Assembly (NCBI GenBank): GCA_032251315.1
Contig: JAVVEE010000006.1
Span: 1 to 49,679 of the forward strand
Direction of reading: 5' to 3'
Source: Gammaproteobacteria bacterium
GTDB lineage: Bacteria; Pseudomonadota; Gammaproteobacteria; SZUA-229
Length of the DNA: 49,679 bases
Shown here: positions 1 through 49,679 of the stretch, in pieces
Position numbering within the stretch: position 1 is the stretch's first letter
Layout of the letters: every line of letters begins with the position of its first letter
Notes under the pieces: generated by a model
What the model was told of the DNA's origin: nothing
The model's input: the letters and a program-made list of their open reading frames with translations, nothing else
Database searches by the model: none
Program-made: the position numbers and the translations under genes

Positions 1-691
1 GAAGCCAGAGGAGCACGGCCCGGTGGCCTACCTCTACGCCCGCGGCGGACGCTTCGAGGACTTCAAGGACCACTTCAAGGGCGAGAACCTCACCAGTGCC
101 TGGAAGCGCACCCTGTGCGTCTACAATGAGCAGGTCGGTGTCAGCATTGACACCCATAACGGCGAGTTTAATAGCGGCGTGCCCATCCACAGCATGCCGA
201 AGCTGGCCGACGGCAGCGCCATGCGTGAGGTATTCACCGAAGAGGAGTGGCCGCTGCTGGCGTTCTCGTTCAAGTCGAACCTCATGAACTCCTACGCCAT
301 CGGCCTCGAGCGACTGCGCATGATCAAGCCCTACAATCCGGTGATGATGCACCGCAAGGACGCCAAACGCTTCGGCATCTTCCACGGCGACATCATCCGC
401 ATCGAGAGCCCTGGCGGCAGCGTGATTGCCCTGGCGCTGGTCGGCGAGGGCGTGATGCAGGGTGCTTTGGGCATCGAGCACGGCTACGGCCACCGCGATT
501 TGGGGGCAACGCCCCACGTGATCGACGGCGAGTCCCAGCCCGATCTGGAGTGGCTACGCGCCGGCATCAATATCAACGACCTGGGCTTCAAGGACCCCAC
601 CCGCAGTGTAGACGGCACCTGGCTAGAGCCCATCAGTGGCGCCGCTGTGCGTCAGGGTTTACCGATCCGAGTTACCCGCATCGACGTCTGA
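1..691 (+). CDS. ttrA: Tetrathionate reductase subunit A-type molybdopterin oxidoreductase, C-terminal part (5' end outside window)
   Basis: Frame open from base 2 (KPEEHGPVAYLYARGGRF...). Molybdopterin dinucleotide-binding domain (HRKDAKRFGIFHGDIIRIESPGG...IEHGYGH) and TtrA-like end (GAAVRQGLP). Confidence 0.8.
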   Translation, partial: KPEEHGPVAYLYARGGRFEDFKDHFKGENLTSAWKRTLCVYNEQVGVSIDTHNGEFNSGVPIHSMPKLADGSAMREVFTEEEWPLLAFSFKSNLMNSYAIGLERLRMIKPYNPVMMHRKDAKRFGIFHGDIIRIESPGGSVIALALVGEGVMQGALGIEHGYGHRDLGATPHVIDGESQPDLEWLRAGININDLGFKDPTRSVDGTWLEPISGAAVRQGLPIRVTRIDV

Positions 692-722
692 TGTTGCGGT
701 TAGAGTAACTCATTACTTACTA

Positions 723-748
723 GCCCCCTGCCGGTTCCGGCAGGGGGC
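723..748 (+). terminator. GC-rich hairpin after ttrA, possible terminator
   Basis: gccccctgccgg-tt-ccggcagggggc perfect inverted repeat about 30 nt after the stop; no clear U-tract. Confidence 0.5.
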
Positions 749-1072
749 CTGCGTGTTAGGAGAAAGGATGTCTGCGTATATGACCATTTACCAGTTACGG
801 CGATAATTGGTGAGAAACACGCCTGAGATTTACGAAGCAATCGATAAAATGAAACACGTGCATAGCAGAGTATCCTGTCGGCTTAAGGGTGACCCTTTTA
901 ATATTTTCCGGCCCCATGGCTTCTTTTAATCAATAGATAACTCACTGTATTTTTTGATAAAAAATGAATTATGGGGGGCTTTTGCCTGAATTTAAGCTGA
1001 ACTTTCATATAGCCCCTTCGCCTAAATCCACGACGCTGCATAAGCGTCCATTAATATTATCGAGAGGTTATT

Positions 1073-1300
1073 TTGAAGACCAAACCATGAGTTGTTGCCA
1101 CACTCATCGGCTCAGTACTGTTTGGTAGTGCCGCCATGGCCGCAGGCCGTAACGCAAGTACTTATACCAGCAGCACCGAGCTAAGTGCCGCCGAGATCAG
1201 CTGCCTGCAATTTATGCGTGAAGAGGAGAAGCTGGCACGTGATGTCTACCTGACACTGGAAGCGAGTTGCTCAGTTCAGCGGGCGCTCATAGTGCCATGA
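1073..1300 (+). pseudogene. DUF2202 (ferritin-like) exported protein remnant
   Basis: GAGAGG RBS, TTG start, in-frame TGA at 1088-1090, signal-peptide-like stretch, then LSAAEISCLQFMREEEKLARDVYLTL (DUF2202 N-terminal signature); similarity lost after about 1260. Confidence 0.7.
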
Positions 1301-1366
1301 TTAGTTGTTTTGTTCGGCCTGTTGACAGCGAACGACTTATGGATGACTCCTTTAACGTGAATATAA

Positions 1367-1405
1367 GCCCCTCTCCATCAGGGACGGAGAGGGGCGAAGT
1401 GAGGG
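1367..1405. repeat. BoxC-like CCCCTCTCC...GGAGAGGG...GTGAGGG palindromic repeat, copy 1
   Basis: gcccctctcc-atcagggac-ggagaggggc-gaagtgaggg; related copy at 44293-44331. Confidence 0.55.
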
Positions 1406-1666
1406 TGGTTTAAGCAGTAAATCATTAGCTAGCCATTTGGCAAAATGGCCGTAAACAAAAAAATATATTTCTTGAAAGAAATCGAATGAAGTTAAAACGA
1501 TTTTCATTTCAAGCTAGTGTATGAAAAGGTGAAGTACTACGATTATTGAAATTTGGTGCGCTTTGAAGTTGAATTCACCTAACTATTACCAGTAAAAATC
1601 TTTGGCTCATTTAGTTTTTGTAATGTTTAGTATATTAGAAAGTATTGTGATCTGACCCCGGTTTTT

Positions 1667-1869
1667 AATCTCGGGCGCGCTATGCGTCACATCAACGGTC
1701 AGTATACGCAACGATACAACCGGCTCAGGAATGCAGATGTCCCGCTTTTTCATGTCGCTACAAGGCTATACTGGTCAAAGCGGACAGCTACCAGTTGCAG
1801 GTTTTATGTTAAATCCATAGAAAACTGGCACGAGTACTGAAAGCAATAAGGAGTGATTATGAAGCTTGA
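1667..1869 (+). pseudogene. REP-associated tyrosine (Y1/HUH, IS200-superfamily) transposase fragment, frameshifted and internally deleted
   Basis: Translates across a frameshift as NLGRAMRHINGQYTQRYNRLRNADVPLFH/RYKAILVKADSYQLQVLC*IHR, then KLARVLKAIRSDYEA*. Bounded by TCTGACCCCGGTTTTT (1651-1666) and TTGACCCTTT (1866-1875). Confidence 0.75.
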
Positions 1870-2081
1870 CCCTTTCTCTACCTGTTGCCGTTATGTTCAC
1901 TGACGTGTTGAGAGGATTCGAAATCGCGGTCTTTGTAACACCACGAAAGTAGTATGTGCTTTTCCAGTTTATGATCGACGACTTCGTCGGTGATTCTTAT
2001 GGCGACCTGATAATCGGCCGGTGAAGATTCGGGATGAAGGGAAACGGTTTCGACGCTGGATGAATCGGGATCGTCCAGGTT

Positions 2082-2543
2082 TCAGAAGGGGGCGGTGTCG
2101 GTTGTTTCTGGAATGGCGTAGGCGGCTTCGAAATGCACGCTGGATTTTCTGTCGATGTGGGCGGGGATGTTGGTGGAGACCGGGCAATGACCCATGCGGT
2201 CGATGATGTAGGCGATGTCATCGTCAGTGGGTCGGCCGGATTTTAGTTTGACGTTGAAATCGATCGCTACGTGTTTTATCGCCCAGAGTTCATCGGCGGT
2301 TAATTTAAGTTCGCCGGTGGCTGATTCGAGGATGAGGTTACGTTCGGCGCTGTTGGTGCGCATGTACAGGTGCTGGCAGGCGAACAGGCCGTATACCAGT
2401 AGCAGGAAGCCGGGGGATTTTACGCTGAGGTGTAGCGGCTTCCATTCACCGCCCAGGTGTATCTCTACGGCCAGATCGGTAAAGTTGTTGTCTTTGCTTT
2501 CGTAGTTGCAGTTGAGGCGCAGGTGGAAGTGGCGATCGGTCAT
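2082..2543 (-). CDS. OsmC/Ohr-like family protein
   Basis: SPGFLLLVYGLFACQ and HCPVS two-cysteine pattern; ATG at 2543 just downstream of the efpL stop. Confidence 0.6.
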   Translation of the reverse strand: MTDRHFHLRLNCNYESKDNNFTDLAVEIHLGGEWKPLHLSVKSPGFLLLVYGLFACQHLYMRTNSAERNLILESATGELKLTADELWAIKHVAIDFNVKLKSGRPTDDDIAYIIDRMGHCPVSTNIPAHIDRKSSVHFEAAYAIPETTDTAPF

Positions 2544-2547
2544 GGTT

Positions 2548-3111
2548 TCAGGCCCTGGACATAAATTCGCGGGTTTCAGTATTAACTTTGATGGTTTCAC
2601 CCACCGCCAGATATTCGGGCACCTGCACTACCAGGCCGGTGACGAGGGTGGCGGGTTTGGTGCGCGCGGATGAGGAGGCGGCTTTCATGCTGGGGGCACA
2701 TTCGGTGATTTCGAGTATGACGGTGGAGGGCAGTTCGATACCGAGTATCTGTCCATCGGAGATTAGCGCTTTGACCCCTTCGAGTCCTTCCGATAAAAAC
2801 GGCAGCTCCTCTTCCAGGCTGTCGTCGCTGAGTACATATTGCTCGTAACTTTCGGTGTCCATGAAGGTGCAGCCTTCGCCGTCGCGAAACAGCAGCTGGA
2901 TGGCGCGTCGATTCATTTCGATGTTTTCAATCACATCGTCGCCCTTGAAGCTGCGTTCGAACTTCTGCTGGCTGCCTATTTCGTGGCCGCTCACTTTATA
3001 AAGAGTACTGCCGCTGCGCGAGGAGGGAGACTGCACGAAAACTTTCTTGACGACGATGTTCTTGCCGTCGATTTTAAACACGGTACTTCGTTTTATTTCA
3101 TTGGCTTTCAT
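2548..3111 (-). CDS. efpL: Elongation factor P-like protein (YeiP/EfpL)
   Basis: EF-P fold (FMDTESYEQ, TKPATLVTGLVVQVPEYL, KVNTETREFMSRA) with an Arg-tipped loop SPSSRSGSTLYK instead of the EF-P PGKG loop. Confidence 0.85.
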   Translation of the reverse strand: MKANEIKRSTVFKIDGKNIVVKKVFVQSPSSRSGSTLYKVSGHEIGSQQKFERSFKGDDVIENIEMNRRAIQLLFRDGEGCTFMDTESYEQYVLSDDSLEEELPFLSEGLEGVKALISDGQILGIELPSTVILEITECAPSMKAASSSARTKPATLVTGLVVQVPEYLAVGETIKVNTETREFMSRA

Positions 3112-3269
3112 GATAACCACATCTAATTAAAATAAATAACAGGAATTTCAGGTGAGCAATTATCGCATTTTTAGGCGGTGGCTGCGCTGTGAGCAGTGAG
3201 TTTTTGAGATGTGACGCTTGCCCGAGTGCGGCCATGGGCAGCTGGATTTAACGTGTTTTATGCAGTTGA

Positions 3270-4991
3270 TTATTTGCGCTGAAAAAGCTTCCTGAGGGCT
3301 TTGAGTGAGCGGGTGTTGATGATGTCATCGGCTTCCAGCCAGCCGCGGCGTGCCTGATTGATGCCGAAGCGCATGAAATCCAGGTCAGAGGTATTGTGGG
3401 CATCGGTCGAGATGGCAAGCTTAAGGCCCATCTCTTTGGCCATTTTGCAGCCATCGTCCGTCAGATCCAGGCGGTCGGGGCTGGCGTTGAGTTCGAGGAA
3501 GCAGCTGTTATCCAGCGCCGCCTGCATGATTTTTTCGAGGTCGATGGCGTAGGCTTCGCGCTCATTAATCAGGCGGCCACTGGGATGGCCGAGAATATTG
3601 AAGTAGGGATTGTTCATGGCTTTGATGATGCGGTCGGTCTGTTGTTTGCTTGTCAGGTTGAATTTGTAATGCACCGAGCAGACGGTTAAATCGAGTTGCT
3701 TGAGGACATCGTCGGGCAGGTCCAGCGAGCCGTCTTCGAGGATGTCAACTTCGGTGGCCTTGAGTATCACGATGTCATTGAGTGAATCATTGAGTTTGTC
3801 GATGGCCCTGATCTGTTCGAGCAGGCGTTTTTTGTTGAGGCCGTTGGCGACGGTAACGTGCTGACTGTGGTCGTTGATGGAGATGTATTCATAACCGCGC
3901 TCGATGGCGGCCTGGGCCATCTGTTCCAGACTGTGGTGGCCGTCGCTGGCGTGCGTGTGGCAATGCAGGTCGCCGCGTATATCATCGAGTTTCATTAACT
4001 GAGGCAGCCGGTCTTTTTGGGCGGCATCGATTTCGCCGCGATCTTCGCGCAGTTCGGGTTCGATATAGGGCAGATTAACCTGGGCATAAACCTCCTCTTC
4101 GGTCTTGCCGGCAACGCGCTGGTCATTCTTGAAAACACCGTACTCATTGATCTTGAGTTTTTTCTTCATTCCCATTTTGCGCACAGCGATGTTGTGTGCT
4201 TTGGAGCCGGTAAAATAATGCAGTGCGGCGCCATAGCTCACCTGTGGCACAACCCTCAGGTCGACGTGCATGCCGGAGCGCAGTCGCACCGTAGAACGGG
4301 TTTTGCCCTGCGAGATGATTTCGACCACCTCATCGTATTTGGTAAATCGTGACATCACTGCCGAGCCCTTGCCGGTGGTGGCGAGGATGTCCAGATCGCC
4401 CACCGTTTCCTTGCGCCGACGATAACTACCGGCCACGATGATCTTTTTGATAGCTTTGCTTTTCTTCAGATACTCGACCAGCGGCTTGACGATGTCTTCC
4501 GCTTCGATCAGTTTGGTGCGCGGCGCCTCACCACTGAAGCGTTCCAACCGCTCTCCGATCATCTGTTCGGTCTTTTTGCCAAAACCTTCGAGTTCCCGAA
4601 TTTTGCCGCTTTTCACCGCACGCCTGAGATCATCAAGACTTTCAATCTTGAGTTTCCGGTACAGCGCCTTGACCCGCTTCGGCCCCAGTCCATCGATTTT
4701 CATCAGGTCGCTGAGTGCCGCCGGGGTGCGTGACTGGACTTCTTCGAGCAGCGGTAGTTTGCCGGTCTCGACGATGGTTTTTATCTTTCCGGCAAGGTCT
4801 TTGCCGATGCCGGGTAATTGGGAAAGATCCTCTTTCTGTTCGATCAGCTCGGCCATGCTGCGAGGGTGGCTACGCACCGCGCGCGCAGCATTGCGGTAGG
4901 CGCGTATCCGGAAAGCGTTAGCATCCTCGATCTCCAGCAGGTCGGCCAGCTTTTCAAAAAGAACGCTGATTTCGGCATTATGAATCGGCAT
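3270..4991 (-). CDS. polX: DNA polymerase X with C-terminal PHP domain
   Basis: FRIRAYRNAA, HhH motifs, AGSYRR..VGDLDIL, VDLRV, YFTGSKAHN; PHP motifs DLHCHT, HPSGR, STDAH. Confidence 0.95.
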   Translation of the reverse strand: MPIHNAEISVLFEKLADLLEIEDANAFRIRAYRNAARAVRSHPRSMAELIEQKEDLSQLPGIGKDLAGKIKTIVETGKLPLLEEVQSRTPAALSDLMKIDGLGPKRVKALYRKLKIESLDDLRRAVKSGKIRELEGFGKKTEQMIGERLERFSGEAPRTKLIEAEDIVKPLVEYLKKSKAIKKIIVAGSYRRRKETVGDLDILATTGKGSAVMSRFTKYDEVVEIISQGKTRSTVRLRSGMHVDLRVVPQVSYGAALHYFTGSKAHNIAVRKMGMKKKLKINEYGVFKNDQRVAGKTEEEVYAQVNLPYIEPELREDRGEIDAAQKDRLPQLMKLDDIRGDLHCHTHASDGHHSLEQMAQAAIERGYEYISINDHSQHVTVANGLNKKRLLEQIRAIDKLNDSLNDIVILKATEVDILEDGSLDLPDDVLKQLDLTVCSVHYKFNLTSKQQTDRIIKAMNNPYFNILGHPSGRLINEREAYAIDLEKIMQAALDNSCFLELNASPDRLDLTDDGCKMAKEMGLKLAISTDAHNTSDLDFMRFGINQARRGWLEADDIINTRSLKALRKLFQRK

Positions 4992-5142
4992 GATGGCTTA
5001 CGTTCTGCGTTAGGCCGGCGAATTGTACGGCCAGCCGGTATGGCGTGGAGTGAGAGCAGCGCTTCGATTAGTCATCAGGAGCGGCACGATTTTAAGTTGA
5101 ACGGTTTTTTTCTCTGCGCCTCTGCGGCAAATGTTTTTTACC

Positions 5143-5694
5143 TCAAAACTCTTCCACGGTGTAGCGCTTAATCCGGATGCTGTCGCTCCAGTAATCGGGA
5201 GAGAGGCCGGTTTTCAGTTTCAAATGGTGCAGAAACTCACGCCGATCCTGTAGCGATTCCCACACCGAAGGCAGAAAAGTACCCCGGTGATTGCCCTCTT
5301 CCATAATCAGGCCGTCCAGCCCGGGACGTAGCTGTGTGATCAGATCCTCTTCTGAAGTAAAGGTCATTTCTTCGGGGGTACCGAGGATGGAGATATGAAT
5401 CTGCAACTGATACAGTTCATCTTGCTGTAGTGGCGGGAAACGCGGGTCGGAAAAGGCGGCCATGAACGCGTTCTGAGCCACGTCTTCGGCCAGGGGGCGC
5501 ACCGGCTCAAGCATGCCGATGCAGCCGCGCAGCTGACCGTGTTTGTACAGCGTGACGAAGGTGGCGCGTTTGGCATGTAGTTCCTCATCCAGCTGTTTGA
5601 AATCAACCACCAGCGCAGCGCCGTGGGTGAGGCCGTACTGAATTGAATCATGGGCAATGTCATGGAGCTGTTGTTGCTGTTGCGGGGTAAACAT
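5143..5694 (-). CDS. amrA: AmmeMemoRadiSam system protein A (AMMECR1 domain)
   Basis: ATFVTL...LRGCIG, DPRFPPL, GTFLPSVW. Confidence 0.93.
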   Translation of the reverse strand: MFTPQQQQQLHDIAHDSIQYGLTHGAALVVDFKQLDEELHAKRATFVTLYKHGQLRGCIGMLEPVRPLAEDVAQNAFMAAFSDPRFPPLQQDELYQLQIHISILGTPEEMTFTSEEDLITQLRPGLDGLIMEEGNHRGTFLPSVWESLQDRREFLHHLKLKTGLSPDYWSDSIRIKRYTVEEF

Positions 5695-5697
5695 GGG

Positions 5698-6495
5698 CTA
5701 CTCTTCCGGTTGTACGAATGCCCAGGCGCCATAGCCGACCACCTGTCCTCGCCCGCCGGCGGTGTCACCGGAGTTGCGCAGGTCGAGGGTGGAGACTTTG
5801 AGGTGATGTTTGCGCGCCGATAGCAGTAATCCCAGCACGGGATTTCGACCACAGGCCTGTCCATGCTGAATGTGTTTGTCATCAAGATTTTCAATGGCCT
5901 GGCAGGTTGCTGCGTCCAGTGATTGCGCCGTGCGGTAGTCGTGGTAGTGACTGAGATCTGAGGAGACGACGATCAGGGTTTCATCGCCACCCCAGACCGC
6001 TTCCAGTACCTCATGGACTTCCTCGCCACTGGCATCGCCCACCACCAGTGGCAGCAAAGTGAATTCATCGAGCGTCTGCTGCAGGAACGGCAGTTGCACT
6101 TCCAGGCTGTGTTCCTGTGCGTGGGCCAGGTCGTATTCCTGAACCTGGGGAAATTGTAAAATTTTGTCACTGAGCCGACGATCTATGGGAATAGAGCCCA
6201 ATGGCGTCTCGAAAAAATCGGCGCTGCTAGTGGCGAGGCCCGATAAAGGCACATGATGACACGGGCCCAGCAGAGTTACGCAGCGGATTTTGTCTTTGGC
6301 CGGTATCAGTTGCGCGTAGGCGTTGGCGGCAACCGGGCCGGAGTAAACGTAACCGGCGTGAGGCACGATAATCGCCTTGGGCACCGCTGTGGTGGCACTG
6401 GCGGCGGCAAGCATGGACTGGATTTCGGCCTGGAGTCGCGCCGGGTCGCCGGGATAAAACATGTCTGCAACTGCGGGGTGTCGAATGCTGGGCAT
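5698..6495 (-). CDS. amrB: AmmeMemoRadiSam system protein B (MEMO1 family)
   Basis: RHPAVADMFYP, PHAGYVYSG, EHSLEVQLPFLQ, SSDLSHY, NSGD...VVGY; ATG at 6495 preferred. Confidence 0.93.
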   Translation of the reverse strand: MPSIRHPAVADMFYPGDPARLQAEIQSMLAAASATTAVPKAIIVPHAGYVYSGPVAANAYAQLIPAKDKIRCVTLLGPCHHVPLSGLATSSADFFETPLGSIPIDRRLSDKILQFPQVQEYDLAHAQEHSLEVQLPFLQQTLDEFTLLPLVVGDASGEEVHEVLEAVWGGDETLIVVSSDLSHYHDYRTAQSLDAATCQAIENLDDKHIQHGQACGRNPVLGLLLSARKHHLKVSTLDLRNSGDTAGGRGQVVGYGAWAFVQPEE

Positions 6496-6686
6496 ACCAA
6501 AGCTCCTTATAAAGAAATTACCGGCAATGCAGCGAACAGATATGCCTGCCATAGGCTGCGCATTTATAAATGGATCACGTCGTTGCTCATCATTATGCGA
6601 CCGATGCTCTTTAAAAGTATAGTCTCAGGCCCCATGGTTAAGAGGCAGGGCATTTGAAATGTCGATTCAACGATGGCGGCTCAGAA

Positions 6687-7805
6687 ATGGCGACAGCAAA
6701 AGAAAAGATATTAATGACGGACGAGGGGGTGGTGCCAACCAAATACTGGCACGAACTGAATGATGGTCGGGTGCAGTGTGATTTATGTCCGCGCCTGTGC
6801 AAGTTGCACGAGGGACAGCGTGGTTTGTGTTTTGTTCGCGCCCGCATCGATAATCAGATCGTGCTTACCAGCTATGGGCGCTCCAGCGGTTACTGTATCG
6901 ATCCCATCGAAAAAAAGCCGCTCAACCACTTTTTGCCGGGAACGCCGGTGCTGTCGTTCGGCACCGCCGGCTGCAACCTGGCCTGCAAGTATTGCCAGAA
7001 CTGGGACATCAGCAAATCGCGCGAACTGGATACGCTGATGGACCGCGCCAGTCCCGAGGCCATTGCGCAGGCGGCGGAAGAGCTGGGCTGTCGGAGCGTG
7101 GCCTATACCTATAACGACCCGGTGATCTTTCATGAGTACGCCATCGATGTCGCCAAAGCCTGTCACCAGCGCGGCATTAAATCGGTGGCGGTGACGGCCG
7201 GTTATGTCTGCGATGAGCCGCGCGCCGAATTTTATCAGCACATGGATGCGGCGAATGTTGACCTGAAAGGCTTCACTGAAGAGTTCTACTGGAAAGTCAC
7301 GGGCGGCCATTTGCAGCCGGTGCTGGATACCATCGAATACATTCATAATGAAACCGATGTCTGGATGGAGCTGACCACGCTGGTCATACCCGGTTATAAC
7401 GACAGCGAAAAAGAGCTCGACGAAATGACCCGGTGGGTGGTGGAGAAAGTGGGACCGGACGTGCCCATGCACTTCACCGCGTTTCATCCCGATTATAAAA
7501 TGATGGATGTGTCGTCCACGCCCTTGGCAACGCTGAAGCGGGCGCGTGAAATCGCCATGAAAAACGGCGTGCGATATGCCTATACCGGCAATGTGCATGA
7601 CAGTGAGGGCGAGAGCACCTACTGCCACTCCTGCGGCACGCGTGTAATAGAGCGCGACTGGTATGAGCTGGGCGAATGGAATCTGGATGCTGACGGCTGC
7701 TGCACGAAATGCGGCAGCCGTTGCGCCGGGGTTTTCGAGTCGGGCCATGGCTACTGGGGCTCAAAACGCCAGCCGGTACGGCTTTCAGATTACGTTACCG
7801 TTTAG
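6687..7805 (+). CDS. amrS: AmmeMemoRadiSam system radical SAM enzyme
   Basis: CDLCPRLC, DPIEKKPLNHF, CNLACKYCQNWDIS (CxxxCxxC), YTYNDP; divergent from amrB-amrA. Confidence 0.95.
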   Translation: MATAKEKILMTDEGVVPTKYWHELNDGRVQCDLCPRLCKLHEGQRGLCFVRARIDNQIVLTSYGRSSGYCIDPIEKKPLNHFLPGTPVLSFGTAGCNLACKYCQNWDISKSRELDTLMDRASPEAIAQAAEELGCRSVAYTYNDPVIFHEYAIDVAKACHQRGIKSVAVTAGYVCDEPRAEFYQHMDAANVDLKGFTEEFYWKVTGGHLQPVLDTIEYIHNETDVWMELTTLVIPGYNDSEKELDEMTRWVVEKVGPDVPMHFTAFHPDYKMMDVSSTPLATLKRAREIAMKNGVRYAYTGNVHDSEGESTYCHSCGTRVIERDWYELGEWNLDADGCCTKCGSRCAGVFESGHGYWGSKRQPVRLSDYVTV

Positions 7806-8026
7806 CCTGCCCGCTTAGGGGGGCATGGGGCGATAAATTTTATCTGAATTTGTTATCATTGAGTATGCAAGGGCGGGGTTTAGTCATCAGGAGATTACAA
7901 TGGCTGAGTCAGAGTCAGGTAGAGTTGAAAGCGACAAAGCCGCTGCAAAATCCCGGACGGATCCACTTTGTGAGAGCGCGGCAGCACGGTTTTTATCGAC
8001 CTGTCGATGAGCGGTTATTCCCTTAT

Positions 8027-8273
8027 TTACTTTCTATCCCGGCAGCGTTCGAAGGTGTCGCCATTATCAACGGCGGCGTTTTGCACGGTAGCCTCGTCGG
8101 GGAACAGCTCCTTGAGGTCGGCCATGCCCGGCGTCGTACCTTTTTCATCATAGCGCTGCCAAATTTTATCCTGGCGATCATCGTTATAATAAAAACCTGT
8201 GGGCAGCAGGCAGACAGTTTTTTTGATTGAAGTTGGTGATTATTTTGGGCTCTGTAAGTTTTCCGGATGACAT
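8027..8273 (-). pseudogene. Small hypothetical protein gene with a single-base frameshift in an A7 tract
   Basis: AAGGG RBS + ATG at 8273 (MSSGKLTEPKIITNFNQK). Removing one A of the run at 8218-8224 continues into TVCLLPTGFYYNDDRQDKIWQRYDEKG...CRDRK*; span 247 nt = 3n+1. Confidence 0.55.
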
Positions 8274-8341
8274 GTGTATACCTTCAGGTTAGTGCTCAGT
8301 GATAATGCCCGTTGCCGCACCGAGAGATTATAGAGAGAACC

Positions 8342-8728
8342 ATGCCGCATTCAGCAGTGACATTATTAGCAATTATAGAATTGGGCGGTTATCCGGATTT
8401 TGCCGGCTTATATAAGCAACAGGGCTATAAGGTGGTGACCACCGACAGCGTGCGCAAGGCGGTGAAGCTGATTCGCCGGCACCAGCCTGCCGTGATTGTC
8501 TCGGAATTTAATTTCCAGTCCGATTTCCGTGACCGTACCAGCAGTCTGGAGACGGTGCTATCGTGCGCGCAGGGCGTGGCGGATGCAAAGATGATTGTAT
8601 TTTATGAGCAGGAGACCCGGCAGCAGTACGCGCGCTTTCTGGAAAGGTTCGAAGTCTACGCTTCGCTGCCTTTCCCCATTGATGAACAGGAGCTACAGCG
8701 TGTGCTGGTGCAGGCGCTGGTAGAATAA
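8342..8728 (+). CDS. Receiver(CheY)-like conserved hypothetical protein
   Basis: Receiver-like topology (LLAIIELGG, PAVIVSEF, LPFPIDEQEL) with Glu at the usual phospho-Asp position. Confidence 0.6.
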   Translation: MPHSAVTLLAIIELGGYPDFAGLYKQQGYKVVTTDSVRKAVKLIRRHQPAVIVSEFNFQSDFRDRTSSLETVLSCAQGVADAKMIVFYEQETRQQYARFLERFEVYASLPFPIDEQELQRVLVQALVE

Positions 8729-8847
8729 GTACTTATGTAACCCGGATTCAACTGAATCGGATTTAATTTAACCTGCCGTTTTCTACTTGTATTTGTAAGT
8801 GAATATCAAGTAAAAAGCAGGCCTTGAGAATATGACAGGCGGTAACT

Positions 8848-9546
8848 ATGACTAGCAACAAGACCATTAACGAACTAATTGAAAGTACCGATTCGGAAGA
8901 CTCTGTCGAGTATCTGAAAAGTTATCTTAAGATGAAAGAACAGGCCATGGCCGACCTGCCGGAGGATGCCACCGAGCTGGAGAAGGCGAATCTGAAACTG
9001 GATATGGCTGAGGCGCTGGTCGGCGTCGGTCGGGCGGAAGAGGCCTGGCAGGTCGCACGCGAGGCATTTTCGGTGTTCCTGGAAAACGAGCACTGGGAAG
9101 AAGCAGTGAAGTGCTGTGATGTGCTCTATCAGAGTGGTCAGCCTGCCTCACTGGTTGCGCTGGGTCAGGGCGTCTGGCTGGCGGTCACCTATCCCATCGA
9201 CCCGCAGTTGACCGTCAACATGCTGGGGTATGTGATTGATGAAACCCCTGAAAAGGCCGATGGCGCGGCGATTGCGGCCATTGTGGCGCATTATGTGGCG
9301 GATATACGCGCCGAAGGCAAGGCGCGGGAGAGCATGACCTTTCTGACCAACCAGATGCTGGCCAATGTCGCGCGCGGCCATTCCGGCATTGAAGATCAGG
9401 CCGCAATGGATGCCTGGATGGAAAGATTGCAGCTGCTCGACCCGGCCGTATTCCTGCCCCGGCTGTCGCTGGTGCTGGGCGCCATTGTGCCGCATGACCA
9501 GTGGTGGTTTGACCGTGAAGCATTGCGCGAAAAAATCGCTGAATAA
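8848..9546 (+). CDS. Conserved hypothetical all-helical (TPR-like) protein
   Basis: Long ORF with host-like codon use and helical-repeat pattern (LDMAEALVGVGRAEEAWQVAREAF). Confidence 0.7.
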   Translation: MTSNKTINELIESTDSEDSVEYLKSYLKMKEQAMADLPEDATELEKANLKLDMAEALVGVGRAEEAWQVAREAFSVFLENEHWEEAVKCCDVLYQSGQPASLVALGQGVWLAVTYPIDPQLTVNMLGYVIDETPEKADGAAIAAIVAHYVADIRAEGKARESMTFLTNQMLANVARGHSGIEDQAAMDAWMERLQLLDPAVFLPRLSLVLGAIVPHDQWWFDREALREKIAE

Positions 9547-9688
9547 ATAAGAAGCAGCCCGTCCGCAAATAACGCGAAGCACGCAAAAAATCTTTTTTAA
9601 CATTACGTGCTCGTGTACATTTTTTTGAGACGTGCTTACGGTTTGAATGCCCGCCGTGGTTTAAGGCGGATTATTGATTGAGCCGCCG

Positions 9689-10351
9689 TTATTCCAGGGA
9701 TAGCTCGCTGATATCCGGGATGGGCGCTTTCTCCTTCTCTCTGGGGTTTTCAATGACATCAGCACCCACCTCGGCCATGGAGAGTGCGCTGATGTCGCCG
9801 ATTTCCTGTGGCGTTACCTCGACCGGATTTTCGAGAACGTCGGCACCCACATCAGCCATGGAAATATCGCTGATGTCATTAATTTCCTGCGCAGCCACTG
9901 CAACTGGATTCTCGATGACATTGGCACCGACCTCAGCCATGGAAATGGCGCTGATATCGCCAATTTCCTGAGGTGTGACCGGCACCGGATTTTCGATCAG
10001 AATAACCCCCGGCTCGGCGATGCTGATGGTGTCACTGCCGGCATCGGAAGAGGCCGCTGAGGCGGAGGCCTGGGAGGCGGCCGGCACCGGTTCGGCCGGT
10101 GCCGCGTTCGCGGGCTGTTCAGCCGCTTCGATTTTGATCACCAGGCCGATATTTTCCAGCGCGCCACGGTACTTTTCAGCCATCTCTGCACTGACTTTGG
10201 ACTTGAGGACCTTGCGGCCGCCGGCGAAAAAGGGCTGGACTTTGGCCGATTCCGTTTTGAACAGCCGGGCCATGTTCTGCTGGACGGTCATTTTGTCTTT
10301 GCCGGACTGGATAATGCCGTAAAAGACAATATTGAAGAGAGGTTCGCTCAT
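9689..10351 (-). CDS. Hypothetical protein with four C-terminal 27-aa acidic repeats
   Basis: N-terminal globular domain (FNIVFYG...ALENIGLVIKIE), Ala/Ser linker, repeats of ISMAEVGADVIENPVxVTPQEIGDISA. Confidence 0.75.
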   Translation of the reverse strand: MSEPLFNIVFYGIIQSGKDKMTVQQNMARLFKTESAKVQPFFAGGRKVLKSKVSAEMAEKYRGALENIGLVIKIEAAEQPANAAPAEPVPAASQASASAASSDAGSDTISIAEPGVILIENPVPVTPQEIGDISAISMAEVGANVIENPVAVAAQEINDISDISMADVGADVLENPVEVTPQEIGDISALSMAEVGADVIENPREKEKAPIPDISELSLE

Positions 10352-10444
10352 GCCGGACTCCTTATGATCACAGTCTTTTAATAATGATTTAACTTCAGCA
10401 AATACAAGTGTAGCCCAAAGTCATTATTTTCATGAGTGCATGGG

Positions 10445-10720
10445 TTATTTTTTCTCGGGCAGGGTAAAGGGCACCACATGCGAGGTTTTGGGTTCATCAA
10501 CATAACGGGGACGGGCGGTATTAGTCTGACCGTTGGCTTCTGCCAACTCCTTCTCGCGCGCCGAAATCAGCGCGAAGCAGTGCTTGATGTTTTCAACCGT
10601 CTCTTCGGTGAGCGGATGGCGCATGCCCTTGGGGGGGGTGGTCTCTCGGACAACGCCGGAGAGGGTCTTGCGCATGGCGATTAAAATAAGCTGGTCTTTG
10701 GAAAGTTCGTCATTGTTCAT
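10445..10720 (-). CDS. Small conserved hypothetical protein
   Basis: ILIAMRKTLSGVVRETTPPKGMRHPL...CFALISAREKEL...RPRYVDEP; ATG at 10720 avoids overlap with the divergent gene. Confidence 0.7.
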   Translation of the reverse strand: MNNDELSKDQLILIAMRKTLSGVVRETTPPKGMRHPLTEETVENIKHCFALISAREKELAEANGQTNTARPRYVDEPKTSHVVPFTLPEKK

Positions 10721-10873
10721 AATTAAATTTTTTAACCGAGTTGCATAGAATGTATAATAGTTTAGCAAATTACTGGGTTTTAGTGTCAATGACCGGAATA
10801 CGGCAATGGGGTTTGGCAGTAGCCGGTTGCCATCGTTTCGAACATCGAAAATATGAATTTGAGGTAAAATGAT

Positions 10874-11116
10874 ATGCCATATTATATTTACAAAGTAAGC
10901 ACGCAACCGGGGATGAACCTGGTGAAAAATCTTGATCTTATCGGGCAAGAAACTTCATTTAGAGAGGCCAAGCATCTGGCCAGAGAGCTTCGTGAAAAGC
11001 TGAATGGCGATGAAGGCGTGATCGTTAAAGTCATGTTCGCCGATAATCAGCTATCCGCCGAAGAGCAGCTACTGGAGCATCGGGAAAAGCCCATCACGAT
11101 GGAGCATGAGAAATAA
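10874..11116 (+). CDS. Small conserved hypothetical protein
   Basis: GAGG RBS; MPYYIYKV...FREAKHLARELR...VKVMFADNQLSAEEQL. Confidence 0.7.
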   Translation: MPYYIYKVSTQPGMNLVKNLDLIGQETSFREAKHLARELREKLNGDEGVIVKVMFADNQLSAEEQLLEHREKPITMEHEK

Positions 11117-11131
11117 GCTTGTGGCTGTTTG

Positions 11132-11584
11132 ATGGAAGAGGATGAATATAAAGCGACTTATCGGGAGATAGCGAAAATTCGCTGTGTTTTTGAGAAGGCG
11201 CTGACCAATAATCAGTGCAAGTGCCGTCTGTCGCAGCATTTCTGGCTGGCGGACAGGGAAGGTTATGCCTGCACATCAGAGGAAATAGCAGGTAAATGCG
11301 CCTATCTTCTTAAAAAGTTTCAGGAAAGCTCGAGGTTTTTGCTGAAATCACATGCGGTTGACGCGCCGCTGCCGCATAACGCAAACATTCGGGTGCAGGT
11401 GGGTGGCCTGCGCGGCCTGAGAGCGGTGCTGGGGCCTGATGAGAAAACCGCTGTAATTTCCGATATTCGCAGCCTGATTGAACAGGCCGAACAGCAGTAT
11501 GACAACATGGATGCGTTGCCCTACAGCGAAATAGTCCAGTCCATCGCCGGTTTTCAGGGTCGGAAACGCGGTAAAAACAGGTAG
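11132..11584 (+). CDS. Cys-rich hypothetical protein (possible Fe-S or Zn binding)
   Basis: CVFEKAL, CKC, REGYAC and C motifs; operon-like with neighbours. Confidence 0.7.
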   Translation: MEEDEYKATYREIAKIRCVFEKALTNNQCKCRLSQHFWLADREGYACTSEEIAGKCAYLLKKFQESSRFLLKSHAVDAPLPHNANIRVQVGGLRGLRAVLGPDEKTAVISDIRSLIEQAEQQYDNMDALPYSEIVQSIAGFQGRKRGKNR

Positions 11585-11618
11585 AGCCGTTTCACGGCCC
11601 GGATTTTAAGTGGTTATT

Positions 11619-11951
11619 ATGTTTAAAACTAAAGTTGTACGAGCACGTTCCACCAATGAATATGTCGGCCTCATTGAGCAGGCGCTGGATGATATCTGGG
11701 ATATCCGGCAGTCAATTGAATTTGACGGTGAAGGCATTGTCGAGATGGGCTCGTTTATCGATGAGCTGGAAACCAGCCTGAAAGAGATTTACCAGTCGAT
11801 GAAAGACGGCACCTATGAGTTTGCCAGCGGCGATTTCCCGTTCATGGCCACGCTCGACAATTACCACGCCTCCATGATCCCCTTCCGTTTCCTGCTGGTG
11901 CGCATCAATGAGACGCACATGAAAGGACTGGAGATCGGCGATCAGGGCTGA
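11619..11951 (+). CDS. Small conserved helical hypothetical protein
   Basis: RARSTNEYVGLIEQAL...DGTYEF..GDFPFM...IPFRFLLVRINETHMKGL; host-like codon use. Confidence 0.7.
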   Translation: MFKTKVVRARSTNEYVGLIEQALDDIWDIRQSIEFDGEGIVEMGSFIDELETSLKEIYQSMKDGTYEFASGDFPFMATLDNYHASMIPFRFLLVRINETHMKGLEIGDQG

Positions 11952-12670
11952 TCTTTAATGGAGGCCAGCGCCTCCTCCCTGCTAACCGGTGTGTAGGGAA
12001 TGTCCCTGATTTTGTCGTGCACCTGCATGCGGTATTTCACAAAATCCTGTTTCTCATCAAAATGTAAAAACGGATTGCCCAGCTTCTGCGCGGCCATGGT
12101 CGAGGTCGGGTCGGTGGGGGCGTAATTGTGCCCGGGATGGAGCATGGTGTGGCTGGGCAGATCGCTGCGCAGGTGCTTCAGGCTGTTGAACATCTGCTCC
12201 GGGTCGCCGCCCGCCATGTCGCAGCGGCCGCAGCCGAAGACAAACAGGGTGTCGCCGGCAATCAGGTGATCGCCCATGTGGTAGCAGGCCGAACCCGGAG
12301 TGTGCCCCGGGGTGTGTAGCACCGAGATTTCAGATTCACCGATTTTGATGATGTCGCCACCCCGGTGCAGGGTGGGCTTTTCCAGCTGCGCTCCCCAGAA
12401 CTTGGCCTCCTCCTTGAGCAGGTGAATTTGGGCATCGTACTGGTTCAATACCCGCTCGACGCCATTGACGTGGTCATGATGGCTGTGGGTGAGCAGAATG
12501 TCGGTAATTGTAATGTCGTTGGCTTTGGCCAGCGCAATCACCTCTTCCACCTCCCAGGCGGGATCGACAATGGCCGCCCGGTCGCTGGCCTTGTCGTGTA
12601 GCAGGTAGACGAAATTTTCCATGGGGCCAAGTTCAAGGGCGTGGATCTGGTGGGGGGTGTCTGTTTTCAT
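11942..12670 (-). CDS. MBL-fold metallo-hydrolase (glyoxalase II / persulfide dioxygenase-like)
   Basis: THSHHDH, HTPGHTPGS, GDTLF..GCGRCD, PGHNY. Confidence 0.85.
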   Translation of the reverse strand: MKTDTPHQIHALELGPMENFVYLLHDKASDRAAIVDPAWEVEEVIALAKANDITITDILLTHSHHDHVNGVERVLNQYDAQIHLLKEEAKFWGAQLEKPTLHRGGDIIKIGESEISVLHTPGHTPGSACYHMGDHLIAGDTLFVFGCGRCDMAGGDPEQMFNSLKHLRSDLPSHTMLHPGHNYAPTDPTSTMAAQKLGNPFLHFDEKQDFVKYRMQVHDKIRDIPYTPVSREEALASIKDQP

Positions 12671-13034
12671 AATTTGTTTATGTTTGAGGGTGTGCGTTTA
12701 AAAGGGTGATCATCAGTATAAACATGGTTATAACCCGACGCCAGTAAGTAAAGTGATGGCTTGCCGGAAGGGGCTTTTGAATGAACAGAAAGCAGTTGGA
12801 AACAAATAAAAATAACAATCCGGCTGTGGTGCCGACAGAAGCCGACAAGCACATCTTATCAAGATTGCCGCTATTCAGAAATGTGGATCCTGAACATTCT
12901 GTCTTCGATGACCTGTTGATGCAGTGCAGCTGCCGTTGTGGCGATGCACCACGCCATGAACAGCGGCCGCAACTGCGTCAGGATCACCACCGAGGCCTGA
13001 AGCCTTGCATTAAGCCTCAGATGACTGAGAATAG

Positions 13035-13547
13035 ATGCTGAAGATTTTTTCCAGAGAGCCCGTCGTGAAAGCAGAATCCAGAGCCCCGGAACAACCACCG
13101 GCAGAGCGTCGTCCGTGCATCGGCGTGGGCGTGATGCTGTGGAAAGGCGATTATTTGCTGCTGGGTCAGCGCATTGATGCACAGGGCGCGACCTGCTGGC
13201 AGTTTCCCGGCGGGCGTCTGGAGGCCGGTGAGAACGTGCTCGAATGTGCCACCAGAGAGGTGCGCGAAGAGACCGGTCTGGCCATCGGGTGTGCCCGCCC
13301 CGCCGGCTTCAATAACCTGCCGTTTTCAGTCGGTGAACGTGACTATGTCACCCTGTATGTCAGCGCCGCCCATCTATCCGGTGAGCCCGAGGTGATGGAG
13401 CCGGACAAATGCCAAAGCTGGCGATGGTTCCATCACCGCGAGCTGCCCGAGCCCCTGTTTTTACCTATAATCCATTTGCTCAAGCAGTCACCAGATTTGA
13501 GCGTCTTTAAGATGGGTCCTGAAACTCCAGCAGACGGGCAAAAATAA
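13035..13547 (+). CDS. NUDIX hydrolase (NUDT15/MutT-like)
   Basis: Nudix box GGRLEAGENVLECATREVREETGL, IGVGV, EPDKCQSWRWF; start codon uncertain. Confidence 0.85.
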   Translation: MLKIFSREPVVKAESRAPEQPPAERRPCIGVGVMLWKGDYLLLGQRIDAQGATCWQFPGGRLEAGENVLECATREVREETGLAIGCARPAGFNNLPFSVGERDYVTLYVSAAHLSGEPEVMEPDKCQSWRWFHHRELPEPLFLPIIHLLKQSPDLSVFKMGPETPADGQK

Positions 13548-13727
13548 AATCGGCCGGGAGGCTGTCGGGTTTAGGCGAGCTGAATGCATTTCACGTAACA
13601 TGACGGACAGTTTCACAACAACACATTTTGATCATTTGTTGATAAATATACCCCGAGTTCGAAGCGTGTTCTGTGATCGACTTCTACAATTAAAATAAAG
13701 CAAAAAGTTAAGAGGCGTAAATTAAAA

Positions 13728-16643
13728 ATGGCACAATCCTTTGGGCTTGGCATGCAGGAGCTATGGAACAGTTCACAACTGAGTGGTGGCAACGCCGCCT
13801 GGCTGGAAGCGCTCTACGAAGATTACCTTCGAGAGCCCGGCAGTGTGGATGCACAGTGGCGCGAGTTTTTTGATCGCCTGCCCACGGCAAAGGCGGGCGA
13901 GGTTGATCAGCAGGAAGTGCCGCATGATGAAGTGCGCGCCTATTTCAGGGCGCTGGCGAAAGAGCCTCAGCATGCCTCAACTCCGTCCAATGCTTACCTG
14001 CTGGAACAGGGACGCAAGCAGGTGCAGGTACTGCAACTGATTAATGCTTACCGTTTTCATGGACATCAGCAGGCGAGAACAAATCCGTTGGGTGATACGG
14101 AAAACAAACAGGTCGCGGAACTCAGGCTCGAATATCATGGGTTGAGCAGTAAAGACCTGAGCATCGAGTTTGAAACGGGCTCGTTGTTTGGCCCGAATTG
14201 CGCCACGCTCAAACAGATCTATGAAACCCTGGTGCAGAGTTACTGCGGTTCAGTGGGCGTCGAGTATATGCACATACTGGCCACCAAAGAGAAGCGTTGG
14301 TTACAGCAACGCATCGAGGGTGCCGATCAGAGTTCGGAACTAAGTATTGAAGAGAAAAAAAATATTCTGCGTCAGCTTAGCGATGCCGAAGGTCTGGAAA
14401 AATACCTTCACACCAAATATGTAGGCCAGAAAAGATTTTCGCTGGAAGGCGGTGAATCGCTGATACCCATGCTCGACGAACTGATCCTGCGGGCCGGCGC
14501 GCAGGGTGTCAGGGAGATCGGCATCGGCATGGCGCATCGCGGCCGCCTCAATGTGCTGGTTAATATTATGGGAAAAACCCCCGCGGAATTGTTCAGCGAA
14601 TTCGATGGCACCAAGGACGTCACCGCACTGACCGGTGACGTGAAATACCATCAGGGCTTTTCCTCCAACGTCAGTACTGCAGGTGGCCCCGTACATCTGG
14701 CGCTGGCCTTCAATCCTTCGCATCTTGAAATTGTCGGCCCGGTGGTGGAAGGCGCGGTGCGTTCGCGGCAATTTCGGCGCGGTGACAGCGCCGGGGTCGA
14801 AGTCATACCGGTGCAGATACACGGCGATGCCGCATTTTCCGGCCAGGGCGTGGTCATGGAGACCCTGCAAATGTCGCAGTCGCGCGGCTATTCCACCAAA
14901 GGCACGCTGCATATCATCATCAATAACCAGATCGGTTTTACCACCAGCAATCAGCACGATTCCCGTTCCACGCATTACTGTACCGACATTGCCAAGATGG
15001 TGGACGCACCCATTTTTCATGTCAACGGCGATGACCCCGAAGCGATCATCCGGGTGACACGACTGGCTTTCGATTACCGCATGAAATTCAAAACCGACGT
15101 CGTTATCGACATGATCTGCTATCGCCGCCACGGCCACAATGAGGCCGATGAACCGAAGGCGACACAGCCGATGATGTATCAGAAAATTTCATTGTTGCCG
15201 ACCACGCGAACCCTGTATGCGCAGAAACTGGTGGATGAGGGCAGCCTCAGCGCCGAGCAGGTTGAACGCATGGTGGCGGCGGTGCGCGAGCTGCTGGCAG
15301 CGGGCCGGTGTATGGTGCCGCATAAATTAGACGACGGTGAAATCGACACCTCCGAGCTGGTGGACTGGAGCTCCTATGAAAGCTGCGCCACGCTGGACGA
15401 TGTCGAAACCGGCGTAGCCAATGAAATCATGCGCAAACTGAGCGACACCATGCAGCAGCTGCCGGAGGGTTTTGTGCTCAATCCACGCGTGGCCAAAATT
15501 GTTGCCGACCGGCATAAGATGGCCGCCGGCGCGTTGCCCATAGACTGGGGCTACGCCGAGATCATGGCCTACGCCACCTTATTGTACGACGGTTTTTCGG
15601 TGCGCCTCTCCGGCCAGGACTGCGCCCGCGGCACCTTTTTTCATCGCCATGCGGTGCTGCACAATCAGAAAGAGCGCGTGGCTTTCGTGCCGCTGCGCAG
15701 TCTGGGCAAAGACAAAAACAATTTTCTGGTCATCGACTCACTGTTGTCCGAACTGGCGGTGCTGGCATTCGAATACGGCTTTTCAACCGCTGACCCGAAA
15801 ACACTCACTTTGTGGGAAGCGCAGTTCGGCGATTTTGCCAATGGCGCCCAGATAGTGATCGATCAGTTCATCTCTTCCGGTGAGCATAAATGGGGGCGAG
15901 CCAGTGGTCTGGTGATGCTGCTGCCGCACGGCTACGAAGGCCAGGGCGCTGAACACTCCTCGGCGCGGCCGGAGCGCTTTCTGCAGCTGTGCGCCGAACA
16001 AAATATGCAGGTGTGTATGCCCACCACCCCGGCGCAGATATTTCACCTGCTGCGTCGGCAGATGGTGCGCAATTGCCGAAAACCGCTTATTGTCATGACC
16101 CCGAAAAGTTTATTGCGGCACAAACTCTGCGTCAGCACGCTGGAGGATCTGGCAGCGGGCAGCTTCAGGAGAGTCATAGGAGAAATCGATGCGATCGATC
16201 CGGCCAGAGTTGAGCGGGTTATATTGTGCAGCGGCAAAGTCTATTACGAGCTACTGGAAAAACGCCGTCAGGAAGATATTGAACATGTCGCCATCATCCG
16301 CGTCGAGCAGCTTTATCCCTTCCCGGCGCCCGAGTTGAACGCGATATTAAAGTGTTACACTAAAACAAAGTTACTAATATGGTGTCAGGAAGAGCCGATG
16401 AATCAGGGCGCCTGGGACTTTTTCCGGCCCCGCGCCAATGTTCGGCTGGAAAAAGAATGGCAGCTGCATTATGTGGGTCGCGAATCTTCTTCGGCACCGG
16501 CAGTGGGTTCGGCCAAGCTGCACGTTATCCAGCAGGCCCAGCTGATTGAACGTGCCCTGCTGTTTGATGATAAAAAGCCGTATGACGATAAAAAATTGGT
16601 TGATGAAAAAAAGCGTGAGTACAAGAGGCAGGCAAAACGATGA
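13728..16643 (+). CDS. sucA: 2-oxoglutarate dehydrogenase E1
   Basis: [55 protein letters not shown]. Confidence 0.97.
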
Positions 16644-17923
16644 GTACGGAAATCAGGGTTCCCGAATTACCCGAATCCATCGCCGATGCGGTGGTGGTGG
16701 ACTGGTATAAAAAACCGGGCGAGTGGATTCAGCAGGGCGACACGCTGGTGGACCTGGAAACCGACAAGGTGGTGCTGGAAGTGCCAGCGACCGTCTCGGG
16801 CGTGATCGAAAAAATAGTGTTTGCAGAAGGCGCGGTGGTCACCGCCGGTCAGGTGCTGGCAGTGATCGACGAAAGCGCGAAAATGGCGGAGGCGGGAACC
16901 GTTAAAGTAGCTGAAAAAGCTCTTCCCAAAAAACCCGGCGCGCCGGAAACCGCCGTAGAGCCAGCTATAAAAGAGGAAGCCGACGCCGAAGTGGCGATAA
17001 GCCCCTCTGCCAGAAAAATAATGCGCGAGCAGGGCATTACTGCGGACATGATCGCGGGCAGCGGCAAGCACGGTCGTATTCTGAAAGAGGATGTTCAGGC
17101 CTATATAGAGAGTAAAAACGCGCCGCAAACCAAAGCCGAAACCCTCACGCCGCAGACCGCCAAGATTGATACGGCGCCGCTGAAAAAAACCGCTGACGCC
17201 TATACCGAAACAGTCACCGGCACACGCCACGAAAAACGGGTGCCGATGACGCGCCTGCGCGCGCGCATTGCCGAGCGTCTGCTGCACGCCCAGCAGAACG
17301 CTGCGATATTGACCACCTTCAACGAGGTCAACATGAAACCGGTGATGGCGCTGCGGGAAAAGTACAAGGAAAAGTTTCTGTGCGAATACGACATCAAGCT
17401 GGGCTTCATGTCGTTTTTCATCAAGGCCTCGCTGGAAGCGCTAAAGAAATTCCCGGCAGTCAACGCCTCCATTGACGGCAACGACATTGTCTATCACGGT
17501 TATTACGACATCGGCATCGCCGTTTCCGGCGCCAGGGGTCTGGTGGTGCCGGTGCTGCGTAATGCCGAGGAGATGGGCATGGCTGAAATCGAGCAGAGCG
17601 TGCTCGATTTCGCCATAAAGGCGCACGACAATAAATTAGGCCTTGAAGAAATTACCGGCGGTACCTTTACCATTTCCAACGGCGGGGTCTTCGGTTCCAT
17701 GCTGTCCACGCCGATTCTCAATCCGCCGCAGAGCGCCATCCTGGGCATGCATACCATCAAGGAGCGCGCCATGGTGGTCAACGGCGAAATTGTTATTTTA
17801 CCGATGATGTATCTGGCGCTCTCCTATGACCACCGCATCATCGACGGCCGGGAAGCGGTACAGTTTCTGGTGACGATAAAAGAGATGCTGGAAGATCCTT
17901 CAAGAATGTTACTGGGCATATAA
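16640..17923 (+). CDS. sucB: Dihydrolipoyllysine-residue succinyltransferase (E2)
   Basis: Lipoyl motif ETDKV, E3-binding GSGKHGRI, catalytic DHRIIDG; ATGA overlap with sucA. Confidence 0.96.
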
Positions 17924-17942
17924 GCCAACGCCGGAGTCAGTC

Positions 17943-19376
17943 ATGAGCAAAAAATACGATGTAGTGGTTATTGGTGCCGGCCCGGCCGGTTACGTCGCCG
18001 CCATTCGCTGCGCGCAGCTGGGGCTGAGCGTGGCCTGCGTGGATGAATGGCACAACCGGGAGGGTGAATCCTCGCTCGGCGGCACCTGTTTGAACGTGGG
18101 CTGCATCCCCTCCAAGGCCCTGTTGGAATCATCCCGCTTGTATGCACTTTCGCAGAACCAGTTCGAGGATCACGGCATCTCGGCAGCTGAGAGCGGAATC
18201 GATGTACCGGCGATGATGGCGCGCAAGGACAGGGTGGTGCATGAACTCACCCAGGGCATCAAGGCGCTGTTCAAGGCGAACAGGGTTAAATTTATTCACG
18301 GCCATGCGCGGCTGGCGCAGGGCAAAAAAGTCGAGGTGCGCGAGCGCGGCGGGAAAAAAATAATCGCCACGCTTGAGGCTCAGAACATCATCCTGGCAAC
18401 GGGTTCGTCTTCGGTGCATCTGGATCAGGCACCGCTGGATCACCAGTACATTGTGGATTCCACCGGCGCGCTGGAGTTCGACGCCGTGCCCGAACGCCTG
18501 GGCATCATCGGCGCCGGCGCCATCGGGCTGGAGCTGGGCAGCGTCTGGTCGCGCCTGGGTTCGGAGGTAGTGCTGATCGAAGCCATGGACGAGTTTTTGA
18601 CTATTGTTGACCAGCAGGTTTCACGCGCCGCCTTTCGCAGCTATAAAAAACAGGGGCTGGATATACGCATCAACGCCCGGCTGTTGTCGGCCACGGTAAA
18701 AAATAACGAGGTGCAGGTCACCTACGAAGACAACCGCGGCGCCCAGCAGGTGACATTCGACAGGCTGATTGTGGCGGTGGGCCGCAAACCTAACAGCGAC
18801 ACCCTATTCGGCGTGGAGATCGAGCTGGAGTTCGATGAACGCGCCCTCATTCATGTCAACAAATATTGCGAAACCAGCGTGCCCGGCATTTATGCTATCG
18901 GCGATATCGTGCGCGGCCCGATGCTGGCGCACAAGGGTTCCGAAGAGGGGGTGATGGTGGCCGAACGCATCGCCGGGCAGGCGGCAAGCGTGAATTACGA
19001 TCATATTCCTTCGGTGATTTACAGCCATCCCGAAATTGCCTGGGTGGGTAAAACCGAGCAGGACTGCGAGGCCGAAGCTATACCGGTGAATATCGGGGTG
19101 TTCCCGATGAGCGCCAGCGGCCGCGCCAGAGCCATGGGTGACAGCGAAGGCATGGTGAAAATCATCGCCCACAAGGAGACCGACCGGGTGCTGGGCGTGC
19201 ACATCTTCGCCGCCCAGGCATCCGAGCTGATCGCGCAGGCGGTGACCGCGATGGCCATGCAGGCCAGCGCGGAAGATATCGCCCGCACCGTTTTTGCCCA
19301 TCCCACCCTGTCTGAATCGCTGCACGAGGCCGCGCTGGCGGTTGATCGACGCGCCATTCATATCAAGAACGGATAA
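17943..19376 (+). CDS. lpdA: Dihydrolipoyl dehydrogenase (E3)
   Basis: GAGPAGY, GGTCLNVGCIPSK, HPTLSE. Confidence 0.96.
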   Translation: MSKKYDVVVIGAGPAGYVAAIRCAQLGLSVACVDEWHNREGESSLGGTCLNVGCIPSKALLESSRLYALSQNQFEDHGISAAESGIDVPAMMARKDRVVHELTQGIKALFKANRVKFIHGHARLAQGKKVEVRERGGKKIIATLEAQNIILATGSSSVHLDQAPLDHQYIVDSTGALEFDAVPERLGIIGAGAIGLELGSVWSRLGSEVVLIEAMDEFLTIVDQQVSRAAFRSYKKQGLDIRINARLLSATVKNNEVQVTYEDNRGAQQVTFDRLIVAVGRKPNSDTLFGVEIELEFDERALIHVNKYCETSVPGIYAIGDIVRGPMLAHKGSEEGVMVAERIAGQAASVNYDHIPSVIYSHPEIAWVGKTEQDCEAEAIPVNIGVFPMSASGRARAMGDSEGMVKIIAHKETDRVLGVHIFAAQASELIAQAVTAMAMQASAEDIARTVFAHPTLSESLHEAALAVDRRAIHIKNG

Positions 19377-19472
19377 AAAAGTTTTATAATACCGCCGCAT
19401 AATCAATCCATTTCATTTCGAGCCGAGGCTTGAAGTGATGCAACAAAAACAGCCGGGATACTAATACAGCGC

Positions 19473-20639
19473 ATGAACTTACACGAATATCAGGCAAAAA
19501 AAGTCTTTGCCGACTACGGCCTGCCGGTCCCCGATAATCAGGTGGTGCAGGCCTCCGCCGAGGTGGCTGCGGCGGTGGACGCGCTGAAGGGTGAGCGCTG
19601 TGCGGTCAAGGCGCAGGTGCATGCCGGTGGTCGCGGCAAGGCGGGCGGTGTCAAGCTGGTGGATGATGTTGAAACGCTCAAACGCACCGTCGACGAGATG
19701 CTGGGTTCACAGCTGGTCACCATACAGACCGGTGCTGCGGGTCAGCCGGTGAATCATGTTTTGATCGAAGAGACCTGCGACATCGCCCGCGAACTCTATC
19801 TCGGCGCGGTGGTCGATCGCGCCACGCGCCGGGTTGTGCTGATGGCCTCCACCGAAGGCGGCATGGAGATCGAAAAAGTGGCGGAACAGACGCCGGAAAA
19901 AATTCTCAAAACCAGCATCAATCCGATCACCGGCTTGCAACCGTTTCAGGGACGGCAGCTGGCCTTCGGGCTGGGGCTGGAAGGCGAGCAGGTAAAACAG
20001 TTTGCAAAAATACTCGCCGGTCTGGCCAGAATGTTCATCGAAAAAGACCTCAGCCTGGTGGAGATCAATCCGCTGGTGGTGAGCAAGAGCGGCGAGCTGA
20101 TCTGTCTGGACGGGAAAATAAACGTCGACGATAACGCCCTCTACCGCCAGCCCGGACTGCTAGCCATGCGCGACGTGGCGCAGGAAGATGAACGCGAAAA
20201 CCGCGCCAAGGAGTGGGACCTGAATTACATCTCGCTGGACGGCGATATCGGCTGCATGGTCAACGGCGCCGGGCTGGCGATGGCGACCATGGACCTGATC
20301 AAACTCTGCGGCGGCGAGCCGGCCAATTTTCTCGATGTCGGCGGCGGCGCCACCAAAGAGCGGGTCGCGGAAGCGTTCAAAATTATTCTTTCCGATGAAA
20401 ACGTCAAAGGCATTCTGGTGAACATTTTCGGCGGCATCGTGCGCTGTGACCTGATCGCCGAAGGCATTATCGGCGCCGCCGAAGAGGTGCAGCTGAATGT
20501 GCCGGTGGTGGTGCGCCTCGAAGGCAACAACGCCGAACGAGGCACGCAGTTGTTGAATGAATCGAAGCTCAATTTAATCGCCGCCACCGGTCTGACCGAT
20601 GCCGCGCAAAAAATCGTCCGCGAGGTGAAAACAGCATGA
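19473..20639 (+). CDS. sucC: Succinyl-CoA ligase beta subunit
   Basis: [44 protein letters not shown]. Confidence 0.97.
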
Positions 20640-21508
20640 GCGTCCTCGTTGATAAATACACCAAAGTGATCTGTCAGGGCTTTACTGGCAAGCAGGGCAC
20701 CTTCCATTCCGAACAGGCGATTGCCTACGGCACGCAGATGGTGGGCGGCGTCACCCCCGGCAAGGGCGGGCAGACCCATCTGAATCTGCCGGTGTTCAAT
20801 ACCGTGCGCGAAGCGGTGGATGAAACCGGTGCCACCGCCTCGGTGATTTACGTACCTGCACCGTTCTGCAAGGACTCCATGCTCGAAGCCATCGACGCCG
20901 GCGTCGATCTCATCGTCTGCATCACCGAAGGCATTCCCACCCTGGACATGCTCCAGGTGAAAATGGTGGCGGACAGCGCCGGCACCGTCCTCATCGGCCC
21001 CAACTGCCCCGGCATCATCACCCCCGGCGAATGCAAAATCGGCATCATGCCCGGCTCGATTCACCTGCCCGGCAAGGTCGGCGTGGTGTCTCGCTCCGGC
21101 ACCCTCACCTATGAAGCGGTGAAGCAGACCACCGACCTCGGTTTCGGCCAGAGCACCTGCATCGGCATTGGCGGCGACCCCATTCCGGGCATGAGCTTTA
21201 TCGACGCGCTCCGGCTGTTCCAGCACGACGAGCAGACCGAAGCGATTCTGATGGTCGGTGAAATCGGCGGCACCGCCGAAGAAGAGGCCGCCGAGTTTAT
21301 CCAGCTGGAAGTCACCAAACCGGTCACCGCCTTCATCGCCGGCGGCACCGCGCCCAAAGGCAAACGCATGGGCCACGCCGGGGCGATTATCGCCGGCGGC
21401 ACCGGCACCGCCGAAGAGAAGTTCGCGGCACTGAAAGCGGCCGGAGTGCACATCGTGCGTTCACCGGCGGAGCTGGGTCAGGGCGTCAAGGATGCCACCG
21501 GCTGGTAG
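20636..21508 (+). CDS. sucD: Succinyl-CoA ligase alpha subunit
   Basis: [24 protein letters not shown]. Confidence 0.97.
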
Positions 21509-21531
21509 AGTCGGAATCGCCAGCGGCTGGT

Positions 21532-22143
21532 TTATGCAGAGCGCTTTTTCAGCTGCCGATCGTGCAGCCTGCTCAGCGTAATCAAAGCGGCAACCGCGCC
21601 GAACAGCGCCCAGCCCATGTCGGCCTGGGTATCCCAGACATAACCCTGTGTTCCCAGAAAAGCCTCCGCCGCCTCCTCGCTCAGCAGTGCCACCCCCCAT
21701 TCAACCAGCTCGTAAAAAGCGCTGAACGCCAAGCAGAATGAAACAACAAAAAACGACTGCCAGAGCGCACCGTTGATAATATTTTTTCGCAGAATAATTT
21801 CGCGCGCAATCAGCGCCGGCACGAAGCCCTGCACAAAATGGCCGAGCTTGTCGTAATCGTTGCGGCTGGAACCGAAGATGTCCCTGATGCTATCGAACAG
21901 CGGCACTTCCGCATAAGTGTAGTGCCCGCCGACCATGAGAATAATGGCGTGAATCAAAATCAGAAAATAGACCAACGGCGTCAGCCGGAAAGCGTGGTAG
22001 GTGAACGCCAGCACAACGAATCCGATAATGGCCGGCGAGACCTCCAGAAACCAGGTGAGCTGATCCTTGGGATTGATACCCGACCAGATTAGAACAAATA
22101 AATAAATGCTGACCCAGAGATGTTTGATGATGGTTTTTCTCAA
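21532..22143 (-). CDS. DUF2238 (YjdF-like) membrane protein
   Basis: TWFLE, GGHYTYAEVP, RNDYDKLGHF, YELVEW, FLGTQGYVWDTQADM. Confidence 0.85.
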   Translation of the reverse strand: MRKTIIKHLWVSIYLFVLIWSGINPKDQLTWFLEVSPAIIGFVVLAFTYHAFRLTPLVYFLILIHAIILMVGGHYTYAEVPLFDSIRDIFGSSRNDYDKLGHFVQGFVPALIAREIILRKNIINGALWQSFFVVSFCLAFSAFYELVEWGVALLSEEAAEAFLGTQGYVWDTQADMGWALFGAVAALITLSRLHDRQLKKRSA

Positions 22144-22549
22144 GCTAAAAATGCCGGTGCTGAGCGCCGATGGGAATTAAGTATATTGTCGTAGCTTAAA
22201 CTTGATAAGGCTCAATGGCTATAAATTACGAGATGACCTGACGCTGTTTTAGAGGGTCATGCCTTCAGCTTCCATAAAACAGACCTTTGATATTTTTATT
22301 TTAACTGGTGATTTCGGCCAATAGCGGACGGTCAAAGGTTTTTACTCTGATCTCAAATTACTAATAGACCCGGATACTTATATCTCCTGAGTCACACTAT
22401 TGCTTGAGTAATTCAAGACGGCAAAATCTTCCTCAAGGAGGGCGGGATCAGGAGTAAAGGCTATCTTTCCGAGTGTAGCCAGTATTGCTGCTTCGTCGAA
22501 TCGCCTTGAAATATAGGAAAACTTAATCAATACTCGTTCTTTTTATCAT

Positions 22550-22981
22550 TTAGCTCTTCAGCTTACTTATTGTACTCATGAGAAAATCCCTGCTTTCTTT
22601 ATCTTGCAAAACATCTTCAAGCTCACGCATGCACTCACCAAAGCCTGTTTCATCTTCTATAACCTCAACTATGAGGTCACATACCTCGTTTGGTAAATTT
22701 TTTATCAGCGCATTCTTCAGATATCTATAAGCATATAATTCTTCATGATCCTCGTCCCAATCCTCACTGTCAAAGCTTTTATCTTCTAATTTCATCCAGA
22801 GTTCATTCGCCAATGCATTATGTGGTCCATGTGGTTCCTCAAAACTTTTCTTATTAAGCCGCTCCATCAGAAAATAATAAATACCTCGTTCTGCGTTTTC
22901 TGTCGTCAGATCTGGTTTTAATGTGGATTCAGCCATATCTAGGTAATCAATTACCTTTTTAATTGCTTCCTCAGATGCCAT
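22550..22981 (-). CDS. Acidic hypothetical protein
   Basis: AT-rich ORF starting 1 nt after the stop of the DUF697 gene. Confidence 0.65.
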   Translation of the reverse strand: MASEEAIKKVIDYLDMAESTLKPDLTTENAERGIYYFLMERLNKKSFEEPHGPHNALANELWMKLEDKSFDSEDWDEDHEELYAYRYLKNALIKNLPNEVCDLIVEVIEDETGFGECMRELEDVLQDKESRDFLMSTISKLKS

Positions 22982-22982
22982 T

Positions 22983-23534
22983 TTAGAAGGCGCGGAAATC
23001 GTCCTTTTTTTCTTTTACTTCGTCTTTGGCCTTCTTGGCTTGTTCTTTGCCTTCCGCACGAAATTCTTCCCACATTTTTTTCAGATCAGCATTGTCGATA
23101 GATTGGCCTTTGGATTTCTTTTCAAGGTAATAATCCATAATGCGGCCGATAGCATAGGTGAGTCCGTAAACTAATGGGATTGTGGTGAAGCCAGCAAGAC
23201 CTGGTAGCCCGACCTTGTACAATCCCAGCGCAATCTGCTGTGCAGCCATTCCCAATCCGACAATTCCAGCAATCTCCTTCAAGAGATCTGTGGCGTCCGC
23301 TTCAGAAAGCGGTATTCCCCTAATCGCACTGAGTCGCACGCCCATGTATGCTTGAATTGGTGTGAGCACAAAGATATCCGCAAACGGAATTGGTTGTACG
23401 GCGACCGCAGCACAGGCAACTGAAAAAATGTGAATAATCCGAGACCGCTTCTCATCATCGGAAAGGTCGGTCCGATTCTCGATGTCGGTGATTTCAATCT
23501 CAATCTTTTTCTTCACTGTTTTTATGACATTCAT
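22983..23534 (-). CDS. DUF697 (YcjF-like) domain protein
   Basis: AAVAVQPIPFADIFVLTPIQAYM...TYAIG signature. Confidence 0.75.
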   Translation of the reverse strand: MNVIKTVKKKIEIEITDIENRTDLSDDEKRSRIIHIFSVACAAVAVQPIPFADIFVLTPIQAYMGVRLSAIRGIPLSEADATDLLKEIAGIVGLGMAAQQIALGLYKVGLPGLAGFTTIPLVYGLTYAIGRIMDYYLEKKSKGQSIDNADLKKMWEEFRAEGKEQAKKAKDEVKEKKDDFRAF

Positions 23535-23606
23535 TACATCTTATCCTGACTTTTCACTGCGTATCGATTACATGTTATTTAAGAAAAATTTCAAGCACAT
23601 TTTATT

Positions 23607-24203
23607 CTATTCTAAGTTTTTACTATTACGAAATGCAGTAGGCCAAAATCTAGGATTTCGACTACGCTCAAGACATATATCGTCTTGGTAGCTACCAACC
23701 ATGTGGTAAAAAGAATTTGGAACCACTAAACATGATCCACAGTTAGGACATGTGATATCTTTTCGATTCTGAAATGATTGAAGTTTTTTGTCCGCGTCTC
23801 TGGTTAAATATAAGCGTATTTTCAGTGCGAAAATTTTATTCCTCATGTACTCAGCAATATCGGGATTGTCATGCAGGTCTTTTTCAAATTCTGGATCTGG
23901 TTCTGGTGTAATATCTCCTCCGTACGAGACCGATCTAGAGGTACAATTCAGTATAATTTTGTGTTTAGAGTTAGGGTGGCGGTTGAACAGTTCCTGTATT
24001 TTCATGAGCATTTTCCGTTCTTCATTGAATTGATGTGCTGTCGTAGCTCCTATCAATGCTATTTTGGTATCATCTGATACATTCGATAAATCCCCATAAT
24101 ATTCACAGCTAGAACAATCTACGGGGATTGTTTTGAAATTTAATATTCCTCTGCTTGGGTTTGCTATCGACATTGTTGCTTCCTCTTTTACCTCTAAATA
24201 CAT
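23607..24203 (-). CDS. Hypothetical protein with two CxxC motifs
   Basis: CSSC and CPNC; AT-rich ORF; GAGG before the internal ATG (MSIAN) suggests an alternative start. Confidence 0.6.
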   Translation of the reverse strand: MYLEVKEEATMSIANPSRGILNFKTIPVDCSSCEYYGDLSNVSDDTKIALIGATTAHQFNEERKMLMKIQELFNRHPNSKHKIILNCTSRSVSYGGDITPEPDPEFEKDLHDNPDIAEYMRNKIFALKIRLYLTRDADKKLQSFQNRKDITCPNCGSCLVVPNSFYHMVGSYQDDICLERSRNPRFWPTAFRNSKNLE

Positions 24204-24319
24204 ACTTTGGGAATAATTTTATTCTCGGAACACAGGCCCACTATGCTTGACAGCTTTGCTATTTTTAATCATAGAAGCAGCGCATCTTCTCTACCTTCTT
24301 GACGATTTCAAAAATATAC

Positions 24320-24949
24320 TCATTCAGAAAAGTAGTCATAGTTGGCAAGACCGGTCTCATTTTGTGTCATTTTTTCTAGTACCGTCATCAATCGTAAAGT
24401 CCCGTATGTTTCAAAAGTCACTTCAGATTTATTGGACTTGAATGTAGGAGTAGACTCAAAATCAAATATAGATGATTCATCAGCAAGTTCAGTAATAACC
24501 TCCCATGAAGAACCAAGTCCATTTCCATCAAAAGCACCTGGTAAAACACCTAAACAAGCCACATGTTTTGATAGTTTCTTAGAGATTTGAACGAGAATTT
24601 GCATCATTGCCATCGAATACCTTGTTCCATCAGAAAAAAAGTATAATTTTTCTTGGGGAATAGTTTTTATATAAGTCTCCAATAACTCTAAATGTTCATT
24701 AGTGATTATATCTACAGCCGATATATTAGCTGGAAAGTTTACGCCACCACCTAAATAAGACCCAATCGTGATTGAACGTCTAATTCGTACTTCTATATCT
24801 ATTGAAAGATTATCTAACGATGGAGGTGTTTTTTTATTTTCGTGCGAAAAAATACCAACTAAAGCAGGGTTCGTGATTTTTTTGAATGAACATTCACCAA
24901 TAGTATATTTTGCAAGGTAGTTCATCATTCTATTACTTGCCCTCCACAT
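24320..24949 (-). CDS. Hypothetical protein, possibly a degenerate FtsZ/tubulin GTPase-domain homolog
   Basis: AT-rich 209-aa ORF with segments that align by eye to the FtsZ N-terminal domain (see findings). Confidence 0.5.
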   Translation of the reverse strand: [209 protein letters not shown]

Positions 24950-25155
24950 ATTTTGTTTGCGAAAAAGATTGATCTATAGTCATATGATATTAATTCTTTT
25001 AAAACCATAGTATATAGGGGTTTTCAATCAGAAGCGGCAGTCAGCTGTTGAAATTCACTTCTAAAAGCCGATATTCAACGCCAGGCTCATGCATTAGCGT
25101 TAAGTACCATTCGGCTTTTACCCTTTTAAAGCTCTTTTTTTCAGTCGAAATTTCT

Positions 25156-25464
25156 TTAATATGTCGCGCAGTTCATTCCACCACCGTAAGTTCTGTAGCA
25201 GTTTGTATTTTTAGTTTTATATTGCTGTTGTTGCCTTTGTTGATTGTGTTGGTACATTTGCAGTTGTTGATCAGTCATAGCTGCGCGCCAGCCAGTCTCA
25301 TCTCCGTTACTATTTATACACATGATTTTATCTTCAGTGTACTGCCTTGCTCGAACACAGTTTGAATCACCGGCCATATAATATTTGCCATTATAAAAAT
25401 TTGGCATAGCGCTTGCGCAGCCCGCCAATATAATTACTAGAAACAACAGTGAGATATTTTTCAT
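25156..25464 (-). CDS. Small lipoprotein on an integron-cassette-like unit
   Basis: Lipobox LAGC, AAGGAG RBS, GTTAAGTAC upstream and GTACTTAAC downstream on the coding strand. Confidence 0.75.
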   Translation of the reverse strand: MKNISLLFLVIILAGCASAMPNFYNGKYYMAGDSNCVRARQYTEDKIMCINSNGDETGWRAAMTDQQLQMYQHNQQRQQQQYKTKNTNCYRTYGGGMNCATY

Positions 25465-25685
25465 ATTTACTCCTTATTTATGTACTTAACCATGTTTATG
25501 TTACTTATATCTAATGTTTAGGGTGATGGGCGAGACGTCCGGAGCGTCCTAGTTGACCCAATAGTGTACACCCAGCATGGGCATGAACTAACGAGGAAAG
25601 CTTCACAAACAATAAACAGACTTCCGAATATACCAAGCAACTTTTGATCCTGTATTACCTTCATAACATCCGACTTAATGTCCAT

Positions 25686-26069
25686 TTACTTTTTTATAAT
25701 AAAGATTTTAATATTAACTTTTTTAGAAATACGGTTAATACGTTTTAAATAGCGATTATCGTTTTCACCGACAATCAAAGCAACGCCTGCCTTTTTGTCG
25801 GTCATATCTGCATAAAACAACGATTGACCAATACTCTCAGCCCATTTTTTTGCCCAATCAACTTCAATTGCATATTCATCTGTCAAACAATCAACTCGAG
25901 TTCTATCTGGTAAGATAAACTCAGTAACACCATTCACCTTTTCACAAAACTGCACCTGGTAATATGCTTCATTTTTTTTAATCGGAATCTTATCTTCCAT
26001 TGATGAAGAAAGCACGACAGCTGTAGCAAGGCAAAATGACAGGAATAGTATTTTATATTTTTTTCTCAT
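25686..26069 (-). CDS. Secreted or membrane-anchored PD-(D/E)xK nuclease-fold protein
   Basis: N-terminal signal/TM segment; LPDRTRVDCLTDEYAIEVDWAKKWAESIGQSLFYA. Confidence 0.6.
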   Translation of the reverse strand: MRKKYKILFLSFCLATAVVLSSSMEDKIPIKKNEAYYQVQFCEKVNGVTEFILPDRTRVDCLTDEYAIEVDWAKKWAESIGQSLFYADMTDKKAGVALIVGENDNRYLKRINRISKKVNIKIFIIKK

Positions 26070-26126
26070 AACATCACTTGTGAATTCATGAATACTTCAA
26101 ACGCAGTTTTTACTTTATTATTGCGA

Positions 26127-26489
26127 TTAATCATCAATCGTTAATTTATTTTGTGATAAGGTTTTTAATTTTATCTGCTTTATTCTTTTATCCAAAGCAT
26201 CCTCTTTCTGTTGTTTTTGAAATTCTCGCATTCCATTTTCAACACCATCAACAAACTCTCTTTTTAGATCAGCGGCAGCCACTATTGCTTTTGGTGCATT
26301 GCTTACGACGGCTGATGTAGTCCTAAAAGCTAATCTGGTTAAAGAACCGCTCAGATTTAAAACACTTTTTATAACACCTGTTTTTGTTTCTTTGTAATTA
26401 ATCGCATCATCGATACAACTTTCTAAATCGCCAATAACGTCTTCAACGCCGTTTGTAACTTCACTCCAGTCATTACGGTTATTTTTCAT
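26127..26489 (-). CDS. Hypothetical helical protein
   Basis: GAGG RBS, 120-aa AT-rich ORF directly downstream of the IS1380 end. Confidence 0.6.
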   Translation of the reverse strand: MKNNRNDWSEVTNGVEDVIGDLESCIDDAINYKETKTGVIKSVLNLSGSLTRLAFRTTSAVVSNAPKAIVAAADLKREFVDGVENGMREFQKQQKEDALDKRIKQIKLKTLSQNKLTIDD

Positions 26490-26531
26490 TTTGCACCTCT
26501 TGTATATTTCTGTAATATCATTTCACTTTCT

Positions 26532-28193
26532 CCTGAATCCGTAACTTATCGTGAGCATTCGCTCTCCCCATATCATTTCAGAAAAACCCATCAAAGCCAA
26601 AGCATGTTTTGCACCTGATAAAAGTATTTTTAACCGGTATTCTTCAAAAATAATTGAAAATCATAACAGCTGACTGTTTTTGGCCGATACCTGCCCGTGT
26701 TGCCACTGTTACGCCGGCAAACGATGCGCAAGGAGGGTGTTTTGTTATCCGTAAGCCAGTTTTTTATAGACAGTACTGAAGGCACAAAGCGATCGGCAAC
26801 CTTTTCCAAATGACAGCTTTATCGAACGCGATGTTTTGATAATACGCGCAGCGACATACATCAGTTCCTGCATCACTGTTTTAATCCGTCGTCTTTTGGC
26901 TTTGTTTCGCTTTGGCGAGTCGGCACCCAGTAGGCCGTTTTGGCCAATCCAGCGCAGAATATTGTAGGCCAGCATGCTGGCACCCAATATCAGTGCATTG
27001 GTGGCGAACTTGCCCGAGGGTAGGCGCTCGATATCCATGTCTGTTTTGAATTCGCTGTGGAACTGCTCCGAGGTCCCGTGATCGGCGTAGAGTTTTATCA
27101 CCGCGTGTTCGTCGAGCGACAAACTGGTCCACCAGCCTTCCAGTTCAATCTCCGGCGTCAGCAACATCTGCCCATTCTTGTCGATGGTTCGTTCAATCAG
27201 GCGCATCACACGCCGTACTGTGTATTCATAGCCTTTCCATTGCCGCTGGTGCTCAATGCTGAACAGCGCTACACGCTTGCCGTCACGCGGCGCCACCCAG
27301 CAGCCGTGCTGCTCGGCATAGGCCAGCCAGTCGTCTTTGCTTTCCTTGCGGGGGTTCCACTTGATCAAAAAGTCGACCGGCACTCGGTCTGCGAAGGCCT
27401 GATTGTGTTCGAGGACAACGTCAATATTTTCAATCGAGTCATTGCCGCCATCAAGCCTGAGCAACAAGGGCTGATCGGTGATTTTACGGCTGTGACACAA
27501 GACCCGTTCTAACAGGGCCGGGGTGTCCTTCTGACAATGTTGTTTACCCTCGCGCAATTCCAGTTCCAGGCAATAGCCCTCTTGCCCCAGATAAGCCGGC
27601 ATCGGGGCGTAGCCATCACACCCTTTGTAGGTTCTTGATACCCCTTCTTTGCGACTGCCACTGTTATCCATGGGCGTGACATCCGCATCCAGCGGAATAT
27701 GTCCGGTTTCCAGGGGTTCAAGCGTGGGTTGAATATTGACCAGGAAATCCAGATTCGCCTTTTCGACGAGAGGTAAGAACGTCCTGGCATGGTTGTCCAT
27801 GCGCTGGCGCAGGGTCGCTTCGCAGGGGATAGTGTTGATATCCATGGCGCTCATTAAATAGAATTCACTTTCGATGGTGTTGATGGACTCAAAATCATTC
27901 TTGCCCAGGCACAGCATGGCGAGATAACTCTTCGCCACATCGGAATGCTTGATGCCGTGACGCAGTGGAATTTGCGTGTCGATCTCCTGCGTAAAATTTG
28001 TGTAACGTTTTACCGCTTGACCAACAAGGGCCAGGCCACCATGGCTGATGATATCAGCATCCGATCGTTCAATTTTAAAGCGCTTCATTATTCACTCACC
28101 AGGTGATTTATTTAGAGTAGATATTTTAGCAAAATAGGCTGTAAATTACGGTATTAAAGGCTTTTTTTGCAGGTTTTAAGTTACGGATTCAGG
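26532..28193 (-). mobile_element. IS1380-family insertion sequence, apparently intact (1662 bp)
   Basis: Perfect 17-bp terminal inverted repeats CCTGAATCCGTAACTTA (26532-26548) / TAAGTTACGGATTCAGG (28177-28193) around a single transposase. Confidence 0.9.
26745..28088 (-). CDS. IS1380-family DDE transposase
   Basis: SHGGLALVG, LDADVTPMDN, TYKGCDGYAP, RLDGGND, YADHGTSEQFHSEFKTD, LPSGKFATN. Confidence 0.92.
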   Translation of the reverse strand: MKRFKIERSDADIISHGGLALVGQAVKRYTNFTQEIDTQIPLRHGIKHSDVAKSYLAMLCLGKNDFESINTIESEFYLMSAMDINTIPCEATLRQRMDNHARTFLPLVEKANLDFLVNIQPTLEPLETGHIPLDADVTPMDNSGSRKEGVSRTYKGCDGYAPMPAYLGQEGYCLELELREGKQHCQKDTPALLERVLCHSRKITDQPLLLRLDGGNDSIENIDVVLEHNQAFADRVPVDFLIKWNPRKESKDDWLAYAEQHGCWVAPRDGKRVALFSIEHQRQWKGYEYTVRRVMRLIERTIDKNGQMLLTPEIELEGWWTSLSLDEHAVIKLYADHGTSEQFHSEFKTDMDIERLPSGKFATNALILGASMLAYNILRWIGQNGLLGADSPKRNKAKRRRIKTVMQELMYVAARIIKTSRSIKLSFGKGCRSLCAFSTVYKKLAYG

Positions 28194-28206
28194 AATAATA
28201 AATAAT

Positions 28207-28800
28207 TTATTTTTTTGTAATGATAGACATATTTAGCTTACCCTTTATATTCTGATATTCATTCATGTTAAGTAATCGCCCGCTACCTTCTGCTGAAGCA
28301 CCCTTTTCATCAACATATAGACTTGCCATTAATATTGTAATTCCCTTATTAGAAATAATAATATCTATATTGTGACCCGCATAATTAATAAGCCCCCTCT
28401 TCACTTTTTCTATTTTATTTTGGATAGGAGATAAATAAATATCAATTTCATCTTTCATACCAATTACTTTCCAAATTTCTACAACAAAGCCTTCATTACT
28501 AAAACCTATAGGAGTTGAAAACCATTCTCCAAGTGATTGACCAGCAGCCGCTAACAATTCTACGGATTCAAAGTTTTCTACATTCTTTGAGTTTTGGTTT
28601 TTTAAAGTTTCTAAGACAACTACATCAGCTTTTGTCGGTTTCTTGGGTGTTTTTACTCTAGCAAGTAAGTTATTCAGTTCATTTTGAAGTTCATTAGGAA
28701 TTTCTTTAGAAAGCTCGATTTTTACTTCTTTCTCTAGCTCTTGCATAATGTCTTCTTCATGCAATCGTATAATATCGCTTGTTATGTCATGCTTTTTCAT
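28207..28800 (-). CDS. Hypothetical protein translationally coupled to sigma factor (candidate anti-sigma/partner)
   Basis: ATGA overlap with the upstream sigma-like gene; helical N-terminus, ELLAAAG linker, beta-rich C-terminus, no TM segment. Confidence 0.6.
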   Translation of the reverse strand: MKKHDITSDIIRLHEEDIMQELEKEVKIELSKEIPNELQNELNNLLARVKTPKKPTKADVVVLETLKNQNSKNVENFESVELLAAAGQSLGEWFSTPIGFSNEGFVVEIWKVIGMKDEIDIYLSPIQNKIEKVKRGLINYAGHNIDIIISNKGITILMASLYVDEKGASAEGSGRLLNMNEYQNIKGKLNMSIITKK

Positions 28801-29468
28801 GAATTCACCTCGTTTTCTACCATTTGTTCCTGTAAAAACTGGATTTGTTCGTGAGGGTTAATTACTGTTATTCCATGAGGTTCAGTGCATTTTGATACTT
28901 TCTCAATAAGCCTATTCAATGCGTCTGTAGGATTACTTGTTTTATAACCAATGAATTGAGCTAAATCTTTGATAGATAAACCGGTATCATTTTGCCACCA
29001 AAATGCCGTAACAAAGAATTTTTGTCGTGCAGTATCTTTAATTCCATTGTAAACACAATCAAAACATAACTTAATCCACTTATATGCAACTGTGGCATCA
29101 ATAATACCGTCTGGTGTTAATGCATCTACATTTTGTTCAAAGTCGCCAACAATCTCATCCATAGATACGTTATGAATATTCTCATACTTATTATTAGATT
29201 TTAGCCTCTCAGCCTTTGTGAGATTCCTAATAACACCGAGACCTCTGAGTTTATCAATAAAACAATTATGTACCGTTCTATAGATATATGATTTACGACC
29301 AGTATGATCCTGTTTCTTAAAGAAGCCACTCTCAAATAATTTTATAAACGCCTCATGAGCAACATCTTCCTCAATATCCATATGATCATAAAATGATCGA
29401 TTCCTTATTGAACTAGCTGTTTTCTTTATTAATAAGAAATATTCTAGCATTTCCTTATCATCACTCAT
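28797..29468 (-). CDS. Divergent sigma-70/ECF-type RNA polymerase sigma factor
   Basis: Region 2-like EEDVAHEAFIKL...KSYIYRTVHNCFIDKLR and region 4 HTH-like GLSIKDLAQFIGY. Confidence 0.7.
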   Translation of the reverse strand: MSDDKEMLEYFLLIKKTASSIRNRSFYDHMDIEEDVAHEAFIKLFESGFFKKQDHTGRKSYIYRTVHNCFIDKLRGLGVIRNLTKAERLKSNNKYENIHNVSMDEIVGDFEQNVDALTPDGIIDATVAYKWIKLCFDCVYNGIKDTARQKFFVTAFWWQNDTGLSIKDLAQFIGYKTSNPTDALNRLIEKVSKCTEPHGITVINPHEQIQFLQEQMVENEVNS

Positions 29469-29745
29469 TCATAGATACCGCTCTAATATGCTGAATTATA
29501 TAGTTATTTTTGTAGTCGATAATATTTACTTAAATATTTGTTAATCCTATCGGATTTGACTCGTTTTACTTTTTAACGATGGCTCATTAACATCAATCAT
29601 AATTAACTTTTAGTTAGACTAAACAATGGTTTATATCACAAATTCTAGTGAAAAGTAGATAATCAATAAATGAATTCTGAGGATACAATACTTAATTACA
29701 TGTATTATCAGCCTTCGGCCTGGTTTTTTCTTTTTCAAATCTTTA

Positions 29746-30742
29746 GTAACTATTCAGCACATTTTTTTCAAAAAAGTCAAAAAATTGCTTGACAGGGTTT
29801 TTGCGCGATTTTGTATTTTTAAGCGCCATCACCAAGTCCATGTGAAACCCATCGCCAAGCGCCATGCACTGTCACCGTGGCTGCGCTAGTACGCCGTGCC
29901 GTGTCCGGCCATATCCGTCTCATGGAAAACGCCGTCAGCGCGCGCTCAGGGCCAAATTATTCATCTCAAAAAGTCATGCGATAATAGTGTCACGCAAAGC
30001 CGCTTCGGTACTGAGATTGTGACACTTGACTCCATCGACATTAAGGCAGCCATTGAGGCTGTCGAAAAACAACTGCAAGAAGATAAGCAGACTTCGGTTG
30101 CCATGAAGTCGGCGGTGTCTCTGGTGCTGATTGTCGTGAAGCTGTTGATGGCGCGCTTGGGCATAAATAGTCGTAACAGCAGCTTGCCACCCGCCAGCGA
30201 TCCGAATCGTGCGAAAAAACAACGCGGCCTCAATGGACGCAAGCCCGGCGGTCAGCCCAATCATAACGGCAGCACACTGAAACCGGTCGATGATCCGGAT
30301 GACATTCGCACCATCAACATCGATAAGCGAACCTTGCCTGCGGGCGATTATCAGGTGGCTGGCTTCGAGCGCCGACAGATCATCGATCTGCGCATTGAGC
30401 GTTATATCACCGAGTTTCGCGCGCAAATCCTGGAGAATACGCACGGCCGGCGTTTCGTCGCCAAATTCCCGGCGGGCGTGACACGTCCGGCTCAGTATGG
30501 TGCTTCGGTCAAGGCCAATGCGGTTTATATGTCGATGTTCCAGTTGATCCCTTATGAGCGTGTGCAAACACACTTTGCCGAAAACTTCGATCTGCCGATC
30601 AGCACCGGCACCTTGACCAACATGAATCGCGACGCTTATGAGCGCCTGGCGATCTTCGAGGTGCTGGCGAAACAATGTCTGACGCGAGAGGCCGTTGTTC
30701 ACGCGGACGAGACCGGCATCAACGTCGGTGGCAAACGGATCT
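29746..30742 (+). mobile_element. IS66-family element (single-ORF type), 3'-truncated
   Basis: Left end GTAACTATTCAGC at 29746; GC-rich transposase fragment; no right end seen. Confidence 0.8.
30019..30742 (+). pseudogene. Truncated IS66-family transposase
   Basis: NSRNSSLPPASD, RKPGGQPNHNG, YGASVKA, VHADETG; similarity stops after GGKRI, before the rest of the DDE domain. Confidence 0.85.
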
Positions 30743-31105
30743 GTTGCAGTACCGGGTCGGACCTATGCAATACATTGATTATATTCATAATTCAGTCCAG
30801 AAATACATGTTTTCAGCGCTTAAACACGCCTTTTCGGGCTTGAAATCAGCAGTATAAGGCTGTGATATTTGGAGTCTGGGTAAAAACTCATGGCAGTCTG
30901 CTTTGGGTCGGCTTTGCTCCTTCAGCTACTCTTCACCAAGGTCTGTTATCAAAGAATCAACAATCCCTCATTACCAGGTGCCTGTCTGGCTTGAAGGGAA
31001 TCGCCTGCAAATTTGGCCAATTGCCAATTGCCAACTGAGAGGCATATCGAAATCAGCACTTCAAACTGTAAGAACAAATCCGAACCAATGCATTTAAATG
31101 TGCAA

Positions 31106-31858
31106 TTAAATGTTTTCAAACCAGTCATCAATGCTGTCGGCAACAAACTCGATATCCTGTTTGCTGGATAACAGATGGTCCGAGTTTTCCAGCGTAATGA
31201 TTTCCGAAGAACCCCCGATCCACTCATGTAGTTCCTGCGCGTTTGTTTCACCGACCAGCGCGTCACCCGTCACACTGAAAATCAGCACCGGCTTGTTCAG
31301 TTTCGCCAGCCGCTGCTCCATGTCGTAACTGCGCAGGTCAGTTAAAAATTCCGGTTCAATGTCGTATTGTTGCCCAGCCACGTCGATGCTCGAAGCGACA
31401 CCCTGTTCCAGCAGGGTGAGCGACTTACCAAAATGATGCAGCACATGATCGGGCTGGCTGGGCGAGGCGATGGTGGCGACTGCTTTCACCTCTTCGGTAT
31501 GCATGGCTGCTTCCAGTACCGCAGTGCCGCCGAGGCTGTGGCCGATTAGCAGCGCGGGTGCCTGATGCTGCTGGCGCAAATAATCAATCGCGGCCATCAC
31601 ATCAGCAATATTGCTGCTGAATTCAGTCTGTGAAAACACCCCTTCGCTGCCGCCGAGGCCGGTGAAGTCAAAACGCAGAGTGGCGTAGCCTTTTTCCGCC
31701 ATGGCTTTGCTGAGGCGGTAGGTGGTGAGCATATCCTTGCTACAGGTGAAGCAGTGACAGCAGATGGCATAGGCTTTGGGTGTGCCTTCCGGCATTTCCA
31801 GTCGGGCGTCGAGCAGATGGTCGCTGCCGCCGGGGAAGGATTGTTTGATACTGGGCAT
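31106..31858 (-). CDS. Alpha/beta hydrolase (type found as N-terminal domain of OsmC fusions)
   Basis: HCFTCSKD, RFDFTGLGGSEG, GHSLGG, DHLL; ATG at 31858. Confidence 0.85.
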   Translation of the reverse strand: MPSIKQSFPGGSDHLLDARLEMPEGTPKAYAICCHCFTCSKDMLTTYRLSKAMAEKGYATLRFDFTGLGGSEGVFSQTEFSSNIADVMAAIDYLRQQHQAPALLIGHSLGGTAVLEAAMHTEEVKAVATIASPSQPDHVLHHFGKSLTLLEQGVASSIDVAGQQYDIEPEFLTDLRSYDMEQRLAKLNKPVLIFSVTGDALVGETNAQELHEWIGGSSEIITLENSDHLLSSKQDIEFVADSIDDWFENI

Positions 31859-31943
31859 GTTGGTGTGACTAGCTCCGGGTGAAAGTTGCATACTATTGTA
31901 CGTGAGAGCGGCAGCAGACAAAACGAGCAATGGCGCTGCGTCC

Positions 31944-32131
31944 GGCGATTTAATCAGCTGCTACGCAAAGTTTATTTCTGAAGGCCGAACCTCGTGAAGG
32001 TCGATGTCGAAGTCTACGCCGAGCGCCGACAGGGTAGCGAGTATCAGTGCACTAAAGTCACCGAAGCGGTGCTGGTGTATGTGGCGATTGATGAGAATCG
32101 CCGCCCCAGGAGGTTGCCGGATTTAGGATGA
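31944..32131 (+). pseudogene. YciA-type acyl-CoA thioesterase remnant (C-terminal half, frameshifted)
   Basis: GDLISCYAKFISEGRTS / VKVDVEVYAER...KVTEAVLVYVAIDENRRPR; N-terminal half absent. Confidence 0.75.
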
Positions 32132-32156
32132 ACTGACTGCGGAAGTTTTTAACCGA

Positions 32157-32645
32157 TCATTGTCGCAGCAAAAAGCTGGGCTGTTCCTCGCTATCAACGA
32201 GCTTGTGCTGTTGCAACCATGCCAGCGCCTCTTCGGCATCCTCTTCGAACCATGCCTGCGCCGAGCCGAGCCTGAAGGAGTAGCCCCATTCATCCATGTC
32301 ACTAAAACTGCGCGCGCGTCCCATTTCGGGAATGAAATCGGCGAGCAGGGTTTGCAGATAACAGACCGCGTTTTCCTCGATAGCAGTGCCGCCGGCGTCG
32401 GTGTGCAGATTTTCACGGCGCGACCGATCCATGCAGATATAGTGACAGGCCTCGTGCAGCGCAGAGTGTACGGGCGTGGCTCCACTGAGATAGAGCCGGT
32501 TGCCGATCAGACCCGCTTCCGGGGCTTTCCAGAAACTGCCCGGAATGGCGACATCGGTGCTGACGGTTTCAATCTCCAGGCCATAGCGCCCGAGCAGCGC
32601 TTGTAGCTGGTATGGATTGATATCTTGGTAGAGAAGAATTGACAT
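32157..32645 (-). CDS. Conserved HExxH protein, distantly EpmC(YfcM)-like
   Basis: IPGSFW, HSALHEACHYICM..RR, WGYSFRLGS; downstream of rdgB. Confidence 0.65.
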   Translation of the reverse strand: MSILLYQDINPYQLQALLGRYGLEIETVSTDVAIPGSFWKAPEAGLIGNRLYLSGATPVHSALHEACHYICMDRSRRENLHTDAGGTAIEENAVCYLQTLLADFIPEMGRARSFSDMDEWGYSFRLGSAQAWFEEDAEEALAWLQQHKLVDSEEQPSFLLRQ

Positions 32646-32646
32646 G

Positions 32647-32690
32647 TAAAAGATAGTTGGCAGTTGGCAGTTATCAGTAGGCAGTTAAAG
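32647..32690. repeat. Heptamer (TGGCAGT)n-type dispersed repeat
   Basis: taaaagatagttggcagttggcagttatcagtaggcagttaaag; close copies at 44211-44254 and 44154-44171, inverted copies at 31016-31037 and 44364-44389. Confidence 0.7.
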
Positions 32691-32759
32691 TTTTTGGCTG
32701 CCGACTTTGTGTTGTTTGATTATTGCGATAATAAAATTGAAAAAAAGTCTCTGACTTAG

Positions 32760-32848
32760 CTGTCATTTCGACCATAGGGAGAAATCTTTAACGTCCTTGT
32801 TTGAAAATAAGCTCAAGTGCAAGATTTCTCCCTATGTCGAAATGACAG
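32760..32848. repeat. REP/MITE-like inverted repeat (CTGTCATTTCGA..GGGAGAAATCT family)
   Basis: Arms 32760-32788 and 32821-32848 are complementary except for one bulged C; second copy begins at 38431. Confidence 0.85.
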
Positions 32849-32871
32849 TTTATCCACTACCTGGTGTAACT

Positions 32872-33486
32872 TTAAATAAATTTATGTTTCTTGAACTCTT
32901 CCAGCATAGCCTGCAACGCCAGCGCGCGGTGGCTGATTTTGTTTTTCTCTTCCATGGAGAGCTCGCCGCTGGAGCAGCCGTGGGTGGGCACATAGAAAAT
33001 GGGATCGTAACCAAAGCCGCCATCGCCCGCCGGTGCCTCCAGAATCCGGCCTTCCCAGCTGGCCTGAGTGATGATGGGCACGGGGTCCTTGTGGTGGCGC
33101 ATGAAGGCCAGCACGCACCAGTAGCGGGCGGTGCGTTCGGCTTCGGGCACACCCTCTAACTCGGCCAGCATCTTGCTGTTGTTGTCGGTATCGCTGGCTT
33201 TTTCACCGGCGTAACGTGCCGAATAAACCCCGGGACGGGCATCCAGGGCATCGACTTCGATGCCGGAATCATCCGAGATCGCGGGCAGGCCGGTGAACTC
33301 GGCGGCGTGGCGGGCCTTGATGATGGCGTTTTCGACAAAGGTGGTGCCGGTCTCGGGCACTTCGGGCACGCCGAAGTCAGACTGCGGCAGCACTTCAATG
33401 CCGTATCCGGCGAAGAGTTTGTTGATTTCACGCACCTTGCCGAGGTTGCCGCTGGCGAGTACGATTTTGGTGATTTTTTCTGACAT
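32872..33486 (-). CDS. rdgB: dITP/XTP pyrophosphatase (HAM1 family)
   Basis: LASGNLGKVRE, ENAIIKA, DDSG, GFGYDPIF, SHRA. Confidence 0.95.
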   Translation of the reverse strand: MSEKITKIVLASGNLGKVREINKLFAGYGIEVLPQSDFGVPEVPETGTTFVENAIIKARHAAEFTGLPAISDDSGIEVDALDARPGVYSARYAGEKASDTDNNSKMLAELEGVPEAERTARYWCVLAFMRHHKDPVPIITQASWEGRILEAPAGDGGFGYDPIFYVPTHGCSSGELSMEEKNKISHRALALQAMLEEFKKHKFI

Positions 33487-33499
33487 AGCGGGACTCCCG

Positions 33500-34216
33500 T
33501 TAAATATTCAGCGCAGCGCTTTGCGCGATAAACAGTTCATTGATGCCTTTTTCCGCCAGCGTGAGCATGGCATTAAGCTCGTCGCGGCTGTAGGCGTGGC
33601 CTTCGGCGGTGCCCTGCACCTCGATGAAACCATTAGTGTTGTTCATCACCACATTCATGTCGGTTTCAGCGTTGGAATCTTCAGCGTAATCCAGATCGAG
33701 TACCGGCGTGCCTTCAAAAATGCCCACCGAAACCGAGCCGACCTGATGATGCAAGGGGTCTTTTTTCACCATACGTTTGTCCAGCAAATACTGCACCGCA
33801 TCGTGCAGGGCCACCCAGCCGCCGGTGATGCTGGCGGTGCGGGTGCCGCCATCGGCCTGAATGACGTCGCAATCCAGGCTGATGGTGTTCTCGCCCAGGG
33901 CATTGAGGTCGATGGCGGAACGCAATGAGCGCCCAATCAGGCGCTGGATCTCCATGGTGCGCCCGCCCTGTTTGCCATTGGAGGCTTCGCGGCGCATGCG
34001 GTTGCCGGTGGAGCGCGGCAGCATGCCGTATTCCGCCGTCACCCAGCCCTGACCCTTGCCGCGCAGGAAACCCGGCACCCGATTTTCGACCGAAGCGGTG
34101 CAGATGACTTTGGTGTCACCGAATTCGACCAACACGGAACCCTCGGCATGCTTGGTGTAGTGGCGGGTGATTTTGATTTGACGCATTTCATCGGGGGCGC
34201 GATTGCTGGGTCTCAT
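33500..34216 (-). CDS. rph: Ribonuclease PH
   Basis: [41 protein letters not shown]. Confidence 0.97.
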
Positions 34217-34351
34217 GGTATATCCGGGTCTATGACAGGTGATTGACGCGAATTATACATGGCTTGAGTGCGAGTTGCGCCGTGGTCTCGCGTGCTACAC
34301 TTTGCCGCTTAAAGCCGCCGGTTCAAGGGGCTGATCACAGGGGAGAGCTGA

Positions 34352-35218
34352 ATGATAAAAAGCATGACCGCGTTCGCGCGCTGCGAAAAGAGCGACACAT
34401 GGGGCACCTTAATCTGGGAGCTGCGCTCGGTGAATCACCGTTACCTGGATCTGCACCTGCGGCTGCCGGACGACCTGCGCGGCATGGAAGGGCGTTATCG
34501 CGAGCTGATCAATGCCGGCCTGAATCGCGGCAAGCTGGAATGTAATCTGCTGTTCAAGGCGGACGCCGCCGTCACCGGCGGCATAGAAGTCGACATTGAG
34601 TTCGCCAAATCAATCACCCACGCCTGCGAGCAGCTGAATGCCACCCTGCACCAGTCCTCGATGATAAACGTCATCGATATTCTGAAATGGCCGGGCGTGG
34701 TAAAAGAGTCCTCCCTGGATATGAAACCGATAGCCGACGCCAGCGAGGCGCTTTTGCAGCAGGCGCTGGCCGAACTGGTGGCCAACCGTGAACGCGAAGG
34801 CGAACGGCTCAAGGTGATGATCGCGCAACGCAGCGCAGCGGTTGAAGATATCGTCAAAAAGATGCGCGAACAGATGCCGGAAATTCGCGAGAACTACCGC
34901 CGGAAAATCGTATCACGCTTCGAGGAGATGAAAGCCGAGCTGGACCCCGACCGGCTGGAACAGGAGCTGGTTTACCTGGTGCAGAAAATGGACGTCGATG
35001 AAGAACTGGATCGACTGGAGAGCCATGTCAGGGAGCTGAACGATGTGCTCGACCGCGATGAAGTCGTCGGTCGTCGCCTGGATTTTCTGATGCAGGAACT
35101 AAACCGCGAAGCCAATACCTTAGGCGCCAAATCGGCCGATATCAGAATGACCCAGGCCTCGGTCGAACTGAAAGTGCTGATTGAGCAGATGCGCGAACAG
35201 ATACAGAATGTTGAATAA
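34352..35218 (+). CDS. yicC: YicC/YloC family endoribonuclease
   Basis: SMTAFAR, SVNHRYLD, GRRLDFLMQELNREANTLGAK, EQIQNVE; divergent from rph. Confidence 0.95.
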   Translation: MIKSMTAFARCEKSDTWGTLIWELRSVNHRYLDLHLRLPDDLRGMEGRYRELINAGLNRGKLECNLLFKADAAVTGGIEVDIEFAKSITHACEQLNATLHQSSMINVIDILKWPGVVKESSLDMKPIADASEALLQQALAELVANREREGERLKVMIAQRSAAVEDIVKKMREQMPEIRENYRRKIVSRFEEMKAELDPDRLEQELVYLVQKMDVDEELDRLESHVRELNDVLDRDEVVGRRLDFLMQELNREANTLGAKSADIRMTQASVELKVLIEQMREQIQNVE

Positions 35219-35303
35219 GCTCTGCGGTACAGAGTCGGTGAAAAGCAGCAGGCGAGATTGTAAAAATCAACCTGTCAGGCACTAAATAAAAAGCGGCTAA
35301 CGC

Positions 35304-35585
35304 CTAAAAAGCATCCATTTCGATAAAGGCAACGCCGATGCCGTTGTCAGATACACGTACGATAATCGCATCGACATCGGTGTCATCATTGTCCCTGAGC
35401 GGGTTTAAGTAGTTAACGTGAACCATTTCACCCATCGGGAAGTCTGAAGGGGTGGCGGTTTCGAGAAACATGCCGCCTTCGCTAAGGTCTCGGGTTTGCA
35501 TGGCCCTGGCGTCATCTTCCATCAGCGTGAGCGTAACGTCGATTTGTACATCGTGTCGTGTGTGTCGGCGATTATTTTCACTCAT
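35304..35585 (-). CDS. Single-domain PilZ protein
   Basis: RRHTR (RxxxR) and DLSEGG (DxSxxG) c-di-GMP-binding motifs. Confidence 0.85.
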   Translation of the reverse strand: MSENNRRHTRHDVQIDVTLTLMEDDARAMQTRDLSEGGMFLETATPSDFPMGEMVHVNYLNPLRDNDDTDVDAIIVRVSDNGIGVAFIEMDAF

Positions 35586-35706
35586 GGTAAACAGACCTGA
35601 TTTTTACAATAACGTTATAGTAGCGCGCATTGAGAAAAAAAACAGTCTGTCATCAATAAAGTTTTTCAATTAATATCATGATCATAAATTAACCAGCAGG
35701 TGCAGT

Positions 35707-36477
35707 ATGAAACTAGCGAACATCATTTTAACAGGCACACTGTTTGTAACGCAGAGCGTGCTGGCGTCTGATTTGGAGCGTGAAAAGCGCCTCGCCGAGC
35801 AGACGGAGCAGCTGATATTTGACGGCGAAGTGATCTATCTGGAGAGCGGTGATCATGAGTTTATGAACATCTACATGGAGGGCGAAGCGGAGGAGATAAA
35901 AGGCGCGGCGATTATCCTGCATGGCCGCGGCGTGCATCCAAACTGGGACAAAGTGGTGAAACCGCTACGCATCGGTTTGGCTGAAGAGGGCTGGAGCACA
36001 CTTTCCATGCAGATGCCGGTGCTGGAAAAGCAGGCCAAATATTATGATTACGTGCCCATCATGCACGAGGCTTTTCCCCGTCTGGAAGCGGGAGTCGATT
36101 TTTTGAAACAGGAAGGTTATGAAAAAATCGTGCTGATCGCGCACAGTTGCAGCGTGTACATGGCAATGGACTGGGTGGAGTCGGGCGAGTTTCGCGACAT
36201 CGATGCATTTGTAGGTATCGGCATGGGCGCGACCGATTACCAGCAGCCGATGGCCAAACCGTTCCCACTGGATAAACTGTCCGTGCCGGTTCTTGATGTT
36301 TATGGCGCAAATGAATATCCGGCAGTGGTGCATGGCGCAAAGGAGCGACTGGAATATATGCAGCGCGGCGGGAATAAAAAATCAAAACAGGCCATCGTCA
36401 TGGGTGCTGATCATTACTTCACCGACCAAGATGAAGAGCTGGTCGAAGTGGTCGGTGAGTGGATGAATGATTTGTGA
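35707..36477 (+). CDS. Exported DUF3530-type alpha/beta hydrolase
   Basis: Signal peptide, IILHGRGVHPNW, AHSC, GADHYF. Confidence 0.75.
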   Translation: MKLANIILTGTLFVTQSVLASDLEREKRLAEQTEQLIFDGEVIYLESGDHEFMNIYMEGEAEEIKGAAIILHGRGVHPNWDKVVKPLRIGLAEEGWSTLSMQMPVLEKQAKYYDYVPIMHEAFPRLEAGVDFLKQEGYEKIVLIAHSCSVYMAMDWVESGEFRDIDAFVGIGMGATDYQQPMAKPFPLDKLSVPVLDVYGANEYPAVVHGAKERLEYMQRGGNKKSKQAIVMGADHYFTDQDEELVEVVGEWMNDL

Positions 36478-38384
36478 AAAAAGGCGGCGGGCAGCGTGAT
36501 AATGTTTTTGTATTATTAAAACAAAAAAGATTCCTGCCCTTTTTTATCACCCAGTTTCTGGGTGCGTTCAATGACAATGTTTTCAAGAATGCGCTGATTA
36601 TTTTCATCGCCTTTCGGGTGGTACAGCCGGGCGAAGCAAGTACAGATGTTGATTTTCTGATCAACCTCAGCGCCGGTTTATTTATTCTCCCCTTCTTCCT
36701 GTTTTCCGCCACCGCCGGTCAGTGGATAGACAAGAACGAAAAATCACGCTCCATGCGTCTGATCAAGCTGATGGAAATCGTGATCATGGCCGCAGCCGCC
36801 TATGCGTTTTTTCTCGGTGATGTTAACGCCCTCATCGCCCTGCTGTTTATGATGGGGATGCAGTCCACCTTTTTCGGTCCGGCCAAATACAGTTACATTC
36901 CACAGCACCTTGATGACAGCGAACTGGTGGCGGGGAATGCGCTGGTGCAGGCGGGCACCTTTGTGGCGATACTGGTGGGCACCATGCTGGGTGGCATTCT
37001 CATCGGCAGCGACAACGGCAGCCAGTGGGTCGCTGTTACCATCGTGGTGCTGGCGGTGCTGGGCTACCTGTCGAGCCGGTTTATTCCACTAACGCCGTCG
37101 GTGCAGCCCGAGCTGAAAATAAACTGGAACCCGGTTACCGAAACCTGGCGCAACATCGCCTTCATGCGCAAAAACCGGGTGGTTTTTCTGTCGGTGCTGG
37201 GCGTCTCCTGGTTCTGGTTTCTGGGTGCGACCTATCTGGTGCAGTTGCCCAATTACACCCGACTCACGCTGGGCGGTAACGAGCAGGTTGTCACCCTCCT
37301 GCTCACCCTTTTTACCCTGGGCATCGGGGGCGGATCGTTGCTGTGTAACCGCCTGTCCGACCACAAGATCGAACTGGGTCTGGTGCCCTTCGGTTCCATC
37401 GGCTTAACCCTGTTTGGACTCGACCTCTATTTCGCCCAGCCTGAAATGACGCCGTTGGCATTGATGGGCTTTGTTGAGTTTGTCGGCCAGGTCGGCAGCA
37501 TCCGGGTACTGGCGGATGTATTTCTGATCGGACTGTTCGGCGGCTTTTATATCGTGCCCCTGTTCGCGCTCATCCAGCAGAGAAGCGAGCCGCACCACCT
37601 TTCCAGAATCATCGCCGGCAACAACATATTAAATGCCTTTCTCATGGTGCTGTCGGCGGTCATGGCCATTGTGCTGCTGGGTTCGGGCGTCAGCATCGCC
37701 GAATTGTTTCTGACTGTGGCGCTGCTCAATGCTGTGGTCGCCATCTACATCTACACTCTGGTGCCCGAATTCTTCATGCGCTTTATCGTCTGGATTCTGA
37801 TTCACACGCTCTATCGCGTACGCAAACAGGGGCTGGATAATATTCCCCACGAGGGCGCTGCCCTGCTGGCGTGCAACCATGTCAGTTATGTCGACGCCCT
37901 GATCATAGCCGGCTGCATTCGCCGGCCGGTACGCTTTGTGATGCACTACAAAATTTACAATATTCCGCTGCTGCATTTTTTATTCAAAACAGCCGGAGTG
38001 ATTCCCATTGCAGGAAAACATACCGAGCCGGAACTGCTGGAAAAGGCTTTTTCGGAAGTGGCGAAGACTTTGGACAGGGGCGAGCTGGTGTGTATTTTCC
38101 CCGAAGGAAAACTGAGCCGTGATGGCAGACTGCATAAATTTCGCCCCGGCTTAGAGCTCATTCTGAAAACAACGCCGGTGCCCGTCGTGCCCATGGCTCT
38201 GAATGGATTATGGGGCAGCGCATTCAGCCGGCATCCGGCGAATATTTACCGGCGCATTATGAAATGCATTCGTTCACACGTGGAGCTGATTGTTTTGCCG
38301 CCGCTGCCGCCCGAAAAAGTGGATGCACAGACCTTGCAGCATCAGGTGGAACAGGTGGTGCATGAAGAGCTCAATCGGTTTTGA
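36474..38384 (+). CDS. MFS transporter (LplT-like) fused to PlsC-type acyltransferase
   Basis: TQFLGAFNDNVFK, FFGPAKY; C-terminal NHVSYVD and FPEG. Confidence 0.9.
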   Translation: MKKGGGQRDNVFVLLKQKRFLPFFITQFLGAFNDNVFKNALIIFIAFRVVQPGEASTDVDFLINLSAGLFILPFFLFSATAGQWIDKNEKSRSMRLIKLMEIVIMAAAAYAFFLGDVNALIALLFMMGMQSTFFGPAKYSYIPQHLDDSELVAGNALVQAGTFVAILVGTMLGGILIGSDNGSQWVAVTIVVLAVLGYLSSRFIPLTPSVQPELKINWNPVTETWRNIAFMRKNRVVFLSVLGVSWFWFLGATYLVQLPNYTRLTLGGNEQVVTLLLTLFTLGIGGGSLLCNRLSDHKIELGLVPFGSIGLTLFGLDLYFAQPEMTPLALMGFVEFVGQVGSIRVLADVFLIGLFGGFYIVPLFALIQQRSEPHHLSRIIAGNNILNAFLMVLSAVMAIVLLGSGVSIAELFLTVALLNAVVAIYIYTLVPEFFMRFIVWILIHTLYRVRKQGLDNIPHEGAALLACNHVSYVDALIIAGCIRRPVRFVMHYKIYNIPLLHFLFKTAGVIPIAGKHTEPELLEKAFSEVAKTLDRGELVCIFPEGKLSRDGRLHKFRPGLELILKTTPVPVVPMALNGLWGSAFSRHPANIYRRIMKCIRSHVELIVLPPLPPEKVDAQTLQHQVEQVVHEELNRF

Positions 38385-38430
38385 GTTGTGCGTGCCTGGA
38401 GTTTGAGCATTGGAAATGAATTGTTTTTAT

Positions 38431-38673
38431 CTGTCATTTCGTCCATAGGGAGAAATCTAGCATTCAATCTCTGACGCACAATTAAGCAAGTGCTAGATCC
38501 CTCTCTGCGCTACTTCAGGCATCCTGCCTTTACGAATGACTTCCTGTCATTCGTAAAGGCAGGCCAGCTAGAAAACAGCTGTTCAATTTTGCTCCCAGCA
38601 AAATTAGTCGCCCTTCGGGCCGTGTATAAGTCACACGTTCAAATGCTATCCGGTAGCATTTGTCGGGATGACC
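38431..38673. repeat. Second copy of the CTGTCATTTCG inverted-repeat element, right arm interrupted by a multi-hairpin insert
   Basis: Left arm 38431-38460 nearly identical to 32760-32786; right arm split into ctagatccctc (38493-38503) and tgtcgggatgac (about 38661-38672). Confidence 0.7.
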
Positions 38674-38703
38674 GCTCCCTAGCAACACACCACAACGACC
38701 CCT

Positions 38704-39315
38704 TTATTCCGGCTTTAACTCCATGGGCAGGGCGTTAATGTCATTTTGCCGGAGCAGGTCGATCTTGTCGTAGAGGTCGGCGCTCTGGCTGTAGGGGCCG
38801 ATGCGGACACGATGCCATGCAGTGTTGTTGACCGTGACGCGCTGGATGTGGGCCTGAAAACCGAGCAGCGCCAGAGTGGCTTTGAGTTTTTCGGCGTCCT
38901 TTTTATTTTGAAACGAACCGGCCTGCAAGACATACTGTTTGTTACTTTCGGGCTGGCTTTTTGGCTGGCTCCCGCTCGTGCTCTCAGGCTGCCGGTTTTT
39001 GGGCGGGCGCGTTTCTGATTCGGGGATTAATAATTCAAGCTCCGGCAAAATCGTGTAGAAGTTGAATTTGGGTTCCGGTCGTTCGTTGGCTTCCTCGTCG
39101 GCCTGTTCCTCGGTCGCAACATCGTCAGCCGGATTTATTTTTTTCAGCTCTTTCTGTATCGTGGCACCAAAATCAGAGTCGACCTCAGGTTGCTTATCAA
39201 GGTAAATGATCAACGCTACAAACAGGCCGATGCCCAGACCGGCAGCCAGCCAGACATAACCGGGTATGGATTTTTTCTCGTGATTCTGATTTCGGTTTTT
39301 GTAATCGGTAGGCAT
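38704..39315 (-). CDS. SPOR-domain cell-division protein (FtsN-like)
   Basis: N-terminal TM, FNFYTILP, YVLQAGSF...WHRVRIGP; coupled to argS. Confidence 0.85.
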   Translation of the reverse strand: MPTDYKNRNQNHEKKSIPGYVWLAAGLGIGLFVALIIYLDKQPEVDSDFGATIQKELKKINPADDVATEEQADEEANERPEPKFNFYTILPELELLIPESETRPPKNRQPESTSGSQPKSQPESNKQYVLQAGSFQNKKDAEKLKATLALLGFQAHIQRVTVNNTAWHRVRIGPYSQSADLYDKIDLLRQNDINALPMELKPE

Positions 39316-41078
39316 TACATCGATTCCGGCGCGCTCACGCCGAGCAGGTCGAGGCCGTTGCGGATGACCTGACGTGTGGCGAGAATAAGATTGAGTCGGG
39401 CATTACGCACGGCGTCGTCATCCACAATAAACTGATGCGCGTTGTAGTAGGTGTGAAACAGGTTCGCCAGTTCGCGCAGGTAATGCACCAGCGTATGCGG
39501 CTCGGCATTGAGCGCGGCTTTTTCGAGCAGATCCGGGTAGATGCCGAGTTTGGTGATCAGTTCGGTTTCGTGCGACTCGGTGAGCTGTGCCAGATTTGCG
39601 TGGCCCTGTTCGACATCGTGGCTCAGGTTTTTTTCCTTGAGCTGATTCAGCACGCTGCACACGCGGGCATGGGCATACTGAATATAGTAAACCGGGTTTT
39701 CATTGCTCTGCGATTTGGCCAGATCCAGATCGAAATCCATGTGCTGTTCGCAGCGACGCATGACATAAAAGAAACGCGCGGCATCGTTGCCGACCTCTTC
39801 GCGCAACTCGCGCAGGGTCACGAAGGAGCCAGAGCGGGTCGACATCGGCACGCGCACGCCGCTGCGATAGAGAATGGCGAATTGCACCAGCAGAATGTCC
39901 AGCTTGCTTTCATCTTCGCCGAGGGCATTGATCGCCGCTTTCACGCGCGCGACATAACCGTGATGATCGGCGCCCCAGATATTAATGACGCGCTCATAAC
40001 CGCGCTGGAACTTGTCCATGTGATAGGCGATGTCGGAGGCGAAATAGGTGGGCTGGCCGTTGTCACGAATCACCACGCGATCTTTTTCATCGCCGAAGTG
40101 GGTGGATCTGAACCAGAGCGCGCCCTTTTCGGTGTAGATGTAGCCCGCCGCCTGTAGCTGTTCGACGGCGGTGGTGATCAGGCCGCGATCAGCCAGCGAT
40201 TTTTCCGAATACCAGTAGTCATAGTGCACACCGAACTCGGCCAGATCCTGTTTGATGTCCGCCAGAATCGTGTCCAGTCCGGCGTTGTAGACAATCAGGT
40301 ATTCGGCTTCACCGAGCAGGTTCTGCGCGCGCTCGATCAGCGCGTCGATGTGCTTTTCCTTGTCGCCGCCCGCCGGTTCGTCGGGCGGAATATCCTGCAT
40401 GACGGTTTCGGCCGGGTAGACAAAGGCACCATCATGGTCGGCGATGAGCTGACGCGCGATATCAAAAATGTAGGCTTCGCTCTTGTAGCCGTTGCTGGGG
40501 AACGGCACATCGATGCCCGATTCCTGCAGGTAGCGCAGCCAGATGCTGGTGGCGAGAATGTTCATCTGGCGACCGGCGTCGTTGACGTAATATTCGCAGT
40601 CGACATCAAAACCCGCCGCGCGTTTCAACGCCGCCACCGAAGCGCCGTAAGCCGCGCCCCGGCCATGGCCGACATGCAGCGGGCCGGTGGGGTTGGCGGA
40701 GACAAATTCAATCTGGATTTTCTTGCCGGCACCGATACTGGAGCGGCCGTAATCCGCCTGCTGCGCCAGAATCATTTTTATGGCGTTGTTCGCAGTCTCG
40801 GCGCTGACAAAGAAGTTGATAAAACCCGGCCCGGCAATTTCGGTTTTCACCAGTTCAGCATCCTGCGGCAAGGCATCGCAAATCGCCTGCGCCAGTTCAC
40901 GCGGGGGCTTGCCGGCAGCCCTGGCCAGAGTCAGGGCGACGTTGCAGGCAAAATCGCCATGGCTGGAATCTTTGGTGTGCACGACCTGGATGTCGGGCGC
41001 AGTCGAAGCTTCGAGCGTGCCCTCACTTATCAGGGTGTTGAGCGCGTGTCTGATCAGGTCTTCAATCTTATGTTTCAA
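39315..41078 (-). CDS. argS: Arginine--tRNA ligase
   Basis: HGDFACN, GPGFINF, SANPTGPLHVGHGR, GADHHGY, MSTRSG, YYIQYAHAR. Confidence 0.97.
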   Translation of the reverse strand: MKHKIEDLIRHALNTLISEGTLEASTAPDIQVVHTKDSSHGDFACNVALTLARAAGKPPRELAQAICDALPQDAELVKTEIAGPGFINFFVSAETANNAIKMILAQQADYGRSSIGAGKKIQIEFVSANPTGPLHVGHGRGAAYGASVAALKRAAGFDVDCEYYVNDAGRQMNILATSIWLRYLQESGIDVPFPSNGYKSEAYIFDIARQLIADHDGAFVYPAETVMQDIPPDEPAGGDKEKHIDALIERAQNLLGEAEYLIVYNAGLDTILADIKQDLAEFGVHYDYWYSEKSLADRGLITTAVEQLQAAGYIYTEKGALWFRSTHFGDEKDRVVIRDNGQPTYFASDIAYHMDKFQRGYERVINIWGADHHGYVARVKAAINALGEDESKLDILLVQFAILYRSGVRVPMSTRSGSFVTLRELREEVGNDAARFFYVMRRCEQHMDFDLDLAKSQSNENPVYYIQYAHARVCSVLNQLKEKNLSHDVEQGHANLAQLTESHETELITKLGIYPDLLEKAALNAEPHTLVHYLRELANLFHTYYNAHQFIVDDDAVRNARLNLILATRQVIRNGLDLLGVSAPESM

Positions 41079-41149
41079 AATTATGCCGGTCGGGTACTTT
41101 GTGGATGGGCAATTTTACACGTTGATGAGCTGTTGTGTGGGCTGCGGCT

Positions 41150-43387
<2,238 letters not shown>

Positions 43388-43518
43388 AATGAAAAAATCA
43401 GTATCGTAACTGGAGGGTGAATAAAGGTTAAACAGGGCTCACGATTCTACTGGAAATTGAAGCCGGTGATACGAACACAAATTGATAAAATAACCTGCAG
43501 TTGCTATTGACAATAGAG

Positions 43519-44048
43519 TTACCCCCAAAACCTGTGGATAACTCTGTGTGTAAAAGCTGAGTAAGCGCCTCTAACGACCGTATTTCATGACATTGTAACA
43601 ATTTGGTTAAAGTTTGATCAGGTAAATTTGTAGTTATTAAACAGAGACTTACAAGTTATGGCTCTATTATTACAGTGTTTATTGCGGATCTGTCTGAACA
43701 AAAAGGCGCACTAATCTGGTATGTGCATAAGTCCGTTTTAGTGCATGCTTCTTAGCGCGAAAAGTTAAAAAATTTTCTAGGAAAAGTGATCTAACTCCTT
43801 CAAAATAAGGGAAATACCTGAGTTACCCACATATTCTGTGGATAACTTTGTGGATGATAAATTTTTTAAGCTGAAAAACAGGTAAAAAAGCGCTAATTTT
43901 GTTAGATTGTGCAAAAAATAACCACATAATATATTGATACAAATTTCAATAACTTAGAGTTTGGCGAGTCAGGTTTTCCGGTGGATAACTACGCGCTACG
44001 AAGGTATCATTGGACTATATAAGTGGATCATGATTTGGTTGTGCACAA
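43519..44048. promoter_or_regulatory. DnaA-box cluster: two tandem DARS-like modules with Fis-like and IHF-like sites
   Basis: Cores TTACCCCCA-n5-TGTGGATAA-n3-TGTGTGTAA (43519-43553) and TTACCCACA-n5-TGTGGATAA-n3-TGTGGATGA (43823-43857); further boxes at 43722, 43980 and 44040. Confidence 0.75.
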
Positions 44049-44172
44049 CTCACCGGAAAGTTAGTAGTCATTACAGTAAGTTAGGCAATATCAACCATTG
44101 TAATAATGTCGTAATACAGCCAAAAAAGCTCACTGTTTGAAGTGTTGAAATAGTAAAAGATAGTTGGCAGTG

Positions 44173-44203
44173 GTAGGTTGGTGGTGAGGCACGAACCCCA
44201 ACA
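44173..44203 (+). repeat. GTAG-type REP-like hairpin
   Basis: GTAG followed by gttggtggt...accccaac imperfect palindrome. Confidence 0.55.
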
Positions 44204-44292
44204 AAATGGTTAAAAGATAGTTGGCAATTGGCAGTCATCAGTTGGTAGTAAAAGCCCGGGCTCCGGAAAAAACTTACAGACCAGCACAAAAT

Positions 44293-44331
44293 GCCCCCTC
44301 TCCTTTTGGGAGAGGGCTGGGGTGAGGGGGC
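44293..44331. repeat. BoxC-like palindromic repeat, copy 2
   Basis: gccccctctccttttgggagagggctggggtgagggggc. Confidence 0.65.
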
Positions 44332-44411
44332 TTTAAAAAGCGCATTCAGCACGTAAAATCCCCAAACTGCCAACAAACAACCGCCAACTTCCTTTAAAGA
44401 GGCCCGATCCC

Positions 44412-45290
44412 ATGCAACTCCAGCAACATATCGAAAACCAGATTGAACTGGCGACCGGCGAACCCTTCCATATCACCAGTCAGCAGGATGTGGGAGGCGG
44501 CTGCATCAACACCAGCACACAGATCAGCGACGGCAAGCGCCACTACTTCATCAAAACCAACCACCGCCGCCACGCCGCCATGTTCGAAGCAGAAGCCGAA
44601 GGCCTGCGGGCCATGGCCGACACCAACACCATAAAAGTACCGCAGCCAATCTGCCACGGCGAACATGGCGAGCAGTGCTACATCGTCATGGAACATCTAC
44701 AACTGGGTGGTCGCGGCGACAACACCCTGTTTGGCCGACAGCTGGCCGCCATGCACCGCCACACCAGCGAGCAATACGGCTGGCACATCGACAACACCAT
44801 CGGCGCCACGCCCCAGCCCAACCACCCGCACCACGACTGGATCGAATTCTGGCGACAGCACCGCCTCGGCTTCCAGCTCGACCTGGCCGCGCGCAACGGC
44901 TACGGCGGCAAACTGCAGATCCTGGGCGAACGCCTCATGGCCGATTTCCCCGCCCTGTTCAAAAACCACCAGCCCGAAGCCTCCCTGCTGCACGGCGATT
45001 TATGGAGCGGAAACTACGGCGCCCTGCCCGACGGCACCCCGGTCATCTACGACCCCGCCTGCTACTACGGCGACCGCGAAGCCGACCTCGCCATGACCAC
45101 CCTGTTCGGCAGCTTCAGCCGCGACTTCTACACCGCTTACAACGAAGCCTGGCCACTGGACGACGGCTACCCGCAACGCCGCACCTTCTACAACATCTAC
45201 CACATCATCAACCACACCAACCTGTTCGGCGGCGGCTACCACGACCAGGCCATCAGCATGATGGAGCAGGTGCTGGCGGAGTTGGGTTGA
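44412..45290 (+). CDS. Fructosamine kinase family protein
   Basis: GGGCIN, FEAEAEGL, DNTIGATPQ, LLHGDLWSGN, DPACYYGDREADLAM. Confidence 0.92.
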   Translation: MQLQQHIENQIELATGEPFHITSQQDVGGGCINTSTQISDGKRHYFIKTNHRRHAAMFEAEAEGLRAMADTNTIKVPQPICHGEHGEQCYIVMEHLQLGGRGDNTLFGRQLAAMHRHTSEQYGWHIDNTIGATPQPNHPHHDWIEFWRQHRLGFQLDLAARNGYGGKLQILGERLMADFPALFKNHQPEASLLHGDLWSGNYGALPDGTPVIYDPACYYGDREADLAMTTLFGSFSRDFYTAYNEAWPLDDGYPQRRTFYNIYHIINHTNLFGGGYHDQAISMMEQVLAELG

Positions 45291-45373
45291 GGAGCATTTT
45301 TGTGTGTAATACATGGCTGCTGCTTAAAAAGTTACGCTTGATTTGCGTATAATTAAGGTATATATTTTATCCT

Positions 45374-45640
45374 ATGTATTGTTTTGAATATGACGATAAA
45401 AAGAGTGCTTCAAATTTAAAGAAGCACGGCATTGATTTTGTTATGGCGCAGGGGCTCTGGAATGACCCTGACCTTATCGAGATACAGGCAATATCAAATG
45501 ACGAGCCCCGTTTTTTGATCATTGCTTCCCTGGCTAACAAAATCTGGTCAGCAGTCATCACCTATCGAGGTAGCACTACTATTAGAATAATTTCAGTCAG
45601 GCGCGCCCGTAAAGCGGAGGCAGCAGTTTATGAAAGCTAA
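45374..45640 (+). CDS. BrnT-family ribonuclease toxin
   Basis: FEYDDKKSASNLKKHGIDF, EPRF, IRIISVRRA. Confidence 0.9.
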   Translation: MYCFEYDDKKSASNLKKHGIDFVMAQGLWNDPDLIEIQAISNDEPRFLIIASLANKIWSAVITYRGSTTIRIISVRRARKAEAAVYES

Positions 45641-45866
45641 AGATTTTGATAAAAAATTTGATGACAACAAAGCAGATATTATTGATGATCTTGATCTGTC
45701 TACTTTAAAAAAGCCAAATCAGATACAGAAGAGAGTCAATGTTGATTTCCCTGCATGGGTAATAGAGTCTCTGGATAAAGAAGCCAGCCGGGTTGGTGTG
45801 ACGCGCCAATCAATAATCAAGCTCTGGTTAGTGGAACGGCTGGAGGAGAAGGCGGCGAACAAATAG
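45630..45866 (+). CDS. BrnA/CopG(RHH)-type antitoxin
   Basis: MKAKDFDKKFD...KRVNVDFPAW...GVTRQSIIKLW; overlaps the toxin stop. Confidence 0.85.
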   Translation: MKAKDFDKKFDDNKADIIDDLDLSTLKKPNQIQKRVNVDFPAWVIESLDKEASRVGVTRQSIIKLWLVERLEEKAANK

Positions 45867-45902
45867 TTGTTTGTTTGGGTTCAGGGTAAAAGCTGCATGT
45901 AC

Positions 45903-45989
45903 AGCATTATCAACCAAGTCATGCTACTTCATAGACGCAAAAGATTGCTCGGAATGGCGAAGAAAATAAAGAGTGATTATGATACTTGA
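45903..45989 (+). pseudogene. C-terminal remnant related to the end of the RAYT-type fragment at 1816-1869
   Basis: ...GMAKKIKSDYDT* followed by CCCCTTTT; matches ...VLKAIRSDYEA* CCCTTT at protein and DNA level (gagtgattatga..cttgaccc). Confidence 0.5.
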
Positions 45990-46216
45990 CCCCTTTTTCT
46001 TTTTTTCTCCTTTATTAAGTTTCAGTCAAAATTAACCAGAAGCATGCAACAGATTTTACGACTATTGCAACTTAACCTGTTTGAAAAACGAGACTTGATG
46101 GCACTACTGCGTGGCGATCCGCCACGGGCAGTAAACATCAACAGTAATCAGATGGCTTTACTGTGAAAGTTAACGGGACAGCAGTGATATAGTTATTAAA
46201 TAGGCCCAGTATTTAA

Positions 46217-46942
46217 ATGAATTCAAATGTTGACAATGTAATCGCTGTTCGCTGCCGAGGTGTAACCAAGACCTATGGGACGGGGCCATCAAAAGTAGCT
46301 GCTTTGCGGGGTATTGACCTTGATGTGCACCGTGGTGAGTTAGTGATGCTTGTCGGGCCATCTGGCTGTGGTAAGACAACGCTTATTTCTATTATTTCGG
46401 CAATCCTTGAGCAGGATGAAGGTCAATGCGAAGTGCTTGGTCATGATCTGATATCTCTTGATCAGGAAGAAAAGAGTCGTTTTCGGGGAGAATCGATTGG
46501 TTTTGTTTTTCAGGTATTTAACCTGATGCCCGCGTTGACAGCAGCGGAGAATGTTGCTGTTCCATTATTGATTAAAGGTATTGCCTATAAATCTGCTATG
46601 GAGCAGGCACAAGTGGTTCTTGATTCTGTGGGATTGGCATCCCGATCAGATGCCTTGCCAGGACAGCTTAGCGGTGGACAGCAGCAACGTGTCGCGATTG
46701 CGCGCGCTCTTGTACATAACCCAAAGCTGATTGTTTGCGACGAACCAACCAGCAGCCTTGATCACAAAACCGGGCATGAAATGATGAATCTTCTTCGTGA
46801 TATTGCCCACAGTCCTGACAGGACCTTGATTATTGTCACCCATGATAATCGCATTCTGGAGTTCGCAGATCGAATCGCTCGTATGGATGATGGCAGAATC
46901 GTTGGTAAGGGAACGGGTAATGAAAGGGAGCAATTGCTATGA
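46217..46942 (+). CDS. ABC exporter ATP-binding protein (LolD/MacB/DevA type)
   Basis: [33 protein letters not shown]. Confidence 0.92.
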
Positions 46943-47859
46943 AACGTGCCTACATCCTGCCTTTGCTGGCACTCATCGGCCTTGGTATTGCTATTGCGGC
47001 AATCTTTCATGGTAATAAGCCCCCAGGCGTAAAGACCCAGGGTATTTTGCAATTTCAACCGCCTTTTGAATCTTATGTCGCGGGAGCAGGTATTGTTGAG
47101 GCCACCACCGGTAATATTTCTATCGGTACACCTGTTTCAGGCATCGTCATGGAGATTTATGTAAAAGTGGGTGACCCTGTGAAAGCGGGTGATCCTTTAT
47201 TCAAGATCGATGATCGTGATCTTCAGGCACAGCTTCTGACAGCCAGGGCAAAGGTAAAAGAAGCCGCCGCTGCATTGCAAAAACCCAAACATCGGCTTGA
47301 GCGTGCAGAGCAGCTTAATAAACGTGATCCCAATGCGATCAGTGTTCAGGATCTGGAGGTGCTTCGTGATGAGGCCGTCCAGGCCGAAGCCACGTTTACC
47401 CTGGCCAGATCGCAGCTTGAGCAACTTCAGGTGGAAATCGAGCGTCATATTGTACGCGCACTTATACCCGGTGAAGTATTGCAATTAAGAATGCGTCTGG
47501 GCGAATTCGTTGAAGGAAGTAGTACTGCCCCTCCATTGCTGGTGTTGGGCGGTAATAATAAGATGAATTTGCGTGTCGATGTGGATGAGCATGATGCCTG
47601 GCGAGTTCAACCTGGAATGAATGCGGTCGCTTTTGTGCGCGGCCACCCGGAACTGAAAATACCGCTGCGTTATGAATATACCGAGCCACAAATTATTCCT
47701 AAGACCTCATTGACGGGTCAAAGCACGGAGCGCACTGATACACGCGTTTTACAGGTAATTTATAGTTTTGAAATAACAGATGCGTCTATCCATATAGGAC
47801 AGCAATTAGATGTATTTTTAGAGGTACCTGCAAATAATACTGGCGAAGCGAGACCATAG
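46939..47859 (+). CDS. Periplasmic adaptor / membrane fusion protein (HlyD family)
   Basis: N-terminal TM, VKVGDPVKAGDPLF, coiled coil, ERTDTRVLQVIY. Confidence 0.88.
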   Translation: MKRAYILPLLALIGLGIAIAAIFHGNKPPGVKTQGILQFQPPFESYVAGAGIVEATTGNISIGTPVSGIVMEIYVKVGDPVKAGDPLFKIDDRDLQAQLLTARAKVKEAAAALQKPKHRLERAEQLNKRDPNAISVQDLEVLRDEAVQAEATFTLARSQLEQLQVEIERHIVRALIPGEVLQLRMRLGEFVEGSSTAPPLLVLGGNNKMNLRVDVDEHDAWRVQPGMNAVAFVRGHPELKIPLRYEYTEPQIIPKTSLTGQSTERTDTRVLQVIYSFEITDASIHIGQQLDVFLEVPANNTGEARP

Positions 47860-49053
47860 ATGTTTTATATTGCCTTGAAAATGCTCATGGGTGATCGGGC
47901 CAAATATATTGGTCTGCTGATGGGTATTTCATTTACCGCCTTTCTCGTGACTTTTGCGGCTTCTTACTTTGCGGGCTTCATGACACTTGGTTTTTCTTTA
48001 ATATCGGAGAATAACTCAGCCGATGTATGGGTCATGGATCCGGCTGTCGATTCTGTAGAACTCACCACCAACATGCCCGGCTCGGCATTGGAGCGAGTGC
48101 GTGGCGTGGAGGGCGTGCGTTACGCTGTGCCTCTGACGCTGGGTGATGTGGATGTGCGGTTCCCTAATGGTCGCTTTCAATCGTTCCAGGTTATCGGTGT
48201 GGACGATGCCACACTGGCAGGAGCACCGATCTTAATAGATGGAACCTCACCCGAGGTATTAAGGGCACCCGGTGCGGTCATTGTAGACCCCGGTGGTAGC
48301 AGTGGGAAAATGCAAACCCCGCTGTTGAAAAAAGACCAATGGCCCCATGATGGTGTGCATCTTAATGCAGCAACACGTGAGTTAATGGCGGGGGATGAGC
48401 TTTTAGTGAATGGTCATCGCATCGTGGTGGCCGGACGATCGAAAACCATCCCCAGATTTCCGCCTCGACCGCTGATCTACACGACCTACTCGAATGCCAC
48501 CCGTATTCTGCCGATAGAAACCAATGTATTAACTTTCGTCATGGTTTCCAAACAACCCGGCATGTCGGCACAGCAGTTGGCACGTAGTATCCAGAAGACG
48601 ACTGGCTTACGTGCTCGCACGACTGACGCATTCAAGGAAGATACAGTACGCTGGTATCTCATCAATTCTGAAGATGTGGGGGACATGGCTGCCATGCTGA
48701 TCCTTGCCATGACGGTGGGGTTTGGTGTGGCTGGTGTCATGCTATATATGTTTACTTATGAGAATTTAAAACAGTATGCTGTGCTTAAAGCAATGGGCGC
48801 ATCACGACGTTTATTGTTGACCATGATTTTCGTTCAGGCCGGGGTATGTGCACTCTTGGGTACCGGTATTGGGCTTGGTTTATGCGCGATAATTGGCGAA
48901 ATGGTTGCAACAGTCGGTTTCCCATTTCGCATGATGTGGTTTACACCATTTTTTGGCGCTTTGGGTGTGATGATCGTGAGTCTTACTGCTGCCGCGATCA
49001 GTGTACGGCCAGTACTGAGACTAGAGCCTGGAGTGGTTTTTGCGGGTCGTTAG
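47860..49053 (+). CDS. ABC exporter permease (FtsX/MacB/DevC type)
   Basis: IALKMLMGDRAKY, ADVWV, YAVLKAMGAS, C-terminal TMs, LEPGVVF. Confidence 0.9.
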   Translation: MFYIALKMLMGDRAKYIGLLMGISFTAFLVTFAASYFAGFMTLGFSLISENNSADVWVMDPAVDSVELTTNMPGSALERVRGVEGVRYAVPLTLGDVDVRFPNGRFQSFQVIGVDDATLAGAPILIDGTSPEVLRAPGAVIVDPGGSSGKMQTPLLKKDQWPHDGVHLNAATRELMAGDELLVNGHRIVVAGRSKTIPRFPPRPLIYTTYSNATRILPIETNVLTFVMVSKQPGMSAQQLARSIQKTTGLRARTTDAFKEDTVRWYLINSEDVGDMAAMLILAMTVGFGVAGVMLYMFTYENLKQYAVLKAMGASRRLLLTMIFVQAGVCALLGTGIGLGLCAIIGEMVATVGFPFRMMWFTPFFGALGVMIVSLTAAAISVRPVLRLEPGVVFAGR

Positions 49054-49100
49054 GGTCGAAAAGGGGTCAAAAAAGCAAAAAGAAAACCGGGGTCGGAACA

Positions 49101-49300
49101 GAATGGCACTTACTTAAGCCTCTTAAGATGACCATTTTTTAAAATATCGGCTTGTGCTTCTGATCATGGCTTCATTAGTAAGGGGAATGGCTTAGGCCTT
49201 CTTTTAACGGCCCTTGGTTCAACTCTACCTGCTCGATTTCCCACATGAATTTGTGCAACCATTCTCAGCAATATAGCCACTTTCTTATAGTTCGTTGCTG
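49101..49300 (-). mobile_element. IS4-family right-end fragment (transposase C-terminus plus terminal sequence)
   Basis: Minus-strand translation ...VGNRAGRVEPRAVKRRPKPFPLLMKP*SEAQADILKNGHLKRLK* ending in CTTAAGTAAGTGCCATTC. Confidence 0.7.
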
Positions 49301-49322
49301 GCTGTAAAAAACGCAAAAAAAC

Positions 49323-49366
49323 GGGTAGAGTAGAGGGCAGGCGAGAGCCTGCTCTCTACTCTACCC
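49323..49366. repeat. 20-bp stem hairpin with GAGA tetraloop
   Basis: gggtagagtagagggcaggc-gaga-gcctgctctctactctaccc, one G-T wobble. Confidence 0.85.
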
Positions 49367-49391
49367 CACCAAAGGCCGTGACCCCGGTTTT

Positions 49392-49468
49392 CTCAAGTGC
49401 ACCACCAGCAATACGGTTAAACACTTCAAAAGGCATTTTATAATTGAGGCGTTTTCTCGGCCTACGGT
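49392..49468 (-). mobile_element. IS30-family 3' end fragment
   Basis: RRPRKRLNYKMPFEVF...GALE with GGTGCACTTG, typical of IS30 transposase C-termini running into the right end; truncated. Confidence 0.65.
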
Positions 49469-49502
49469 AATGGGGTGATCGAATTTGACCATTGAATGCA
49501 CG

Positions 49503-49571
49503 CCTTATAGCAGCATCATTTACGCCAATGCATTTCGGGTGGCGGATGCGATCATCGAACAACTGGGGTAA
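49503..49571 (+). pseudogene. Possible C-terminal remnant of a GMC oxidoreductase
   Basis: PYSSIIYANAFRVADAIIEQLG* resembles the terminal helix of GMC-family enzymes; very short. Confidence 0.35.
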
Positions 49572-49575
49572 TACC

Positions 49576-49679
49576 ATGTCTGTCCCTAAATCGACAAACC
49601 GAAACACCACGGGCCAGAAGGCACTCCGCTGGCGTTCTGCCATTCTGGGGCTGGGAATGGCACTCATTCACGCCAACGC
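49576..49679 (+). CDS. Start of a probable exported protein (runs off window)
   Basis: ATG 4 nt after the upstream stop; MSVPKSTNRNTTGQKALRWRSAILGLGMALIHAN, signal-peptide-like, open to the window end. Confidence 0.4.
   Translation, partial: MSVPKSTNRNTTGQKALRWRSAILGLGMALIHAN

Follow-up and report, generated by a model that had tools for sequence, protein, structure and literature searches.

DARS sites are central to the DnaA cycle of E. coli, with DARS1 located in the bioD–uvrB intergenic region and DARS2 in the rppH/ygdT–mutH intergenic region. A 5-bp spacer and a conserved DARS spacing are stated in PMC6868365, and DARS activity depends on where the IHF site lies with respect to the core (PMC4245941). 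DARS1 is described as independent of a protein activator (PMC11724364), and according to a review only 2 of 52 similarly arranged box pairs of E. coli proved to be DARS (PMC5835720). The datA locus, which lies outside oriC and combines clustered DnaA boxes with a single IHF site, likewise acts on the nucleotide state of DnaA (PMC4245941, PMC11724364). In the relevant passage of PMC8682772, the analysis of DARS2 homologues was confined to seven 'E. coli-proximal' species. Our literature searches for tandem or non-enterobacterial DARS recovered no description of a tandem DARS or of one at priA; the term 'DARS-like' appears in one paper, PMC6090056.

We analysed a window of 49,679 nucleotides (the whole stretch of DNA under study) from a 2.56-Mb gammaproteobacterial genome. 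The intergenic DNA between priA and a fructosamine-kinase gene (frk), which are divergently oriented, carries two DnaA-box triplet modules, A and B, in tandem. A first-pass annotation had proposed two DARS-like modules here, and every element that it placed was recovered at its position in the sequence. The features are as follows, with element offsets (+n) counted from the start of the respective core:

41150–43387, minus strand: priA (primosomal helicase), left neighbour; Pfam domains PriA_3primeBD, PriA_C, Zn_ribbon_PriA and DEAD
43440–44085: conserved non-coding element spanning both modules; about 70% identity to five same-genus genomes and 84% to G006
43519–43553, plus strand: core A, boxes and spacers 9-5-9-3-9; kept in 7/7 genus genomes
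43519–43527, plus strand: core A box I, TTACCCCCA, followed by a 5-nt spacer
43533–43541, minus strand: core A box II, TGTGGATAA, followed by a 3-nt spacer
43545–43553, minus strand: core A box III, TGTGTGTAA, a DnaA box
43605–43619: Fis-like palindromic 15-mer of module A (+86), a perfect GnnYAnnnnnTRnnC match; outer G and C in 7/7 genus genomes
43639–43651, plus strand: IHF-like 13-mer of module A (+120), one mismatch to WATCARNNNNTTR; CAR-N4-TTR core in 7/7 genus genomes
43664–43680: conserved block of the genus alignment, with a similar string in G083
43722–43730, minus strand: distal DnaA box of module A (+203, reverse), one mismatch; kept in 7/7 genus genomes
43823–43857, plus strand: core B, boxes and spacers 9-5-9-3-9; nearly invariant within the genus
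43823–43831, plus strand: core B box I, TTACCCACA, followed by a 5-nt spacer
43837–43845, minus strand: core B box II, TGTGGATAA, identical to core A box II and followed by a 3-nt spacer
43849–43857, minus strand: core B box III, TGTGGATGA, a DnaA box
43909–43923: Fis-like 15-mer of module B (+86), a perfect consensus match
43927–43939, minus strand: second IHF-consensus 13-mer of module B (+104), a perfect match, partly kept within the genus
43944–43956, plus strand: IHF-like 13-mer of module B (+121), one mismatch
43980–43988, minus strand: distal DnaA box of module B (+157, reverse), one mismatch; kept in 6/6 genus genomes
44039–44048: conserved palindrome TTGTGCACAA, DnaA-box-like with two mismatches on either strand
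44412–45290, plus strand: fructosamine-kinase family gene, right neighbour; Pfam Fructosamin_kin, E = 1.2e-111

Both cores show the DARS arrangement, in which boxes I and II are opposed across a 5-bp spacer and box III, oriented as box II, follows after 3 bp. This 5-nt/3-nt layout, which the first-pass annotation had given, agrees with the real DARS1 and DARS2 sequences of E. coli and with print. The two cores lie 304 bp apart, start to start. Outside the cores, the alignment of module A with module B scored −40, within the range of shuffled sequences (−41.3 ± 6.8), so no residual similarity between the modules is seen there.

Scanning with at most one mismatch revealed 16 DnaA boxes in the whole window, compared with 9.3 ± 2.8 expected, and 6 of these 16 fall within 43533–43988. 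With six boxes, the locus is the densest 600-bp stretch of the genome, every other locus holding three or fewer. A regular expression for the three-box layout matched the genome three times, at cores A and B and at positions 18367–18401 of contig C23, and the reversed-pattern control did not match in this genome. For the comparison with E. coli, the DARS regions were fetched and then scanned by pattern in place of blastn; blastn of 43800–43960 against all complete E. coli genomes gave four weak matches (E ≥ 2), none of them at DARS sites. On the E. coli K-12 chromosome the pattern TTATNCACNNNNNNTGTGGATANNNNTGTG, allowing up to two mismatches, had two matches in all, one at DARS1 and one at DARS2; the reversed control gave no match there, and the DARS core pattern missed datA and oriC. 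In our genome TTATNCACNNNNNNTGTGGATANNNNTGTG found three matches, two of which are at the priA locus.

The scans used WATCARNNNNTTR as the IHF consensus and TTATCCACA as the DnaA box, which differ from the printed forms (TAAnnnnTTGATW and TT[A/T]TNCACA, respectively), and the Fis-like sites were predicted from a degenerate consensus. The block around the module B Fis-like site (43901–43924) was nearly invariant in all six genus genomes that reach this point, and the +121 IHF-like site of module B showed a perfect consensus in four of the five other genus genomes reaching there, as read by eye from the alignment. The distal box of module A was located at +201 to +204 in 11 of 13 representative genomes, at +213 in one, and was absent in one. 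No conserved Fis consensus was found between +185 and +210 of module A.

Comparison with DARS2, whose IHF and Fis positions were deduced from motif scans and paper text, showed that both loci have the three-box core, with spacers of 5 and 3 bp, in non-coding DNA outside oriC. The IHF sites of DARS2 lie at +93 and +109, 3 bp apart in agreement with the passage published on them, and those of module B at +104 and +121; at the motif level, predicted sites at +120/+121 and +104 would provide the IHF component of DARS2. An additional DnaA box occurs in both around +200 (at +211 in DARS2 and at +203 in module A), and in both a second core-like triplet follows some 300 bp after the first, at +304 here and at +316 in E. 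coli, where it has three mismatches to the pattern. The first-pass view that E. coli DARS sites lie singly accordingly needs the caveat that the DARS2 region contains this second triplet. The loci differ in that both cores are strong and conserved at the priA locus, whereas the second triplet of E. coli is degenerate, and in that the distal box is reversed relative to box V of E. coli. The neighbours are priA and frk here and the mutH promoter in E. coli, the locus is origin-proximal in the family member G083, and the host DnaA lacks Gln208. Consensus Fis 15-mers were indeed present, as initially annotated, but they stand at +86, between the core and the IHF site, whereas the essential FBS2-3 of E. 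coli lie beyond the IHF sites and overlap the box V cluster; the Fis placement of DARS2 was thus not found at the priA locus.

DARS1 showed an identical core layout; its box II with flanks (CTGTGGATAAC) is the same string as at our locus, and its box III, TGTGTATTA, closely resembles box III of core A, TGTGTGTAA. Unlike the priA locus, DARS1 is present in a single copy, and the motif scan detected no IHF-like site within 420 bp past its core.

Conserved blocks of the element spanning both modules were evident in a seven-genome alignment of the genus. Four small ORFs (39–59 aa) lie inside the conserved part, and none is open throughout the genus; stops in their own frames occurred in 4/6, 5/6, 5/5, and 5/5 of the readable relatives. 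The region had been annotated as ORF-free, which holds in substance, the reading frames present being small and unconserved. An Rfam search of the locus returned no match.

Analysis of relatives bore out the suggestion that both modules would be conserved: the modules and their internal offsets are kept, with A and B otherwise dissimilar. The cores were 304 or 305 bp apart in all six same-genus genomes holding the locus. Across the family, the core pattern was found in 90 of 97 genomes, including all 44 of high quality, while the reversed control matched 1 of the 97; among the matches listed, tandem pairs occurred in at least 12 of 19 genera. When element positions were compared in a single genome from each of 12 genera, giving 23 modules, an IHF-like site fell at +119 to +121 in 19/23 modules (3–5 in the best window of the reversed control), a Fis-like site at +84 to +87 in 15/23 (control, 2), and a DnaA box in reverse orientation between +150 and +230 in 22/23, with none in the forward orientation. 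At the class level, the same core was present in 263 of 301 sampled genomes. These results extend the DARS picture to a class-wide core and, in the family, to an array of two modules whose IHF-like and Fis-like sites stand at fixed offsets, so that a DARS-type arrangement is now known as a conserved tandem array far outside the close relatives of E. coli. Inter-core spacings ranged from 304 to 423 bp and, calculated by hand, were not all near whole helical turns; no helical phasing is therefore claimed.

Profile searches showed that the host encodes an Hda equivalog (260.1 bits; cut-off, 194.8) and, as expected of a DARS-bearing host, would form ADP-DnaA via Hda (RIDA). IHF alpha and beta are encoded as well, both over their cut-offs, and a Fis-family protein scored 97.3 bits, just below the equivalog cut-off of 99. 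On the host side, the proposal that IHF and Fis regulate the modules is matched for IHF, with the Fis-family protein as a candidate for Fis. The host DnaA is 62.7% identical to that of E. coli and retains Leu290, Arg285, and Lys178. Of Gln208, which makes the head-to-head contact, and Leu290, both used in the DARS reaction of E. coli (a requirement known for that species only), Leu290 is kept while position 208, Gln in E. coli, is Gly here. DnaA of G083 and G076 likewise lacks Gln208, and among the 27 sequences read of 30 loci sampled across the class, position 208 was Ala in 21, Ser in 3, and Gly, Val, and Gln in one each. In most core-bearing lineages DnaA thus lacks a residue required for the DARS reaction in E. 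coli, and the E. coli DnaA interface is not simply transferable.

By analogy with E. coli, we consider the priA–frk region to be probably a two-module, DARS2-like DnaA-reactivating locus and not an origin. Each module spans about 210 bp and comprises the core, the Fis-like palindrome (+86), the IHF-like site (+120), and a reverse DnaA box at approximately +157 to +205. ADP-DnaA arising from Hda-dependent hydrolysis would assemble head-to-head on the core; a DNA bend introduced by IHF would then let the distal box and nearby bound protein fold back onto the core complex; finally, ADP would be released, and the free DnaA could rebind ATP. Two modules may double the capacity or permit a cooperative response. 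The outcome is a testable picture of initiator recharging outside the model organism, one that bears on the unexplained right half of DARS2.

There is a small but real chance that the locus is instead a datA-like or purely titrating DnaA sink, which together with IHF would lower free or ATP-bound DnaA after initiation, with no recharging. Its standing as the densest DnaA-box cluster of the genome, its conserved IHF-like sites, and a DnaA without Gln208 would all be compatible with a sink. In G083 the tandem is origin-proximal, 173 kb from dnaA; on the E. coli map datA is origin-proximal, and this distance is nearer to the placement of datA than to that of DARS2. However, the head-to-head three-box layout is the DARS signature, which in E. 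coli selects DARS1 and DARS2 and misses datA, a site that promotes ATP hydrolysis and not ADP release, and simple titration would need no strict 5-bp and 3-bp spacers.

We regard it as quite unlikely that the locus serves mainly to control transcription from the divergent priA and frk promoters through DnaA, IHF, and Fis. Its position between divergent genes would suit such a role, as would the synteny: the order argS–priA–tandem–frk is kept in genera g1, g33, and g15, and argS–priA–tandem also in G192, which belongs to another family. DARS1 and DARS2 too overlap promoters, those of uvrB and mutH, respectively (PMC5835720). Nevertheless, roughly 650 bp of conserved architecture far exceeds what a promoter requires, and a promoter scan gave two promoter-like sites compared with 2.3 expected from shuffles, nothing beyond chance. 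Arrays of the same layout also occur at other gene contexts in four further families (G381, G248, G352, and G164), so the functional link to priA drawn in the first-pass annotation is not needed.

That the locus is oriC or a second origin is highly improbable, since the dense boxes, AT-richness, and IHF-like and Fis-like sites that it shares with origins, together with the scarcity of DnaA boxes in the dnaA region of its own genome, are set against GC skew that keeps its sign from one flank to the other (G000, +0.037/+0.033; G009, +0.125/+0.130; G001, +0.118/+0.081) and a skew switch at dnaA in all three same-genus contigs examined (G009, G001, and G002). The skew also switches at dnaA on contig C3 of our genome. 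By GC skew, then, the locus is a chromosomal site outside oriC, as the first reading of the sequence had supposed. In G083, whose genome is about 4.5 Mb, the switch on contig C3 (587 kb) is at dnaA, at approximately 95–101 kb, and the tandem lies at 267.7 kb within uniformly positive skew. A minus-to-plus switch no more than about 10 kb from the tandem in G076 (one 2.8-Mb contig) was discarded. The skew sign of G076 flips repeatedly over 40 sampled 20-kb stretches, and a 200-kb segment, set against the initial 400 kb of contig C3 from G083, was colinear over only about 9 kb (2511648–2520740) around the locus; because G076 is a mosaic, its switch was set aside as uninformative. Candidates for the oriC of the genus are the rpmH–dnaA and dnaA–dnaN intervals. 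The probable oriC of G083 is a six-box cluster between gyrB and ubiD with arrays of same-direction boxes, unlike the head-to-head triplets of the priA locus; no counterpart was found in our genome, where gyrB abuts ubiD.

More tentatively, the DARS2-like reading could be carried further. It is possible, though doubtful, that the unit of about 210 bp is a DnaA-recharging module of ancient origin that is common across Gammaproteobacteria and natively arranged in tandem in two to three copies at intervals of about 300–360 bp, that DARS2 of E. coli arose by decay of a two-unit array, and that recharging is cooperative and switch-like via a Gln208-independent DnaA interface. If so, the 'dispensable right half' of DARS2, so called from a plasmid assay, would be the remnant of a second unit: in E. 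coli a perfect IHF consensus lies 119 bp on from the start of the +316 triplet.

The window is a complete 49.7-kb contig (C6) of a 2.56-Mb genome in 152 contigs, whose close relatives are uncultured MAGs recorded as 'Gammaproteobacteria bacterium'. The genes priA and frk (fructosamine-kinase family) diverge from a 1024-bp spacer, with argS on the far side of priA, and this spacer contains two three-box DnaA clusters separated by 304 bp. A re-scan of the sequence recovered all of the DnaA boxes and the Fis-like and IHF-like motif matches of the first-pass annotation at their coordinates. The features of the two modules, A and B, and their flanking genes are as follows, with offsets counted from the start of each three-box core.

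41150-43387, minus strand: priA
43519-43553: core A, TTACCCCCA, 5 nt, TGTGGATAA, 3 nt, TGTGTGTAA
43605: Fis-consensus 15-mer of module A (+86)
43639: IHF-like 13-mer of module A (+120)
43722: distal DnaA box
43823-43857: core B, TTACCCACA, 5 nt, TGTGGATAA, 3 nt, TGTGGATGA
43909: Fis-consensus 15-mer of module B (+86)
43927, reverse strand: perfect IHF consensus of module B (+104)
43944: IHF-like 13-mer of module B (+121)
43980: distal DnaA box
44039-44048: DnaA-box-like palindrome
44412-45290, plus strand: frk

With no more than one mismatch allowed, the scan counted 16 DnaA boxes in the window, against an expectation of 9.3 ± 2.8; six fall within 43533-43988. A whole-genome scan ranked the priA-frk locus as the top 600-bp window for box density, with six boxes, and found no second locus with more than three boxes per 600 bp. 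A regular expression for the full layout matched three places in the genome: core A, core B, and C23:18367-18401. The last is a single DARS-type core flanked by metH and a gene for an ABC-F ATPase; it carries an IHF-like site at +122 and lacks a Fis consensus. Single cores of this type were also present in the same-genus genomes G003, G004, and G006. No Rfam family matched the priA-frk locus, and no small ORF in the spacer was kept open within the genus.

Comparison with the bioD-uvrB (DARS1) and rppH-mutH (DARS2) spacers of E. coli K-12 revealed cores laid out like cores A and B: TTATCCACT, 5 nt, TGTGGATAA, 3 nt, TGTGTATTA in DARS1 and TTATTCACC, 5 nt, TGTGGATAG, 3 nt, TGTGAAGAA in DARS2. The three-box DARS layout with 5-nt and 3-nt spacers given in the first-pass annotation was correct on both actual sites. 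The deletion primers printed in PMC4585315 confirm the identity of the DARS2 core, and PMC6868365 states the 5-bp spacer. As a specificity control, the K-12 chromosome (4.64 Mb) was searched with TTATNCACNNNNNNTGTGGATANNNNTGTG, allowing at most two mismatches; DARS1 and DARS2 were the only two matches, and the reversed pattern gave none.

Within the genus, the span 43504-44084 showed approximately 70% identity in five genomes and 84% in a sixth, with both cores present and spaced 304/305 bp apart in all six. The genus alignment contained discrete conserved blocks at each proposed site, plus further blocks without an assigned role at 43444-43460, 43664-43680, and 44057-44084. Across the family, the core pattern occurred in 90 of 97 genomes (44/44 high-quality genomes and 19/19 genera), and the reversed control matched one genome. 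Among the matches listed, same-strand tandem pairs were found in at least 12 of the 19 genera, with spacings grouped at 304-305, 314-316, 344-347, and 358-362 bp. The order argS-priA-array-frk was kept in three genera (g1, g33, and g15), and eighteen more distant priA loci that were checked had no core nearby.

At class level, the core pattern was detected in 263 of 301 sampled genomes (259/297 without four unpublished genomes) and the reversed control in two. Arrays with identical internal offsets also occurred in other families. That of G192 has two units 356 bp apart beside argS-priA. The others lie away from priA: a row of three units in G381 (L156, G381:C206:51221-51898), at spacings of 325 and 323 bp and each with a reverse box at +192 to +194, and arrays spaced 325 bp in G248, 315 bp in G352, and 423 bp in G164. 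Because these four are found in other contexts, the array is autonomous and no appendage of priA, and a functional tie to the replication-restart gene is not required.

Module architecture was evaluated with one genome per genus (12 genera, 23 modules with sufficient downstream sequence); kinship inflates these module counts, yet the intervening sequence differs widely among genera. A forward-strand IHF-like site lay at +119 to +121 in 19 of 23 modules (best control window with the reversed motif, 3-5), a Fis-like site at +84 to +87 in 15 (best control window, 2), and a reverse-oriented DnaA box at +150 to +230 in 22, with none found there in forward orientation. At the Fis-like site, the conserved element is a palindrome, TGGTTA-N5-TAACCA; the distal box of module A lies mostly at +201 to +204, and length variation is confined to the stretch between the distal box and the next core. 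Outside the motifs, the window's two modules showed no similarity (alignment score -40 versus -41.3 ± 6.8 for shuffles), and the claim of conserved spacing without conserved sequence therefore stands, with offsets that recur over 12 genera.

These comparisons make a duplicated DARS-like locus, probably dependent on nucleoid proteins, the best-supported reading of the priA-frk locus, and one that we favor by a modest degree. The core layout, the conserved offsets, and the exclusion of oriC support the proposed duplicated, nucleoid-protein-regulated DnaA-reactivation locus to that extent; its main rival is a titrating role or one like that of datA, the E. coli DnaA-box/IHF site. The literature search turned up neither a tandem DARS array nor a DARS at priA, and PMC8682772 describes DARS2 homologues in seven E. 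coli-proximal species.

An origin at the tandem is excluded for practical purposes by GC skew, which is strong across the contigs of this genome (mean absolute value 0.062 in 5-kb windows). Skew had the same sign left and right of the tandem in its own contig (G000:C6, +0.037 over 43.3 kb and +0.033 over 5.2 kb) and in the same-genus contigs G009:C24 (+0.125 over 34.8 kb and +0.130 over 10.4 kb) and G001:C3 (+0.118 over 69.8 kb and +0.081 over 5.7 kb); G002:C7 was left out, its right flank being only 865 bp. Own contig C3 carries mnmE-yidC-rnpA (minus strand) followed by dnaA-dnaN-recF-gyrB (plus strand), with a sign change near dnaA, left of which just 9 kb are available. A switch at dnaA was seen in all three long same-genus contigs examined (G009:C96, G001:C12, and G002:C8).

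In G083, of another genus in the family, a single 587-kb contig holds both dnaA and the tandem, with negative skew at 1-100 kb and positive skew at 100-400 kb. Its cumulative minimum falls at dnaA (94.2-95.6 kb), beside a cluster of six boxes that follows gyrB (101.2 kb), and the tandem lies at 267.7 kb in uniformly positive skew, 173 kb from dnaA. The six boxes occupy the gyrB-ubiD spacer (G083:C3:101040-101585, L105), four of them in a same-direction array, and this spacer probably serves as oriC in that genus. In our genome gyrB abuts ubiD with no such spacer, which leaves rpmH-dnaA or dnaA-dnaN as its probable oriC; the dnaA-dnaN spacer holds two perfect boxes. One conflicting case, G076, has a skew switch within ~10 kb of its tandem. 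Sampled stretches of G076:C1, listed as a single 2.8-Mb contig, show repeated sign changes, and when a 200-kb segment was compared with the first 400 kb of G083 contig C3, colinearity extended over only ~9 kb around the locus. The record looks like concatenated contigs, unsafe for replichore analysis, and its switch was therefore set aside as uninformative.

Downstream of the core, the family differs from E. coli DARS2 in detail. The IHF sites of DARS2 lie at +93 on the reverse and +109 on the forward strand, with the published gap of 3 bp, compared with +120/121 (forward) here and an additional +104 (reverse) in module B. The essential Fis site of DARS2 lies near +185 to +210, whereas the Fis-like palindrome here is at +86, and DARS2 box V is forward at +211, whereas the module A distal box is reverse at ~+203. 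DARS2 activity falls when the IHF site is shifted, according to PMC4245941. Since the IHF-like site lies about halfway from core to distal box, an IHF bend could fold the DNA so that the distal box meets the core.

The K-12 DARS2 region also contains a second core-like triplet (L049 3452-3486), 316 bp past the core start: TTATCCCAG, 5 nt, TGTGGATAA, 3 nt, GGTG, with three mismatches to the core pattern. A perfect IHF consensus (L049 3571-3583) follows 119 bp after its start, an offset equal to that of the window's family modules. The triplet may be what is left of a second module in the right half of DARS2, the half described as 'dispensable'.

The genome encodes Hda, IHF alpha, IHF beta, and HU, together with a Fis-family protein scoring just below the equivalog cut-off. 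Its DnaA shares 62.7% identity with that of E. coli and keeps Lys178, Arg285, Leu290, and Arg334; Gln208 is replaced by Gly, as in G083 and G076. PMC6868365 gives Gln208 as required for DARS-dependent ADP release in E. coli. In other families of the class (27 of 30 loci read by script), position 208 was Ala in 21 and Ser in three, with a single case each of Gly, Val, and Gln. DARS-type cores occurred in 26 of the 27 genomes so read (dnaA loci L162-L190; match counts transcribed by hand), G026 having none. Most of the class must either form the head-to-head contact in another way or carry cores that act otherwise than those of E. coli.

Elsewhere in the window, 44150-44360 contains dispersed short REP- or MITE-like repeats with many copies across this genome and its relatives, including a direct repeat of 16 nt (44154 and 44211) and a hairpin rich in GC (44296-44316), all outside the conserved element. 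Positions 22000-30000 form a low-GC island (0.33-0.41 versus ~0.55 elsewhere) with reversed GC skew, probably horizontally acquired. At 45374-45866, a gene for a toxin of the BrnT family (Pfam BrnT_toxin) and the small ORF after it likely form a type II toxin-antitoxin pair.
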